Positions 1-64,000 of a stretch of DNA of 64,000 bases are shown here, one piece after another; the first letter of the stretch is position 1, and each line of letters starts with the position of its first letter. The notes below the pieces were generated by a model. The model was not told the DNA's origin and did no database searches. It was given only the letters and a program-made list of their open reading frames with translations. The DNA is taken from contig NC_086108.1 in assembly GCF_963921235.1 (NCBI RefSeq), forward strand, positions 83,764,001 to 83,828,000, given 5' to 3'. Source of the stretch: Mobula hypostoma. Lineage: Eukaryota. The translations under genes and the position numbers were made by a program.

Positions 1-2558
1 TCAGAAAGTCAGAAGGCATGGGATCCAGGGAAATTTGCCAGGTGGATTCAGAATTGGCTTGCCTGCAGAAAGCAGAGGGTCGTGGTGGAGGGATTACATT
101 CAGATTGGAGGGTTGTGACTAGTGATGTCCCACAAGGATCTGTTCTGGGACCTCTACTTTTTGTGATTTTTATTAACAACCTGGATGTGGGGGTAGAAGG
201 ATGGGTTGGCAAGTTTGCAGATGACACAAAGGTTGGTGGTGTTGTGGATAGTGTAGAGAATTGTTGAAGATTGCAGAGAGACATTGATAAGATGCAGAAT
301 TGGGCTGAGAAGTGGCAGATGGAGTTCAACCCGGAGAAGTGTGAGGTGATACACTTCGGAAGGACAAACTCCAAGGCAAAGTACAAAGTAAATGGCAGGA
401 TACTTGGAAGTGTGGAGGAACAGAGGGATCTGGGGCTACATGTCCACAGATCCTTGAAAGTTGCCTCACAGGTAGATAGGGTAGTTAAGAAAGCTTATGG
501 AGTGTTAGCTTTCATAATTCGAGGAATAGAGTTTAAGAGTGGCGGGGTAACGATGCAGCTCTATAAACCTCTGGTTAGACCACACTTGGAGTACTGTGTC
601 CAGTTCTGGTCGCCTCACTATAGGAAGGATGTCGGAGCATTGGAAAGGGTACAGAGGAGATTTACCAGGATGCTGCCTGGTTTAGAGAGCATGCATTATG
701 ATCAGAGATTAAGGGAGCTAGGGCTTTACTCTCTGGAGAGAAGGAGGATGAGAGGAGATATGATAGAAGTATACAAGATGTTAAGAGGAATAGATAGAGT
801 GGACAGTGAGTGCCTCTTCCCCAGGGCACCACTGCTCAATACAAGAGGACATGGCTTTAAATGTAACCCCACTTTTTAAAAAAGGAGGGAGAGAGAAACC
901 GGGGAATTATAGACCAGTTAGCCTAACGTCGGTGGTGGGGAAACTGCTGGAGTCAGTTATCAAAGATGTGATAACAGCACATTTGGAAAGCGGTGAAATC
1001 ATCGGACAAAGTCAGCATGGATTTGTGAAAGCAAAATCATGTCTGACGAATCTCATAGAATTTTTTGAGGATGTAACTAGTAGAGTGGATAGGGGAGAAC
1101 CAGTGGATGTGGTATATTTGGATTTTCAAAAGGCTTTTGACAAGGTCCCACACAGGAGATTAGTGTGCAAACTTAAAGCACACAGTATTGGGGTTAAGGT
1201 ATTGATGTGGATGGAGAATTGGTTAGCAGACAGGAAGCAAAGAGTGGGAATAAACGGGACCTTTTCAGAATGGCAGGCGGTGACTAGTGGGGTACCGCAA
1301 GGCTCAGTGCTGGGACCCCAGTTGTTTACAATATATATTAATGACTTGGATGAGGGAATTAAATGCAGCATCTCCAAGTTTGCGGATGACACGAAGCTGG
1401 GCGGCAGTGTTAACTGTGAGGAGGATGCTAAGAGGATGCAGGGTGACTTGGATAGGTTGGGTGAGTGGGCAAATTCATGGCAGATGCAATTTAATGTGGA
1501 TAAATGTGAAGTTATCCACTTTGGTGGCAAAAATAGGAAAACAGATTATTATTTGAATGGTGGCCGATTAGGAAAAGGGGAGGTGCAACGAGACCTGGGT
1601 GTCATTATACACCAGTCATTGAAAGTGGGCATGTAGGTACAGCAGGCGGTGAAAAAGGCGAATGGTATGCTGGCATTTATAGCAAGAGGATTCAAGTACA
1701 GGAGCAGGGAGGTACTACTGCAGTTGTACAAGGCCTTGGTGAGACCACACCTGGAGTATTGTGTGCAGTTTTGGTCCCCTAATCTGTGGAAAGACATCCT
1801 TGCCATAGAGGGAGTACAAAGAAGGTTCACCAGATTGATTCCTGGGATGGCAGGACTTTCGTATGAAGAAAGACTGGATGAACTAGGCTTGTACTCATTG
1901 GAATTTAGAAGATTGAGGGGGGATCTGATTGAAACGTATAAAATCCTAAAGGGATTGGACAGGCTAGATGCAGGAAGATTGTTCCTGATGTTGGGGAAGT
2001 CCAGAACGAGGGGTCACAGTTTGAGGATAAAGGGGAAGCCTTTTAGGACTGAAATTAGGAAAAACTTCTTCACACAGAGAGTGGTGAATCTGTGGAATTC
2101 TCTGCCACAGGAAACAGTTGAGGCCAGTTCATTGGCTATATTTAAGAGGGAGTTAGATATGGCCCTTGTGGCTACGGGGATCAGGGGGTATGGAGGGAAG
2201 GCTGGTGCAGGGTTCTGAGTTGGATGATCAGCCATGATCATAATAAATGGCGGTGCAGGCTCGAAGGGCCGAATGGCCTACTCCTGCACCTATTTTCTAT
2301 GTTTCTATGTTTCTATGGGTTGGGAAGTTCAAGGGGGATACTAGAGGAAGATTTTTTACTCAGAGAGTGGTTGGTGCGTGGAATGCACTGCCTGAGTCAG
2401 TGGTAGAGGCAGATACACTAGTGAAATTTAAGAGACTACTAGACAGGTATATGGAGGAATTTAGGGTGGGGGGGTGTTATATGGGAGGCAGGGTTTAAGG
2501 GTCAGCACAACATTGTGGGCTGAAGGGCCTGTACTGTGCTGTACTGTTCTATGTTCTA
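1..2558 (+). mobile_element. CR1-clade LINE (family B), ORF2 reverse-transcriptase 3' part, interrupted at 861-2316 by another CR1
   Basis: ORFs 82-267 and 271-879 carry [19 protein letters not shown] and RPHLEYCVQFWSP. Host sequence resumes at 2317 (GKFKGDTRGRFFTQRVV) and ends in a TTCTATG tail. Colinear with the copy at 27306-28050. Confidence 0.93.
861..2316 (+). mobile_element. CR1-clade LINE (family A), 5'-truncated, nested in family-B CR1
   Basis: ORFs 806-1636 and 1649-2218 form a CR1 RT ([37 protein letters not shown]) split by one stop codon; ends in (TTTCTATG)n. Confidence 0.95.
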
Positions 2559-2963
2559 CCTTTAAAGGTGACTGCTTCATGTAGATATACTAATGTACTT
2601 GAAATCCATATCTATAATATATTCTGGTCAACACATGGAATTATAATATTGTAGCTATTAGTGGGACCTGGTTGCAGGAGGGGTAGGACTGCAGCTCAAT
2701 ATTCCTGGAGTTCTGCTGTTTGAGAATGATGGAGTGGGAGGGATTAAAGGAGGAGGGTGTTGTTACTAGTCAAGGAAAATGTAACAGCAGTACTCAGTCA
2801 GGACCAACCGAAGAACTCATCTAGTGAGGCGTTATGGGTGGTAATGAGGAATAAGAAATGTATTATGATACATTTATAGGTCGGGTCTGTGGGTTGAGAT
2901 TCTAAATTGGAGAAAGACCAATTCTGATGGCATCAGAAAGGATCTGGCAAAGGTGTATTTGGT

Positions 2964-4018
2964 TCACAAAGGTCCACTGCTGTTCACTCTGCTGACCCAC
3001 GACTGTGCTGCAACACACAGCTCGAATCACATCATCAAGTTTGCAAAAGACACGACTGTGGTGGGCGTCATCAGCAAGAATGACAAGTCAGCATACAGAG
3101 AGGAGGTGCAGCGGCTAACGGACTGGTGCAGAGCCAACAACCTGTCTCTGAATGTGAACAAAAGAGATGGTTGTTGACTTCAGGAGAGCACGGAGCGACC
3201 ACGCTCCATTGAACATTGACGGCTCCTCCGTAGAGATCATTAAGAGCACCAAATTTCTTGGTGTTCACCTGGTGGAGAATCTCACCTGGTCCCTCAACAC
3301 CATCTCCATAGCCAAGAAAGCCCAGCAGCATCTCTACTTTCTGCAAAGGCTGAGAAAAGTCCATCGCCCACCCCCCATCCTCACCACATTCTACGGAGGA
3401 GGTATCGAGAGCATCCTGAGCAGCTGCATCACTGCCTGGTTTGGGAATTGCACCATCTCGGATCACAGGACCCTGCAGCAGATAGTGAGGTCAGCTGAGA
3501 AGATCATCGGGGTCTCTCTCCCTGCTACTACAGACGTTTACACCACATGCTGCACCCGCAAAGCTACCAGTATTGCGAAGGACCCCACGCACCCCTCAGA
3601 CAAACTCTTCTCCCTCCTGCCATTGGGCAAAAGGTACTGAAGGTTTCAGACTCTCACGACCAGACTGTGCAACAGTTTCTTCCCCCAAGCCATCAGACTC
3701 CTCAATACCCAGAGTCTAGACTGACATCTACATCATTTATTATTATATTGTAATTTGTCCTCCACTGTGCCTATTGTCTTGTTTATTAATTATTGTACTG
3801 CCCTGCACTGTTTTGTGCACTTTATGTAGTCCTGTGCAGGTCTGTAGTCTAGTGCAGTTTTTATGTTGTTTTATGTAGTCTAGTGTAGCCTTGTGCTGTC
3901 TCACACAGTCTAGTGTAGTTTTGTGTTGTTTCATGTAGCACCATGGTCCTGGAGGAACGTTGTTTCGTTTTTACTGTGTACTGTACCGCAGCTTATGGTC
4001 AAAATAACAATAAACTTG
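2964..4018 (+). mobile_element. Rex1/Babar-type non-LTR retrotransposon, 3' part
   Basis: PLLFTLLTHDC...IIKFAKDTTVVG...AYREEV and KFLGVHL...[10 protein letters not shown]...[13 protein letters not shown] motifs; AATAAACTTG end; flanks ATTTGGT (2957-2963) and ACTTGGT (4019-4025) are a likely TSD. Confidence 0.88.
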
Positions 4019-4989
4019 ACTTGGTAAGTGGGGGCCTTCAAAAGTGAAATTTTGAGAGTACAAAGCTTCTGTATGCCTGTCAGAATAAAAGGTAAAGATA
4101 TCAGGTTTAGGAAGACTTGGTTTTCAAAAGATGTTGAGAGCCTGGTTAAAAAACAAAAAGGAGGTGCATAGCAGGTCTAGACAGGTAGGAACAAATGAGG
4201 TACATATGGAGTATAGGAAATGCAAGAGAACACTTAAGAAAGAAATCAGGAGGGCTAAAAGACGGCATGAGGTTGCCCTAGCAGACAAGGTGAAGGAGAA
4301 TCCTAAGGGATTCTACGGGTATGTGAAGAGCAAAAGGATTGTGAGGGACAAAATTGGTAATCCATGCATGGAGCCAAATGAGATTGGGGAAATCTTAAGT
4401 GGATTTTGTTTGCATCTGTATTTACCTAGGAGATGGACACATAGTCAATAGACGGGAGGCAAAGCAGCAGCGATGTCATGGCCCCTATACAAATTACAGA
4501 GGAGGAGGTGTTTGCTGTCTTGAGGCAAATTATGGTGGATAATTCCCCAGGGCCTGACAAGGTGTTCCTTGGACCCTGTAGGAGGCAAGTGCAGAAACTG
4601 CCGGGGCCCTTGCAGAGATATTTAAATCATTCTTAGTGACAGGAGAGGTACCAGACAATTGAAGAAGACCTAATGTTGTACCACTGTTTAAGAAAGGCTC
4701 TAAAAATAAACCAGGAAATTATAGGCTGGTGAGCCCAACATCAGCTGTGGAAAAGTTATTGAAAGGTATTTGAAGGGACAGATATATGTGTATTTGGATA
4801 GACATGGATATTAGGGATAGTCAGCATGGCTTCTGCGGGGTAGGTTGTATCTAACCAATCTTACAGAGTTTTTTGAGTAAGTTACCAGAAAAGTTGATGA
4901 AGGCAAGGCAGTGGATGTTGTTCACATGGACTTTAGTGAGGCATTTGACAAGGTCCATCATGGTAGGTTAGTCAAGAAGGTTCAGTCAC

Positions 4990-6176
4990 AAACAAGAGAA
5001 AATATGCAGATGCTGGAAATCCGAGTAACAAACACAAAATGCTGGAGGAATTCAGCAGGCCAGGCAGCATCTATGGAAAAAAGTACAGTTGACATTTCGG
5101 GTTGAAATCCTTTGGCAGGACTGGAGAAAAAATGCTTAGGTGGCAGGAGGGGAGAGAGAAACACAAGGTGACAGGTGAAACCTGAAGGGGGAGGGATGAA
5201 GTAAAGAGCTGGGAAGTTGATTGGGGAAAGAGACAGAACACCATGGAAGAAAGAAAAGAGGGGAGGAACACCAGAGGAAGTCGATGGGCTGGCAAGGAGA
5301 TACGGTGAGAGAAGGGAAAAAAAAGTCAAAATCTGTCCCAAGCCTCTATGGCCCATCAGGCTGGTACTTATGCCGGTTTCTGTGGCGTGAAGCAACTGAG
5401 AGTATGAGACTTCCCTCCAGTTTGGACGCCAGTCTATCGCGAGGTTAACCCCCATCATTTGCTGGTACCCATTTTCAGCTGGGTGGACTGGAGCAGTGTG
5501 TGGTTAAGTGCCTCGCTCAAAGACACAACACACTGCCTTGGTCAAGACTCGAACCCACGACCTTCAGATCGTGAGCCCAATGCCCTAACCACTTGGCGAT
5601 GGTTAGGAAAAGGGGATGGGAAATGATGAAGGAGAGGGGTTGGGGTCAATACCAGAAGTTTGAGAAAGCGATGTTCATACCATCAAGCTGGAGGCTACCA
5701 AAAATGGAATATAAGGTGTTGTTCCTCCAATCTAAGTGTGGCTTCATCACAACAGTAAAGGAGGCCATAGATTGACTAGGAATGGGAAGTGGAATTAAAA
5801 TGGGTGGCCTCTGGGAGATATCGCTTTTTCTGGCAGACGGAGTATAGGTGCTCGGCGAAGCGGTCTCCCAATCTACATCGGGTCTCACCGATACAGAAGA
5901 GGCCACACCGGGAGCACCAGAAACAGTATATGACCCCAAGTGTCACCTCACCTGGAAGGACTGTTTAGGGCACTGAATGGTAGTGAGAGAGGAGGTGTAG
6001 GGGCAGGTGTAGCACTTTTTCCGCTTGCAAGGGTAACTGCCAGGAGGGAGATCAGTGCGGAGAGATGAATGGACAAGGGAGTCGCACAAGGAGTGATTCC
6101 TGTGGAAAGCAGAAAGTGGGGGTGGGGGTGGAGGGAAAGGTGTACTTGGTGGTGGGATCCCGTTAGAGATAGCAAA
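4990..6176 (-). mobile_element. Penelope-like element (GIY-YIG end plus terminal repeat) inserted in CR1
   Basis: Same GIY-YIG-region and terminal-repeat sequence as 29627-30410; exact 10-bp TSD GTTCAGTCAC at 4980-4989 and 6177-6186. Confidence 0.88.
5321..5603 (-). mobile_element. tRNA-derived SINE with Nin/Deu-type central domain, nested in the Penelope copy
   Basis: Minus strand shows an A-box-like TCGCCAAGTGG (5589-5599) and B box GGTTCGAGTC (5546-5555), then GTGTTGTGTCTTTGAGCGAGGCACTTAACC...TCCACCCAGCTGAAAATGGGTACC. Penelope sequence is contiguous on both sides. Confidence 0.75.
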
Positions 6177-7679
6177 GTTCAGTCACTCAGCATTCAAGAT
6201 GAGGTAGTAAATTGGATTAGATATTGGCTTTGTGGGTGAAGTCAGAAAGTCGTGGTAGATAGTTGCCTCTCGGACTAGTGATCTGTGACTAGTGGATTGC
6301 CACAGGGACTGGTGCTGGGTCTGTTGTTGTTTGTCATCTATACCAATGACCTGGATAATAATGTAGTTAACTGGATCAGCAAATTTACGAATGACACCAA
6401 GATTAGGAGTGTAGTGGACAGTGAGGAAGACTATCAGAGCTTGCAGCGGGATCTGGATCAGCTGGGAAAATGGGCTGATGAAGGGAAATGGAATTCAATG
6501 CAGAAAAGTGTGAGGTGTTACACTTTTGTAGGACCAATCTGAGTAGGTCTTACACAGAGAATGGTGGAGCACTGAGGAGAGTGGTAGAACCAAGGGATAT
6601 GGGAACATAAGGCCATAATTCATTGAAAGCAGCATCACAGGTAGCTCAGGTCATAAAGAAAGCTTTTGATACACTGGCCTTCATAAATCAAAGTACTGAG
6701 TACAGGAGATAGGATGTTATGTTGAAGTTGTGTAACACGTTGGTGAGGCCTTATTTGAGTGTTGTATGAAATTTTGGTCACCTACCTACACAAAAGACGT
6801 AAACAAGGTTGAAAGAGTACAGAAAAAATTTACAAGGATGTTGCTGGGACTGGAGGACCTGAGTTATAGGTGAAGATTGAATAGTTTAGAGCTTTATTCC
6901 TTGGAGCATAGAAGGTTGAGGGGAGATTTGATAGAGGTATACAAAATTATGAGGGGGTATTGATAGGGTAAATGCAAGTAGGCTTTTTCCACTGAGGTTG
7001 GGTGGGACTACAACTAGCGGTCATGGGTTAAAGGTGAAAAGTGAAAGGTTTAAGGGGAACATGAGGGGAAACTTCAATCAGAAGGTCATGTGAGTGTGGA
7101 ACAAGCTGCATGCACAAGTAGTGCATGCGAGCTTGATTTCAATGCTTAAAAGAAGTTTGGATAGGTACGTGGATGGTAGGGGCATGGAGGGTTATGGTCC
7201 CTGTGCATGTCGATGGGAGAAGGCAGTTTATATAGTTCAGCACAGACTAGAGGGGCCAAAAGGCCTGATCTGTACTGTACTTCTCCATGACTCTGTGACT
7301 CTATTTTTTCCACAGCTTAAATTAATATCATATTTAATAGTTTTTCATGATATTTGTTGCCATTAGTTTAAGAAATGATACCAGATTACACAACTCCTTT
7401 CCAAATAGATTGCCTTCCACAACCCTTAACAAAATAAATAAAGTGCGATATGTTATTAAATTGTAATCCAAGGACAATGGCTGGTAAGGAGTAATTTCAT
7501 TTGAATGTACCTGTTCTGCAGGGCAAGCAGAACTTTCCAGTTTAAGGATAAACAAAATCAAATTTGATCTGATGTGGCTACAACCAATCAACTTTTAAAT
7601 GATTAGCTAAAACAAAATTGCTCCTAGCTAGGTTATATTCAACAGGGTTAGTACAAATTGTGAGTGGTGTGTTGCTTAC

Positions 7680-7728
7680 CTCTGAATAGCTGGTCTCCTA
7701 GAGACACAGTGAAATCTGAGCTGTCCAT
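7680..7728 (-). CDS. Putative first coding exon of an unidentified host gene (MDSSDFTVSLGDQLFR, phase-1 donor); whole exon 7680-7786
   Basis: Non-repeat DNA. Minus strand: acceptor AAAATTTTTTGCAG|, a 5' part closed in all frames, ATG in strong Kozak context (attATGg), 16 open codons and donor CAGAG|GTAAGC. No homology recognised. Confidence 0.35.
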
Positions 7729-8029
7729 AATTTATGTGCTGTCATTTGATAATTATCTACATTAGATTTTCACCTTCAAATAACCTCTGCAAAAAATTTT
7801 GATGGCTTCTTCTATCTCACTGTCATAATCAATAGATTAGCAGAAAGGAAATTAGGAACCATTTTTATAGCTGTTCACCCTGTATCTCCGAGGGTTCAGG
7901 TGATCCTTCAACTAAATTACTGTAGGCAAGCAGGAGAGCCTTATGTAACTTCTGAGACCTCCAGGGCTACTGCTACAGGAGTTTCTGTCCAAGTACTTTT
8001 TATTGAAACTTCTATCTATATTTAATGTC

Positions 8030-9270
8030 CAAAGTTCGAAGATCAAAGTAAATTTATCATCAAAGTACATATACAGTATGCCACCATATACTACCTTGAG
8101 ATCACTTTCTTGCAGGCATTTGCAGTAGAGCAAAGAAATATGATAGAGTAAATGAAAAACTGCAATAAAAAACAGCAATTAATATACAAATGATTGCAAA
8201 TGGTGCAAATAGAAAAAAACAGATAGACAGGCAGATACAGTGGTTAGATAGATAGTTACAATAGATAGATACGTAGATAGGCAGATAGAGTAGATAGATA
8301 GATACGATAGATAGATAGATAGATTAGATTAAATTAGATTCTGAGGACACGCAGTCCTCTTTTATTGTCATTTAGTAATGCATGCATTAAGAAATGATAC
8401 AATATTCCTCGTGTGATATCACAGAAACATAGGACAGACCAAGACTGAAAAACTAACAAAACCACATAATTATAACATATAGTTACAACACTGCAACAAT
8501 ACCATAACTTGATGAAGAACAGGCCATGGGCACAGTAAAAGAAGTTCAAAGTCTCTCGAAAGTCCCGCATCACACGCAGACAGGAGAAGGAAGAAAACTC
8601 TCCCTGTCATGCCCGACCACAGTCCGACTCTGTGTCGTCCGAAAACTTCGAACTCTGATCAGCCCTCCGACACTGAGTACCGATGGATTGATAGGTAGAT
8701 AGATAGATAGATGAAAAAAATAATGCTGAGAACATGAGTTGTAGAGTCCTTGAATGTGAGTCCATAGGTTATAGAATCAGTTCAATATTGAGGTTATTCA
8801 TGTTGGCTGCAGGAGCCTAATAGTTGAAGGGTAATAACTTTTCTTGAAACTGATGGTGTGGGACCTAAAGCTTGTGAGCCTCTTTCCCAATGGCAGAAAT
8901 GAGAAGAAAGCATGGCCTGGATGCTGTAGGTTCCTGATGACAGATACCATTTTCTTGCGACAGGGCTCAATGTTAGGGAGGGCTTTGCCTGTGATGGACC
9001 GGACTGAATCCACCACTTCTTGTAGGTTTTCTGCATCTGGATGAGAAAAAACCAAATGAGCTTTGCCTGTGGATGTTTTGCAGGCAGAGCTGTACATGAC
9101 GCAATTCCATTCCTGCTGCTAATAGTGATCTAGGGAAAGGTGGTACCCTCTTTGATAGCAGGAAAGCCATCTGTGTCCGCAAAGCCTTATGCACCCACAT
9201 GTCAACCACAATCTTGAGCTGCAGGAGGGCAGTATTTCTCACTAACATTCTGTGCAGCAGCATTGACTAA
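8030..9270 (-). repeat. Degenerate Rex1-like 3' fragments interleaved with (GATA)n microsatellite (about 8220-8340 and 8685-8712)
   Basis: Visible GATA repeats; minus ORF remnant QHPGHAFFSFLPLGKR...FKKSYYPSTIRLL resembles a Rex1 ORF C-terminus. Confidence 0.6.
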
Positions 9271-9329
9271 ATACTTTATTAATAACACATTTTCATTAAA
9301 CAGAACTTTATGGTAAATAATCACTGCAA

Positions 9330-10032
9330 ATAATGAAGAGGTGAGCACAGGCAAGGCTGAATCAAGAATCAAAGCGTACGGGTGTGAGGCAAAGTCGGAG
9401 CGATGTCAAGGCAGGTTGGAGACAGAGTCAGTGCATGCGAAGCAGGGAAAAGTTGGACTGGAGGAAATTCAGGTCCCATCTACTCAAACTGAGAGCAAAG
9501 TTTGATCAATCTAAGTGCCAGGCCAATTTGGAATGATAAGCTACGGGCCGAAACAAGGCAGCATGGTACAGGCCCAGGCATATTGATGCAACGGGGCCCA
9601 ATTCTTAGAGTGAGGAACAACCTGATGTTTAGACAATTTGATGGATTGAAAAGACAGGGTGTCAGGACCAGTAACAAGGGTTGGGTCAGTTCTGTTCGCT
9701 GCTCCTCAACTTTTACTCTGCTCTTTGCTGCATTGAGGCTGAGGCTCTGGGCTTCATGACGTGTTGCTCCGCTGTGTAATGGACTGAGGCTGAGGCAGTG
9801 GACCTGCTCTGGGCTTCGTGTCTGAGGACTCACTTTAGTTCTAAATGCTATTTGCTTTCTTTTATTGTTTGGATGATTTGTTTTTTTCTCGCTCTCTGCG
9901 CATTGTGTGTTTGTTTTTATTTAATGTTTCTTTTGGGTTTCTTTGTTCCGCAGCTGCCTGTAAGGAGACAAACCTCAGGGTTGTATAATGAATACATACT
10001 TTGATAATAAATGTACTTTGAACTTTTGAACT
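9330..10032 (+). mobile_element. Non-autonomous interspersed repeat with AATAAA and (TTTGAAC) tail; related copies at 45076-45892 (-) and 48930-49608 (+)
   Basis: Shared 3' block GGGTTTCTT...GCTGCCTGTAAGGAGACAAA...TGATAATAAATGTACTTTGAA in three copies. Confidence 0.55.
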
Positions 10033-10377
10033 TTGGTGAGACTGCATGTTATTGCACAAGAACTGGATTTAAGTGTAAACTTTTCAAACAACTGAGTCAG
10101 TCTGTCAACATTTATGGAAGTTCACTCACACAGATTAAAGACATTATTGATCTTCATAATTCTTTCTGAAATATTTGATTTCATCCTTGGCTTCCTACTT
10201 ATAAGACATTGTATGATGTAAGTAGGCAGTGATTCCAGCCCTTTTGGGTGAATTCTCAATCCTAAATTTAATGTGGGCTAGCTAGACAAGACTGCATAGC
10301 TGCAACTGACAACATAAAATGAAGTGAGATCAGCAGTTTAATACATCAGATAGTTTCTGATAAATTAATTCCTTAAC

Positions 10378-10695
10378 AAGACCATAAGGCCATAGGATAT
10401 AGGAGCAGAATTAGGCCATTGAGCCCATCATATCTGCTCTGCCATTCCATCATAGCTAATTTATTATCCCTCTCACACCATTCTCTTGCCTTTTACCTAT
10501 AACCTTTGATGCCCTTACTACTCAAGAAGCTATCAACCTCTACTTTAAATATACCCAATGACTTCAGAACCATCTATGGCAATGAATTCCACAGATTCAC
10601 CACCCTATGGCTAAAGAAATTCCTCCTCATCTCTGTTCCAAAGGGGCACCCTTCTATTCTAAGGCTGTGCTCTCCGGTTCTAGACACTCACTATA
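10378..10695 (-). mobile_element. CR1 3'-end fragment
   Basis: Matches the 3' UTR and ORF2 C-terminus of the other CR1 copies (ACCATAAG repeats, FFSQRVVNLWN-type region). Confidence 0.8.
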
Positions 10696-12461
10696 CGAAA
10701 GATAATGGTAATCTTTAACTTTGTGGTTGTAGAATAATTTAGCCAATATAATTTTCAGTGTATATTTTATGGCTGATCTCGTGCTGTAGTGAGGGTAGAA
10801 TGCTTTGTGGCTTGTAATACTTCTATTTATTTACCTGTTATTACTTAGATTATTTTAATGGATTGTTATATTTCTATAAACGCTTCTAAATGATTGATTA
10901 AAAGCATCTGCCCAGAATGGATCCTTTTCTTGATCAGATTTTAATAACTGGTTGGAATGTAACATACTGCTATAGTGTAATATTCTCTACAATATTTCAA
11001 CTGTGAGAATGAGAGCAATTTTGTTTCTTTGGATGGAGCATCAAGAGATTTTAACACGTCCATATCATCGGTTTATCAAATGAGGCAACAAAATTGAAAA
11101 ACCAAATGCATGCAGAAAAGATATTAAGCTGTGCTTATGAAACAATTCAATATTCTAATTCTTAGAATAACATTTGTATCTGGTTGGAATTAGAGTAGTT
11201 AATCAAACCATGCTACAGCTATAGTGATTTTGCAATAGATGGCTGTACACTGCAGGCAAGTTATCCACTGGACATAGCTCAACATATTACGTGATGCAGA
11301 GACAGAGGGAGAAAAGGCAGACAGACAATTTTATTTTTTCTATTCTTCATTGCTTATTACATTGAAACCCATAGCTTTCCAATAGTGTTCATTATTTTTG
11401 TGTCTCACTGATTTTTGCTAGAGGCATCTTCTTCTGTGCCCAGTGCTTCCAGTACGGACTAAGTCTGCCAAAATGTGCAAACAATGAAGTATAACAACCT
11501 CTTTCATATTGCTCCCTACTATATTCAGTAGGGAACAAAACACACTAAGAACGTTTATTTTAAGTGCATCACATTGAAAGATTACATAAGGCAATAGTTA
11601 ATCATCAAAAATGTGTACCAAGAAGCATGAGGTTTCAGAAAGATTTTTTAAGGCACCAATATAAGTGAGCATGAAGAGAAAGCACAAGAAGATGGAGTAG
11701 GATGAGAGCTGTGGGACATCTTAATTATTTTGCATTCGATACGCTAGATTATTTGATCACTGCCTCTTGCCATCCTGACACCAAAAAAAGCAATCTTCCT
11801 CCCAATGCATGCAGATGAAGTGTGTGCCATTATGTCCCTTGGTTCAGATAATTGTTGCAGAGATTCCACATGGGATCCCTCCTGTTCCTTCTCCTGAGAA
11901 CATATACAGTATTTCTTTATAGCATTGAAGTTGGCTTTTCAGTCCATCAAGACAATGCAAGCGTTCAAAGCAATCCTAGCAATTCTTGTAATTTGGCTCC
12001 TTGTAATTTATTGCGTCTGATGCACCATTAACTCTCCAGTTTGCCTACAATCCACCTACACTAGCCAATTAACGTACCACTCAGTGAATCTTGGTGATAT
12101 GGAGGGGAAACTGAAGAACTGAGAGGAAGCTCATACAATCACATGGGAGAGACCACGTAAATTCCTCGTGGACAGCAAGGGAGGTTAGTATTGAACCTGA
12201 GTCACTGGAGCTAAAGAGTATCACCCTGCCTGATGCAATGCTCTACTGCCTAAGGCCATGCAACCCTTTGAGCCATCTTCCCATCATTCATAAAGTTTGA
12301 ACCTTGAGTTCACATCCTCCTCTCTCCCTTTCCACCCACATCCTATGTTTTCCATATTGTCCATCAAGCCATCAGTCGCAGCCTTGAATGTACTCAGAGA
12401 CTGAGCAAGCTGAGGTAAAGATTTCAAAAGATTTTTAATTCTCTGGCAAAAGAAAGTTATA

Positions 12462-13415
12462 CCATAAGGCCATAAGTCATAGGAGCAGAATTAGGCCAAT
12501 CAGGCAATCAAGTCTATTCCACCATTCCATCGTGGCTGACTTACTATCCCTCTCAACCTCATTCACCTGCCTTCTCCCTGTAACCTTTGACATCCTTACA
12601 AATCTACCTACGGTTAACTGTGAACCTCCGATTTAAATATACCCAATGATTTGGCCTCTACAGTTTCAGTCTGGCCTCTACAATTCCACAGATTCATCAC
12701 ACTCTGGCTAAAGAAATTCCTCTTCACCTCTGTTCTAAAGGGACGTTCTTGTTTTGTGAGGCTGTGCCCTCTGTCCCCCACTATAGAAAGTAATTCAGCC
12801 CTCATGCTATACAGACATGCCACTTGACTTTCTAATTAAAGTTCAAAGTAAATGTTCGGCCCTTCGAGCCTGCACCGCCATTCAGTATGATCATGGCTGA
12901 TCATCCAACTCAGAACCCTGTACCTGCCTTCCCTCCATACTCCCTGATCCCTTTAGCCACAAGGTCCGTATCTAACTCCCTCTTAAGTAAAGCCAATGAA
13001 CTGGCCTCAACTGTTTCCTGTGGCAGAAATTCCACAGATTCACCACTCTCTGTGTGAAGAAGTTTTTCCTCATCTCAGTCTTAAAAGGCTTCCCCTTTAT
13101 CCTTAAACTGTGACTCCCTCATTCTGGATTTCCCCAACATCAGGAACAATCTTCCTGCATCTAGCCTGTCCAATCCCTTTAGGATTTTATACTTTTCAAT
13201 AAGATCCCCCCTCAATCTTCTAAATTTCAATGAGTTTCAGCCTAGTCGATCCAGTCTTTCATCATATGAAAGTCCTGCCATCCCAGGAATTAATCTGGTG
13301 AACCTTCTTTGTACTCCCTCTATGGCAAGAATGTCTTTCCTCAGATTCGGGGACCAAAACTGCACACAATACTCCAGGTGTGGTCTCACTAAGGCCTTGT
13401 ACAACTGCAGTAGTA
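12462..13415 (-). mobile_element. Two CR1 3' fragments: older copy about 12462-12790 and family A copy about 12855-13415
   Basis: ORFs 12614-12823 and 13237-13464 (LYKALVRPHLEYCVQFWSP); the second is nearly identical to 861-2316. Confidence 0.85.
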
Positions 13416-13529
13416 TTTCCAATTTTATTTCCAATCCCCATTTCCATTGGAGATTTGGTGGCAACTAATCAGTCAAGGTCATTTTACTCGCCCACAATGA
13501 TAAATTATTCCCAAATTTAGCTCAGTCAT

Positions 13530-14822
13530 CACTCAAAGGAACTGAGACTGGGCCATGAGGTATCTCTTGAAGATAAGATAATGGAGAATCCTAAAAGATT
13601 CTTTAGGTATATTACGAGTAAAGGTTAAGTCGAATAAGACTAGGTCCTATTAGGATCACTCTGGTAATATGCAGTGATTTTGTATCCTTGTATCCACAGG
13701 TGACATCCTGAAAGATTAAAGAAAAGCTCCTATTGGACTATCATTTCAGAATGGTAACAGGACAAACCAGAGAATTACAGGCTAGTGAGCCATATGTTGG
13801 TGGTGGGCAGGGTATTGGAAGGGACTCTGAGGGACGAGATTTATTTGCATTTGAACAGCAAAGACTAACTAAGGACAAGCAGCATTTGTGTGTCTCAAAA
13901 ATTCAATTGAGTTATTGAAGAGGTGACCAAGAGGACTGACATGGACAATGGTAATTATTGCCAGATGAATTTAACAAGACATTTTACAAGGTCCTACATG
14001 GAAGTCTGGTCCACGGTGAGCCAGCTAATTGAATACAAAATTGGCTTGGTAGTAAAAGGTGGTGACAGGGTTTTTTTCTCAGATTGGAGGCTCAGCCTGT
14101 GGTATGCCACAGAAATTGATACTGGGTTCTCTTTTGTTTGACAAATATATTTATGATTTGGATGAGTATGTAGGTGGCACAATTAGTTAAGTTTGCAGAT
14201 GCCACCAAATGGACATGAAGAAGGCAGGCTAAGACTATGACTGTTATAGATCTACTGGGAAAGTGAACAAGGGAATTGCAGATGGAATTGAACTCAGACA
14301 AGTGTGAAGCAGTGCATTTTGGGAAGTTAAACCAAGCCAGCACATAAACAGTGAATAGAAATGTCACATTACACGAAATACGTGATTAGGCTAGAGAGAG
14401 TACAGAAAATATTCATGAATATGTTGGTCAGATTGATTTATAGAGACTAAGTAAGCTGGTTCAGTTTTCCCTGGAGGCTGAGAAGTGACAGGATAAAAAT
14501 TATAAAAGGCATAGGAATGTAAGTTGGCCTGAGACTGTTTCTCATGGTAGGAGTGCCTGAAACTACAGGATGTAGATTTAAGGTGAAATTGAGGAGTTTG
14601 AAAGGGGATCTCAGGGGTTAAGTTTTCACATAAACAGTAGCTGGTATCTAGAATGAGTTGCCAGAGGACGTGGTAGAGATAGGAGGCATCAATATAGGCA
14701 CCTGAATGAACAGGGCAAGGAGGAATTAATTCAAGTTAATGGAATTACCATAGTTAGGCATGTGGGTCAACAGAAACACAGTGATTGAAAGGACTCCTTC
14801 GACGCTGTACAATTCTGTGACT
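13530..14822 (+). mobile_element. Highly decayed CR1 LINE
   Basis: Remnants ENPKRFFRY, KFADATK and DKCEAVHFG; ends in ATTCTGTGACTC. Confidence 0.7.
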
Positions 14823-16429
14823 CGATGTGTCAGCTCTGACTCAGTTGGTAGCTCTCTGGTCTCTGAGTCGGAGGATTGTGCATTTGAGGCAAATATAAAA
14901 GTATAGATTGAAACTTTTGTTCATAACTACACCATAAGCCATAGGAGCAGAGTTAGGCCATCTGGCCCATTGAGTCTGTTCCGCCATTCAACCATGGCTG
15001 ATCTTTTTTTTATCACCTCCTCAACCCCTGAGAAGATGTTTGAGCCATCACTTTCATTATTATTCAAATGAAATGGTAAAGTGAAACACAGACTGTGAAT
15101 AAGAACTTAAGAAATGATGGCAGGAGTCAACCGCACTGCCCTTTGATTCTGTCCTGGCTTGAACAAGATCATAACTGATCAGATCATGGGCGCAATTCAA
15201 ATTTCCCACCAGCTTCACAAAGCCCTTGAGTGTACTGTGATTGGGAAAAGTATCTGTCTTTGTCATGACAAGGTGGACAATGAAATACATGCTGCTTACA
15301 CCAACAAATGATCTGCTGGAGGAACTCAGCAGGTCTAGCAGCATCCGTTGGGTCTTTAACTGGGTCTTAAATCCGTTCTTTTTTAACTGGACATGAAAAG
15401 ACAAGAAATAGAACCAGGAGTAGTCCAATGCTGCTCCATCATTCAGTAAGATCATGACCAATCTTTTACCGCAGAACCACTTTCCTGCCAATCCCTGTAT
15501 CTCTTCAATACCTTCATATCTAAACACCACACTGAATATACTGAGTTATTAAAACTTAAAACCCTCTTGCATAGAGAATTCCGAGGTTTCCCTATTTGTG
15601 GGTGAAGGAATTTCTCCTCATCTCTATTCTGAATTGGTTGCTTAATTTGAGGGAGCCAAGGTGAGGCAAACACAAACTAGAGGGGCAGCACCTAATATAC
15701 TCACTGGATAGTCTACAACCAATGGCATGAACTTCGAATGTTCCAGTTTCAGGTAAACCACATCCTTCTGTTCCCTTCTTTCTCCTTCTGATCCATCCAT
15801 GACTTCTCACACATACCATCCTTTCCAAAACCCCATCAGCCGCTGTTACCTAGTTACTTTTCTCCCTCTCTCATCTGGCTACATTTGCCCATCATCCACT
15901 CACTCCACCCCCTTGGTGCCCTGTACCCTCCCCCCATTATCCTCATCCGCCCAACACCCATCCCTTATCTGGATCCTCTCATCACCTCCCTTTTCTATCA
16001 GATTCCATAATAGCATTGTAGTCATACAGCATGACAGCACAGAAACATACCCTTTGGCCCATCTAGTCTGCATGACCTGATCTTCTGCCTAGTTGTTCAG
16101 CTGAACCAGAGACCTCCATCCTGTCCTCACTTTCTCATCCTTGCACAGCACCTAGCCAAACCTCTCCTAAATGTTACAATTGCATCTGCATCTACTCCTT
16201 CCCCTGGCAACTTGTTCCACAATTGCACTACCTTCAGAGTGAAGAAGCTCCTCTTCAGATTCTTCTTAAATATTTTACCTTTCACCTTGAACCTATGACC
16301 TCTAGTTCTAGTGTCATCCAACCTGAGATTAAAAAGCCTGTATGCATTCTCCCTATCTATGGTCCTCATAATTATATATCCCTGTATAAGATCTCCCCTC
16401 ATTCTTCTGTACTTCATATTCCTTAAGAT

Positions 16430-17012
16430 TGTTATAGCCGGGGGTGTTAATGGGGACAAGCCCCCGCTACATATTAAATGCTCCCAATGTCGTGAGCCTC
16501 AAGTAGCCTCTGACAACCAAGTCCAGCTCCTGGCCTTCTTGAGTGGCTTAGCTACTAAGCCCAGCGGAACCATTTCGACTGACAGGAGAAGGGGCAAAGG
16601 CAGGTTTCTGGTGCCTTAAAACTAGTCGCTTCGGGCAGATGGGGCTTATCAGCCATGGTTGGCAGCTTATCTAGGAGAAGGAAAACTATAAATTCAAACC
16701 TCTGCTGCCTTGCAGCTATGCCCACTCATGGGAAAGGCTTCGGGAATAGACCCCAAGGGAAAAATCCAGAGCTGGAGTCCCTAAGGCAGTCCTACATTGA
16801 GTTCAATGCTGACTGGCAACTCCTGCAATTCTGCTGGTACCGAACTGTATCGGTCTCTGCCATTCCTTTGGGTTCATCAGATGCATTGAGAAGGGGAGCT
16901 TGCTACATGGGCAACAGTTTGTTCTCCATATCATTCTGCCCAGGCTTGTGTATCTAGACAGCTGGGATGCAATATCCGTGGTCAACTCTGACTGACAGAG
17001 GCCCTCACCTCA
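16430..17012 (+). mobile_element. Non-coding interspersed element, probably RTE-related and non-autonomous, inserted in CR1
   Basis: Sharp boundaries inside a CR1, no credible ORF and a (CCTCA)n-like tail; recalled resemblance to RTE 5' UTR elements. Confidence 0.45.
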
Positions 17013-17191
17013 CCTGTAATAAAGTCCTAACCTATTCAGCCTTTCTATATAACTCAATTCTTCAAGTCCTGGCAACATCTTTGTAAATTTTCTCTGCAAT
17101 ATTTCTAGCTTTGACAGCTTTCCTGTAGGTAGGTGGCCAGAAATGCATGTAATACTCCAGATTGTATACATTTCCAGTCACCTGCCAGATG

Positions 17192-17485
17192 ATTTATTTA
17201 TTTAGAGATATGGCGCAGAATAGGCCTTTTGCCCCTTTGAACCACACCGCCCAGCAACTCCTGACAACCCCACTTTAACCCTAACCCAATCATGGGACAA
17301 TTTATAATGACCAATCAACCTACCCTGTAGGCCTTTCAACAGTGGGAAGAAACCAGAGCACCTGGAGAAAACTCGCACGTTCCACGGGGGGCACGTACAG
17401 AGACTCCTTACAGAGGATGCTGGAATTGAACTTTGAACTCCGAACCCTGAAGCTGTAATATCCGCTACGCCACTGTGACACCCAG
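17192..17485 (-). mobile_element. tRNA-derived V-SINE/HE1-like SINE
   Basis: Minus strand: GTTCAATTCC B-box-like motif, core TTTTCTCCAGGTGCTCTGGTTTCTTCCCAC and an (AAAT)n tail. A second copy is at 62650-62945. Confidence 0.7.
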
Positions 17486-18649
17486 GTTAAACTGGTGTCG
17501 AATCCAATTAACTACTTCATGCTGAATGCCAGCGACTTAACATTCTGGACAAGCCTCTCGTGGGATTTGGTCAAAGGCCTTGCTAAAGTCCATGTAGACA
17601 ATGTCCACCACCTTTTTTTCAACAACCTTCCTTGTAACCTCCTAGAATAGCTCTATAAGATTGGTTAGATATGACCTACCATGCACAAAGCTAATCAATA
17701 TCAGGACCTATCTATCTAAATACATATTTATACTGTCTCTTAGAATACATTCTAATAATTTACCCACAACTGATATCATGCTCACCAGCCTATAATTTCT
17801 TGGCTTATTCTTAGAGCCTTTCTTGAACAACGGGACAACATTAACTATCCTCTGGCACCTCACTCCAACTAAGGATGTCTAAAAATATCTTTTCCTAGGG
17901 CCCCTGAAATTTTTGCACGAGCCTCCCACAAGGTCAGAGGGGACATTTTGTCAGGTCTAGGGGACGTATCCAGCATAACTTTTCTCAAGACTGCTATCTT
18001 CTGTAATCCAGTCCATGACCTCACCACTCTTTTGCTTCAGGTCTGTAGCCTCTGTGTCTGCCTCCTGGGTAAATACAGATGCAAGATTTCATTTAAAGTC
18101 TCTCCCATCTCTTACAGCTCAATGCATGGATGACCATGCAGATCTACAAGAGGACAAATTTTGCCCCTCGCTTTCTTTTGCTCTTAATATATCAATAGAA
18201 GCTCTTGGGATTCTCTTTCACTTTATACACCAGAGCAAACTAATGTCCTCTTTTAGCCCTCCTGATTTCTCTCTTAAGTGTTTCCTTTCATTTCTTATAC
18301 TCCTCGAGTGTCTCATTTGATCCTGATTGCCTATAACTCCTTTTTCTTTACCAGGACCAAAATATGCCTCGATAACTAAGGTTCCCTAAACCTGTTAGCC
18401 TTGCCTTTTATTCTGTACTCTCAATATTTCACCTTTAAATCTGCAGTCCTTTGTTGCCTCTATCACTTCCTGGCCTCTGTCACAATCTCCACCCATTCAT
18501 GCTTCACCTGGCTCTATCTGCCCATCAAAGTTTCCTTAGTTGGAAACAAACCTATTGTTTGCCAGCTCCTGCTTGACCCTCAACCCCACTCCCTACCTCT
18601 TTATATGGGATAGCTTCCTTTTACACTCTCAATCCCAATGCAGAGTCTC

Positions 18650-19135
18650 AACACTCAGGTTGGAGGAACAACACCTTATATTCCGTCTGGGTAGCCTCCA
18701 ACCTGATGGCATGAACATTGACTTCTCTAACTTCTGCTAGGCCCCACCTCCCCCTCGTACCCCATCTGTTACTCATTTTTATGCACACATTCTTTCTCTC
18801 ACTCTCCTTTTTCTCCCTCTGTCCCTCTGAATATACCTCTTGCCCATCCTCTGGGTCACCCCCCGCCCCTGTCTTTCTTCCCGGACCTCCTGTCCCATGA
18901 TCCTCTCGTATCCCCTTTTGCCTATCACCTGTCCAGCTCTCGGCTCTATCCCTCCCCCTCCTGTCTTCTCCTATCATTTTGCATCTCCCCCTCCCCCTCC
19001 AGCTTTCAAATCCCTTACTCACTCTTCCTTCAGTTAGTCCTGACGAAGGGTCTCGGCCTGAAACGTCAACTGTACCTCTTCCTATAGATGCTGCTTGGCC
19101 TGCTGCGTTCACCAGCAACTTTGATGTGTGTTGCT
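18650..19135 (+). mobile_element. Young Penelope-like 3' fragment nested in an older Penelope terminal repeat (about 18420-19205)
   Basis: RLEEQHLIFRLGSLQPDGMNIDFSNF end of the GIY-YIG domain plus terminal repeat with hammerhead core at 19036-19071; the older repeat resumes after 19135. Confidence 0.85.
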
Positions 19136-20982
19136 AAAGTGCTGACTATTGTTTTGCCTCCACAGTCGCTTCCTGGCCCACAAAGCTCTTCCAGCAGTTT
19201 GCTTTTTGGATTTTATTTCTTATTTTATTTCATTCAAGTCCTCTTGCCTTCCTTCTCCATAATTGAGGGGTAAATTTAATGGCAAAATTATTCAAGCATT
19301 GTTAAGGCATAACAGATAGTAATCTAGAAAATAGGATTACAGTGTAGTTCAACATTGCAATCTTCTCAAACTGCATATTGTGATAAAGTAGTGTAGCCCC
19401 CTCACCGGGCTCATCAGCCAGCTCTGCTAACAGCCACGTGACTCAGCTGTGAAATGGCCACCTTTCAGAAACAATATTATGTCTAGGGTTGGCATGATTT
19501 GGAGGTCATCCAAACAGGAATGTCTTGATGTTCTGATAAAAGAAACCTTGAATGCTGTGTAAGTATGGCCCATACACAGTTATTGGGTGGCAAGAAATAA
19601 CAGATTGTACACCACATAAAATTATAAAGGAAGAATATTTATTAATTTCAGCTTTATCAAACAGCTATTAAGAGAAAGAAAAGAAGGAAAAAATAAAAGG
19701 GTTTATAGTTAAACCAGTGGAAATGTGCACACAGCATTGGAGCTTGTATCTTCCAAAACTGGGTATTTGGGGGTATACCTCCTACTCAAGGGCCAGATCC
19801 TTGGTCTGCGTGAAAATACCCGCCACCTTTTCAAACTCCCCTTGAAGACCATCTCAAGCAAATTAGCTCTCTCTCTCATGAGTATTGCCCTTCCTCCTTG
19901 CAATTCCTGCAACTGAGTCTCTCCTTCCCATGCCATTCTGAGGCATCTTCCCTCCTGTCCTCTCTGCAGCTCCCACCAAAAGACCCCAAACCAGACTGCT
20001 GTCCATCACAAATCCCTGTCCACCCCACTCTCCCTAGAACTTTCTCCCAGTTCCACCATCCTGATTGGCTAACACACCATTCCTAAGTTGAACAGCAGGG
20101 ATTCTTATATTTAGCCAAAACCAAAATACTCTACCAACAGGACACACTGCTTTTGCAGAAAATGCTAAAACGAAATATCTACAGCTTAGCAGTAGAAATC
20201 TTAACCAGGACATTATAATAGGAAAAACAATTTTTCTTTCAACATCTATTCTTTCTTTCTCATAAACTTGCTATTTATACTGTAATTGTTCGATTGTACA
20301 ATGTGGCTGATATATGAAAAGCATTGGCTGTTTAATTGATATCTTTTTGAGAAGATGGTCTGAACCCAAGCCTACTCTGCAGAAATTGGTACAGTTTTGT
20401 TGCTGTCAGAAATTGGGGTAAAATCTGATGATGATCTGAAGGATGACAATGGTGGCCAGAGAAATGTTTCAGGTCAAAGATGTTTCCATCAGATATCTGA
20501 AATTGTGATAGAAGTTCATTGATCCAAAGTGCTAATTCTGTGTCTTTCTCTATAGTCTGAAAATCCATGGGCGAGGACTGGAATCGCTGAAGTTCTGGAG
20601 TCAGACAACACACGCAAAATGCTGGAGGAACTCAGCAGGCCAGGCAGCATCTAGGGAGGGGAATACGTAGTTGATGTTTTGGGCTGAGACCCTTCTTCAG
20701 GACTCAGAGGTCAGTCTTGATGTGTGAGTGGGTGGAGTGTGGTGAGTAGGACGAATGTGAAATAGGCTTGTTTTGCAGTTGTTATCTTCCTGCTATTTTT
20801 GTTGTTGTTGTTGCTAGTCTGTAGTTCTGTGAAACATTGTGGGTATGTTATGTTGCCACAGGAAGTGTGATAACACTTGCTGACTGCCCCCAGAACATAT
20901 TTGGGTGTGCTGGTTGTTAATGCAAACAACAGATTTCACTATTTGTAAATGTGATAAATAAATCTGAATCTGAATATGAACT

Positions 20983-23645
20983 TGTAGTGCAATATTTAAG
21001 TAATATTTGATTAATCATGAATATATGTTTATTTGCTGATTAAGCATTCTTGTTCATTTAAATAATTCGTTATGAGTTATACGCATAAATAGGTGAATTG
21101 CATACATCATTACATTACCACGTGATACTTATGTGTTTTGTTTAAAGTAAACTCGAAGTTAGACTCATGTTTCGGACTTTTGTGTCTTCCTTTGAATTTG
21201 TTTTGATGTTTTGAAGTTACAAAAAGTAACAGTGGTGACCAGGTATTTTAAAAATGAACCTGAGGTAGCTGTTGACCTGCTGAAGTGCAACAAAATGTCT
21301 GAGTTCAAAGAAAAGAGTAGTGAGGAACAACGGGTGAAAAAACAAACCTAGCATGTGCAGATTCTGTCAAGTTAAAAAAAAAGGCAGTAAGTGGAAGAAT
21401 TCATGGGTTCAGAATGAGTGAGTACAGGAAAGTGATAATAATAATATTTTAAAAAGCAGAATTGGCTGGCTATTTCGGAAAGTTTGATGAATTTGATTAC
21501 ACAGTGAGTAACTGGCTCATATATACTGAGCTAATTCAATAATACTTTGATACAAATGAAATAGCCAATGAGAAATGAGTACCTATTTTGCTGAGTGCAT
21601 TGGGTTTAAAGGCACAGTTTGCTTTAAAGTTTAACTGCTCCAACCAAACCAGCTGAAATGATTTTTACTGAAATTGTCAAAGTAGTGCAGGAATATTTAG
21701 AAGTGAAGCCATTATTGATTGCAGAATGCTCTATGTTTCATAAATGGATTCAAAAAGAAGGGGTGTCCATTTCAACGTATGTGTCTGAATTGATGAGATT
21801 GTCTGAGCATTGACAGTTTGGCGATGAGCTTAATGATGCTCTGAGAAATCATTTAATTTGTGGAACCTTACAAGGAAGCATTCAAAAATGTCAGCTAACT
21901 GAAGCACAACCTACATTTAAAAGAGCAGTTGAAGTTGCTTTATCAATGGAAACAGCAGACAGAGACACAATTAAGCTGTAGTCAGGGATGTATTTGTTAA
22001 GTTGTAGTTGTAGTGAGTGTGAACAACATTACCAAGTATACAGAAACTAGCACGAATGAAAAAATTGTTTTAAGTTTGTTGGCAGGGGATCATATACACC
22101 AGTTCAATGCAGATTTAAAGACGAAATTTGCAGAAAACCCACAAAGTAGGACACATACGAAGAGCCTATCAGTTGGACGAAAATAAGTGGTCTGCTCAGG
22201 GAAGAGAAAAAGCTAAAATGTCAAGTTGCCGTCTCAAATAGAGCACTAATCTGCACACTGTTGATGACAATTCCGATAATGATGAGAGTGACGTGGGACT
22301 GTGTAGCCTTGACATTTACCGTGTGAAAATTAATAATAGACAAGCAATATTGCTGACACCAGAAGTGAATGGGAAATTAATTAACAAAGAATTGGATTCT
22401 GGTTCAGCTGTTTCAGTCATTTCACAAAATGAATTTGAATGGTACTTCAAAGATATTGAACTGAGGCCTACAGATATCCAACCAAGAACTTATACTGGAG
22501 AAAGGATAACTCCTTTGGGAATGATCTTCATAACAGTAAAACATAACAACCAACTAGCCACATCAGGCTCGTAAGTAATAAAACCACAAGGACCTGCATC
22601 GTGGGGATTTGATTGGCTGAGATAACTACAACTTAATTGGAGATCCATCCACCATTTGCATGCCACATCCCCTGCAATGAAACCAACCGAAAGTGAATTA
22701 AGAAAGGTATTGGATGATGCCATAACTGTCCCAATGCCGAACACCCTGAATCATTGCCCCACAGAGGGCAAATAGGTGTTGGTGCCAAACTCTGTGCTTC
22801 TGGTTGGAAAGCATATTGGACCAAGAAAGGACCAGGTTGCTCAGAGGAAGCATGAAAAGTGATGAAAGCAGTGGTCTGACTACAATAGTTTTTTACTTGT
22901 GCAGTGTGGCTTGTTTTTAAATTGGAAGAGAATTTCATGAGCTTCAGGAAAGCTGCAAGCATCCTGCTTTTGTGAATATAAGGAACGAGAATCTACTCTG
23001 CGTGCATAAAGGTTAGTGCACGAACTTCACGTGGGAGACAAAAAGCTGTTTGTAGATGCAATTACCAAAGCCTATTTAGATGAATGGAAGGCCTTAAAGA
23101 AAGGAATGAAAAGAACTACAAAAACAGAGGTTTTGTCAGATGATGTTGTGGATGAGGAAATCAAGAGGAGAGATCAGATTGTAAAGGGAGCAATAGAAGG
23201 ATTAATAAGAGAACACGCCAGTGAACAAAATGCATCTTCCCAAGATCAAGATGCAAAATCTAGATGAATAAGTAGGGAGAAGAAGGAGAATAAAGTTGGC
23301 TAGCACGATCCTGAGATTACTTCCTGCAATCTCAGAGTCAATACCGAAAACCACCACGGAGGAGGCCCCTGAACCTGGGATTGTTTTCGCAGCCACAAGC
23401 CTCACTTAACAAGTAGAGTGATCCCCTTTGTCAGTAATGAAGTTATCTCACAAGAGTGAGAAATCCTCCCTCAGTGATTAAATCTTTAGGCGTGAATGGA
23501 ACAATTTAAAATTTATTGTGCTGTGGACATCTGTACGTGATATGTGTACACTTCTCTTAAAGTAAGCTCAAAGTTAAATTCACATTTCGGTCTTCCATGC
23601 CTTCCTTTGAATTAGCTCAATGTTTTAAAGTTACAAAACATAACA
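20983..23645 (+). mobile_element. Internally deleted Gypsy/Ty3 LTR retrotransposon
   Basis: 5' LTR TG...CA at 20983-21231; PBS-like TGGTGACCAGG; decayed gag from about 21460; protease-like ELDSGSAVSVI (ORF 22293-22574); partial 3' LTR about 23535-23645; flanks GAACT and GGACT (4/5 TSD). Confidence 0.88.
22730..23317 (+). pseudogene. Decayed coding fragment of unknown origin replacing pol inside the Gypsy element
   Basis: Not colinear with the two sister Gypsy copies. 83-aa ORF 23016-23267 plus an upstream frame broken by stops; AATAAA about 20 nt after the stop. Confidence 0.55.
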
Positions 23646-24811
23646 GGACTGCTGAGTGTTTTCAACATTATTGGTTTTATTTCAAGTTTACAGCACCTGT
23701 GAACGTTTTTTGAATCATTGATGATTTACTGCTGAAAAAAATAAGCATTGCATTAAAGTTGTAAAACATAGCCTCAAAGGAATATTCATAGTATTTGATA
23801 GGCCTCTTCATTATTAATTCTTATTTCCAGTCTTAGATAAAGTGGTTTATAGATTTCCTCTGTAAAGTAACAATGTAAACCAAAAAAGAAATTGTAAGTT
23901 GGAGCCTTGTCTTGAAGTGGGTAAGAGGCCCACACCTGAACATATAATCGAGATGCAGTCATTGGGTTCATCTAAAACAAAGATAGGTAGTTTTCTGATA
24001 TTAAGGGAATTGAGAGCAGAAAATGGCACTGAGATGAAAAAAAATAAGCCATGATCTTGATACATGGCAAAAAAAGAAAGTTCAGAGGGCTAAGTGGCCT
24101 ACTCTTAATCCTGTCTCCCAAGCTGTTATGAGTGTGGTTAAGTGTAGTTCTGAGACACTGCTGTTCTGTTACCAATGGCGATGGCAAAAACAGGTGTGAT
24201 TCATCAAAATGTAGATCAACAAGCTTTAAGTATCCAACCATTTAAATACCTAATCTACCTTAGCTCCCATTCTTCCAGTTTTAACTGAGGTGAGATGGAG
24301 AGGTGGGTAAACAGTCCATTCTCTGGAGGTGGAAAATAACTTTTATGAATATTGTCTGGGTCTACTTCTGCAAACTTTTTAATTCTTACTTTATATCAAC
24401 CAGAATTCCAAGTTTTGGAAAATCCACTGGGTCAAAGAAAGCTGAATTTACAAAGTGAGTTTATTTAAAATATTGTTTGTATGGAAATGGGAAGTACTCC
24501 TTCCCATCTCAATAACTAATCTATAAAGCATAGAAAGTGGCTAATCACTGACTCCCTCCATTATCCCCTCCCCAATCTCCAAATCTTTCCACAAACATTC
24601 CCTCAGACCCATGATTATTGAATCTTCATAATCATCAAAATCACTCCCATTTGCCTCTTAGCCCTTCAAGACTTCCAGTTTCACAATCTGCTCCCCAGAT
24701 CTACAGTCACTGATCAGCCATATCTTGCTTTCTGCATTCCAATGACCAAAACTACACTGATAAGCACTTTCCAAACAATTTATGTGTTCTTCAAAATTAT
24801 ACAATACACAA

Positions 24812-26350
24812 AGCAACATACACAAAGCTGAAGGAACTCAGCAGGTTAGGCAGCATCTATGGAAATGAATAAACAGTCGACTTTTAAGGCCTAGACCCTT
24901 CTTCAGGATGGAAAAGGAAGGGGGAGGATGCCAGAATGAAAAGGTGGGGAGAGGAGAAGGAGGCTAGCTGGCAGGTGATAGATGAAGCCAGGTGGGTGGG
25001 AAAGGTCAAGGGTTGAAGAAGAAAGAATCTGATAGGAGAGGAGAGTGGACCACAGGAGAAATGGGAAGGGGAAGGGACCCAGGAGAAAGTAATAGGCAGA
25101 TGAGAAGAGATAAAAGGTAGAAGTGAGAATAGAGGAAGGGGGGGCGATTTTTACGAGAAGGTGAAATCGATATTCATGTCATCTGATTGGAGGCTACCCA
25201 GACGGAATATAAGGTGTTGCTTCTCCACTCTGACGATGGCTTCATCTTTGCATAAGAGGAGGCCATGGACTGACATGTTAAAACAGGAAGGGGAATTAGA
25301 ATTAAAATGTTGGGCCACTGGGAAGATCTGCTTGCGGAGGATGGAGTGGAGGTGCTCATCAAAGTGGTCCCCCATTTATGATGGGCCTCACCAACAGGGT
25401 TGCCAACTTTCTCACTCCCAAATAAGGGACAAAAGTAGCAGTCAAATACGGGACACTTGTGTTTACCCCAAAAAAGACTACCATGACCATGAAGCCTTGC
25501 GCAGGCACTTGTGTGTTCATGCGTTATGTGCGCATGCATGTACGTGCCGATTTTTTTCTACAAATTGGTATTGGCTTAATCTTCCCAATTCTGCTTTTAC
25601 TATATGTTAATGTTATTTTAGGTTTTATGTTTTATTTGGTAGGTTATTTTTTGGGTCTGGGAACGCTCAAAAATTTTTCCCATATATATTAATGGTAATT
25701 GCTTCTTTGTTTTACGCCATTTCAGCTTACGAAAGGTTTCATAGGAACGCTCTACCTTAGTGGGTGAAATACAGGACAAGGGCAGTCCCCTATGGGACAA
25801 ACCAATTTAGCCCAATATATGGGATGTCCCAGCTAATACGGGACTGTTGGCAACCCTACTCACCAGTGTAGAGGAGGCCACATCAGGAGCAGTGGAGACA
25901 ATAGACGATCCCAGCAGATTCACGGGTGAAGTGTTGCCTCACCTGGAAGGACTGTTTCAGGACTTGAGTGGAGGTGAGGGAGGAGGTATATGGGCAGGTG
26001 TGGCACTTAGGCCACCTGCAGGGATAAGTTCCAGAGGAGAGATTAGTGGAGATGGACGAAGGGTCAAGGGAACTGCGGAGGGATCGATCCCTGCGGAAAG
26101 TGGTGGGGAGGAGGGTGGAAGTAAAGATATGTTCAGTGGTAGGATGATTTTAAAGATGGCGGAACCTGGGGAGGATAATGTGTTGGATGTGGAGGCTGAT
26201 AGGGTGGTAGGTAAGGACAAGAGGAACTCCATTACTGTTAAGGAGATGGGAAGATAGATTGAGCACAGGCGTTCTGCAAATGGAGATGTGGGTGGGGGCA
26301 GCATCAATAGTGGAGGGAGGGAAACCCCATTCTTTGAAGAAGGAGAACAA
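24812..26350 (-). mobile_element. Penelope-like element (RT C-terminus, GIY-YIG, terminal repeat) with nested MITE
   Basis: Minus ORFs FFKEWGFPPSTIDAA...VPLVLTYHP (26150-26353) and GDHFDEHL...VEKQHLIFRLGSLQ (25151-25375). Confidence 0.87.
25395..25858. mobile_element. hAT-type MITE
   Basis: TIRs CAGGGTTGCCAAC / GTTGGCAACCCTA; 8-bp TSD CTCACCAA (25387-25394) and CTCACCAG (25859-25866). Confidence 0.85.
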
Positions 26351-27305
26351 CACACCAAGCTATTATCTGGTTGCTTGGCTTATTGCTGATTTTGATATTG
26401 ACCTCTATGCAGTTGATTGCTCTACACACACTCCCCCCCCCACCCCTTGTCATAAGTGTCTACTCCTAAGTTCGCTAGCTGCAGAGATGTCTGTTGCTGT
26501 GCTCTGAAACAGAACATACAGCTCAAGAACGAGCCCTTCTGTCCAGTGTTGGACTGAACTACTTAAAGTAGTAAATAAATCCCAAACTAAACTGATCACT
26601 CCTGCCTACCGAATGTGTATGTATATACCTCCATTCTCCACACATCCATGTGCCTTTCGAAGAATCTCTTGAATGCCTCTATCACATTTACTTTCACTGC
26701 CAATTGTATCAGCAAATTCCAGGGACTCAGCTGCGTAAGAAACTTCCCAGCACATCTTCTTTGATCATACCCCCTCACTCCCTTAAGTACCTGCCCTCTA
26801 GTATTAGGCATATCGACCCTGGGAAACTGCATTGTGTCTAGTCTATCTATGCCTTCGTTATCTCATAAACTTCTGCCTGACCTCCTCTCAGCCTCCACAT
26901 GTGCACTCGTTTTTAATACCCTGTCAGTCACATGTGGAATGAAATCTTTCTCCCAAAAGAAAATGAATGTGTTGTACCTTCCATTTGCAAGACTTCATCT
27001 TCCGTTTTTTTTTAAATACAAGCTGAGGTATCAAATGATCAGGGAGAGTAAGCAGAATCTATTTTATTGCTTATTTCTTTTCCAGTCAAAGTGTTGACAG
27101 ATGAAGAAGCTGTAACATTATAGCAAGATTAAAAACTGTTGACATCAAGTAGAACCTGGATATTGTAATATGTGAAACACTTATCACTAAAGGATTTGAG
27201 TATCAGAGTAAAGATAACTCACAATAACTACAGAGGGCTAATGTGACATCTCACAAAGAATAATGTGTATAGATCTGATCACTGACCTAAGGAAGGATGT
27301 CCTGT

Positions 27306-28050
27306 ACACTTTGGAAAGACAAACTCCAAGGCAGAGTACAAAGTAAATGGCAGGATACCTGGTAGTGTGGAGGAGCAGAGGGATCTGGGGGCACATGTCC
27401 ACAGATCCCTGAAAGTTGCCTCACAGGTAGATAGGATAGTTAAGAAAGCTTATGGGGTGTTAGTTTTCATAAGTCGATTGATAGAGTTTAAGAGTCGCGA
27501 AGTAATGGTGCAGCTCTATAAAACTCTGGTTAGGCCACACTTGGAGCACTGTGTCCAGTTCTGGTCACCGCACTATAGGAAGGATGTGGAAGCATTGGAA
27601 AGGGTAAAGAGAAGATTTACCAGGATGGTCATGGATTATGATCAGAGATTAAAGGAGCTAGGTCTTTACTCTTTGGAAAGAAGGAGGATGAGAGGAGACA
27701 TGATAGAGATATACAAGATATTAAGAGGAATAGATAGAGTGGATAGCCAGTGCTTCTTCCCCAGGACACCTCTGCTCAATACAAGGGGACATGGCTTTAA
27801 GGTAAGGGGTGGGAAATTCAAGGGGGATACTAGAGGAATGTTTTTTACTCAGAGAGCAGTTGGTGCGTGGAATACACTGCCTGAGTCAGTGGTGGAGGCA
27901 GATACACTAGTGAAATTTAAGCGACTACTAGACAGGTGTATGGAGGAATTTAAGGTGGGGTGTTATATGGGAGGCAGGGTTTGAGGTTCGGCACGACAAT
28001 GTGGGCTGAAGGGCCTGTACTGTGCTGTACTATTCTATGTTCTATGTTCT
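27306..28050 (+). mobile_element. CR1 LINE family B, 5'-truncated
   Basis: ORF 27367-27984 is a CR1 ORF2 C-terminus; (TTCTATG)n tail. Confidence 0.92.
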
Positions 28051-28376
28051 TGTCACAGAAAAGCACAATAAAGATTCTTGACCCTGCTTCATGATTTCAT
28101 CAGATTGTGGCTAATCTGATTTAATCTTAACTCTCCATACCAGTCCATGCACAGTACCAATAATCTAGCTAGTTCTGCCTTACAAACTTTCAAGAAGGTT
28201 TCCATTGCTCATAAAGGAAGATTTTTCCAAAAATTCTCTCAACTCCCTGAGAGAGAAAAAAATAATTACTTCATTGCTGATGGGGCAGCCCATTATTTTT
28301 AATCAATGAAGTGAGTTAATGCTTTAGCCTTTAGATGAATTTAAGGCAATCTAACTGAAGCATAAAAAAAGAAGTC

Positions 28377-29080
28377 CATAAGACCATAGGTCAGGAGCGG
28401 CAGAATTAGGCCATTTGGTCCATCAAGTCTGCGCCACCATTCCATCATGGCTGATTTATTATCCCTCTCAACACCACTCTCCTGCCTTCTCCCAGTAACC
28501 TTATACACTCTTACTAATCAAGAGCCTATCAACTTCCACTTTAAGTATATACAATGACTTGGCCACCACAGCCATCTGTGACAATGAATCCCACAGATTC
28601 ACTACCCTCTGGCTAAAGAAACTCCTCCTCATCTCTGTCCTAAATGGACACCCCTCTATTTTGATGCTGTGCCCTCTGGTCCTAGACTCACCCACTAGAG
28701 AAAACATCTTCAAAACATCCATTCTATCTAGGCCTTTTCAATATGCAATAGGTTTCAATGAGACCACAATTATTCTTCTAAACTCCTGCAAATACAGGCC
28801 CAGAGCCATCAAATGCTCCTCATATGTTAACCCTTCCATTCCCAGAATCATCCTTATGAACTTCCTCTGGACCTCCTCCAAGGCCAGCGCATCTTTCCTT
28901 AGATAAAGGGGCCAAAACTACTCACAATACTCCAAGTGCAGTCTGACAAAAGCCTTATAAAATCTCAATATTGCATCCTTGCTTTTATATTCAAGTCCAC
29001 TTGAAATGAATGCTAGCATTGCATTTGCCTTGCTTATCACTGATTCAACCTACAAGTTAACCTTTAGGGGATCCTGAACT
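28377..29080 (-). mobile_element. CR1 3' fragment
   Basis: ORF 28501-28722 (ESRTRGHS...FFSQRVVNLW). Confidence 0.85.
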
Positions 29081-29397
29081 ATGACGGATATTCAATTCTT
29101 GGTTGTTTGCAAAATCTGATTTCTAAACACAGCAGCTGCCACTTGTAAGAGCACAAACAGTTGTAAATAAACTTCCAATTTACATTTCATTTTTAAAATT
29201 TCTGGTCATAAAAAGGAGTCAGTCTTCAGTTCTTAAAACGTAAACAAAAGCAGTAATCACCTTGAAGTTAAAACAGGCACTGTCTATGGAACAATTTTGT
29301 AAACAAGCTCTCTATATAGGAAACCACCCTGTCTGTGAGAAACAAGATGTTTCTACTTTATTGCTGCTCAGTATAACACAACGGGTTATTTAATTTG

Positions 29398-30410
29398 CAA
29401 ACAACAGGAATTCTGCAGATGCTGGAAATTCAAGCAACATACATCAGAGTTGCTGGTGAACGCAGCAGGCCAGGCAGCATCTCTAGGAAGAGGTACAGTC
29501 GATGTTTCAGGCCGAGACCCTTCGTCAGGACTAACTGAAGGAAGAGTTAGTAAGAGATTTGAAAGTGGGAGGGGGAGATCTAACATGATAGGAGAAGACA
29601 GGAGGGGGAGGGGTGGAGCCAAGAGCTACACATGCCCTTACACTTCCTCCCTTACCACCATTCAGGGCCCCAGATAGTCCTTCCAGGTGAGGCGACACTT
29701 CACCTGTGAGTCGGCTGGGTGATATACTGCGTCCGGTGCTCCCGATGTGGCCTTCTATATATTGGCGAGACCCGACGCAGACTGGGAGACCGCTTTGCTG
29801 AACACGTACGCTCTGTCCGCCAGAGAAAGCAGGATCTCACAGTGGCCACACATTTTAATTCCACATCCCATTCCCATTCTGACATGTCTATCCACGGCCT
29901 CCTCTTCTGTAAAGATGAGGCCACACTCAGGTTGGAGGAACAACACCTTATGTTCGGTCTGGGTAGCCTCCAACCTGATGGCATGAACATTGACTTCTCT
30001 AACTTCCGCTAATGCCCCACCTCCCCCTCGTAACCCATCCGTTATTTATTTTTATACACACATTCTTTCTCTCTCTCTCCTTTTTCTCCCTCTATCCCTC
30101 TGACTATACCCCTTGCCCATCCTCTGGGTTCCCCCCACCCTTGTCTTTCTCCCCGGACCTCCTGTCCCATGATCCTTTCATATCCCCTTTGCCAATCACC
30201 TGTCCAGCTCTTGGCTCTATCCCTCCCCCTCCTGTCTTCTCCTATCACCTTGAATCTCCCCCTCCCCCTCCCCCTCCCCCTCCCACTTTCAAATCTCTTA
30301 CTAACTCTTCCTTCAGTTAGTCCTGACGAGGGGTCTTGGCCTGAAAGGTCAACTGTACCTCTTCCTAGATATGCTGCCTGGCCTGCTGCGTTCACCAGCA
30401 ACTTTGATGT
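29398..30410 (+). mobile_element. Penelope-like element: inverted terminal repeat (29398-29626), GIY-YIG region and direct terminal repeat
   Basis: Exact 15-bp TSD GGGTTATTTAATTTG at 29383-29397 and 30411-30425; GIY-YIG ORF inside. Confidence 0.93.
29719..30012 (+). CDS. GIY-YIG endonuclease domain of a Penelope-like retroelement (truncated)
   Basis: IYCVRCSRCGLLYIGETRRRLGDRFAEH...HF...RLEEQ...QPDGMN shows the GIY/YIG motifs, conserved R, E and N, and the CxxC typical of these elements. Confidence 0.85.
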   Translation: MIYCVRCSRCGLLYIGETRRRLGDRFAEHVRSVRQRKQDLTVATHFNSTSHSHSDMSIHGLLFCKDEATLRLEEQHLMFGLGSLQPDGMNIDFSNFR

Positions 30411-31597
30411 GGGTTATTTAATTTGGCTTGTTTCAAAATAGACAAGGCTGATTAAGTTGCTTAGTTCAAGGAAGCTTGCAGACCAGATGGATAATATAAT
30501 TTAGCACATCAAAAACTGATGTTGGGAGTTTTATGTACTCAAAGGAGTTAGCTTTAGAGCACTTGTTGAGAACTATGTCTCCAAGATGCTTTTTGACCTT
30601 TTGTGTTAAAAGAGTATCTGAGGAAATATTAAATGTGTGTGAAGTCACCCAAGTAGCAGAGAAACAGTAAAAATGTAGAGAGCAATTCCAGTTTCTTAAG
30701 ATTGGGGTAAGGAACATTAAGAAATTTGGAAGAACTAGAATCCATTCTTCTGGCTTCAATTTCTGCAACAGACAATTTGTTCATCTTCAAATCATCAGTA
30801 TGCCTTCTTGCTTTATAGGTATTGTACCTGTGTTTTAGAAATCATTTGCCTTTTGTGCTTTGGAAATTATTTGAGTTTCAGAAATGCTTTATGTTTTAGA
30901 AATGGTTTGTGATTTGGAAATGTTTAAAATAGAAATCCTCTGTGACTTTTAAATGTGCTTTAAGAATATTGTTTAAATTTAAAAGTGTATCATTGAAAAA
31001 AAACTGTGTTTTAAGCTAGTTTGTTAGCTGGAAGTATCTTCCCCTTGGTAGGGAGAGGGGACCCACCACTTGAGTAGTTTGTATTAGCACTTTAACTCAC
31101 CATTGAGAACAAACAAAGAAGTGAAATGGTCTGTGAAAGCTGGGTAATTACAGTATAATCTCTTTAGTGAGAACACTCATGACTATTTATATCCGATAGG
31201 ACTTAAGGTCTTCATATGAGTTTAGAATTTAACGGTCAGCAAACCTGCTATCATCACAGCATAAGGACTCACAAGTCCCTTGGCAGCTCTGATTTTTTAA
31301 ATTTTCTCCCCATTTAGAAAATAGTCTCCACCTTTATTCCTTCAACCAGAGTGCATAACCATACACTTCCCTGCACTATATTACAACTGTCAATTCTTTG
31401 CCCATTCTCCCAATCTAAGTCCTTCTGGAGATTCCTAGCTTCCTCAACACTATCTGCCCTCCACCTATCTTTGTGTTGTCTGAAAACTTGGCCACAAAGC
31501 CATCAGATCCATCATGCAAATCATTCCTTCCAGTTTATTATTTCTAGGCTTCTCATGGTTTTGTAGTTCCCCTCAGTCCATGAAAAAATATCTGAGG

Positions 31598-31960
31598 CAA
31601 CACACACAAAATGCTGGAGAAACTCAGCAGGTCCAGCAGGGTTTATGGATAGGAATAAACAATCAACGTTTTGGACCAAAACCCTTCATCAAGACTGGAA
31701 AAAAAAGATGAGGTCAGAGTAAGAAGGTGGGGGGAGGGGAGGAAGAAGTACAAGGTGGTAGTAATAATGGAAGCTGGGAGAGGGGAAGAGGGTGAAGTAA
31801 AGAGCTGGGAAATTGATTGGTGAAATAAATAAAGGGCTGGAGGAGGTTAAATCTGATAGGGGACCATGAAAGAAAGGGAAGGAGGAGCACCGGAGGGGGT
31901 TGATAGGCAGGTAAGGGAAAAGGTGAGAGAGGGAAACAGGAATGGTGAATAGTGAAGGGG
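31598..31960 (-). mobile_element. Penelope-like terminal repeat fragment (older subfamily)
   Basis: CAACACACACAAAATGCTGGAG...CCCTTCATCAAGACTGG block shared with other copies. Confidence 0.8.
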
Positions 31961-32542
31961 TTTTTCCTTTTGTGTCCCTGCATCTAGTGAATTCTACCCC
32001 CGAAGAACCTTGCATGGTAGTGTCACTGCAGAAGGATTCTGATCTAGGGAAATATTCTTTCCTGTGTCTGTGGGCATCCAAAAGACCTGGAAGAAAGTGA
32101 AAATGGACAAGAAAGAATGGCTTGAGAACAAAAATAACAGTTATCGCAATACAGCTTGATGCTTGGTTGTGCAGTTTTGGGGGAGGGGAAGGAGATTGGG
32201 CTACCTCATATGGACCCAGTTGTCTGATTCACTGACCCTTGAAATCTGACAGTTCCTGACATCCAGTTTTTTGCTGCCGCTACACTCGTGGAAAAGGTGG
32301 TCTTCCAGTCTCACTTGTGAATCCTTACAGAGTGAGGAGAACCAATGAGGTCTCAACTCTCCTGCATAGAGGGCACACCAGATTCTGTGATTGCGATGGG
32401 AAGGAGATGAGACAAATGTAAGGTTGGGGAACTGATAATCAATGTGTGGACCGATCAAGGACACATAAGAGAGATTATATCTCCTGGCAACCACGAAGCG
32501 AGTACGTGCTTTTACAACGCAGAATAGAAACAGCTTGCTTAC

Positions 32543-32600
32543 ATTTAGGCTGGGTATAAAGGTCCAATAGAGAGGAGGGAGCAATCGCTCTGTTTTTATA
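32543..32600 (-). promoter_or_regulatory. Candidate TATA promoter and short non-coding first exon
   Basis: Minus strand TATAAAAA at 32600-32593, an Inr-like CTATT about 32 nt downstream, then donor AAT|GTAAGC at 32542, in non-repeat DNA. Confidence 0.25.
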
Positions 32601-34487
32601 GGACAGAAGGGAATCTGAAGAGCTCTGCTCACCTTTGCTTTCTTGAAGGTTGTTGAAGAGTTTTAAGTACTGAGCATACACTAAAAGTCCACTTTCTCTG
32701 GTGTCTTCCCTGCTGATAATTAAGAGGCTAAATGAGGTGATGGAGCCAGGTTCTTCCCCCTTTAATTCTCACTCACTCTTTGGAGCCGTAATTTCATGAA
32801 GAATCCTGCTGAAATCAATACCAATAGGGATGAAGAGGCACAACATAATGATCTGGATTCCCTTTCTTTTCTGCTTTAAACCCAGCCATTGTGTATTCCT
32901 AAATTGCTATGAAATGGTACAAATCACTGATCAACATTAATTGCATGCTGTTGTAACTGACTTTCTCAGTAAATAATCCAAATCATTTCTCTGTGACACG
33001 TTCAATATTAAATCATTTTTGAGTACATACTGTTTATACTTGTCTTACAAAACAGAAATTAGTTAATTTATATTGCAGCAAATGACATTGTTTGTTCACA
33101 GTATTTATGGCAGCTTTATTGGATAATATTATTTCATGGTTCACCTTCAGCTCCAATGAACTAAATATTTTACAAGCGGCATTAAGAATAATATCCTCTA
33201 CCATATACTCGAATATATTTAATTTTTTCACGCTAGCCTCTGTTTACTCTGAACAAAGCTGTCAGCTGAATGATGAATCTTGTGTAGACTTATGTTGTGT
33301 TGTGTCGAATCAGGAAGGTCCATTTCTGCAAGTAATGAGATAAGAAAAGAACTAAGGAATTCACTCAGTGCAAATGATCTATTACAATGGTCAATCACTC
33401 TGTGTAAGGTAACACTCTTTAAATCGAACTGATTTATATTATCATGTGCTATTTCATTGCTCTCTAGCCTCTATCTATAGAGAGAGGAATTTACATTTAT
33501 AGCACTTTTAACAGTCTCAATATAGTCCAATGGGATTCATAAGCAGTAAATTACCTTTCAGTTCTCCTCAAAACTATTTTATCCACCAAGTCCAGCAACT
33601 AATTAATACACAGCAAGAAATCACATCAAGAAAAAGTAGTTCATTTGTTTTTATGGCGTTGTTTGAGAAATAAATCTTTCTATGTAATAGGAACAATTCC
33701 TTTGAACATACCATGGGTCATTTTATTTCCAACTGAACTGTTTTCTTTTCAACAAATTCTTGTCCTTCAGGTTCCATTGTTCTCCAGTGAAAATAATACT
33801 TGATTGTCAAATCAATCCTTATAACTAAGACACCTAAGATCTTTCTTGTGGCTCACCCCATCATGAGAAAGGATCAAGTGTGGCCTTTTAGGTTGTAGTC
33901 ACAGGCTCACCCTTCCCTGTTGGATGGGTACCCTTGCATAAATTAGTCATGCCTACAAGTAGTCCTCAGTACATCATTTGCATTCATCCGGCTTTCTCAT
34001 ACTGTACATAGGCTTATTGTTTCCAATATATGCTAGTTTGATACTTCATTTAATGTTTGAACTCTCACACACAATGAATTATCAGACAAATCACTCTTTC
34101 AATGGATACTTCCATTCATTTTACTCATAAAGATATTGACAAAGAACATATTAATCTCCACAGGATTCTGCTAGTGACGGGAATATAAGAAGAGTTGTTA
34201 CCATTAATAACTTGCTTTCACAATCCAAACAAAATTGATCCATTAATCCCAATGTTACTTTAACAACCTTCTGTGTAGTACCTGCTTAATAATTTCTTCA
34301 AAATGAAAGCACACACAAGTATTTATGGTACAATCAGTTTTATGAGTCACCATCACAAAGTCATAAAGCTATAGAGCATAGAAGCAGATACTTCAAGCCA
34401 ATTCATTCTCGCTGGCCAAATTTCCTAACTGAACTAGTCCTATTTTCTTATAGGATAATTTTTCATTTGTCCAATCACCCTACAAAT

Positions 34488-34567
34488 CAGGGGTTCCCAA
34501 ACCTTTTTATGCTGTGCACCTCTACCACTAACTGGGGGGTCTGTGGACCTCAGGTTGGGAACTCCTG
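34488..34567. mobile_element. 80-bp hAT/Charlie-like MITE inside a minus-strand CR1 (about 34360-35140)
   Basis: TIRs CAGGGGTTCCCAA / TTGGGAACTCCTG. Confidence 0.75.
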
Positions 34568-35064
34568 CTCTAAAATCTTTCCTACCCATGTATCTGTCCA
34601 AATCTCTTTTAACTTTTGTAATTGAACCCATCTCCACCACTTCCTCTGGCAGCTCATTCCATATGCACACTAACCTCTGTGTAAAAAAGTTATGATTCTG
34701 GTCCCATTTTAAATCATTCCTATCTCAGTTTAAACCTTTGTCATCTAGTTTTTGACTCCCCTACATTGGGGTAAACACTGGCTTTTCACTTTATTTATGC
34801 ACCGCATGATTTGATAAACCTCTGTAAGACTACCCCTTAGTCTCCTTTGCTCCAGGGTAAAAGTCCGAGCCTATCCAACCTCTCCTTACAACTCAGGCCT
34901 TCCAGGCCCAGTAACATCCTCTGAAATCTCGATTGCACCCTTTCCAGTTTAATGACACCCTTCCCATATCGGGGCAATTGGAACTGTACACAGTATTCCA
35001 AACAACACACATCAAAGTTGCTGGTGAACGCAGCAGGCCAGGCAGCATCTATAGGAAGAGGCAC

Positions 35065-35100
35065 AGTCGACGTTTCAGGCCGAGACCCTTCGTCAGGACT
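35065..35100 (-). ncRNA. Minimal type-I hammerhead ribozyme in a short Penelope fragment (35001-35100)
   Basis: Minus strand reads AGUC-CUGACGA-AGGGUCUCGGCCU-GAAAC-GUC^GACU: intact core, helix I AGUC/GACU and palindromic ACGU helix III. Confidence 0.8.
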
Positions 35101-35523
35101 TCAAATGTGACTTACAAATGTATTATACAGTTGTAACATGGGCCTCTTCATAAATGTCAGCCTAAATAGGCCATAAGATAATTTCATTTTTAAAGTCCCA
35201 TACTCTTAACAGATTGCTTAAATTTGAAATAGAAAGCAGACAAAACCATTTTTAAAAAAGAAACTGATACATTTATTCAAAGGCAGCAAAATTGGTGGTA
35301 ATCTAAAAAGTTCTCTAATTTTGAACACAAATTATCATTGATTGGTAAATTGGTAACAATAATTATGGACTATTTTAATGAAAAAGGATGAGTCCTGTTG
35401 AGTTAATATGTATTAATTGTTTTGCCATTAATAAAATTATAACACAGACAGAATGAAATAAATGAAGCATTTTAAAAAACCTATTCAAAATTTAGTTAAA
35501 TTAATCTTTTAGAAAGACAATTG

Positions 35524-36452
35524 AAATTTATAAGATACAATTTAGAATTTATAATTTACTATTAAAATGGGATAAGCATCCTTTATTTAAGTTTAAACAA
35601 GATTGGGAAAAGGAACTCAATTTGACTTTTATGACGGGGGACTGGACGCGGATTCTGAAGTTAACTCTTCTTCGGTCTGTGATAGTCATTCACTGATTCA
35701 ATTTAAAATTGTACATCGTTACCATTTGACGAAGGAGAGACTGTCTAAAATATTCCCTAATGTTGATAGTTATTGTTATAGATGTAAAACTGAGACAGCT
35801 ACACTGACACACATGTTTTGGTCTTGTTCTATACTGGAACAGCTCTGGAAATCAGTTTTTTCGACAATTTCTAAAGCAATTAAAATTAATTTACAACCTA
35901 ACAAATTAACTGTGCTTTTTGGAATAATTCCTCAAAATATCGGTGGTATCTCTGTGTCTGACCAACATGTTATTGCATTTGTTACATTGATAGCTAGGAG
36001 GGCCATTTTGTTGAAGTGGAAGGATACATCGGCTCCCATTTTGTCACAATGGTTCTCTCAAGTGATGCTATGTCTTAGTTTGGAGAAAATTAGAAGTCGA
36101 ACTTTTGAACCTATGTTTGATTTTGAGAAAAGACGGGGTTCATTTGCTCGTTATTATCATTTGAGTTAACTGATGGATTTCCTCCACGATCCAATTGTAA
36201 ATTTTTGGTACTTTTTTTTCTTGCTGGCGGTTTGATGTTTATCTTTAGAAGCTTTTTGTATGATGCATGGCTCCGGGGTTGAACACCTAATGGGGTTTTT
36301 TCCCTACTTTTTCTTGCTTAGTAGGGGTTTTTATCACCAAAATTTTTTCAATCTTTAATCTTTTTTTTCTTGAGACATTGTAAGTGTCACTTACTTTGAT
36401 GTACTCATGTTAATTTTGGATAATAATAATAAAAAGGTTTGAAAAGAAAGAA
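35524..36452 (+). mobile_element. L1-clade LINE 3' fragment
   Basis: ORF 35603-36169 has QFKIVHR...CYRC...THMFWSC (C-terminal CCHC) and ARRAILLKWK; A-rich tail; exact 13-bp TSD AGAAAGACAATTG at 35511-35523 and 36453-36465 at a TTTT/AG site. Confidence 0.9.
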
Positions 36453-37550
36453 AGAAAGACAATTGTAAAATAGCATCATTTATAAATGGTATTGTTATTG
36501 AAACCATTTACTATTCAAATAGGGATGCATACACCAGGTCTGTGGAGATTTCTAAATGTATCATCCAGCATCACGTGTTCTCATAGCTGAGCAAGCAGGC
36601 ATGAGATTTCTGCATATGGGTCATAAAAAAATCATTTGCTTTTTCATTTGACTGGAAGGATAATCATTATGTATCTCTTTATTATGGATGGGGTTTAAAG
36701 AATGAAGAGGTGCAACTGCATGCCAAAATTTTTTTTGCATACATTACATAGGTTCACCTCCCCTGTATCAAAACTAGGATATAATTATTCTGGCTTTTCG
36801 GATTCTGATCACTGTGACTGATGAGTATAAGGACTATCCTTTGAAGTTTTTCTTCTCCAAATTTGTTCATGGTTAGATTACCGGTTTAGACTGCAGAACT
36901 ACTTTCATTATTTTCCTTCTAGGTGAGGCAACACTTCACCTGTGATTCATTTGGAGTCATCTACTGTATCTGGTGCTCCCATTGCAGCTTCCTGTACATT
37001 AGTGAGACCTGACAAAGATAGGGGGTCTGCTTTGTCGTGCACCTCTGCACCATCCGCAAAAAGTGGGATTTCCTTATAGCCAACAATTTTAATTCTACTC
37101 CCTATTCCTGTTCCAACACTATCGGCCCAAGGCTTCCTCTTTTTGCCACAATGAGACCACTCTCCGGTTGGAACAGTAGTACCTCATATTCTGTCAAGGT
37201 AACTTCCAACCTGATGCCATAATTCCTCCAACTTTCAGTAATTATACCCCTCCATTGTCATGGTCTGGTTTGTGAAGTCTGAATTCCAGTTCATGGTCCG
37301 GTCCATCAATCCGTATTCCAGGTTTTCCGGTTTTCCCTTTTCCTGTTGTGTGCCTTAATTGAGGCACATGATTCTCATTTTGGGCTGGCTACATAAATAG
37401 CTCCTGGGTCCAGCTTCATTGGCTGGACTGTTCCCTTCCCCTTCGTCCTGCAGCCTTTGCCAGCAACCTTGCCTGCATTGCTGTCAGGTTCTACCGCCGG
37501 AGCAAGACCGGAGCCTTGCTGTGTCCAGATAAGGAACTGTCTTTTGTTGT

Positions 37551-37820
37551 TTGGAACTGTCTATTTGTGCCCATGCCTTTGCTAGGTAGGTCCAGCCGTT
37601 TGCCGCTACCTTGAGTTGGGAGCTGTCTCTGTGTCCACACCTTCGCTAGGTAGGTCTGACCGTTTGCCGCTACCTTGAGTTGGGAGCTGTCTCTGTGTCC
37701 ACACCTTCGCTAGGTAGGTCTGACCGTTTGATGCTACCTTGAGTTGGGAACTGTCTTTGTGTCCACGCCTTCGCTAGGTAGGTCCGGCCGTTTGCTGCTA
37801 CCTTGAGTGGAGCTCTGTTT
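37551..37820. repeat. 64-bp tandem repeat, about 4 copies
   Basis: GCTAGGTAGGTC recurs at 37581, 37645, 37709 and 37773. Confidence 0.92.
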
Positions 37821-37928
37821 CTCAGTGTTCTGTGTATGAGTCCCGGCCCTACGTCGTGCTCCCTAGGAAGGGTCCTTATTCTGTGTGGACCCCTGGCCCC
37901 AAGTCCTGTTCCCAAGGAGGGGTCCTGG

Positions 37929-38055
37929 CTCTGTGTTCCATGTTCTTGTTCTGCCAAGACCAATGCTCTGTGTTCCTGTTCTGCCAAGACCAAGGCTCTG
38001 TGTTCCAGTTCTGCCAAGACCAAGTCCCTGTGTTCCTGTTCTGCCAAGACCAAGT
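37929..38055. repeat. 30-bp tandem repeat, 4 copies
   Basis: CTGCCAAGACCAA recurs at 37951, 37981, 38011 and 38041. Confidence 0.92.
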
Positions 38056-39697
38056 CAAGGTTTCGGCGTCTTGTCCTGTCCTTGTGCCTCGCCCAGCCCA
38101 GGAGTACCATGTCCTGCCCAGGAAAGCCTCGAAGAATCCAAACCTCATCCAGTACTGTAGCCACGTCATGTCCTCACCTAGTTCTGGGGTCCGAGTCCGA
38201 GTCAAGACCCAGGTTCTGGGTCCTTGTCCAGTCTCTGGCTTGGAGTCCAGGCCCAGGCTCCTAGTTCCTGGTCCTGCTTTCTTAGCCAAAGTCCTAGCCC
38301 AAGTTTGTGTTCCTGTCCCAGCTCCTGGTCTGAGTCCTGTCCCATTCCTTGTACCTCAGTGTCTGTGTCTTACATTTGGGTTCGCCTTCACACCCCCTTA
38401 TGACATCCACCTTCCCATCTTCAATTCCCCACTCTGCTCCTCCTCATTCCTCTTCTGCTATGGTCTACTCTCCTCTCCCATCAGATTCCTTCTTATCCAT
38501 CCCTTTGCCTTTTCCATCTATGACCTCTCAGCTTCTTGCTTCATCTCACTCCCCCACCCTCCTGGCTTTACCTATCACCTTCTAGCCTGTCCTCCTTGTT
38601 CTCCCCCCACCTTCTCCCCGCCCCCATTTTCCCCTTTTCTCTTCAGTCCTGATTAGACATTTCGGGCCAAATTGTCGACTACTTATGCCTCTCCATAGAC
38701 GCTGACTGATCTGCTGAGTTCCTCCAGCATTTTGCGTATATTGCTCTGGATTTCCGGCATCTGCAGAATCTCTTGAGTTTATTCTTTATTTTAACTTTGC
38801 TTGTATTCTGTTTCTGTTTAGAGCTCCCAGACTTTGTGAAAACAAGTTATCAGGATAGTCACTGCACTTACAACGTGATTGAAAAGGGTTTCATTACAAG
38901 TATCAGCTCTACAAAATCATCTGGGGAAAAAATAAAGTAAGTCTCACATACTGGAAAATGGGGGAAAAAGAATGATAAGAAACATAGAATTGGTTGTTGA
39001 GGTCCATATTAAATTGAATATTTTATTAGACGGGTTCTGGGGCTGTTAATGTTTCTACTTTTTGATTCAGCAGAACAAAACTAATGGAGACCACTGCAGA
39101 AAAAAAGGAGAAAGCACCAAAAAACATTTAAGGAGCTTTTAGATAAAATCTGGGGAGGAAAAGCAAATGATTGATAATACTTATGTACAGTTTTACATAC
39201 TGACAGATAGGCACTATGCATATTCCATTAGTGACACCACTGTAAGAAAAAGAAATTAAAAAATATTAAGTACGTTAGTAAACACAGCAATTAACATGTT
39301 CAGTTGCAGCAATAACAATCAATAAAGATATTAGGGTCACTCAGCTATGTTTCAAGAAATTCATTGCTAACCAGCTGTGTAAGGCACACTACAGATCTGT
39401 GTCATTCAAATCAATGTGATGAATTTCAGATGCAAAGTATAATGCACTGACGTGACCACAATGTCTGAGTTTCCGAGGAGGTCTGTACACCACGTGTCTG
39501 AGGGTTTCATGTTAGAACAGTACAGTCATCAGGCCTAATACTACATTGACACACATTTGATGAAGAAGGCAGATGAGTGGCATTCAGGCATGGGAAGGAG
39601 TGTACAAAAGGCTCATTTGATTGAAAGAGCCACAAGAACAGACTTTAAGCATCTTCCTAGCAGGATCATTACAAAATGGTTTCATGAGAATGATCAT

Positions 39698-42600
39698 TGT
39701 TATGTTTTGTAACTCCAAAACATAAAACTAATCAAAATAAAATCATGGAGGGTCCAGAATGCAAGTCTTAGTTTCATTTGTACTTTAAGTGAGGCAGGCA
39801 CATATATGACGTGGTGGCATGATGACGTATGCCATTCACATACTTTTATATAAAACCAACAATGCATTACATTAACAACAAAGAATGCTGAACAACAATA
39901 TATTTACAGTATTACTCAAATATTACTGAAATATTAAGTACACAACACTCGTCCCTGTTCAGCTATAAACTTCAATTCAATACAAAATGCAACTCAAATA
40001 TTTTCTGACGGGGGGTGGGGGGGGCAGTCACTTTGTTTGGCAGGTGAAACTTGTGGCTGTGAAACAATCTTGGGTTCTAGAGCCTCCTCCATGATGGTTG
40101 TAGGAGTTGACTATGAGTCTGCAGGAAGTGGTTCTGACAGATTGGATGCATTTCTGCTGGATGTGTTGGCATCCCGAACAGAGTACGGCGAGCTGCTCAA
40201 TCTGCTGGTCTATCCCAGGCCACCAGACAAAGCTTCGAGCCAACACTTTCATTTTGCCCATGCCTAGATAACTGGCATGTTGCTTTTCCAACAACTTAGC
40301 TCTCAGCTTTTAATAGAAACATAGAAAATAGGTGCAGGAGTAGGCCATTCGGCCCTTCGAGCCTGCACTGCCATTCAGTAAGATCACGGCTGATCATCCA
40401 ACTCAGAACCCTGTACCTGCCTTCTCTCCATACCCCCTGATCCCTTTAGCCACAAGGGCCATATCTAACTCCCTCTTAAATATAGCCAATGAACTGGCCT
40501 CAATTGTTTCCTGCGGCAGGGAATTCCACAGTTTCACCACTCTCTGTATGAAGAAGTTTTTCCTCATCTCGGTCCTAAAAGGCTTCCCCTTTATCCTCAA
40601 ACTGTGACCCCTCGTTCTGGACTTCCCCAACATCGGGAACAATCTTCCTACATCTAGCCTGTCCAATCCCTTTAGAATTTTATACGTTTCAATAAGATCC
40701 CCCCTCAATCTTCTAAATTCTAAAGAGGATAAGCCTAGCCAATCCAGTCTTTCATCATTTGAAAGTCCTGCCATCCCAGGAATCAATCTGGAGAACCTTC
40801 TTTGTACTCCCTCTATGGCAAGAATGTCTTTCCTCGGATTAGGGGACCAAGACTGCACACAATACTCCAGGTGTGGTCTCACCAAGGCCTTGTACAACTG
40901 CAGTAGAACCTCCCTGCTCCTGTACTCAAATCCTCTTGCTATGAATGCCAGCATACCATTCGCCTTTTTCACCACCTGCTGTACCTGCATGCCCACTTTC
41001 AATGACTGGTGTATAATGACACCCAGTTCTCGTTGCACCTCCCCTTTTCCTAATTGGCCATCATTCAGATAATAATCTGTTTTCCTGTTCTTGCCACCAA
41101 AGTGGATAACCTCACATTTATCCACATTAAATTGCATCTGCCATGAATTTGCCCACTCACCTAATCTATCCAAGTCACCCTGCATACTCTTAGCATCCTC
41201 CTCACAGCTAACACTGCCGCCCAGCTTCGTGCCATCCGCAAACTTGGAGAAGCTGCATTTAATTCCCTCGTCTAAGTCATTAATATATATTGTAAACAAC
41301 TGGGGTCCCAGCACTGAGCCTTGTGGTACCCCACTCGTCACTGCCTGCCATTCTGAAAAGGTCCCGTTTATTCCCACTCTTTGCTTCCTGTCTGCCAACC
41401 AGTTCTCTATCCACATCAATACCATACCCCCAATACCTTATGCTTTAAGTTTGCACACTAATCTCCTGTTTGGGACCTTGTCAAAAGCCTTTTGAAAATC
41501 CAAATATACCACATCCACTGGTTCTCCCCTATCCACACTACTAATTACATCCTCAAAAAATTCTATGCGATTCGTCAGACATGATTTTCCTTTCACAAAT
41601 CCACGCTGACTTCATCTGATGATTTCACCGCTTTCCAAACGTGCTGTTATCACATCTCTGATAACTGACTCTAGCACTTTCCCCACCACCGATGTCAGGC
41701 TTACCGGTCTATAATTCCCCGGTTTCTCTCTCCCTCCTTTTTTAAAAAGCGGCGTTACATTAGCCACCCTCCAATCCTCAGGAACTAATCCAGAATCTAA
41801 AGAGTTTTGAAGAATTATCACTAATGCATCCATTATTTCTTGGGCTACTTCCTTAAGCACTCTGGGATGCAGACTCTCAATCTCCGCATAAGACAATCCT
41901 TGTCAAGGACAAGTTCATCCCGGTGCTATTAAAAATGGGGGACCTGGAATTTCTGCTGCACATTCCAGCCATTTTGGATGGCCATGTAGATCTGGGACAG
42001 TGGGAGGGTCTTTTCTGGTTTCCCTTTGGATCATCTCAGACATCAGAGGGAGACTTTCAATTTTCATTAGGAAGAATATGTCAAGAGGAGTGTCCTCTTT
42101 TATAAATTTTTCATGTATTTCCTTGTCCAAGGGTAAATGGGACAATTCATCAGCACGTCCATGATTAGCTGTCTTCTAGAATTTGATCTTATAGATGTCT
42201 CCTCCAAGAAACAGACCCTACCTCTGTATTTCTGCTGCTGCTGTCAGTGGAACAGCCTTCTCTGGATTGAAAATAGACACTAGTGGTTGATGATCAGTAA
42301 TGAGGGTAAACTCTCTCCCATACAGGTACTGGTAGAAACCTTTCAAAATCCAAACCAGACTCGAGGCCACTTTGTCAATCTGTGCATAATTTTTCTCTGC
42401 TGCGATAAGGGAATGTGATACAAAGGCTACAGGGTGTTCATTTCCATCAATCATAACATGTGACATGACTGCACCTGTACCATAAGGTGAGGTGTCAGAG
42501 GCAAGCTTCACTGGACCATGTGAGTCAAGGTCTGAAGTCAGCACATTTCCTTTACATTTTTGAAAGCCACCTCACACTGCTTTGTCCATTGTCCTTTCTT

Positions 42601-45600
42601 CCTAATCTGTAGTAATGAATTCAAGAGGTGGAGCACAGTAGCCAGGTTTGGTACGAACCTGTTACAATAATTGACAAATCCTAAAAAGGACCACAACTGT
42701 GACATGCCTTTTGGCCTTGGGGCACCTACCGCTGCTTGAATTTTCTCAGCATACCTTACTAATTCTTGTGCATCAATGGTGTGAACGCAATGAGTGATGC
42801 TTACTTTAAAGAATTCAAACATGTGTTGTGCTCTGAGCCCATAATCTTCTGATCTTTTTAACAATGACGTGAGATTTTGGAGATGTTCCTTGTCATCCTT
42901 ACTGGTAACATCCTTACTGGTACATCCAGGTAACACAGTTCCTGGGCAGCCTTGCAGCACCTAGTTCATAGCTTTCTGCCAGAATACAGGTGGAGATGCT
43001 ACCCCAAAAATAAGTCTATCATCGCCATAAAGCTCTTAATTAGTGGTAATAGTGAGAAATATTTTAGATTCTTCTTCCATCTCTAACTGTAAGTCCACTT
43101 TGCTGAAGTGGTTTCTTTCAGAAAGGTTTCCAAAGATATCCACTATCCTGGATAGGGGGTATTGATCTACTTTCAGTACAGGATTGATGATGACCTTAAA
43201 ATCACCGCAGGTCCTGATAGACCCATTCTTCTTAGCTACTGAGACCACTGGTGTTGCCCATGGGCTCCACTCAGACCTGGAAAGAAGTTCTCCAGCCTGT
43301 CTTAATTTCTTTTTTAAAATTGATTTTGCCTGCTTTCCATTTTGAATCTAGTTCACTGGCTACTTTATCATGGATGGTGTAAGGAACTGGACAGACTTTG
43401 TAAAATTTGGGTGTGGCAATTTCATTTAACAGAATTTTACCCTTGATATGTTGGAGTTTTCCAATGTCATCCATGAACACCGCATTGGCTTCCTCCAGTA
43501 CCTTTCTTAACTTTCTTTCAGTTGACTGTTTTGCAGGGATTCTGACAAGCAAATGGTGGATCAATCTCCAGTCAGGTTGTAGTTATCTCAGCCAATTACA
43601 CTCCCATAATCCCGGCCCTCCTGTTTTTACCACGTAGAAGCCCAATGTGGCTGGTTGGTTGTTGTATTTCACTGTTATGGATGTCATTCCTACAGGAGTT
43701 ATTTTTCTCCAGTATAGGTTCTTAGTTGGATATCTGCAGGCTTCAGTTCAGTATCTTTGAAATGCCATTCAAAGTCATTTTGTGGAATGACTGCAACAGC
43801 TGAGCCAATGTTATTTTAATTAATTTGCTGTTCACTTCTCTTGTAAGCCATGTTGCTTGTCTATTGTTAGTGTTCACACATAAAACTCAAGAGTACTCAG
43901 TCCTGCATCACTTTCATCATTACCAGATTTTTCATCAACAGCACACAGAGTAGTGCTCTTTTTGAAACTGCAACTTGACTTTTTATCTTTATCTCCTCTC
44001 GGAGTATCTATTTACAGTATTTATGTCTGCCTGACATGCTTTTTGTATGTGTGCTATTTTGTTGTATTTTCTGTGAGTTTCACCTTTAAACCTGCATTGG
44101 TCTGGTGTATGTGAGCCACTGCCACAACGATAACACTATTTGTTTGCCCAGGCCAGTTTCTGCTTAGATTTGCAATTCTGTGCATGATCATTCATTCCGG
44201 ACCTCAACCTAATTGCATCTGTCTGCTTTTTCCATTGATATAACTACTTCAACTGCTCTTTAAAATTTATGTTGTGCTTCAGTTAGGAGACATTTTTGAA
44301 TGCTTTCTTGTAAGATTCCGCAAGGAAAATAATTTCTCAGTGCATTACTAAGCCCAGCAATGAGTGATAAACTGACAATGCTTAGACAATCTCTTAAATT
44401 CAGCAATGTACACAGTCAACAATGATTTTGGTTCTAAATGTCCCTGTATTACTTTCATGCTATCAGCAAAGCTCGGTTTGGCTGGTTTGCTTGGAGCAAT
44501 TATAGTTCTAAGCAAGCTGTATACTTTAAATCTAATGCACTCAGCAAAATTGCCACTTGCTTTTCATTGGTTATTTCATTTGCTTCAAAGTACTGCTCAA
44601 TTCACTCACTATACAATGTCCAGTTATCTCTTGTGCAATCAAGTGTGTCCATGTTCCGATGTAGACAGCCATTTCTGTTTTTTTTAATTTATGATTATTA
44701 TCATCTAGTATTCACTAGTTATGAACCTGTGAATTTGTTCATTTTCTGCCTTTTTTTGTAACTCAATCACCTTTCCTCTTGTGAAGAAAATATACTGCTC
44801 CGAAGAAAAAAAAAACATGCTGCACTTTTTTTAACACAATTGTCTCACTGCACTTCAACAAGTAGGTAGTCATCTCAGGTTCATTTAAAACTTCCTCATC
44901 GCCACTGTTATGTTTTGTAACTCCAAAGCATAAAACTAATCAAGGTAAAAGCACGGAGCCAAGAGATAACTCATTTTTGTTTGTTTTACTTTATGTGAGG
45001 TGCCCACTCATCACATGGTGAATTGATGACTTATGCCATTCACATACTTTTACATATCACCTGTAAAGAATTCTTTCAAAACTTCAAAGATTCAAAGCAC
45101 ATTTATTACCAAAGAATATATCTATTATACAGCTTGAGATTTGTCTGCTGACAGGCAGCCACAAAGCAAGAAAGCCAAATAACCCGACTTTTTAAGAAAA
45201 GAAAGAACAGAAGCCGCTGCACAGAGAAAGAGAGAGAGAAGCACATATAAATCATGCAAGTAATAGAAGCAAGCTAACGGTATTCTGAACCAGCCTAAGT
45301 CCCAGATACGCTCCTGGAGCAGCCGGAGTGGGCCGGAGCAGAACAGCTGGATCAGTTCACAGCCTCGGTGCCACGGAAAAAGGAATGAACATTTGCGGCA
45401 GAGCATGCAAAATTAGCCCAATCCTTGCCTCCATTCCAGACTACCTGTGCCAGCATTTAAAGTGCCCAAGCACCAGGTAGTGCCTCGTTCTAGGTCCCGG
45501 ACCCCCCAGCACCACAATGCGCATGGGCCACCAAACCCAAGGCTATTGTTGATCTCATCAAATCGGCTCAGTGCTTGGAGTAACCAAACCTCACACCTAG

Positions 45601-45962
45601 GTTGGGTGGACAGTCATTGAAACTCTTCTGCATCAGCTCCTCTCCAAATTGCTCACTCCCTCTCCTACGTGGATACAAACCCCAACTGCAACCCCAGGCC
45701 AAACGCATTGGGCCATGCAATGCCCCAGTACGGCTCTTCCCCCGGACCACCTGTCTTCTCCCAGTCTGCAGCAATATTTCACCACAATTTGCTTCTGAAA
45801 AAATGTCACAGTATAAGTGATGTTTTTAGTCGATTCCCTTGCCTTTTGATCTACCAGTAAGCTGTCACATGCCTTCAGTACTGCCATCTTAAGCAACAAA
45901 GAATGCTTAATCAAACAACATATTTACAACATTAATTTTGCTGAAACATGAAATATACAACA
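39698..45962 (-). mobile_element. Gypsy/Ty3 LTR retrotransposon with both LTRs, decayed gag-pol and two nested insertions
   Basis: LTRs about 39698-39946 and 44906-45962 (the latter split at about 45076-45892); PBS-like TGGCGATGAGG; exact TSD ATCAT at 39693-39697 and 45963-45967; RT (RTCGDFK, FLGFVNY), RNase H (SDTSPYG, EKNYAQID, TDHQPL) and integrase zinc-finger (RSFVWWPGID) remnants. Confidence 0.93.
40313..41874 (-). mobile_element. CR1 LINE family A, 5'-truncated, nested in Gypsy pol
   Basis: 340-aa ORF 40403-41425 and ORF 41612-41896 are CR1 RT; near-identical to 861-2316; (TTTCTATG) tail. Confidence 0.95.
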
Positions 45963-46202
45963 ATCATGGTTTGCAAGAATGAGCCAAGGAATAAAAAGGG
46001 TTAATGTGTGAGGAGCTCTTGCCCTATACTCGTTAGAGTTCAGAAGAATGATGGGGTCTCATTGAAATCTATCAAATCCGGAAAGGCCTTGATAGAGTGG
46101 ACAGGGAGAGGATGTTTCCAATAGTGGAGAAGTCTAGGACTGGAGCATACAGCCTCAGAATACAAGGACATCCCTTTAGGAGAGAGATGAGGAGGAGTTT
46201 AA

Positions 46203-46775
46203 AGCAATACATACAAAATGCTGGAGGAACTCAGCAGACCAAACAGTTGCTATGGAAAAGAGTAATCAATCAACATTTCAAGCTGAGACTCTTCATCAGG
46301 ACTGGGAAAAAGAGGTTAGAAGTCAGAGTAAGAAAGTGAGGGGAGGAGAGGAAGAAGTACAAGGTAGTAGGTGATAGGTAAAACTGGGAGAGAGGGAGGG
46401 ATGAAGTAAAGAGCTGGGAAGTCAACTGATGAAAGAGCTGAAGAATGGGGAATCTGATAGGGGAGGATAGAAGGTCATGGAAGAAAGGGGAAGGCCAGCG
46501 CACCAGAGGAAGGTGATGGGCAGGTAAGAAGATAAGGCAAAAGAGGGAAAAGGGGATGGGGAATGGTGAAGGGAGGGCACTATCAGAAGTTTGAGAAATC
46601 GATGTTCATACCATCAGGTTGAAGGCTACCCAGAAAGAATACAAGGTGTTGCTCCTCCAACATGAATGTGGCCTCATCGCAGCAGTAGCGGAGGCCTTGG
46701 ACTGACATGTCAGAATGGGAATGGGAAGTAAGAATTAAAGTAGGTAGCTACCAAAAGATCCTGCTTTTTCTGGCA
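46203..46775 (-). mobile_element. Penelope-like 3' fragment nested in a CR1 3' fragment (about 45970-46895, +)
   Basis: Terminal repeat with a CUGAUGA...GAAAU core and GIY-YIG C-terminal sequence; CR1 sequence on both sides. Confidence 0.8.
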
Positions 46776-47166
46776 GTGTTAGGGGGAGAAGGCAGGAAAA
46801 TATGGGTTGAGAGAGAAAATAAATCAGCCATGTTGGAATTGCAGAGCAGACTCTATGGCCTAATTCTGCTCCTATATCTTATAGTGTTATAGTCTTCATG
46901 TTTGGTAAATACAATTTATTTTTTCAGATCTCAGCATTCCTAGGTGGCTAGCTATATTGCCCATCCCTTATTGTCAAGTAAGTGTAAGTGAGTCAACTCC
47001 TTGAACAGTTTCAGTCCTTCTGGTAAAGGTACTCCTATAAGGTTATTGGAAAGGGAATTCCATCCTTTAAAAACAGAAACCATAAAGTACTGAGGATGTA
47101 TTTCCAAGTCAGGATAGTGTGTGCATTTTTAAAGTTCAATGTAAATTTATTATCAAAGTACATATG

Positions 47167-48803
47167 CAGTTGAATTCAGAAGTTTACATACACCTTAACC
47201 AAATACATTTAAACTCAGTTTTTCACAATTCCTGACATTTAATCCTAGAAAACATTCCCTGTCTTAGGTCAGTTACGATCACTACTTTATTTTAAGAATG
47301 TGAAATGTCAGAATAATAGTAGAGGGAATGATTTATTTTAGTTTTTATTTCTTTCATCACTTTCCCAGTGGGTCAGAAGTTTACATACACTTTGTTAGTA
47401 TTTGGTAGTATTGCCTTTAAATTGTTTAATTTGGGTCAAACATTTTTGGTAGCCTTCCACAGTAAGTTGCTGGAATTTTGTTCCATTCCTCCAGACAGAA
47501 CTGGTGTAATTGAGTCAGGTTTGTAGGCCTCCTTGCTCGCACACGCTTCTTCAGTTCTGCCCACAAATTTTCTATCGGATTGAGGTCAGAAAATGATGTC
47601 ATGTCTGGTTCATCCTTGGGAGCAATTTCCAAATGCCTGAAGGTACCACGTTCATCCGTGCAAACAACAGTACGCAAGTATAAACACCATGGGACCACGC
47701 AACCATCATACCGCTCAGGAAGGAGACGTATTCTGTCTCCTAGAGATGAACATACTTTGGCGCGAAAAGTGCAAATCAATCCCAGAACAACAGCAAAGGA
47801 CCTTGTGGAGATGCTAGAGGAAACAGGTAGAAAAGTATCTATAACCACAGCAAAATGAGTCCTATACCAACATAACCTGAAAGGCTGCTCAACAAGGAAG
47901 AAGCCACTGCTCCAAAACCACCATAAAAAAGCCAGACTACAGTTTGCAAGTGCACGCGGGGACAAAGATGTTACTTTTTGGAGAAACGTCCTCTGGTCTG
48001 ATGAAACAAAAATTGAACTGTTTGGCCATAATGACCATCGTTATGTTTGGATGAAAAAGGGTGAGGCTTGCAAGCTGAAGAGCACCATCCCAACCGTGAA
48101 GCATGGGGGTGGCAGCATCATGTTGTGGGGGCTTTGCTGCGGGAGGGACTGGTACACTTCACAAAATAGATGGCATGATGAGGAAGGAAAATTATGTGAG
48201 ATATATTGAAGCAACATTTCAAGACGTCAGCCAGGAAGTTAAAGCTCGGTCGCAAATGGTTCTTCCAAATGGACAATGACCCCAAGCATACCTCCAAAGT
48301 TGTGGCAAAATTGCTTAAGGACAACAAAGTCAAGGTATTGGAGTGGCCATCACAAAGCCCTGACCTCAATCCAATAGAAAACTTGTGGGCAGAACTGAAA
48401 AAATGTGTGCGAGCAAGGAGGCCTACAAACCTGACTCAGTTACACCAGTTCTGTCTGGAGGAATGGAACAAAAGTCCAGCAACTTACTGTGAGAAGCTTG
48501 TGGAAGGCCATCCAAAACTTTTGACCCAAGATAAACAATTTAAAGGCAATGCTACCAAATACTGACAAAGTGTATGTAAACTTCTGATCCACTGGGAAAG
48601 TGATGAAAGGGACAAAAGCTGAAATAAATCATTCTCTTCACTATTATTCTGACATTTCACATTCTTAAAATTAAGTAGTGATCCTAACTGACCTAAGACA
48701 GGGAGTGTTTTCTAGGATTAAATTTCTAGGATTTCTAGGAATTGTGAAAAACTGAGTTTAAATGTATTTGGCGAAAGTGTATGTAAACTTCTGACTTCAA
48801 CTG
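47167..48803 (+). mobile_element. Tc1 transposon of the Sleeping Beauty (IR/DR) subfamily, defective, with an inverted duplication of its right end
   Basis: Termini CAGTTGAATTCAGAAGTTTACATACAC / GTGTATGTAAACTTCTGACTTCAACTG with inner direct repeats; TA on the right and TG on the left; transposase remnants. Confidence 0.95.
47598..48565 (+). pseudogene. Tc1 DD34E transposase pseudogene (N-terminus missing, stop and frameshifts)
   Basis: SGSSLGAISK...RSGRRR, WSDETKIELFG, QMDNDPKH and SPDLNPIENLW...FKGNATKY motifs. Confidence 0.93.
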
Positions 48804-50094
48804 TATCTCACCATATACAACCCTGCGAATACATGTGACAACTCTGGTAGTTAAAAATCTAAGAAATCTGACTTAAAACATCACGAAAAATATCTTTTCT
48901 GAGCTAATTTGTGTTCATTTATCACCACAAGCGGTGATGGGGCAAGCGATGGCGAGGCAGGTTTTGGGGATGAGCTGCAAAATCATTGCAGATGGATTTC
49001 TGATGCCCATGCAACTGGCCTGGGTATGAGGTTGAATCACTCTGGATGCCAAGCTGATTTGAAGGGCTTGAGGGTGGCTTAGGCCTAGACGGTGAAACCT
49101 GGGCCTGGAGCAAGTTGTTGGGTGACATGGTCTCAGCCCGGAACCTTCTGCTGCCGCTAGGTCCTAGTGCGAGGTACAATTCGTTGTTTCGACAATTTAA
49201 CCACCAGCCTAGATCGAAGGGGTTTTGGGATCCGGAGCGAGAGCCAAATTTGCTTGTTCTCCGTGATGGTCACTCCTCACGCCATGGTGCTCTGGCTATG
49301 AGGATTGCCCCAGCTGTTGTGCTCCATGCCCACTAATACGATGAAATTAGAGATGAGGCTTTGGGCCTACTCCTGGATGCTTCGTGGTTCCGATCTGAGG
49401 ACTCAACTTTGGTTCTGAATGTTGTTTGCTTCAATTGTTTGCATGATCTGTGTTTTTGTTTTCTTTCACTTGCACATCAGGTGTTGGTCTTTTATTTCTT
49501 TAACTGGATACCTTTGGGTTTCTTGCTTTGTGGCTACCTGTGAGCAAGCAAATTTCAAGATTGCATAACTTATACATTCTTTGATAATAAATGCACTTGA
49601 ATCTTGAAATACCAAAAAACAACCAGCATCTACGTGGGGTGCTCAGTGTTGGGGTGAGTTTATCCGTGACGGATTGGGCTACATCCATTGTTTTTTTGTA
49701 GGCTTTTCCGTTCAAGGGCATTGGTGTTTCCATACCAGGATGCAATATACTCTCCACCATATTGTCAAAGTTTTAGATGACATGCCAAATCTTTGCTAAC
49801 TTCTAAGAAAGCATGGGCCAAGTGGCCTAATTCTACTCCTATGTCTTATGGTCTTAAGGGATGGAATTTTGGATTCAGACTGCAATGTACTGCCTTAATT
49901 ATAACATGTATTTTCTATTACCAGTCAGGGATGAACCTCTTATAGGTGATCCCTTCAACATGAAAACAGACAAAGCGTAAAAGAGAGGTATACTTGGCAA
50001 TAAACCACACTGCAAAGGTAACCTACAGATATTTCTTCCCCTTTGGCGAGAGGAATGAGAGCTCAGCTTCAGTTGAGCGGAAGGTAAATTTAAG

Positions 50095-50230
50095 CAACAC
50101 ACACAAAATGCTGGAGGAACTCAGCAGGCCAGGCAGCATCTATGGAAAAGATTAAACAGTCAACGTTTCAGGCCGAGACCTTTCATCAGAACCCAGAATT
50201 TCCAACATCTGCAGATTTCCTCTTGTTTGT
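50095..50230 (-). mobile_element. Minimal Penelope insertion: hammerhead-bearing 3' end plus inverted tail
   Basis: Exact 16-bp TSD GGAAGGTAAATTTAAG at 50079-50094 and 50231-50246; minus-strand core CUGAUGA-AAGGUCUCGGCCU-GAAACGUU^GACU. Confidence 0.88.
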
Positions 50231-50362
50231 GGAAGGTAAATTTAAGATTGATAATAGGAAGCTCTTCACACAAGGCATTAATAACAAGTAAAATAAAATA
50301 CTGCATGAAGAAGCTTATTGGTTTAATCTAGAAAGTAGGCGAAATTACCTTTGTCAGGGCTA

Positions 50363-50500
50363 TAAACATGAGAAAATCTGCAGATGCTGAAAATCCAAAG
50401 CAAGACACACAAAATGCTGGAGGAACTCAGCAGGTCAGGCAGCATCTATGGAAAACAGTAAACAGTCAACATTTCGGGCTGAGACCCTTCATCAGGACTG
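50363..50500 (-). mobile_element. Short Penelope terminal fragment with tail and hammerhead-like core
   Basis: AAACATGAGAAAATCTGCAGATGCTG...CCCTTCATCAGGACTG. Confidence 0.82.
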
Positions 50501-50969
50501 AGGCCATCAGTGCTATTTACTTTTCATTTATTATTATTGAACCAGTTTACGTCCAGTGTTTGATGCTGCAGTCAGACTGAATGTGTGATAATGTTCCACT
50601 TTGTGGCAAAAGGTATTAAGAAAGTTAAGCTGAAGCCTTCTGTGAAAACCCTGTGAATCTCCACAGGGATTTCACGGACACATGCTTTAACTTTGATGTA
50701 AGATCTGCCATAAACAAGGGATGACCAGGAGGAAATTCAATCTTATCAACAACTGCTAGTATACTTGTATTAACACTTCTAAAAAGCAAGATGACAAGAA
50801 GTTTTACAAGAAATATTATTGAACAAATACAGTATTGTCACTAAGTAAATGTCAAAACCTCTCAAAGTAGTTCTATTGCAATCTTTACAGATAACAGAGA
50901 GGCAGAAATAAACAGAGATTGAGATTTAGGGAAGGAATTCCTGACCTTGGGCTATTTTACAAATGTTGT

Positions 50970-52040
50970 TTATTCTCATGAACCTCTTCTGGACCCTCTC
51001 AATGCAAACACATTTTTTCTTAGATGAGGGGGCCAAAATTGCTCACAATACTCCAAGTGTGGTCTGACTAATGCCTTATAAAGACTCAGCATTATATCCT
51101 TGCTCTAATATTCTAGTCCTCTCAAAATGAATGCTAACATTGCATTTGCCTTCCTTACCACTGACTCAACCTGCAAGTTAAACTTTAGGGAATCCTACAC
51201 AAAGACTTCCAAGTCCCTTTGGACTTCTGATTTTTTTTAGTTTTCTCTCCGTTTAGAAAATGGTTTACACCTGTATTCCTTCTACCAAAGTGTATAACCA
51301 TACACTATATTCCATTGTCCAGTTCTTTTTCATAGTCATAGTCATAGTTATAGTCATAGTCATAGTCATACTTTATTAATCCCGGGGAAAATTGATTTTC
51401 GTTACAGTTGCTCCATAAATAATAAATAGTAATAGAACCATAAATAGTTAAATAGTAAAATGTAAATTATGCCAGGAAGTAAGTCCAGGACCAGCCTATT
51501 GGCTCAGGATGTCTGACCCTCCAAGGGAGGAGTTGTAAAGTTTGATGGCCACAGGCAGGAATGACTTCCTATGACACTCAGTGCTGCATCTCGGTGGACT
51601 ATGACGTTCAGTGCTGCATCTCGGTGGACCAATCTGTCTAAGTCCTTCTGCAGACTCCCTGTTTCCCCAACAGAACCTACCCCTCATACTATCTTCACGT
51701 CTTCCACAAATGTCACCACAAAGCTATCAATTCTGTTACCCAAATCTTTGACATATAACGTGAAAAGAAACAGTCCCAGTACCAGCCTCTGCGGAATGCC
51801 ACTAGTCTCCAGCAGTCAACCAGAAAAAACCCCCTTTGTTCCAACTCTTTACCTTCTTCCAGTCTTCCAATCCATGCTAGTGCCTTTCTTCTAATACTAT
51901 AGGCTCTTATTTTGCTAGGCAGCCTCATGTGCAGCATCTTTTCAAATGCCTTCTGAAAATCCAAGTATACAACATCCACTGACTCTCCTTTGTCTATCCT
52001 GCTTGTTATTTTCTCAAATAATTCCAACAGATTTGTCATG
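50970..52040 (-). mobile_element. Decayed CR1 with nested Rex1-type 3' end (about 51331-51630, (ATGACT)n tail)
   Basis: ORF 51713-52087 (VDVVYLDFQKAF); ORF 51496-51687 (RKSFLPVAIKLYN); CATAGT repeats. Confidence 0.8.
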
Positions 52041-52516
52041 CAGTGCACTCTTTCCATCATTTTTGATGGGTTTCTGTGTGCTTTCAATAGAGAGACGCAA
52101 TGACCTTAGATCTATTTCAGATGCTCTTACTCTATGCTGAGGCAGAGATTTCCATAAATTGGCGTGTACATTACATTCTCCATGGCTATCTCTCAGGATC
52201 AGGGAGCAGAAGGAATGTGAAAGCAAGAGAGGTTTGTGGAAGAGTGCTGGGAGGGTGGTGGCTGAGAGAGAAGGAATGTTTGGAGAAAAAGAACTAGGAA
52301 AAGAGGAGAAGATAGAAGTAGAGAGAAATACCTACGTAAGTGCTGGCGGAGAAGTGTTTGAATGGAGGGTAAAAGGAAGGTAAAGTCGATAGGAAGGGAC
52401 AGGTGCAAGAAGATTGGAGGGTGGTCAATTGAAAAATAGGATGTTCAGTGCTAGGGAAGACTAAGTGGAGTGGTGCCTAAGAGAATGTCATTTGGCATAT
52501 GTTGATAAAGAAAATA

Positions 52517-52518
<2 letters not shown>

Positions 52519-52553
<35 letters not shown>

Positions 52554-52765
52554 TATGTCTATGTTTGTGTGTCTATATATACTTGTGCACTTACAAATGT
52601 ACAGTATGTGTCTGTGCATCTATATATATATATATGTGAATGTGTCCCTTTATCTATGTGTGTGTATCTATAAATGTACTGAATGTGTTCATGTCTGTGT
52701 GTTTGTTTATTTTTGTACGTCTCTTTGGCTGTGTGTGGTGTCTGTATCTGTGTGTATATATGTTC
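52519..52765. repeat. (GT)n microsatellite grading into degenerate GT/AT repeat
   Basis: Directly visible. Confidence 0.9.
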
Positions 52766-53170
52766 TTCTCCGTGGATTGTCACCTTGATGTTGTGGAGAA
52801 GCTTGTGTGGTCCTGAGATCCCGAGAGCGATGCCATCTGGAGCTATGCTCCTGGTAGGGTCACCTATGGCGGTAAGGTCGAGGGTGAGGTCCCTGACAAG
52901 GAACAATCCAATCAAGACCTCAGCGGTGGAACAGGCGGATGAAGTTACTTCGAACTCAACGGCTGTGAAGGCAGATGAAGGCTGCAACAAATCCACCAGC
53001 TCCAATCATCGTGGTTTCCATGCCATTAGAATCAGTTGGTTGATTTGTGAAGATTCGTGTGCTTCTTGGAGTGCAACATCAAGTACACGTTAAACAAATA
53101 CACACACAGGCGTCTGTGGGACAACAAAACAAAGACCATCATCCTTGACTTCGAGGGATAGCCACAACAA
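52765..53170 (+). mobile_element. Non-autonomous element derived from an RTE-clade 5' UTR
   Basis: Motif order CACCTTG...GCTTGTGTG...GAGAGCGATGCC...AGGGTCACCTATGGCGG...CCCTGACAA matches the recalled Expander/BovB-type RTE 5' UTR; no ORF; short (CAA) tail. Confidence 0.55.
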
Positions 53171-56100
53171 TGTGTTCTTACTACTGGAGCAAGACCTTAC
53201 TGTCTAAATTTTGTGGGGTTACATGAGTGACAATATCTTGGAGAGTTTATGCAGCAGTAAGAAATTATAGGGATAAGGGAAAACAAGATTGTGGAGGGAT
53301 TAAAACACAGGATAGAAATTATAGATCCTTATACCATGGATACTTCAAGGCAATCCTCCATTAGAGATGTTTCTCAAAATTTGACCTAAAATAAAAAATT
53401 CCTGATAGTTAATCTACTCTTGGAATAGTTTAATTATCCTCTTGGAAAGGCAAGGGAGAAACCACTTGTGCCAGAATCTGAGGAAAGGTTTAAGTTCAGT
53501 AGATGGTCAAGTGATTTCTTCCCCATTGTTCATCGGTGTTCTGTCTGCTGATCTCTCACTGGGCCTCCTCTAAAAGTTTCAGAAGGCTGCACCACTTTCC
53601 AAATCTGAATAAAGGCAGCTACTACTCCATGTGAATTAGCACAGCATTTAATTGTCTGAGGAACATAGATGCTCACAACCTCCAATCAGCTCACTTATGA
53701 TCTACCACTTTCTTTACTTCACAGTGTTATTAGATACATTCCAGCATTCTCCTTTATATCGGGTTTCCAGCAACAGCCATCCTCTTTATTTCACAGATAT
53801 AGCATGCTTTTTGAAGGTTTATTGCACCTTTGTTCTCAGTCTACCTATACTTCCTCCAGGCAGATTATTTATGTTTAACAAACTCTCTTACCCTACCCAA
53901 AACTACAATATCTATTTTCTCTTGGCCTCCAGCCTATTACAGTCACCCCCCCCCCCCCAATTCTCTAAATTCCTACAACGTGTTCCTGTTTTCTAAACTT
54001 TCATAATGTTTAATAAAGATCACCAAATTGGAATGCTAGCTCTTCTATGGATGCTCTCCAGGCCTGTTAAGTATTTCCAATATTTGCTGTGTTTAAATCC
54101 ATTCAACACTCCTGAATTATGTTGGTTTATTTTGAAATGTTTCTGATTTTCCATTCATCATATTCATTTCAAAATTCCTCATTTAATTTACTCTCAGGAT
54201 ACTTTCAAGACATCTGTTAAATTGTTCATCAGTGGGAGCTCAACAGTGGCTGGGAAGAGGAGGGTTGACTCAGGCTGCCCATGAGAAAACAAAGAAAGTC
54301 CTCAACTTTATTCAATGCTACAACATCTCCAGCCAATACTGTCAACACTAGTCACTATTGGAACATAGGAGCTAAGTTAGACACAGCAAATTTCTAAACA
54401 CATCAATATGAGGTCCAGAATTTTATTTGCACGAAAACAGGAATGTTAAAATTTAGTCATCAGTTTTAATGTCAGGACTCCAGACACACACAGCACACAT
54501 ACTTGTAATACGCTTTAAAATGACACACATTATGAAAGAGGAGAGGGTAAAGGAGTCAGGCACTCCACTTCACTGAATGGGACTCTGAAAATTCAATGAA
54601 AAAAATGAGATCAACTGTGTCAATGTCTTTGAGGCTACTCAGAGCAACAACCAGGTACACTGATAGGAGGACTTTACCATCAAGAGATATACAGCAGTAG
54701 ACCTATCACTGTCCTGATGGACAGACATTGGAGGACTGCTGCTTGGTGCTCATGAAACCTACTTTGGTCAGGAACAGTGTATATAAGCTATAAATGTCAT
54801 CAGCTTTCTGCAGAATCATATCATGATAGACATGGAGCAAATCCAAGGAATGAGCACTGAGGAGAGTGTTTCAACAGTTAAATTAAACAATGATGACTAA
54901 GGAGTGATATATTTTCAAAGCAGGTGTGTATGCATTGGAAGGAACACGCAGCTTTTGGTGTTTCCATGCATCTGTTGCCCTCATCCTCTGGGCAGGTGGA
55001 GGAGAAAGGTTTGGAAGTATTCCAGGTCAATAACTTCATTTCATTTTGTAAATAGCAGCCGTGCTGCTTCTATACTGGAGGAAATGAATGCTCAGGCTGC
55101 TTTGACCTAGATCGTGTCCAGCCACTTGAACATTATTGGAGCAAGTGGAGCATATTCCATCACGCTCCAGATTCTTGCTTTATAGATAACAGAAAGGCTA
55201 TGAGGTGCCAAGAGATGAATTATTTGCTTTTGGATGTCCTGTTTCTGACCTTTCCAAAAAATGATCCATTTCACTGTGTATTTTGAGGTACATGTGACAA
55301 ATAAAACTGATCTCTTTCAGTGGATGGTTGATTGAGCTCCATTCCACTGCAGAGTGTTGATTATGGAAGACATGGCAATGCCAATGCCACGGAAAGACAA
55401 GGATAGGTGGTTAAACTCTCTCATGCAGAGATAGATAACATGCAGCATCTTTATGGCACAAATATTATTTGCTAATACTCATCACTTAATCCCAAATTGG
55501 TATAGTTATAGGCAGGCATGAACTGTATCATTTTCTCAGGAACTGCAAATAGGATTGAACATTTGCAAATATCAGTTGACATCCCACATCTGACTTTTGG
55601 CAGGAAGGTTATTGATATATTAACTTAAGTGTTTGTGGACACTACTCTGAAGAATCATAACATGATCTCCTCGGATTGGAATGGTTGATTTCCAAAAAAA
55701 CTATAGCTATCATATGTGAGGTTATGACTTCAGCCACCAGAGCATTTTTCACTTGATGCCCATTAAGTTCAGGTATATCAAGGGTCCTTGACTCCAAACT
55801 TGATCCAATGCTGCCTTGTGGGCAAAGTGAGCAGTATCAGCTCAACTCTGGATCATCTTCATCCTATGATCTATGTTTGGACCAAAGCCATGGTGGACTC
55901 AGCAGCCAAATGGTCCTGGAAGAATCCAGCTGGGTGACAATAAGCAGGATATCTTAAGTGCCATATGATGGCAAAGTCAACAACACTTCTACCAGTGCTA
56001 TCATGGACAGATATATCTGCCACAGACAGATGTATGAGAATAAAGTCAAGTAATCTCACTTCTATTGCCCATTCACAGATTCATGGAAAACTCAAACAAC

Positions 56101-56191
56101 AGGAATTCTGCAGATGCTGGAAATTCAAGCAACACACCTCAAAGTTGCTGGTGAATGCAGCAGGCCAGGCAGCATCTCTAGGAAGAGGTAC

Positions 56192-56227
56192 AGTCAACGT
56201 TTCAGGCCGAGACCCTTCGTCAGGACT
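56192..56227 (-). ncRNA. Minimal hammerhead ribozyme
   Basis: AGUC-CUGACGA-AGGGUCUCGGCCU-GAAAC-GUU^GACU. Confidence 0.75.
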
Positions 56228-56944
56228 AACTGAAGGAAGAGTTAGTAAGGGATTTGAAAGTTGGAGGGGGAGGGGGAGATCCAAAATGATAGGAGATGAC
56301 AGGAGGGGGAGGGATGGAGCCAAGAGCTGGACATGTGATTGGCAAAAGGGGATACGAGAGGATCATGGGACAGGAGGTCCGGGAAGAAAGACAAGGGGGG
56401 GAACCCAGAGGATGGGCAAGGGGTATAGTCAGAGGGACAGAGGGAGAAAAAGGAGAGTGAGAGAAAGAATCTGTGTATATAAATAAATAACGGATGGGGT
56501 ATGAGGGGGAGGTGGGGCATAAGATGTCTATCCACGACCTCCTCTACTGTAAAGATGAAACCACACTCAGGTTGGAGGAACAACACCTTATATTCCGTCT
56601 GGGTAGCCTCCAACCTGATGGCATGAACATCGACTTCTCTAACTTCCGCTAATGCCCCACCTCCCCCTCGTACCCCATCCGTTATTTATTTTTATACACA
56701 GATTCTTTCTCTCACTCTCCTTTTTCTCCCTCTGTCCCTCTGACTATACCCCTTGCCCATCCTCTGGGTTCCCCCCCTTGTCTTTCTTCCCAGACCTCCT
56801 GTCCCATGATCCTCTGGTATCCCCTTTTGCCAATCACCTGTCCAGCTCTTGGCTCCATCCCTCCCCCTCCTGTCTTCTCCTATCATTTTGGATCTCCCCC
56901 TCCCCCTCCCACTTTCAAATCTCTTACTAACTCTTCCTTCAGTT

Positions 56945-56980
56945 AGTCCTGACGAAGGGTCTCAGCCTGAAACGTTGACT
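56945..56980 (+). ncRNA. Minimal hammerhead ribozyme
   Basis: AGUC-CUGACGA-AGGGUCUCAGCCU-GAAAC-GUU^GACU. Confidence 0.75.
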
Positions 56981-58039
56981 GTACCTCTTCCTACAGATGC
57001 TGCCTGGCCTGCTGCGTTCACCAGCAACTTTGATGTGTGTTTCATGGAAACCTGGTTGTTCTCATATACATGAATATATTTTTTAAATTCTGGATTATTA
57101 ACTGAATATTAGCTGCACAGCTCCCATGGTGAGTTCTGAACTCAGGTCACTAGATTATTAATTCAGATTTCTGAGATTACCAGACTGCTGCACCACCAGA
57201 ATGTATGAAATTACAATAAATTTATTACCATTGAAATGCAGTCATAACCAGCTTTTTAGTGAAATACAGTACATTTTGCCAAATATAAACAATATTAAAC
57301 CATGACTGTCAATACTTAAAATAAATTAATGTAAATAAATCAAATCTCTTCAATGATATGACTTCCCTTATAGAAATAATGAATAGGAATTTTGAGAGGA
57401 GTACTTTACCCAGAGAACAGCAAAAATATATAACTCACTATCACAGTTAGTACTTAAAGAAGACAGAATGCTTGCACTTACAGGTACGATAAGTGCATGA
57501 GGTGGAAGGAATGAAGGACATTCTGAAGGGGTTGGAGGCTGTGGGAAGACCGAATGCCCTGTTACCACCTCTGAAGGGATTATTCCAACACATACTTTCC
57601 TACTCATTAGTGACATCTACAAATGTGCATATAACAAATTGAAGAACTGGAAAAAGGCAGGGAAAAGAAACATATTGCTCCAGCACTTGGTTGGATCAAA
57701 TCTAGAAGAGGATATAGGCAGAGACTGGACACCGTTCTGAATGGAAGATTGATTAAGAAACAGGGAGAAATAGAAGAGAGAAAGAAAGACATAACAATGC
57801 TTGAGGAAGTAGGTGAGGGAAAAGATGAAAAGTTTAGACAAGTGAGAGTGAGGAAGATTTCAAGTAAAAAGAGTTGGGTACCTCTGTACTTAAATGGTAC
57901 TGAAAGAGTAGTGATGAGTACAACTGACAACTGATACTCCCAGCATTCAGCAATTAGTGCCAATGCCAAAGATATTTCTCTGTTACCCACCCTCCACTAC
58001 CCCCACTCCTTACATGACCTAGAGTATTGTATGTGAAAA

Positions 58040-58097
<58 letters not shown>

Positions 58098-58112
58098 GGA
58101 GAGAGAGAGAGA
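58040..58112. repeat. (GA)n microsatellite
   Basis: Directly visible. Confidence 0.95.
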
Positions 58113-58119
58113 TTATAAG

Positions 58120-58570
58120 ATCACAAGACCATAACACATCAGAGCAGAATTAGGCCATTCAGCCTACTGAGTCTGCACTGTAATTCCATCATGGCTGATT
58201 TATTATCCTTCTCAACCCCATTCTCCTGCCTCCCCCCCCCCCCCCCGTAACCTTTGGCACTCTTACTAACCTCCACTTTAAACAAATTCAATGACTAGGC
58301 CTCTACAGCTCTCTGTGGCAATAAGTTGCTCAGATTCACCACTCTCTGGCTGAAGAAATCCCTCCTCATCTCTGTTCTGAAGGGACGTTCTTCAGTTCTG
58401 AGGCTGTGCCCTCTGGTCCTAGTCTTCTCCACTGTAAGAAACATCCTTTTCACATCCGCTGTATCAAGACCATTCAATATTGGATAGGTCTCAATGAGAT
58501 TCTGCCCCACTCCCCTCATTTTTCTGAACTCCAGTGAGTACAGGCCCAGAGCCAACAATTGCACCTCAGA
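58120..58570 (-). mobile_element. CR1 3' fragment
   Basis: ORF 58295-58564 (LGLYSLEFRKMRG...FFSQRVVNL). Confidence 0.85.
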
Positions 58571-59041
58571 AAGAGAGAGTGACGAAGGTTAGATATGAAG
58601 TGAAGGAGATGCACAAAAAATAGTGTTCCATTCAGAGATGGGCTTCCAGGATCAGTTGGAACAAAAGACAATTATCAGACAGTTGAAACAATTTGTCAAG
58701 TTCTAGGTGGAAATGAAAGCAAAGTTAAGTAGGAGATAATATGATGAGTTCAAGCAGTGAGTTTATTATGAAGATTGACCTGCAGTGCTGAGTGTCAAAG
58801 CAGGCAATCAGAGAGATCAAAATAAAAGGTGAAAACCGAGCATGCTGTCTCAAAAGACTAAATAATAATATCGATTGTGTGGCAGTAATTAGGTAAGACA
58901 AAGGTTAGATGTCAAAAAACATCCAGATTAAAGAAGACAGATGGATGAAGGAACTCTGTAGTACTGAGATTCAGTGAAAGAATATGTCACAGACTGTACA
59001 AAAATTTCAGTCCACTTTAGTGAAACAGAAGTTAATAATGC

Positions 59042-59558
59042 ACACTCAATGGCCACTGTGTTAGGTATCTAATAAAGTGGCCACTGAGAATGTGTCCATG
59101 GTCTTCTGCTGGTGTACCCCATCCACTTCAGCGTTTGCCATGCTGTGCGCCAGAGATGCTCTTCTGCACACCATTGCTGTAATTCATGGTTATTTGAGTT
59201 AAGGTCACCTTCCTGTCAGTTTTAATGAGGCTGCAATTCTCCTCTGACCTCTCTCATTAACAAGGCATTTTCACCCACAGAACTGCCACTCACTGGGTGT
59301 TTTTTTTTGTTTTTCACACCATTCTCTATAAATTTTAGAGACTGCTATGCAAGAAAATCCCAGGAGATCGGCAGTTTCTGAGATACCTAAATCACCCTGC
59401 GTGGTACCAATAAGCATTCCACAGTTAAAGTCACTTAGTTCACATTCCCTCTCCATTCCAATGTTTGATCTGAATGACAACTGAACCTATTGAACATGTC
59501 TGCATACTTTTATGTATTTTGCTGCCACCTGATTGTTTGATTAGATATTTGCATTAAC
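59042..59558 (-). mobile_element. Non-autonomous Tc1-like remnant
   Basis: Minus ORF ELSDFNCGMLIG...ISETADLLGFS...VSKIYREW is a Tc1 transposase helix-turn-helix; ACTCAATGGCCACT-type end. Confidence 0.75.
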
Positions 59559-61078
59559 TGCTATGTTTTGTACCTCCAGAAACTAATCACAAGAAAAACA
59601 CGGGAACTTGTCTACCTCGTTTTCTTTAGTGAGGTGCTCACATATGACGTGGTGACATAATGATGAATGCCATTCAGATACCTCTTACATATATCCCATA
59701 ATGTTCTATGTAAACAAACAAAGGATGCTTAATGTACAATATAATTACAATACTACTCAAAAATTACTGAAATATTAAATACACTACCCACCTCCCTGCT
59801 TAGCTATAAACTCCAACTCAATATATAATGCATCTCAATTCAAACATGCCATTCAGGCCTAAGGATTTAATGGCTGTGGAGCATTTCTTACTCTTGTGGG
59901 ATAACGTCTTTCCTAAGGAGGTGGGGATCACTCTACTTGGCAGGTGAGACTTGTGTCTGTGGAACAATCTCAGCTTCTGGGGCCTCCTCCATGGTGGTTG
60001 TAGGAGTTGAATCTGGGACTGCAGCAAGTGGTTCTGACAGCTCTAAACACTTTTTTCTCTCTAGCAATTGGCTCTGCTGTCCTCAGCTGACCAATGTGCT
60101 GAGGAGAGCAGAGCAAAATGACATCAGACACAATCTCCATTGTATAGGAGAGTGGTCCAGTTCTGTCCTTAATCTTTCCAATGTACCCACTTTTGATCAC
60201 CTCTGTAGTCCATCGCCAGGATTGCTCGTCTAGGAGTGAAACATCAAAACTCCTTGTTGAGGAGCCCTCAGTTAGTCTCAGCTGTTTGTCCTGCAGACTC
60301 CTCCTGACACTGGGTTTGAGGAGATCAAAGCGTGAGTGCAAGGGACAAACCACAATTGGCATGGCTGGTGAATTGTTGGTTGTGGAGCACGCTGCTCTTG
60401 GCATCTTCCGGACATGTTGGAATCCCGAACAGTACATGGCAAGCTGTTTGATCTGCTGATCTATCCCAGGCCACCAGACAAGACGTCGAGCCAATGCTTT
60501 CATTTTGACCATGCCTAGATGACCAGCATGTAGCTCCTCCAACACTTTAGCTCTCTGCTTGGATGGTACAATAACTTTCAATCCCCACATAATGCAATGC
60601 CCGTAAAGAGCAAGATCTTCTCGATGCTGTTAAAAATTTCTGCTGCACATTCCAGCCATTTTGGTTTACCATGTAGACCTGAGACAGTGTGGAGTCTTTT
60701 CTGGTTTCCCTTTGGATCATCTCTGCCATAATAGGGAGACTTTTGGTTTGCATTAGGGAGAATATGTCAAGAGGAGTGTCCTCTATTTGTAAAATTTTCA
60801 GGAATTTCCTTTTCCAAGGGTAAACAGGACAATATATCGGTATTTCCATGATTAGTTGTCCTCTTGAATTCAATCTTGCAGTTTGTGTTCTCCAAGAAAC
60901 AGAGAAACAGAGCCCCTCTCTGCACTCGTGCTGCTACTACGAGTGAAACACATTTCTGTAGGTTGAAAATGGACACTAGTGGTCGAGGATCAGTAATAAG
61001 GGTAAACTCTCGGAAAGCCTCCTCATACTGCTTTACCAATTGCCATTTCTTCCCGATCTGTAGTAATGAGTTCAATGA
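59559..61078 (-). mobile_element. Gypsy LTR element 3' part (LTR about 59559-59787, polypurine tract, RNase H and integrase remnants), abutting a CR1 3' fragment at 61079-61353 (+)
   Basis: ORF 59970-60590 (VLEELHAGHLGMVKMKALARRLVWWPGID); LTR homologous to 39698-39946. Confidence 0.88.
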
Positions 61079-62649
61079 GTGGAAGGTGAAAGGTGAAATG
61101 TTTAAGGGGAACATGAGGGGAAACTTCTTCACTGAGAGAGTGGTGCAAGTGTGGAGCGAGCTGCCAGCGCAAATGGTGGATGCAATTTCGATTTCAACCT
61201 TTAAAAGTTTGGATAGTACATGGGCAGCAGGGGAGTGGAATGCTATGGTCCAGGCACTGGTATATGGGACTAGGCAGTTTAAATGGAGTAGCATGGACTA
61301 GATGGGCCGAATGGCCTGTTTCTGCACTGTAGTTTTCTATGACTCTGTGACTCTGCTAGCTGGAAGGGGCAAGATTTTAATGCAGTCCACAGCACTTGTG
61401 ACAAAGAAAATATCAAAAGGGAAAAAAATAGGAAGTCCTAATGCTTACTCTGTCAATGATGGCTAAAGTGCATTGTGACTGATAACATTTGCATTAAGTA
61501 AACCCATTCAAAGCTATTAGTTGGAGCATGGGCCTTGATCTATTTTCCTTGTGTGTGTACCTGTGGGGTGCTTTTGATTTTAAGGAAAAATAGAAAAATG
61601 TACTACATTATTTTTTTAAATTAGCTTTTTTTTTGCTGCCTGTAACCTGCCAAAGCCATCTTGGAAACTTTGATGTAATTTGCTGTACCATGTCACGCTG
61701 ATCAGACTCGTGTTTTGTGTTTAGACTTTCAGTTTGGCACAGCATGTTGCTGGAGAGATAAACTTATAAAATCAGAGTGAGGGAAACCAAATAACGGCAG
61801 CTGGGCGAACAACCGTACGGCTCCTTTACTCATCAGCTTGTGAAATTAGTGACTGAGCTGGAGATGCAAAACAGAGTTGGCAAATTTAATACCAGATCAA
61901 GTGGAGAATGAAAAATAAAAAGAAGGAAGGAAATATTGGCTTCAGTTAGAAGAAAATGAAGGAAGGCTCAGAGTGTTGCTGAGGACTCTCACTGATTTTT
62001 ATAGACCCACCGTAGATCTCCCAGTGCATCATAGCAGTGATGGAAACTGCTCTATCAGGATTGCAAGAAGATTGCAGAGTGTTGAATTTACTATCCTATC
62101 CATTAAAAAGACTAATTTCACCTCCAATGATTCTGTCTGCAGTTCTCACTGCCTTGGGAAGGCAGCCAACGTAACCAAAGACCCTTCCCACCCTGGCCAT
62201 CCTCTCTTCCATCAGGCAGAATATACAAAAGTCTGAGAATATGTGTCACTGAAGTCAAGGACAGCTATCCTGCTGTTATATACTGTATGTAACTCATAAA
62301 GGAACCTTTTATATGCTAAAGATGAACTCTTCATCTCTCAATCTTTCAATAAAATGCTCTTACGTTTTATTTGCCTACCTGCGCTGAACTTTCTCTGTAG
62401 CTGTAACATTATTTTTTGCATTTTTTTAATCTTTTGCACTACCTTGATGTATTTGTGCATGGAATGAACTGTTTGGATGGCATGCAGACCAATGCTTTTC
62501 CCTGTATCCCAGTATATGTGACAGTGATAAACCAATTACCTGAAGGAATTGTCATACAACTGTTAGTTTTCAATGCCAGAGAGGTTGTTTATCAGTAACT
62601 AACAATTTAACACACCATGCCATCAAAGGACACGGAATGAAAATTTTTA

Positions 62650-62945
62650 TTTTATTTTTATTTAGAGATACAGCCAGAGTAGGCCCTTCCACCCCTTCGA
62701 GCTGAGTTGCACAAGCAACCCCCAACAACCCCAATTTAACCTTTGTCTAATGATGGTACAATTTGCAATGACCAATAAACCTACCCAGTGTGTCTCTGGA
62801 CTGTGGGAAGAAACTGGAGCACCTAAGGAAAACCCCACACATTCCAGGGTGAGGACGTACAGAGACTTCTGACACAGGACATTGAAATTGAACTCCGAAC
62901 TCCACCATCCCAAATTGTAATAGCATTGCACACTTTGTGCACTTT
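62650..62945 (-). mobile_element. V-SINE/HE1-like SINE
   Basis: Colinear with 17192-17485. Confidence 0.7.
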
Positions 62946-63674
62946 ACACTAAGCTGGCTTCTTGTGGTGAGTTGCATTCATTTTTATCACACAGAAAGAT
63001 TAAGTTTAATGTATTTCAATCGAGAGCCAGAAAGCAGTATGTCATGCAAATTGTAGAGGAATGTTTGGACATTTAGCGAAAGGAAACAAAGGTGCCTTCC
63101 AAGTTGTCTTTAAAATACTTTATAGCTAATGTTGTATGCTGAAATGGAGCCAAGTTTCTAATATCAGTTAGCCTTGAGGGATAAATCAGACATGACGGAA
63201 TGGCAGAACAGACTCGATGGGCCAAATGGACTAATTCTGCTCCTATGCCTTCTGGTCTTCTGGTCTTAAAAGGTGAATAAAGGGATCAGAGATTGCACAG
63301 AGACAAACACAGAAAACATATTAAAGGAAAGTAGTATAGGAAAGAGAAGTACAATTACATTATGTTTTGTCTTCCTTACTATTGGGAACTATGTTTAGTG
63401 ATATAAATCTGATTCTTATGAATGTGGGTTTGGACCATTAACTTCAGCTTGGAGCATTGCTCTTATCCTTTAGTAGGATAACAGGGACCTCATAATCTAT
63501 TTCGTTATTACCTTGCACCTTATTGTCTAGCTGCACTGCATTTCCGTGTAAGTATCACACTGTAATAGTTTTCCCTCCTACCACCTAAATGCACTGTTGG
63601 AATTAATTGATATGGATGCAAGATAAGTTTTCACTACTTTGGACGTATGGCAATAATAAACCAAATTACCAATT

Positions 63675-63854
63675 CAACAGGAATTCTGCAGATGCTGGAA
63701 ATTCAAGCAACACACATCAAAGTTGCTGGTGAACGCAGCAGGCCACGCAGCATCTCTAGGAAGGGTCCTGACGAAGGGTCTCGGCCTGAAACGTCGACTG
63801 TACCTCTTCCTAGAGATGCTGCCTGGCCTGCTGCGTTCACCAGCAACTTTGATG
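63675..63854 (+). mobile_element. Minimal Penelope insertion (inverted end plus hammerhead-bearing direct end)
   Basis: TSD CAAATTACCAATT (63662-63674) and CAAATTAGCAATT (63855-63867). Confidence 0.88.
63764..63799 (+). ncRNA. Minimal hammerhead ribozyme
   Basis: GGUC-CUGACGA-AGGGUCUCGGCCU-GAAAC-GUC^GACU. Confidence 0.78.
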
Positions 63855-64000
63855 CAAATTAGCAATTTATCAGTTTATTAATTCACCAGACTGAATAATG
63901 GCCCTGTACTTGGAAATGTACATTCATCTAAGTCCTGTCTCACTTAAAACATTGCTCAGTAGCTGAAAGGATGAAAGGAATAAATTCTACAGCCAATAAT

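Follow-up and report, generated by a model that had tools for sequence, protein, structure and literature searches.

Acutely transforming retroviruses are defective, helper-dependent elements that carry host cDNA in gag-onc fusions. Retrocopies of host genes mediated by LTR retrotransposons are also a published mechanism in animals (Tan et al. 2016, Genome Res 26:1663, PMC5131818). The part of that paper drawn on here gives a median of 6 bp for the microsimilarity at switch points, with more than one site for only two Drosophila retrocopies and 18 sites for nine retrocopies, and cites two further captures: maize Bs1, which holds pieces of three genes, and HERV-K/FAM8A1, a single case as described there (PMC5131818). 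We report here a Gypsy-type element that spans about positions 20983 to 23645 of the window (the whole 64,000-nt stretch of DNA that was analysed) and whose insert derives from the mRNA of RBM25. A literature search for an RBM25-carrying retrotransposon, retrocopy or pseudogene in sharks or elasmobranchs returned none, a Repbase or Dfam entry not being excluded.

Anatomy of the element and identity of its insert

The 5' LTR (20983–21231, forward strand, ~250 nt, TG...CA) aligns with the other LTRs of the family; a PBS-like TGG comes after it, at 21233. It is preceded by GAACT (20978–20982, +), likely the left copy of a 5-bp TSD recognised by eye, which shares 4 of 5 letters with the right copy, GGACT, and whose placement is approximate because the 5' end of the LTR is degenerate. 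A decayed Gypsy gag with a zinc knuckle, together with the aspartic protease as far as the PR-RT linker, occupies 21370–22717 (+; 72% identity with the sister copy at 44763–43486). In copies L022, L023 and L027, what we take to be the zinc knuckle and the LDTG motif lie in one frame, and the gag-asp_proteas profile was matched in L027 with an E-value of 0.0013, under the curated cut-off. On the other side of the insert are the C-terminal tail of the Gypsy integrase with the 3' untranslated part (23295–23520, +; 79% identity with 60029–59849 and 76% with 40129–40028) and, placed by alignment, a remnant of the 3' LTR (23528–23645, +) that has lost its first half and ends in ...CATAACA, followed by GGACT. 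The 5' LTR and this remnant are 79% identical over 91 nt.

Two relatives of the element are present in the window. The sister copy (39695–45079, minus strand) retains remnants of RT and RNase H and has lost most of its integrase; its PR-RT-RH-INT domain order, read by eye, is the basis for the Gypsy (Ty3) label. A LINE inserted in it at 40313–41761 is 94% identical to positions 860–2308 of the window. A third, fragmentary copy (59620–61083, minus strand) keeps more of the integrase and served to place the 3' junction. The window element aligns with the sister copy over 21370–22722 (72%) and again past 23319, and the insert between is unmatched; the preliminary description of this DNA, which had Gypsy sequence stopping just after the protease and an insert unlike the sister copy, was right on this point.

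The alignment to host exons identifies the insert (22718–23294, +) as a piece of spliced host RBM25 mRNA that includes the RRM region. It comprises the end of exon B, a 48-nt exon X, exons C, D, E and F (RRM), an internal deletion and the start of exon I, these letters being labels of our analysis and not standard exon numbers. Six contiguous host exons follow one another without introns, with 483 of 568 aligned letters identical (9/10 in B, 39/48 in X, 111/125 in C, 47/58 in D, 128/155 in E and 149/172 in F), corresponding to 81–89% per exon from X to F; the earlier view of an intronless insert of coding origin is thereby confirmed. The preliminary description had also looked to a spliced host parent as a check, and an intron-containing RBM25 gene with exon limits AG/GT was indeed found in the same genome (G000:C1:99.79-99.84 Mb), where it was located using the C-terminal part of gar RBM25 as query. 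A PWI family search matched two other genes and not RBM25. Heptranchias RBM25 is the top match to host exon C (89%, against at most 79% for bony vertebrates), an indication that the DNA comes from a cartilaginous fish. Exon X is in frame (L039:8586-8633 on the minus strand, G000:C1:99832586-99832633) and was included in the captured mRNA; it occurs in the Heptranchias protein and in none of the Xenopus, gar and paddlefish proteins compared.

In a protein database search with one cargo ORF, the best 120 of 174 matches were vertebrate RBM25 or unnamed RRM models, and every named protein among these best 120 was RBM25. RRM_1 was matched in five of six cargo ORFs taken from other copies, and above the curated cut-off in two of the six. 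An ORF of copy L012 matched PABP only, a candidate rejected as a generic RRM.

In the window the host reading frame of the insert gives VLVPNSVLLVGKHIGPRKD..., and the N-terminal half of the peptide first proposed (GAKLCASGW...) is off-frame; long open frames retained by other copies also depart from the proposed frame over its first half. The frameshift then placed near 22970 does not exist: relative to the host mRNA the window copy has gained 1 nt at 22855 and lost 46 nt after 22892 and 6 nt after 23051, and stops interrupt its host frame at 22773, 22938 and 23007. What had been read as a C-terminus of ~175 aa is an internal fragment; the parent does not stop at the TGA of 23265, its frame continuing beyond. 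Likewise, the AATAAA taken for a poly(A) signal (23289–23294) belongs to a one-letter variant of GAGAAGAAA, the sequence of the 3' junction, and was seen by eye in 1 of 26 copies, that of the window.

Junctions and proposed capture

At the 5' junction, uninserted copies read GATGA-TGCCACA-GCAGTG, the host mRNA reads CTCC-TGCCACA-ACTGTC and the chimeras read GATGA-TGCCACA-ACTGTC. The putative switch point is thus a 7-nt microhomology, TGCCACA (TGCCATA in the window, 22718–22724, +), common to Gypsy pol and RBM25 exon B; the host mRNA and 9 of the 20 uninserted copies have it exactly, and BLAST of these uninserted copies against the host mRNA gave no match. At the 3' junction, uninserted copies read TTGTTA-GAGAAGAAA-GGTGTC, the host reads AAAAG-GAGAAGAAA-AGGGAT, and in the chimeras the left side of the host is joined to the right side of Gypsy at a 9-nt microhomology (GAGAAGAAA; GAGAATAAA in the window, 23286–23294, +) common to RBM25 exon I and the integrase tail. 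The foreign block once placed at 22730–23317 is real, but its limits are not those given: host sequence extends from the microhomology at 22718–22724 to that at 23286–23294, and Gypsy resumes at 23295 instead of about 23318. The fusion of protease to RBM25 is in frame, being open across the 5' junction in copies L016 and L018, and the 3' junction is, by eye, out of frame with the integrase tail.

The microhomologies at both junctions (7 nt at 22718 and 9 nt at 23286) fit template switching and lend support to the early suggestion of a capture of this kind by an LTR element. The switch event itself is inferred from the anatomy of the junctions, and an RBM25 cDNA joined by DNA-level microhomology repair would leave a similar scar. 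The longest copies track the host mRNA into exon I, to position 1233–1235, over ~1.07 kb and eight exon junctions; the original capture measured ~1.07 kb, and its RE-rich part was lost in later subfamilies.

We consider it highly probable that a fragment of RBM25 mRNA replaced most of the Gypsy pol through two template switches and was then propagated in trans as a passive passenger. RBM25 mRNA would have been co-packaged in a particle, where RT would have switched onto it at one microhomology and returned to the Gypsy template at the other, yielding a product that would keep both LTRs, the PBS and gag-protease. Intact relatives would have supplied RT and integrase for the chimera in trans, and repeated rounds of copying would have deleted the purine-rich RE region. 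While active, the element would have made a Gag-protease-RRM polyprotein.

Further rearrangements were observed at the 3' side. Three of 30 sampled copies (L124, L127 and L136) have no RBM25, and their integrase zinc-finger region is joined straight to the purine-rich 3' switch site, which on this ground may be a template-switch hot spot. With its two clean microhomologies and a 3' landing site reused by deletion derivatives, the family offers a natural test case for such hot spots. In copy L003 the RBM25 cargo rejoins Gypsy further upstream in the integrase than in other copies, so that this copy has recombined a second time, here with a relative that lacks the insert.

Family history, selection and rival readings

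The insert, which matches neither sister copy, is not unique: it belongs to a high-copy family, which the preliminary description missed. A search of its own genome with the insert gave 44 scored matches at 73–82% identity and 2,857 first-look candidates, 40 of them scored; a second first-look count gave 2,982. Among 29 other loci fetched, the same protease flank was found upstream in 27 and the same tail downstream in 25, and dispersed copies have one common 5' junction and differing flanks. Copies with the same junctions, which the preliminary description had proposed to count, were readily found: the exact 21-nt chimeric 5' junction occurs 180 times in the genome (reversed control 0), and its uninserted version 467 times. 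The exact junction is present in 5 of the 58 fetched copies, which scales the 180 occurrences to ~2,100 copies. This figure is probably too low, the 58 being the best-scoring matches, a choice that also biases ages and proportions. The copy number of the RBM25 chimera is thus estimated at 2,000–3,000. RBM25 is present in 7 of 30 family members sampled by position through the tail motif, in agreement with 180/647, so that the chimera makes up roughly a quarter of its parent family. The chimera has amplified as a non-autonomous LTR family. The LTRs of the family (~250 nt, TG...CA) are 67–85% identical within copies; two LTR ends are readable in 6 of 17 copies and not in the other 11. The 5-bp flanking repeats differ between copies, and their two sides share 4/5 letters in four of the six readable copies and 3/5 in one; the sixth, with 1/5, has no such repeat.

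Copies are on average closer to the host mRNA (distance 0.128) than to one another (0.168). Exon G is absent and two linked amino-acid changes are present in 24 of 58 copies, and another 19 retain exon G together with the host state; exon G with the two changes occurs in 7, its absence with the host state in 2, and 6 are mixed or unreadable, these proportions mirroring the two queries used. Such combinations indicate that copying went through several rounds and that nested deletions arose along the way. Among 30,005 pairs of non-adjacent derived alleles, none passed the Bonferroni threshold for linkage, which suggests that the family is close to star-like. Ahead of the 3' junction, copies L116 and L129 have a purine-rich stretch that resembles RBM25, with no RRM BLAST match within 1.5 kb, and are possible RRM-less derivatives. 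Locus L100 (G000:C96:22421549-22425158) has two adjacent cargo matches, a tandem internal duplication.

The best-surviving alternative to a passive passenger accepts the same capture but attributes the burst to the Gag-protease-RRM fusion, which would have aided the active element, for example in RNA packaging. We regard it as unlikely. It is favoured by the in-frame 5' fusion, by the deletions of the sampled copies, which take the RE-rich part and spare the RRM, and by the copy–host differences common to at least half of the copies, of which 20 are synonymous and 2 non-synonymous. However, retention of the RRM is built into our searches, where the RRM was the query, and much of the synonymous excess lies on the host side. 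The contig of the most distant outgroup, run X16, has the letter of the copies at 9 of 10 readable common synonymous sites (10 of the 20 were readable, one being covered but not listed as different, and X16 is a single contig on exon F), and the Heptranchias protein agrees with the copies at one of the two common amino-acid differences. The common differences are therefore mostly changes of the host gene since capture, for which selection on the cargo is unneeded. Counts over 58 copies (host positions 172–768, CpG sites excluded) go the same way: singleton changes are 103 synonymous to 411 others for 127:456 sites (P=0.34), the intermediate-frequency classes (99:298, 49:137 and 6:25, synonymous to other) are neutral, and the markers that separate the subfamilies, at host positions 753 and 754, are non-synonymous. 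We found no purifying selection acting on the RBM25 frame of these 58 copies, where a star-like burst with few internal branches leaves the test little power. As far as tested, the cargo behaved as a passenger and its decay is neutral. Were the fusion helpful after all, it would be the retrotransposon counterpart of oncogene capture, with a gain to the element, and improved packaging or copying would be the way in which a defective element reached a quarter of its family.

Divergent spliced pieces with 9–26 other letters were found in runs X7, X11, X13 and X14, which are guessed to be RNA; they are consistent with the presence of the RBM25-carrying family in the organisms of these runs. At three sites where the copies match X16, runs X7, X11 and X13 mostly have the host letter, which makes it likely that the capture came before those organisms and the host separated. 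The family is apparently old and common to more than one species. Its cargo copies preserve an older state of RBM25 and can date splits among cartilaginous fish.

Very unlikely, in our view, is that a processed RBM25 pseudogene, made by a LINE, landed in a Gypsy copy or was joined to one by recombination at the DNA level, and that the hybrid then spread. LINEs are abundant here, one of them lying at 40313–41761 in the sister copy, but the cargo is an internal fragment devoid of the 3' end, and neither poly(A) nor TSD was seen at its limits in the window copy and the family copies examined. Both LTRs are kept, and RT, RNase H and most of the integrase are replaced by the RBM25 piece and not interrupted by it, with limits in the PR-RT linker and the integrase tail that both fall on microhomologies. 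An endogenous RNA-virus fragment or an unrecognised gene has a negligible probability: the two peptide halves of the preliminary description, searched with X in place of each stop, hit neither a Pfam family nor anything meaningful in PDB, but one of them is off-frame and the right frame is that of RBM25, to which all named top matches belong and whose intron-containing parent, 81–89% identical per exon (X to F), lies in the same genome, so that from the original choice between host mRNA and RNA virus the endogenous viral element is refuted and a transduced host mRNA is retained.

Comparison with known captures

A single LTR-mediated capture can thus place thousands of copies of a conserved splicing-factor domain in a vertebrate genome, well above the numbers of the published cases considered here, and the RBM25-carrying copies will cause errors in the masking of repeats, in RBM25 annotation and in read mapping. 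Like acutely transforming retroviruses, the chimera is defective, would depend on helpers and carries its host cDNA as an in-frame fusion downstream of gag; unlike them, it shows neither env nor an infectious phase, and its splicing-factor cargo bears no sign of selection. As in Bs1 and HERV-K/FAM8A1, host cDNA occupies an LTR element in the place of its own genes, whereas a single gene and a very large vertebrate family are involved here (cases as cited in PMC5131818). The closest resemblance in structure is to the retrocopies of Tan et al. (2016), as far as the part of that paper drawn on describes them: a partial spliced mRNA stands in place of the internal ORFs, the hallmarks of poly(A) and LINE activity are absent, both LTRs are kept and secondary retroposition proceeds as a non-autonomous element (PMC5131818). 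The microhomologies of 7 and 9 nt compare with a median microsimilarity of 6 bp in that study. In contrast to the retrocopies described there (PMC5131818), one capture has here led to an estimated 2,000–3,000 copies, with deletion subfamilies and an old age. The mechanism is therefore a known one, and it is the scale and the age of this family that are unusual.
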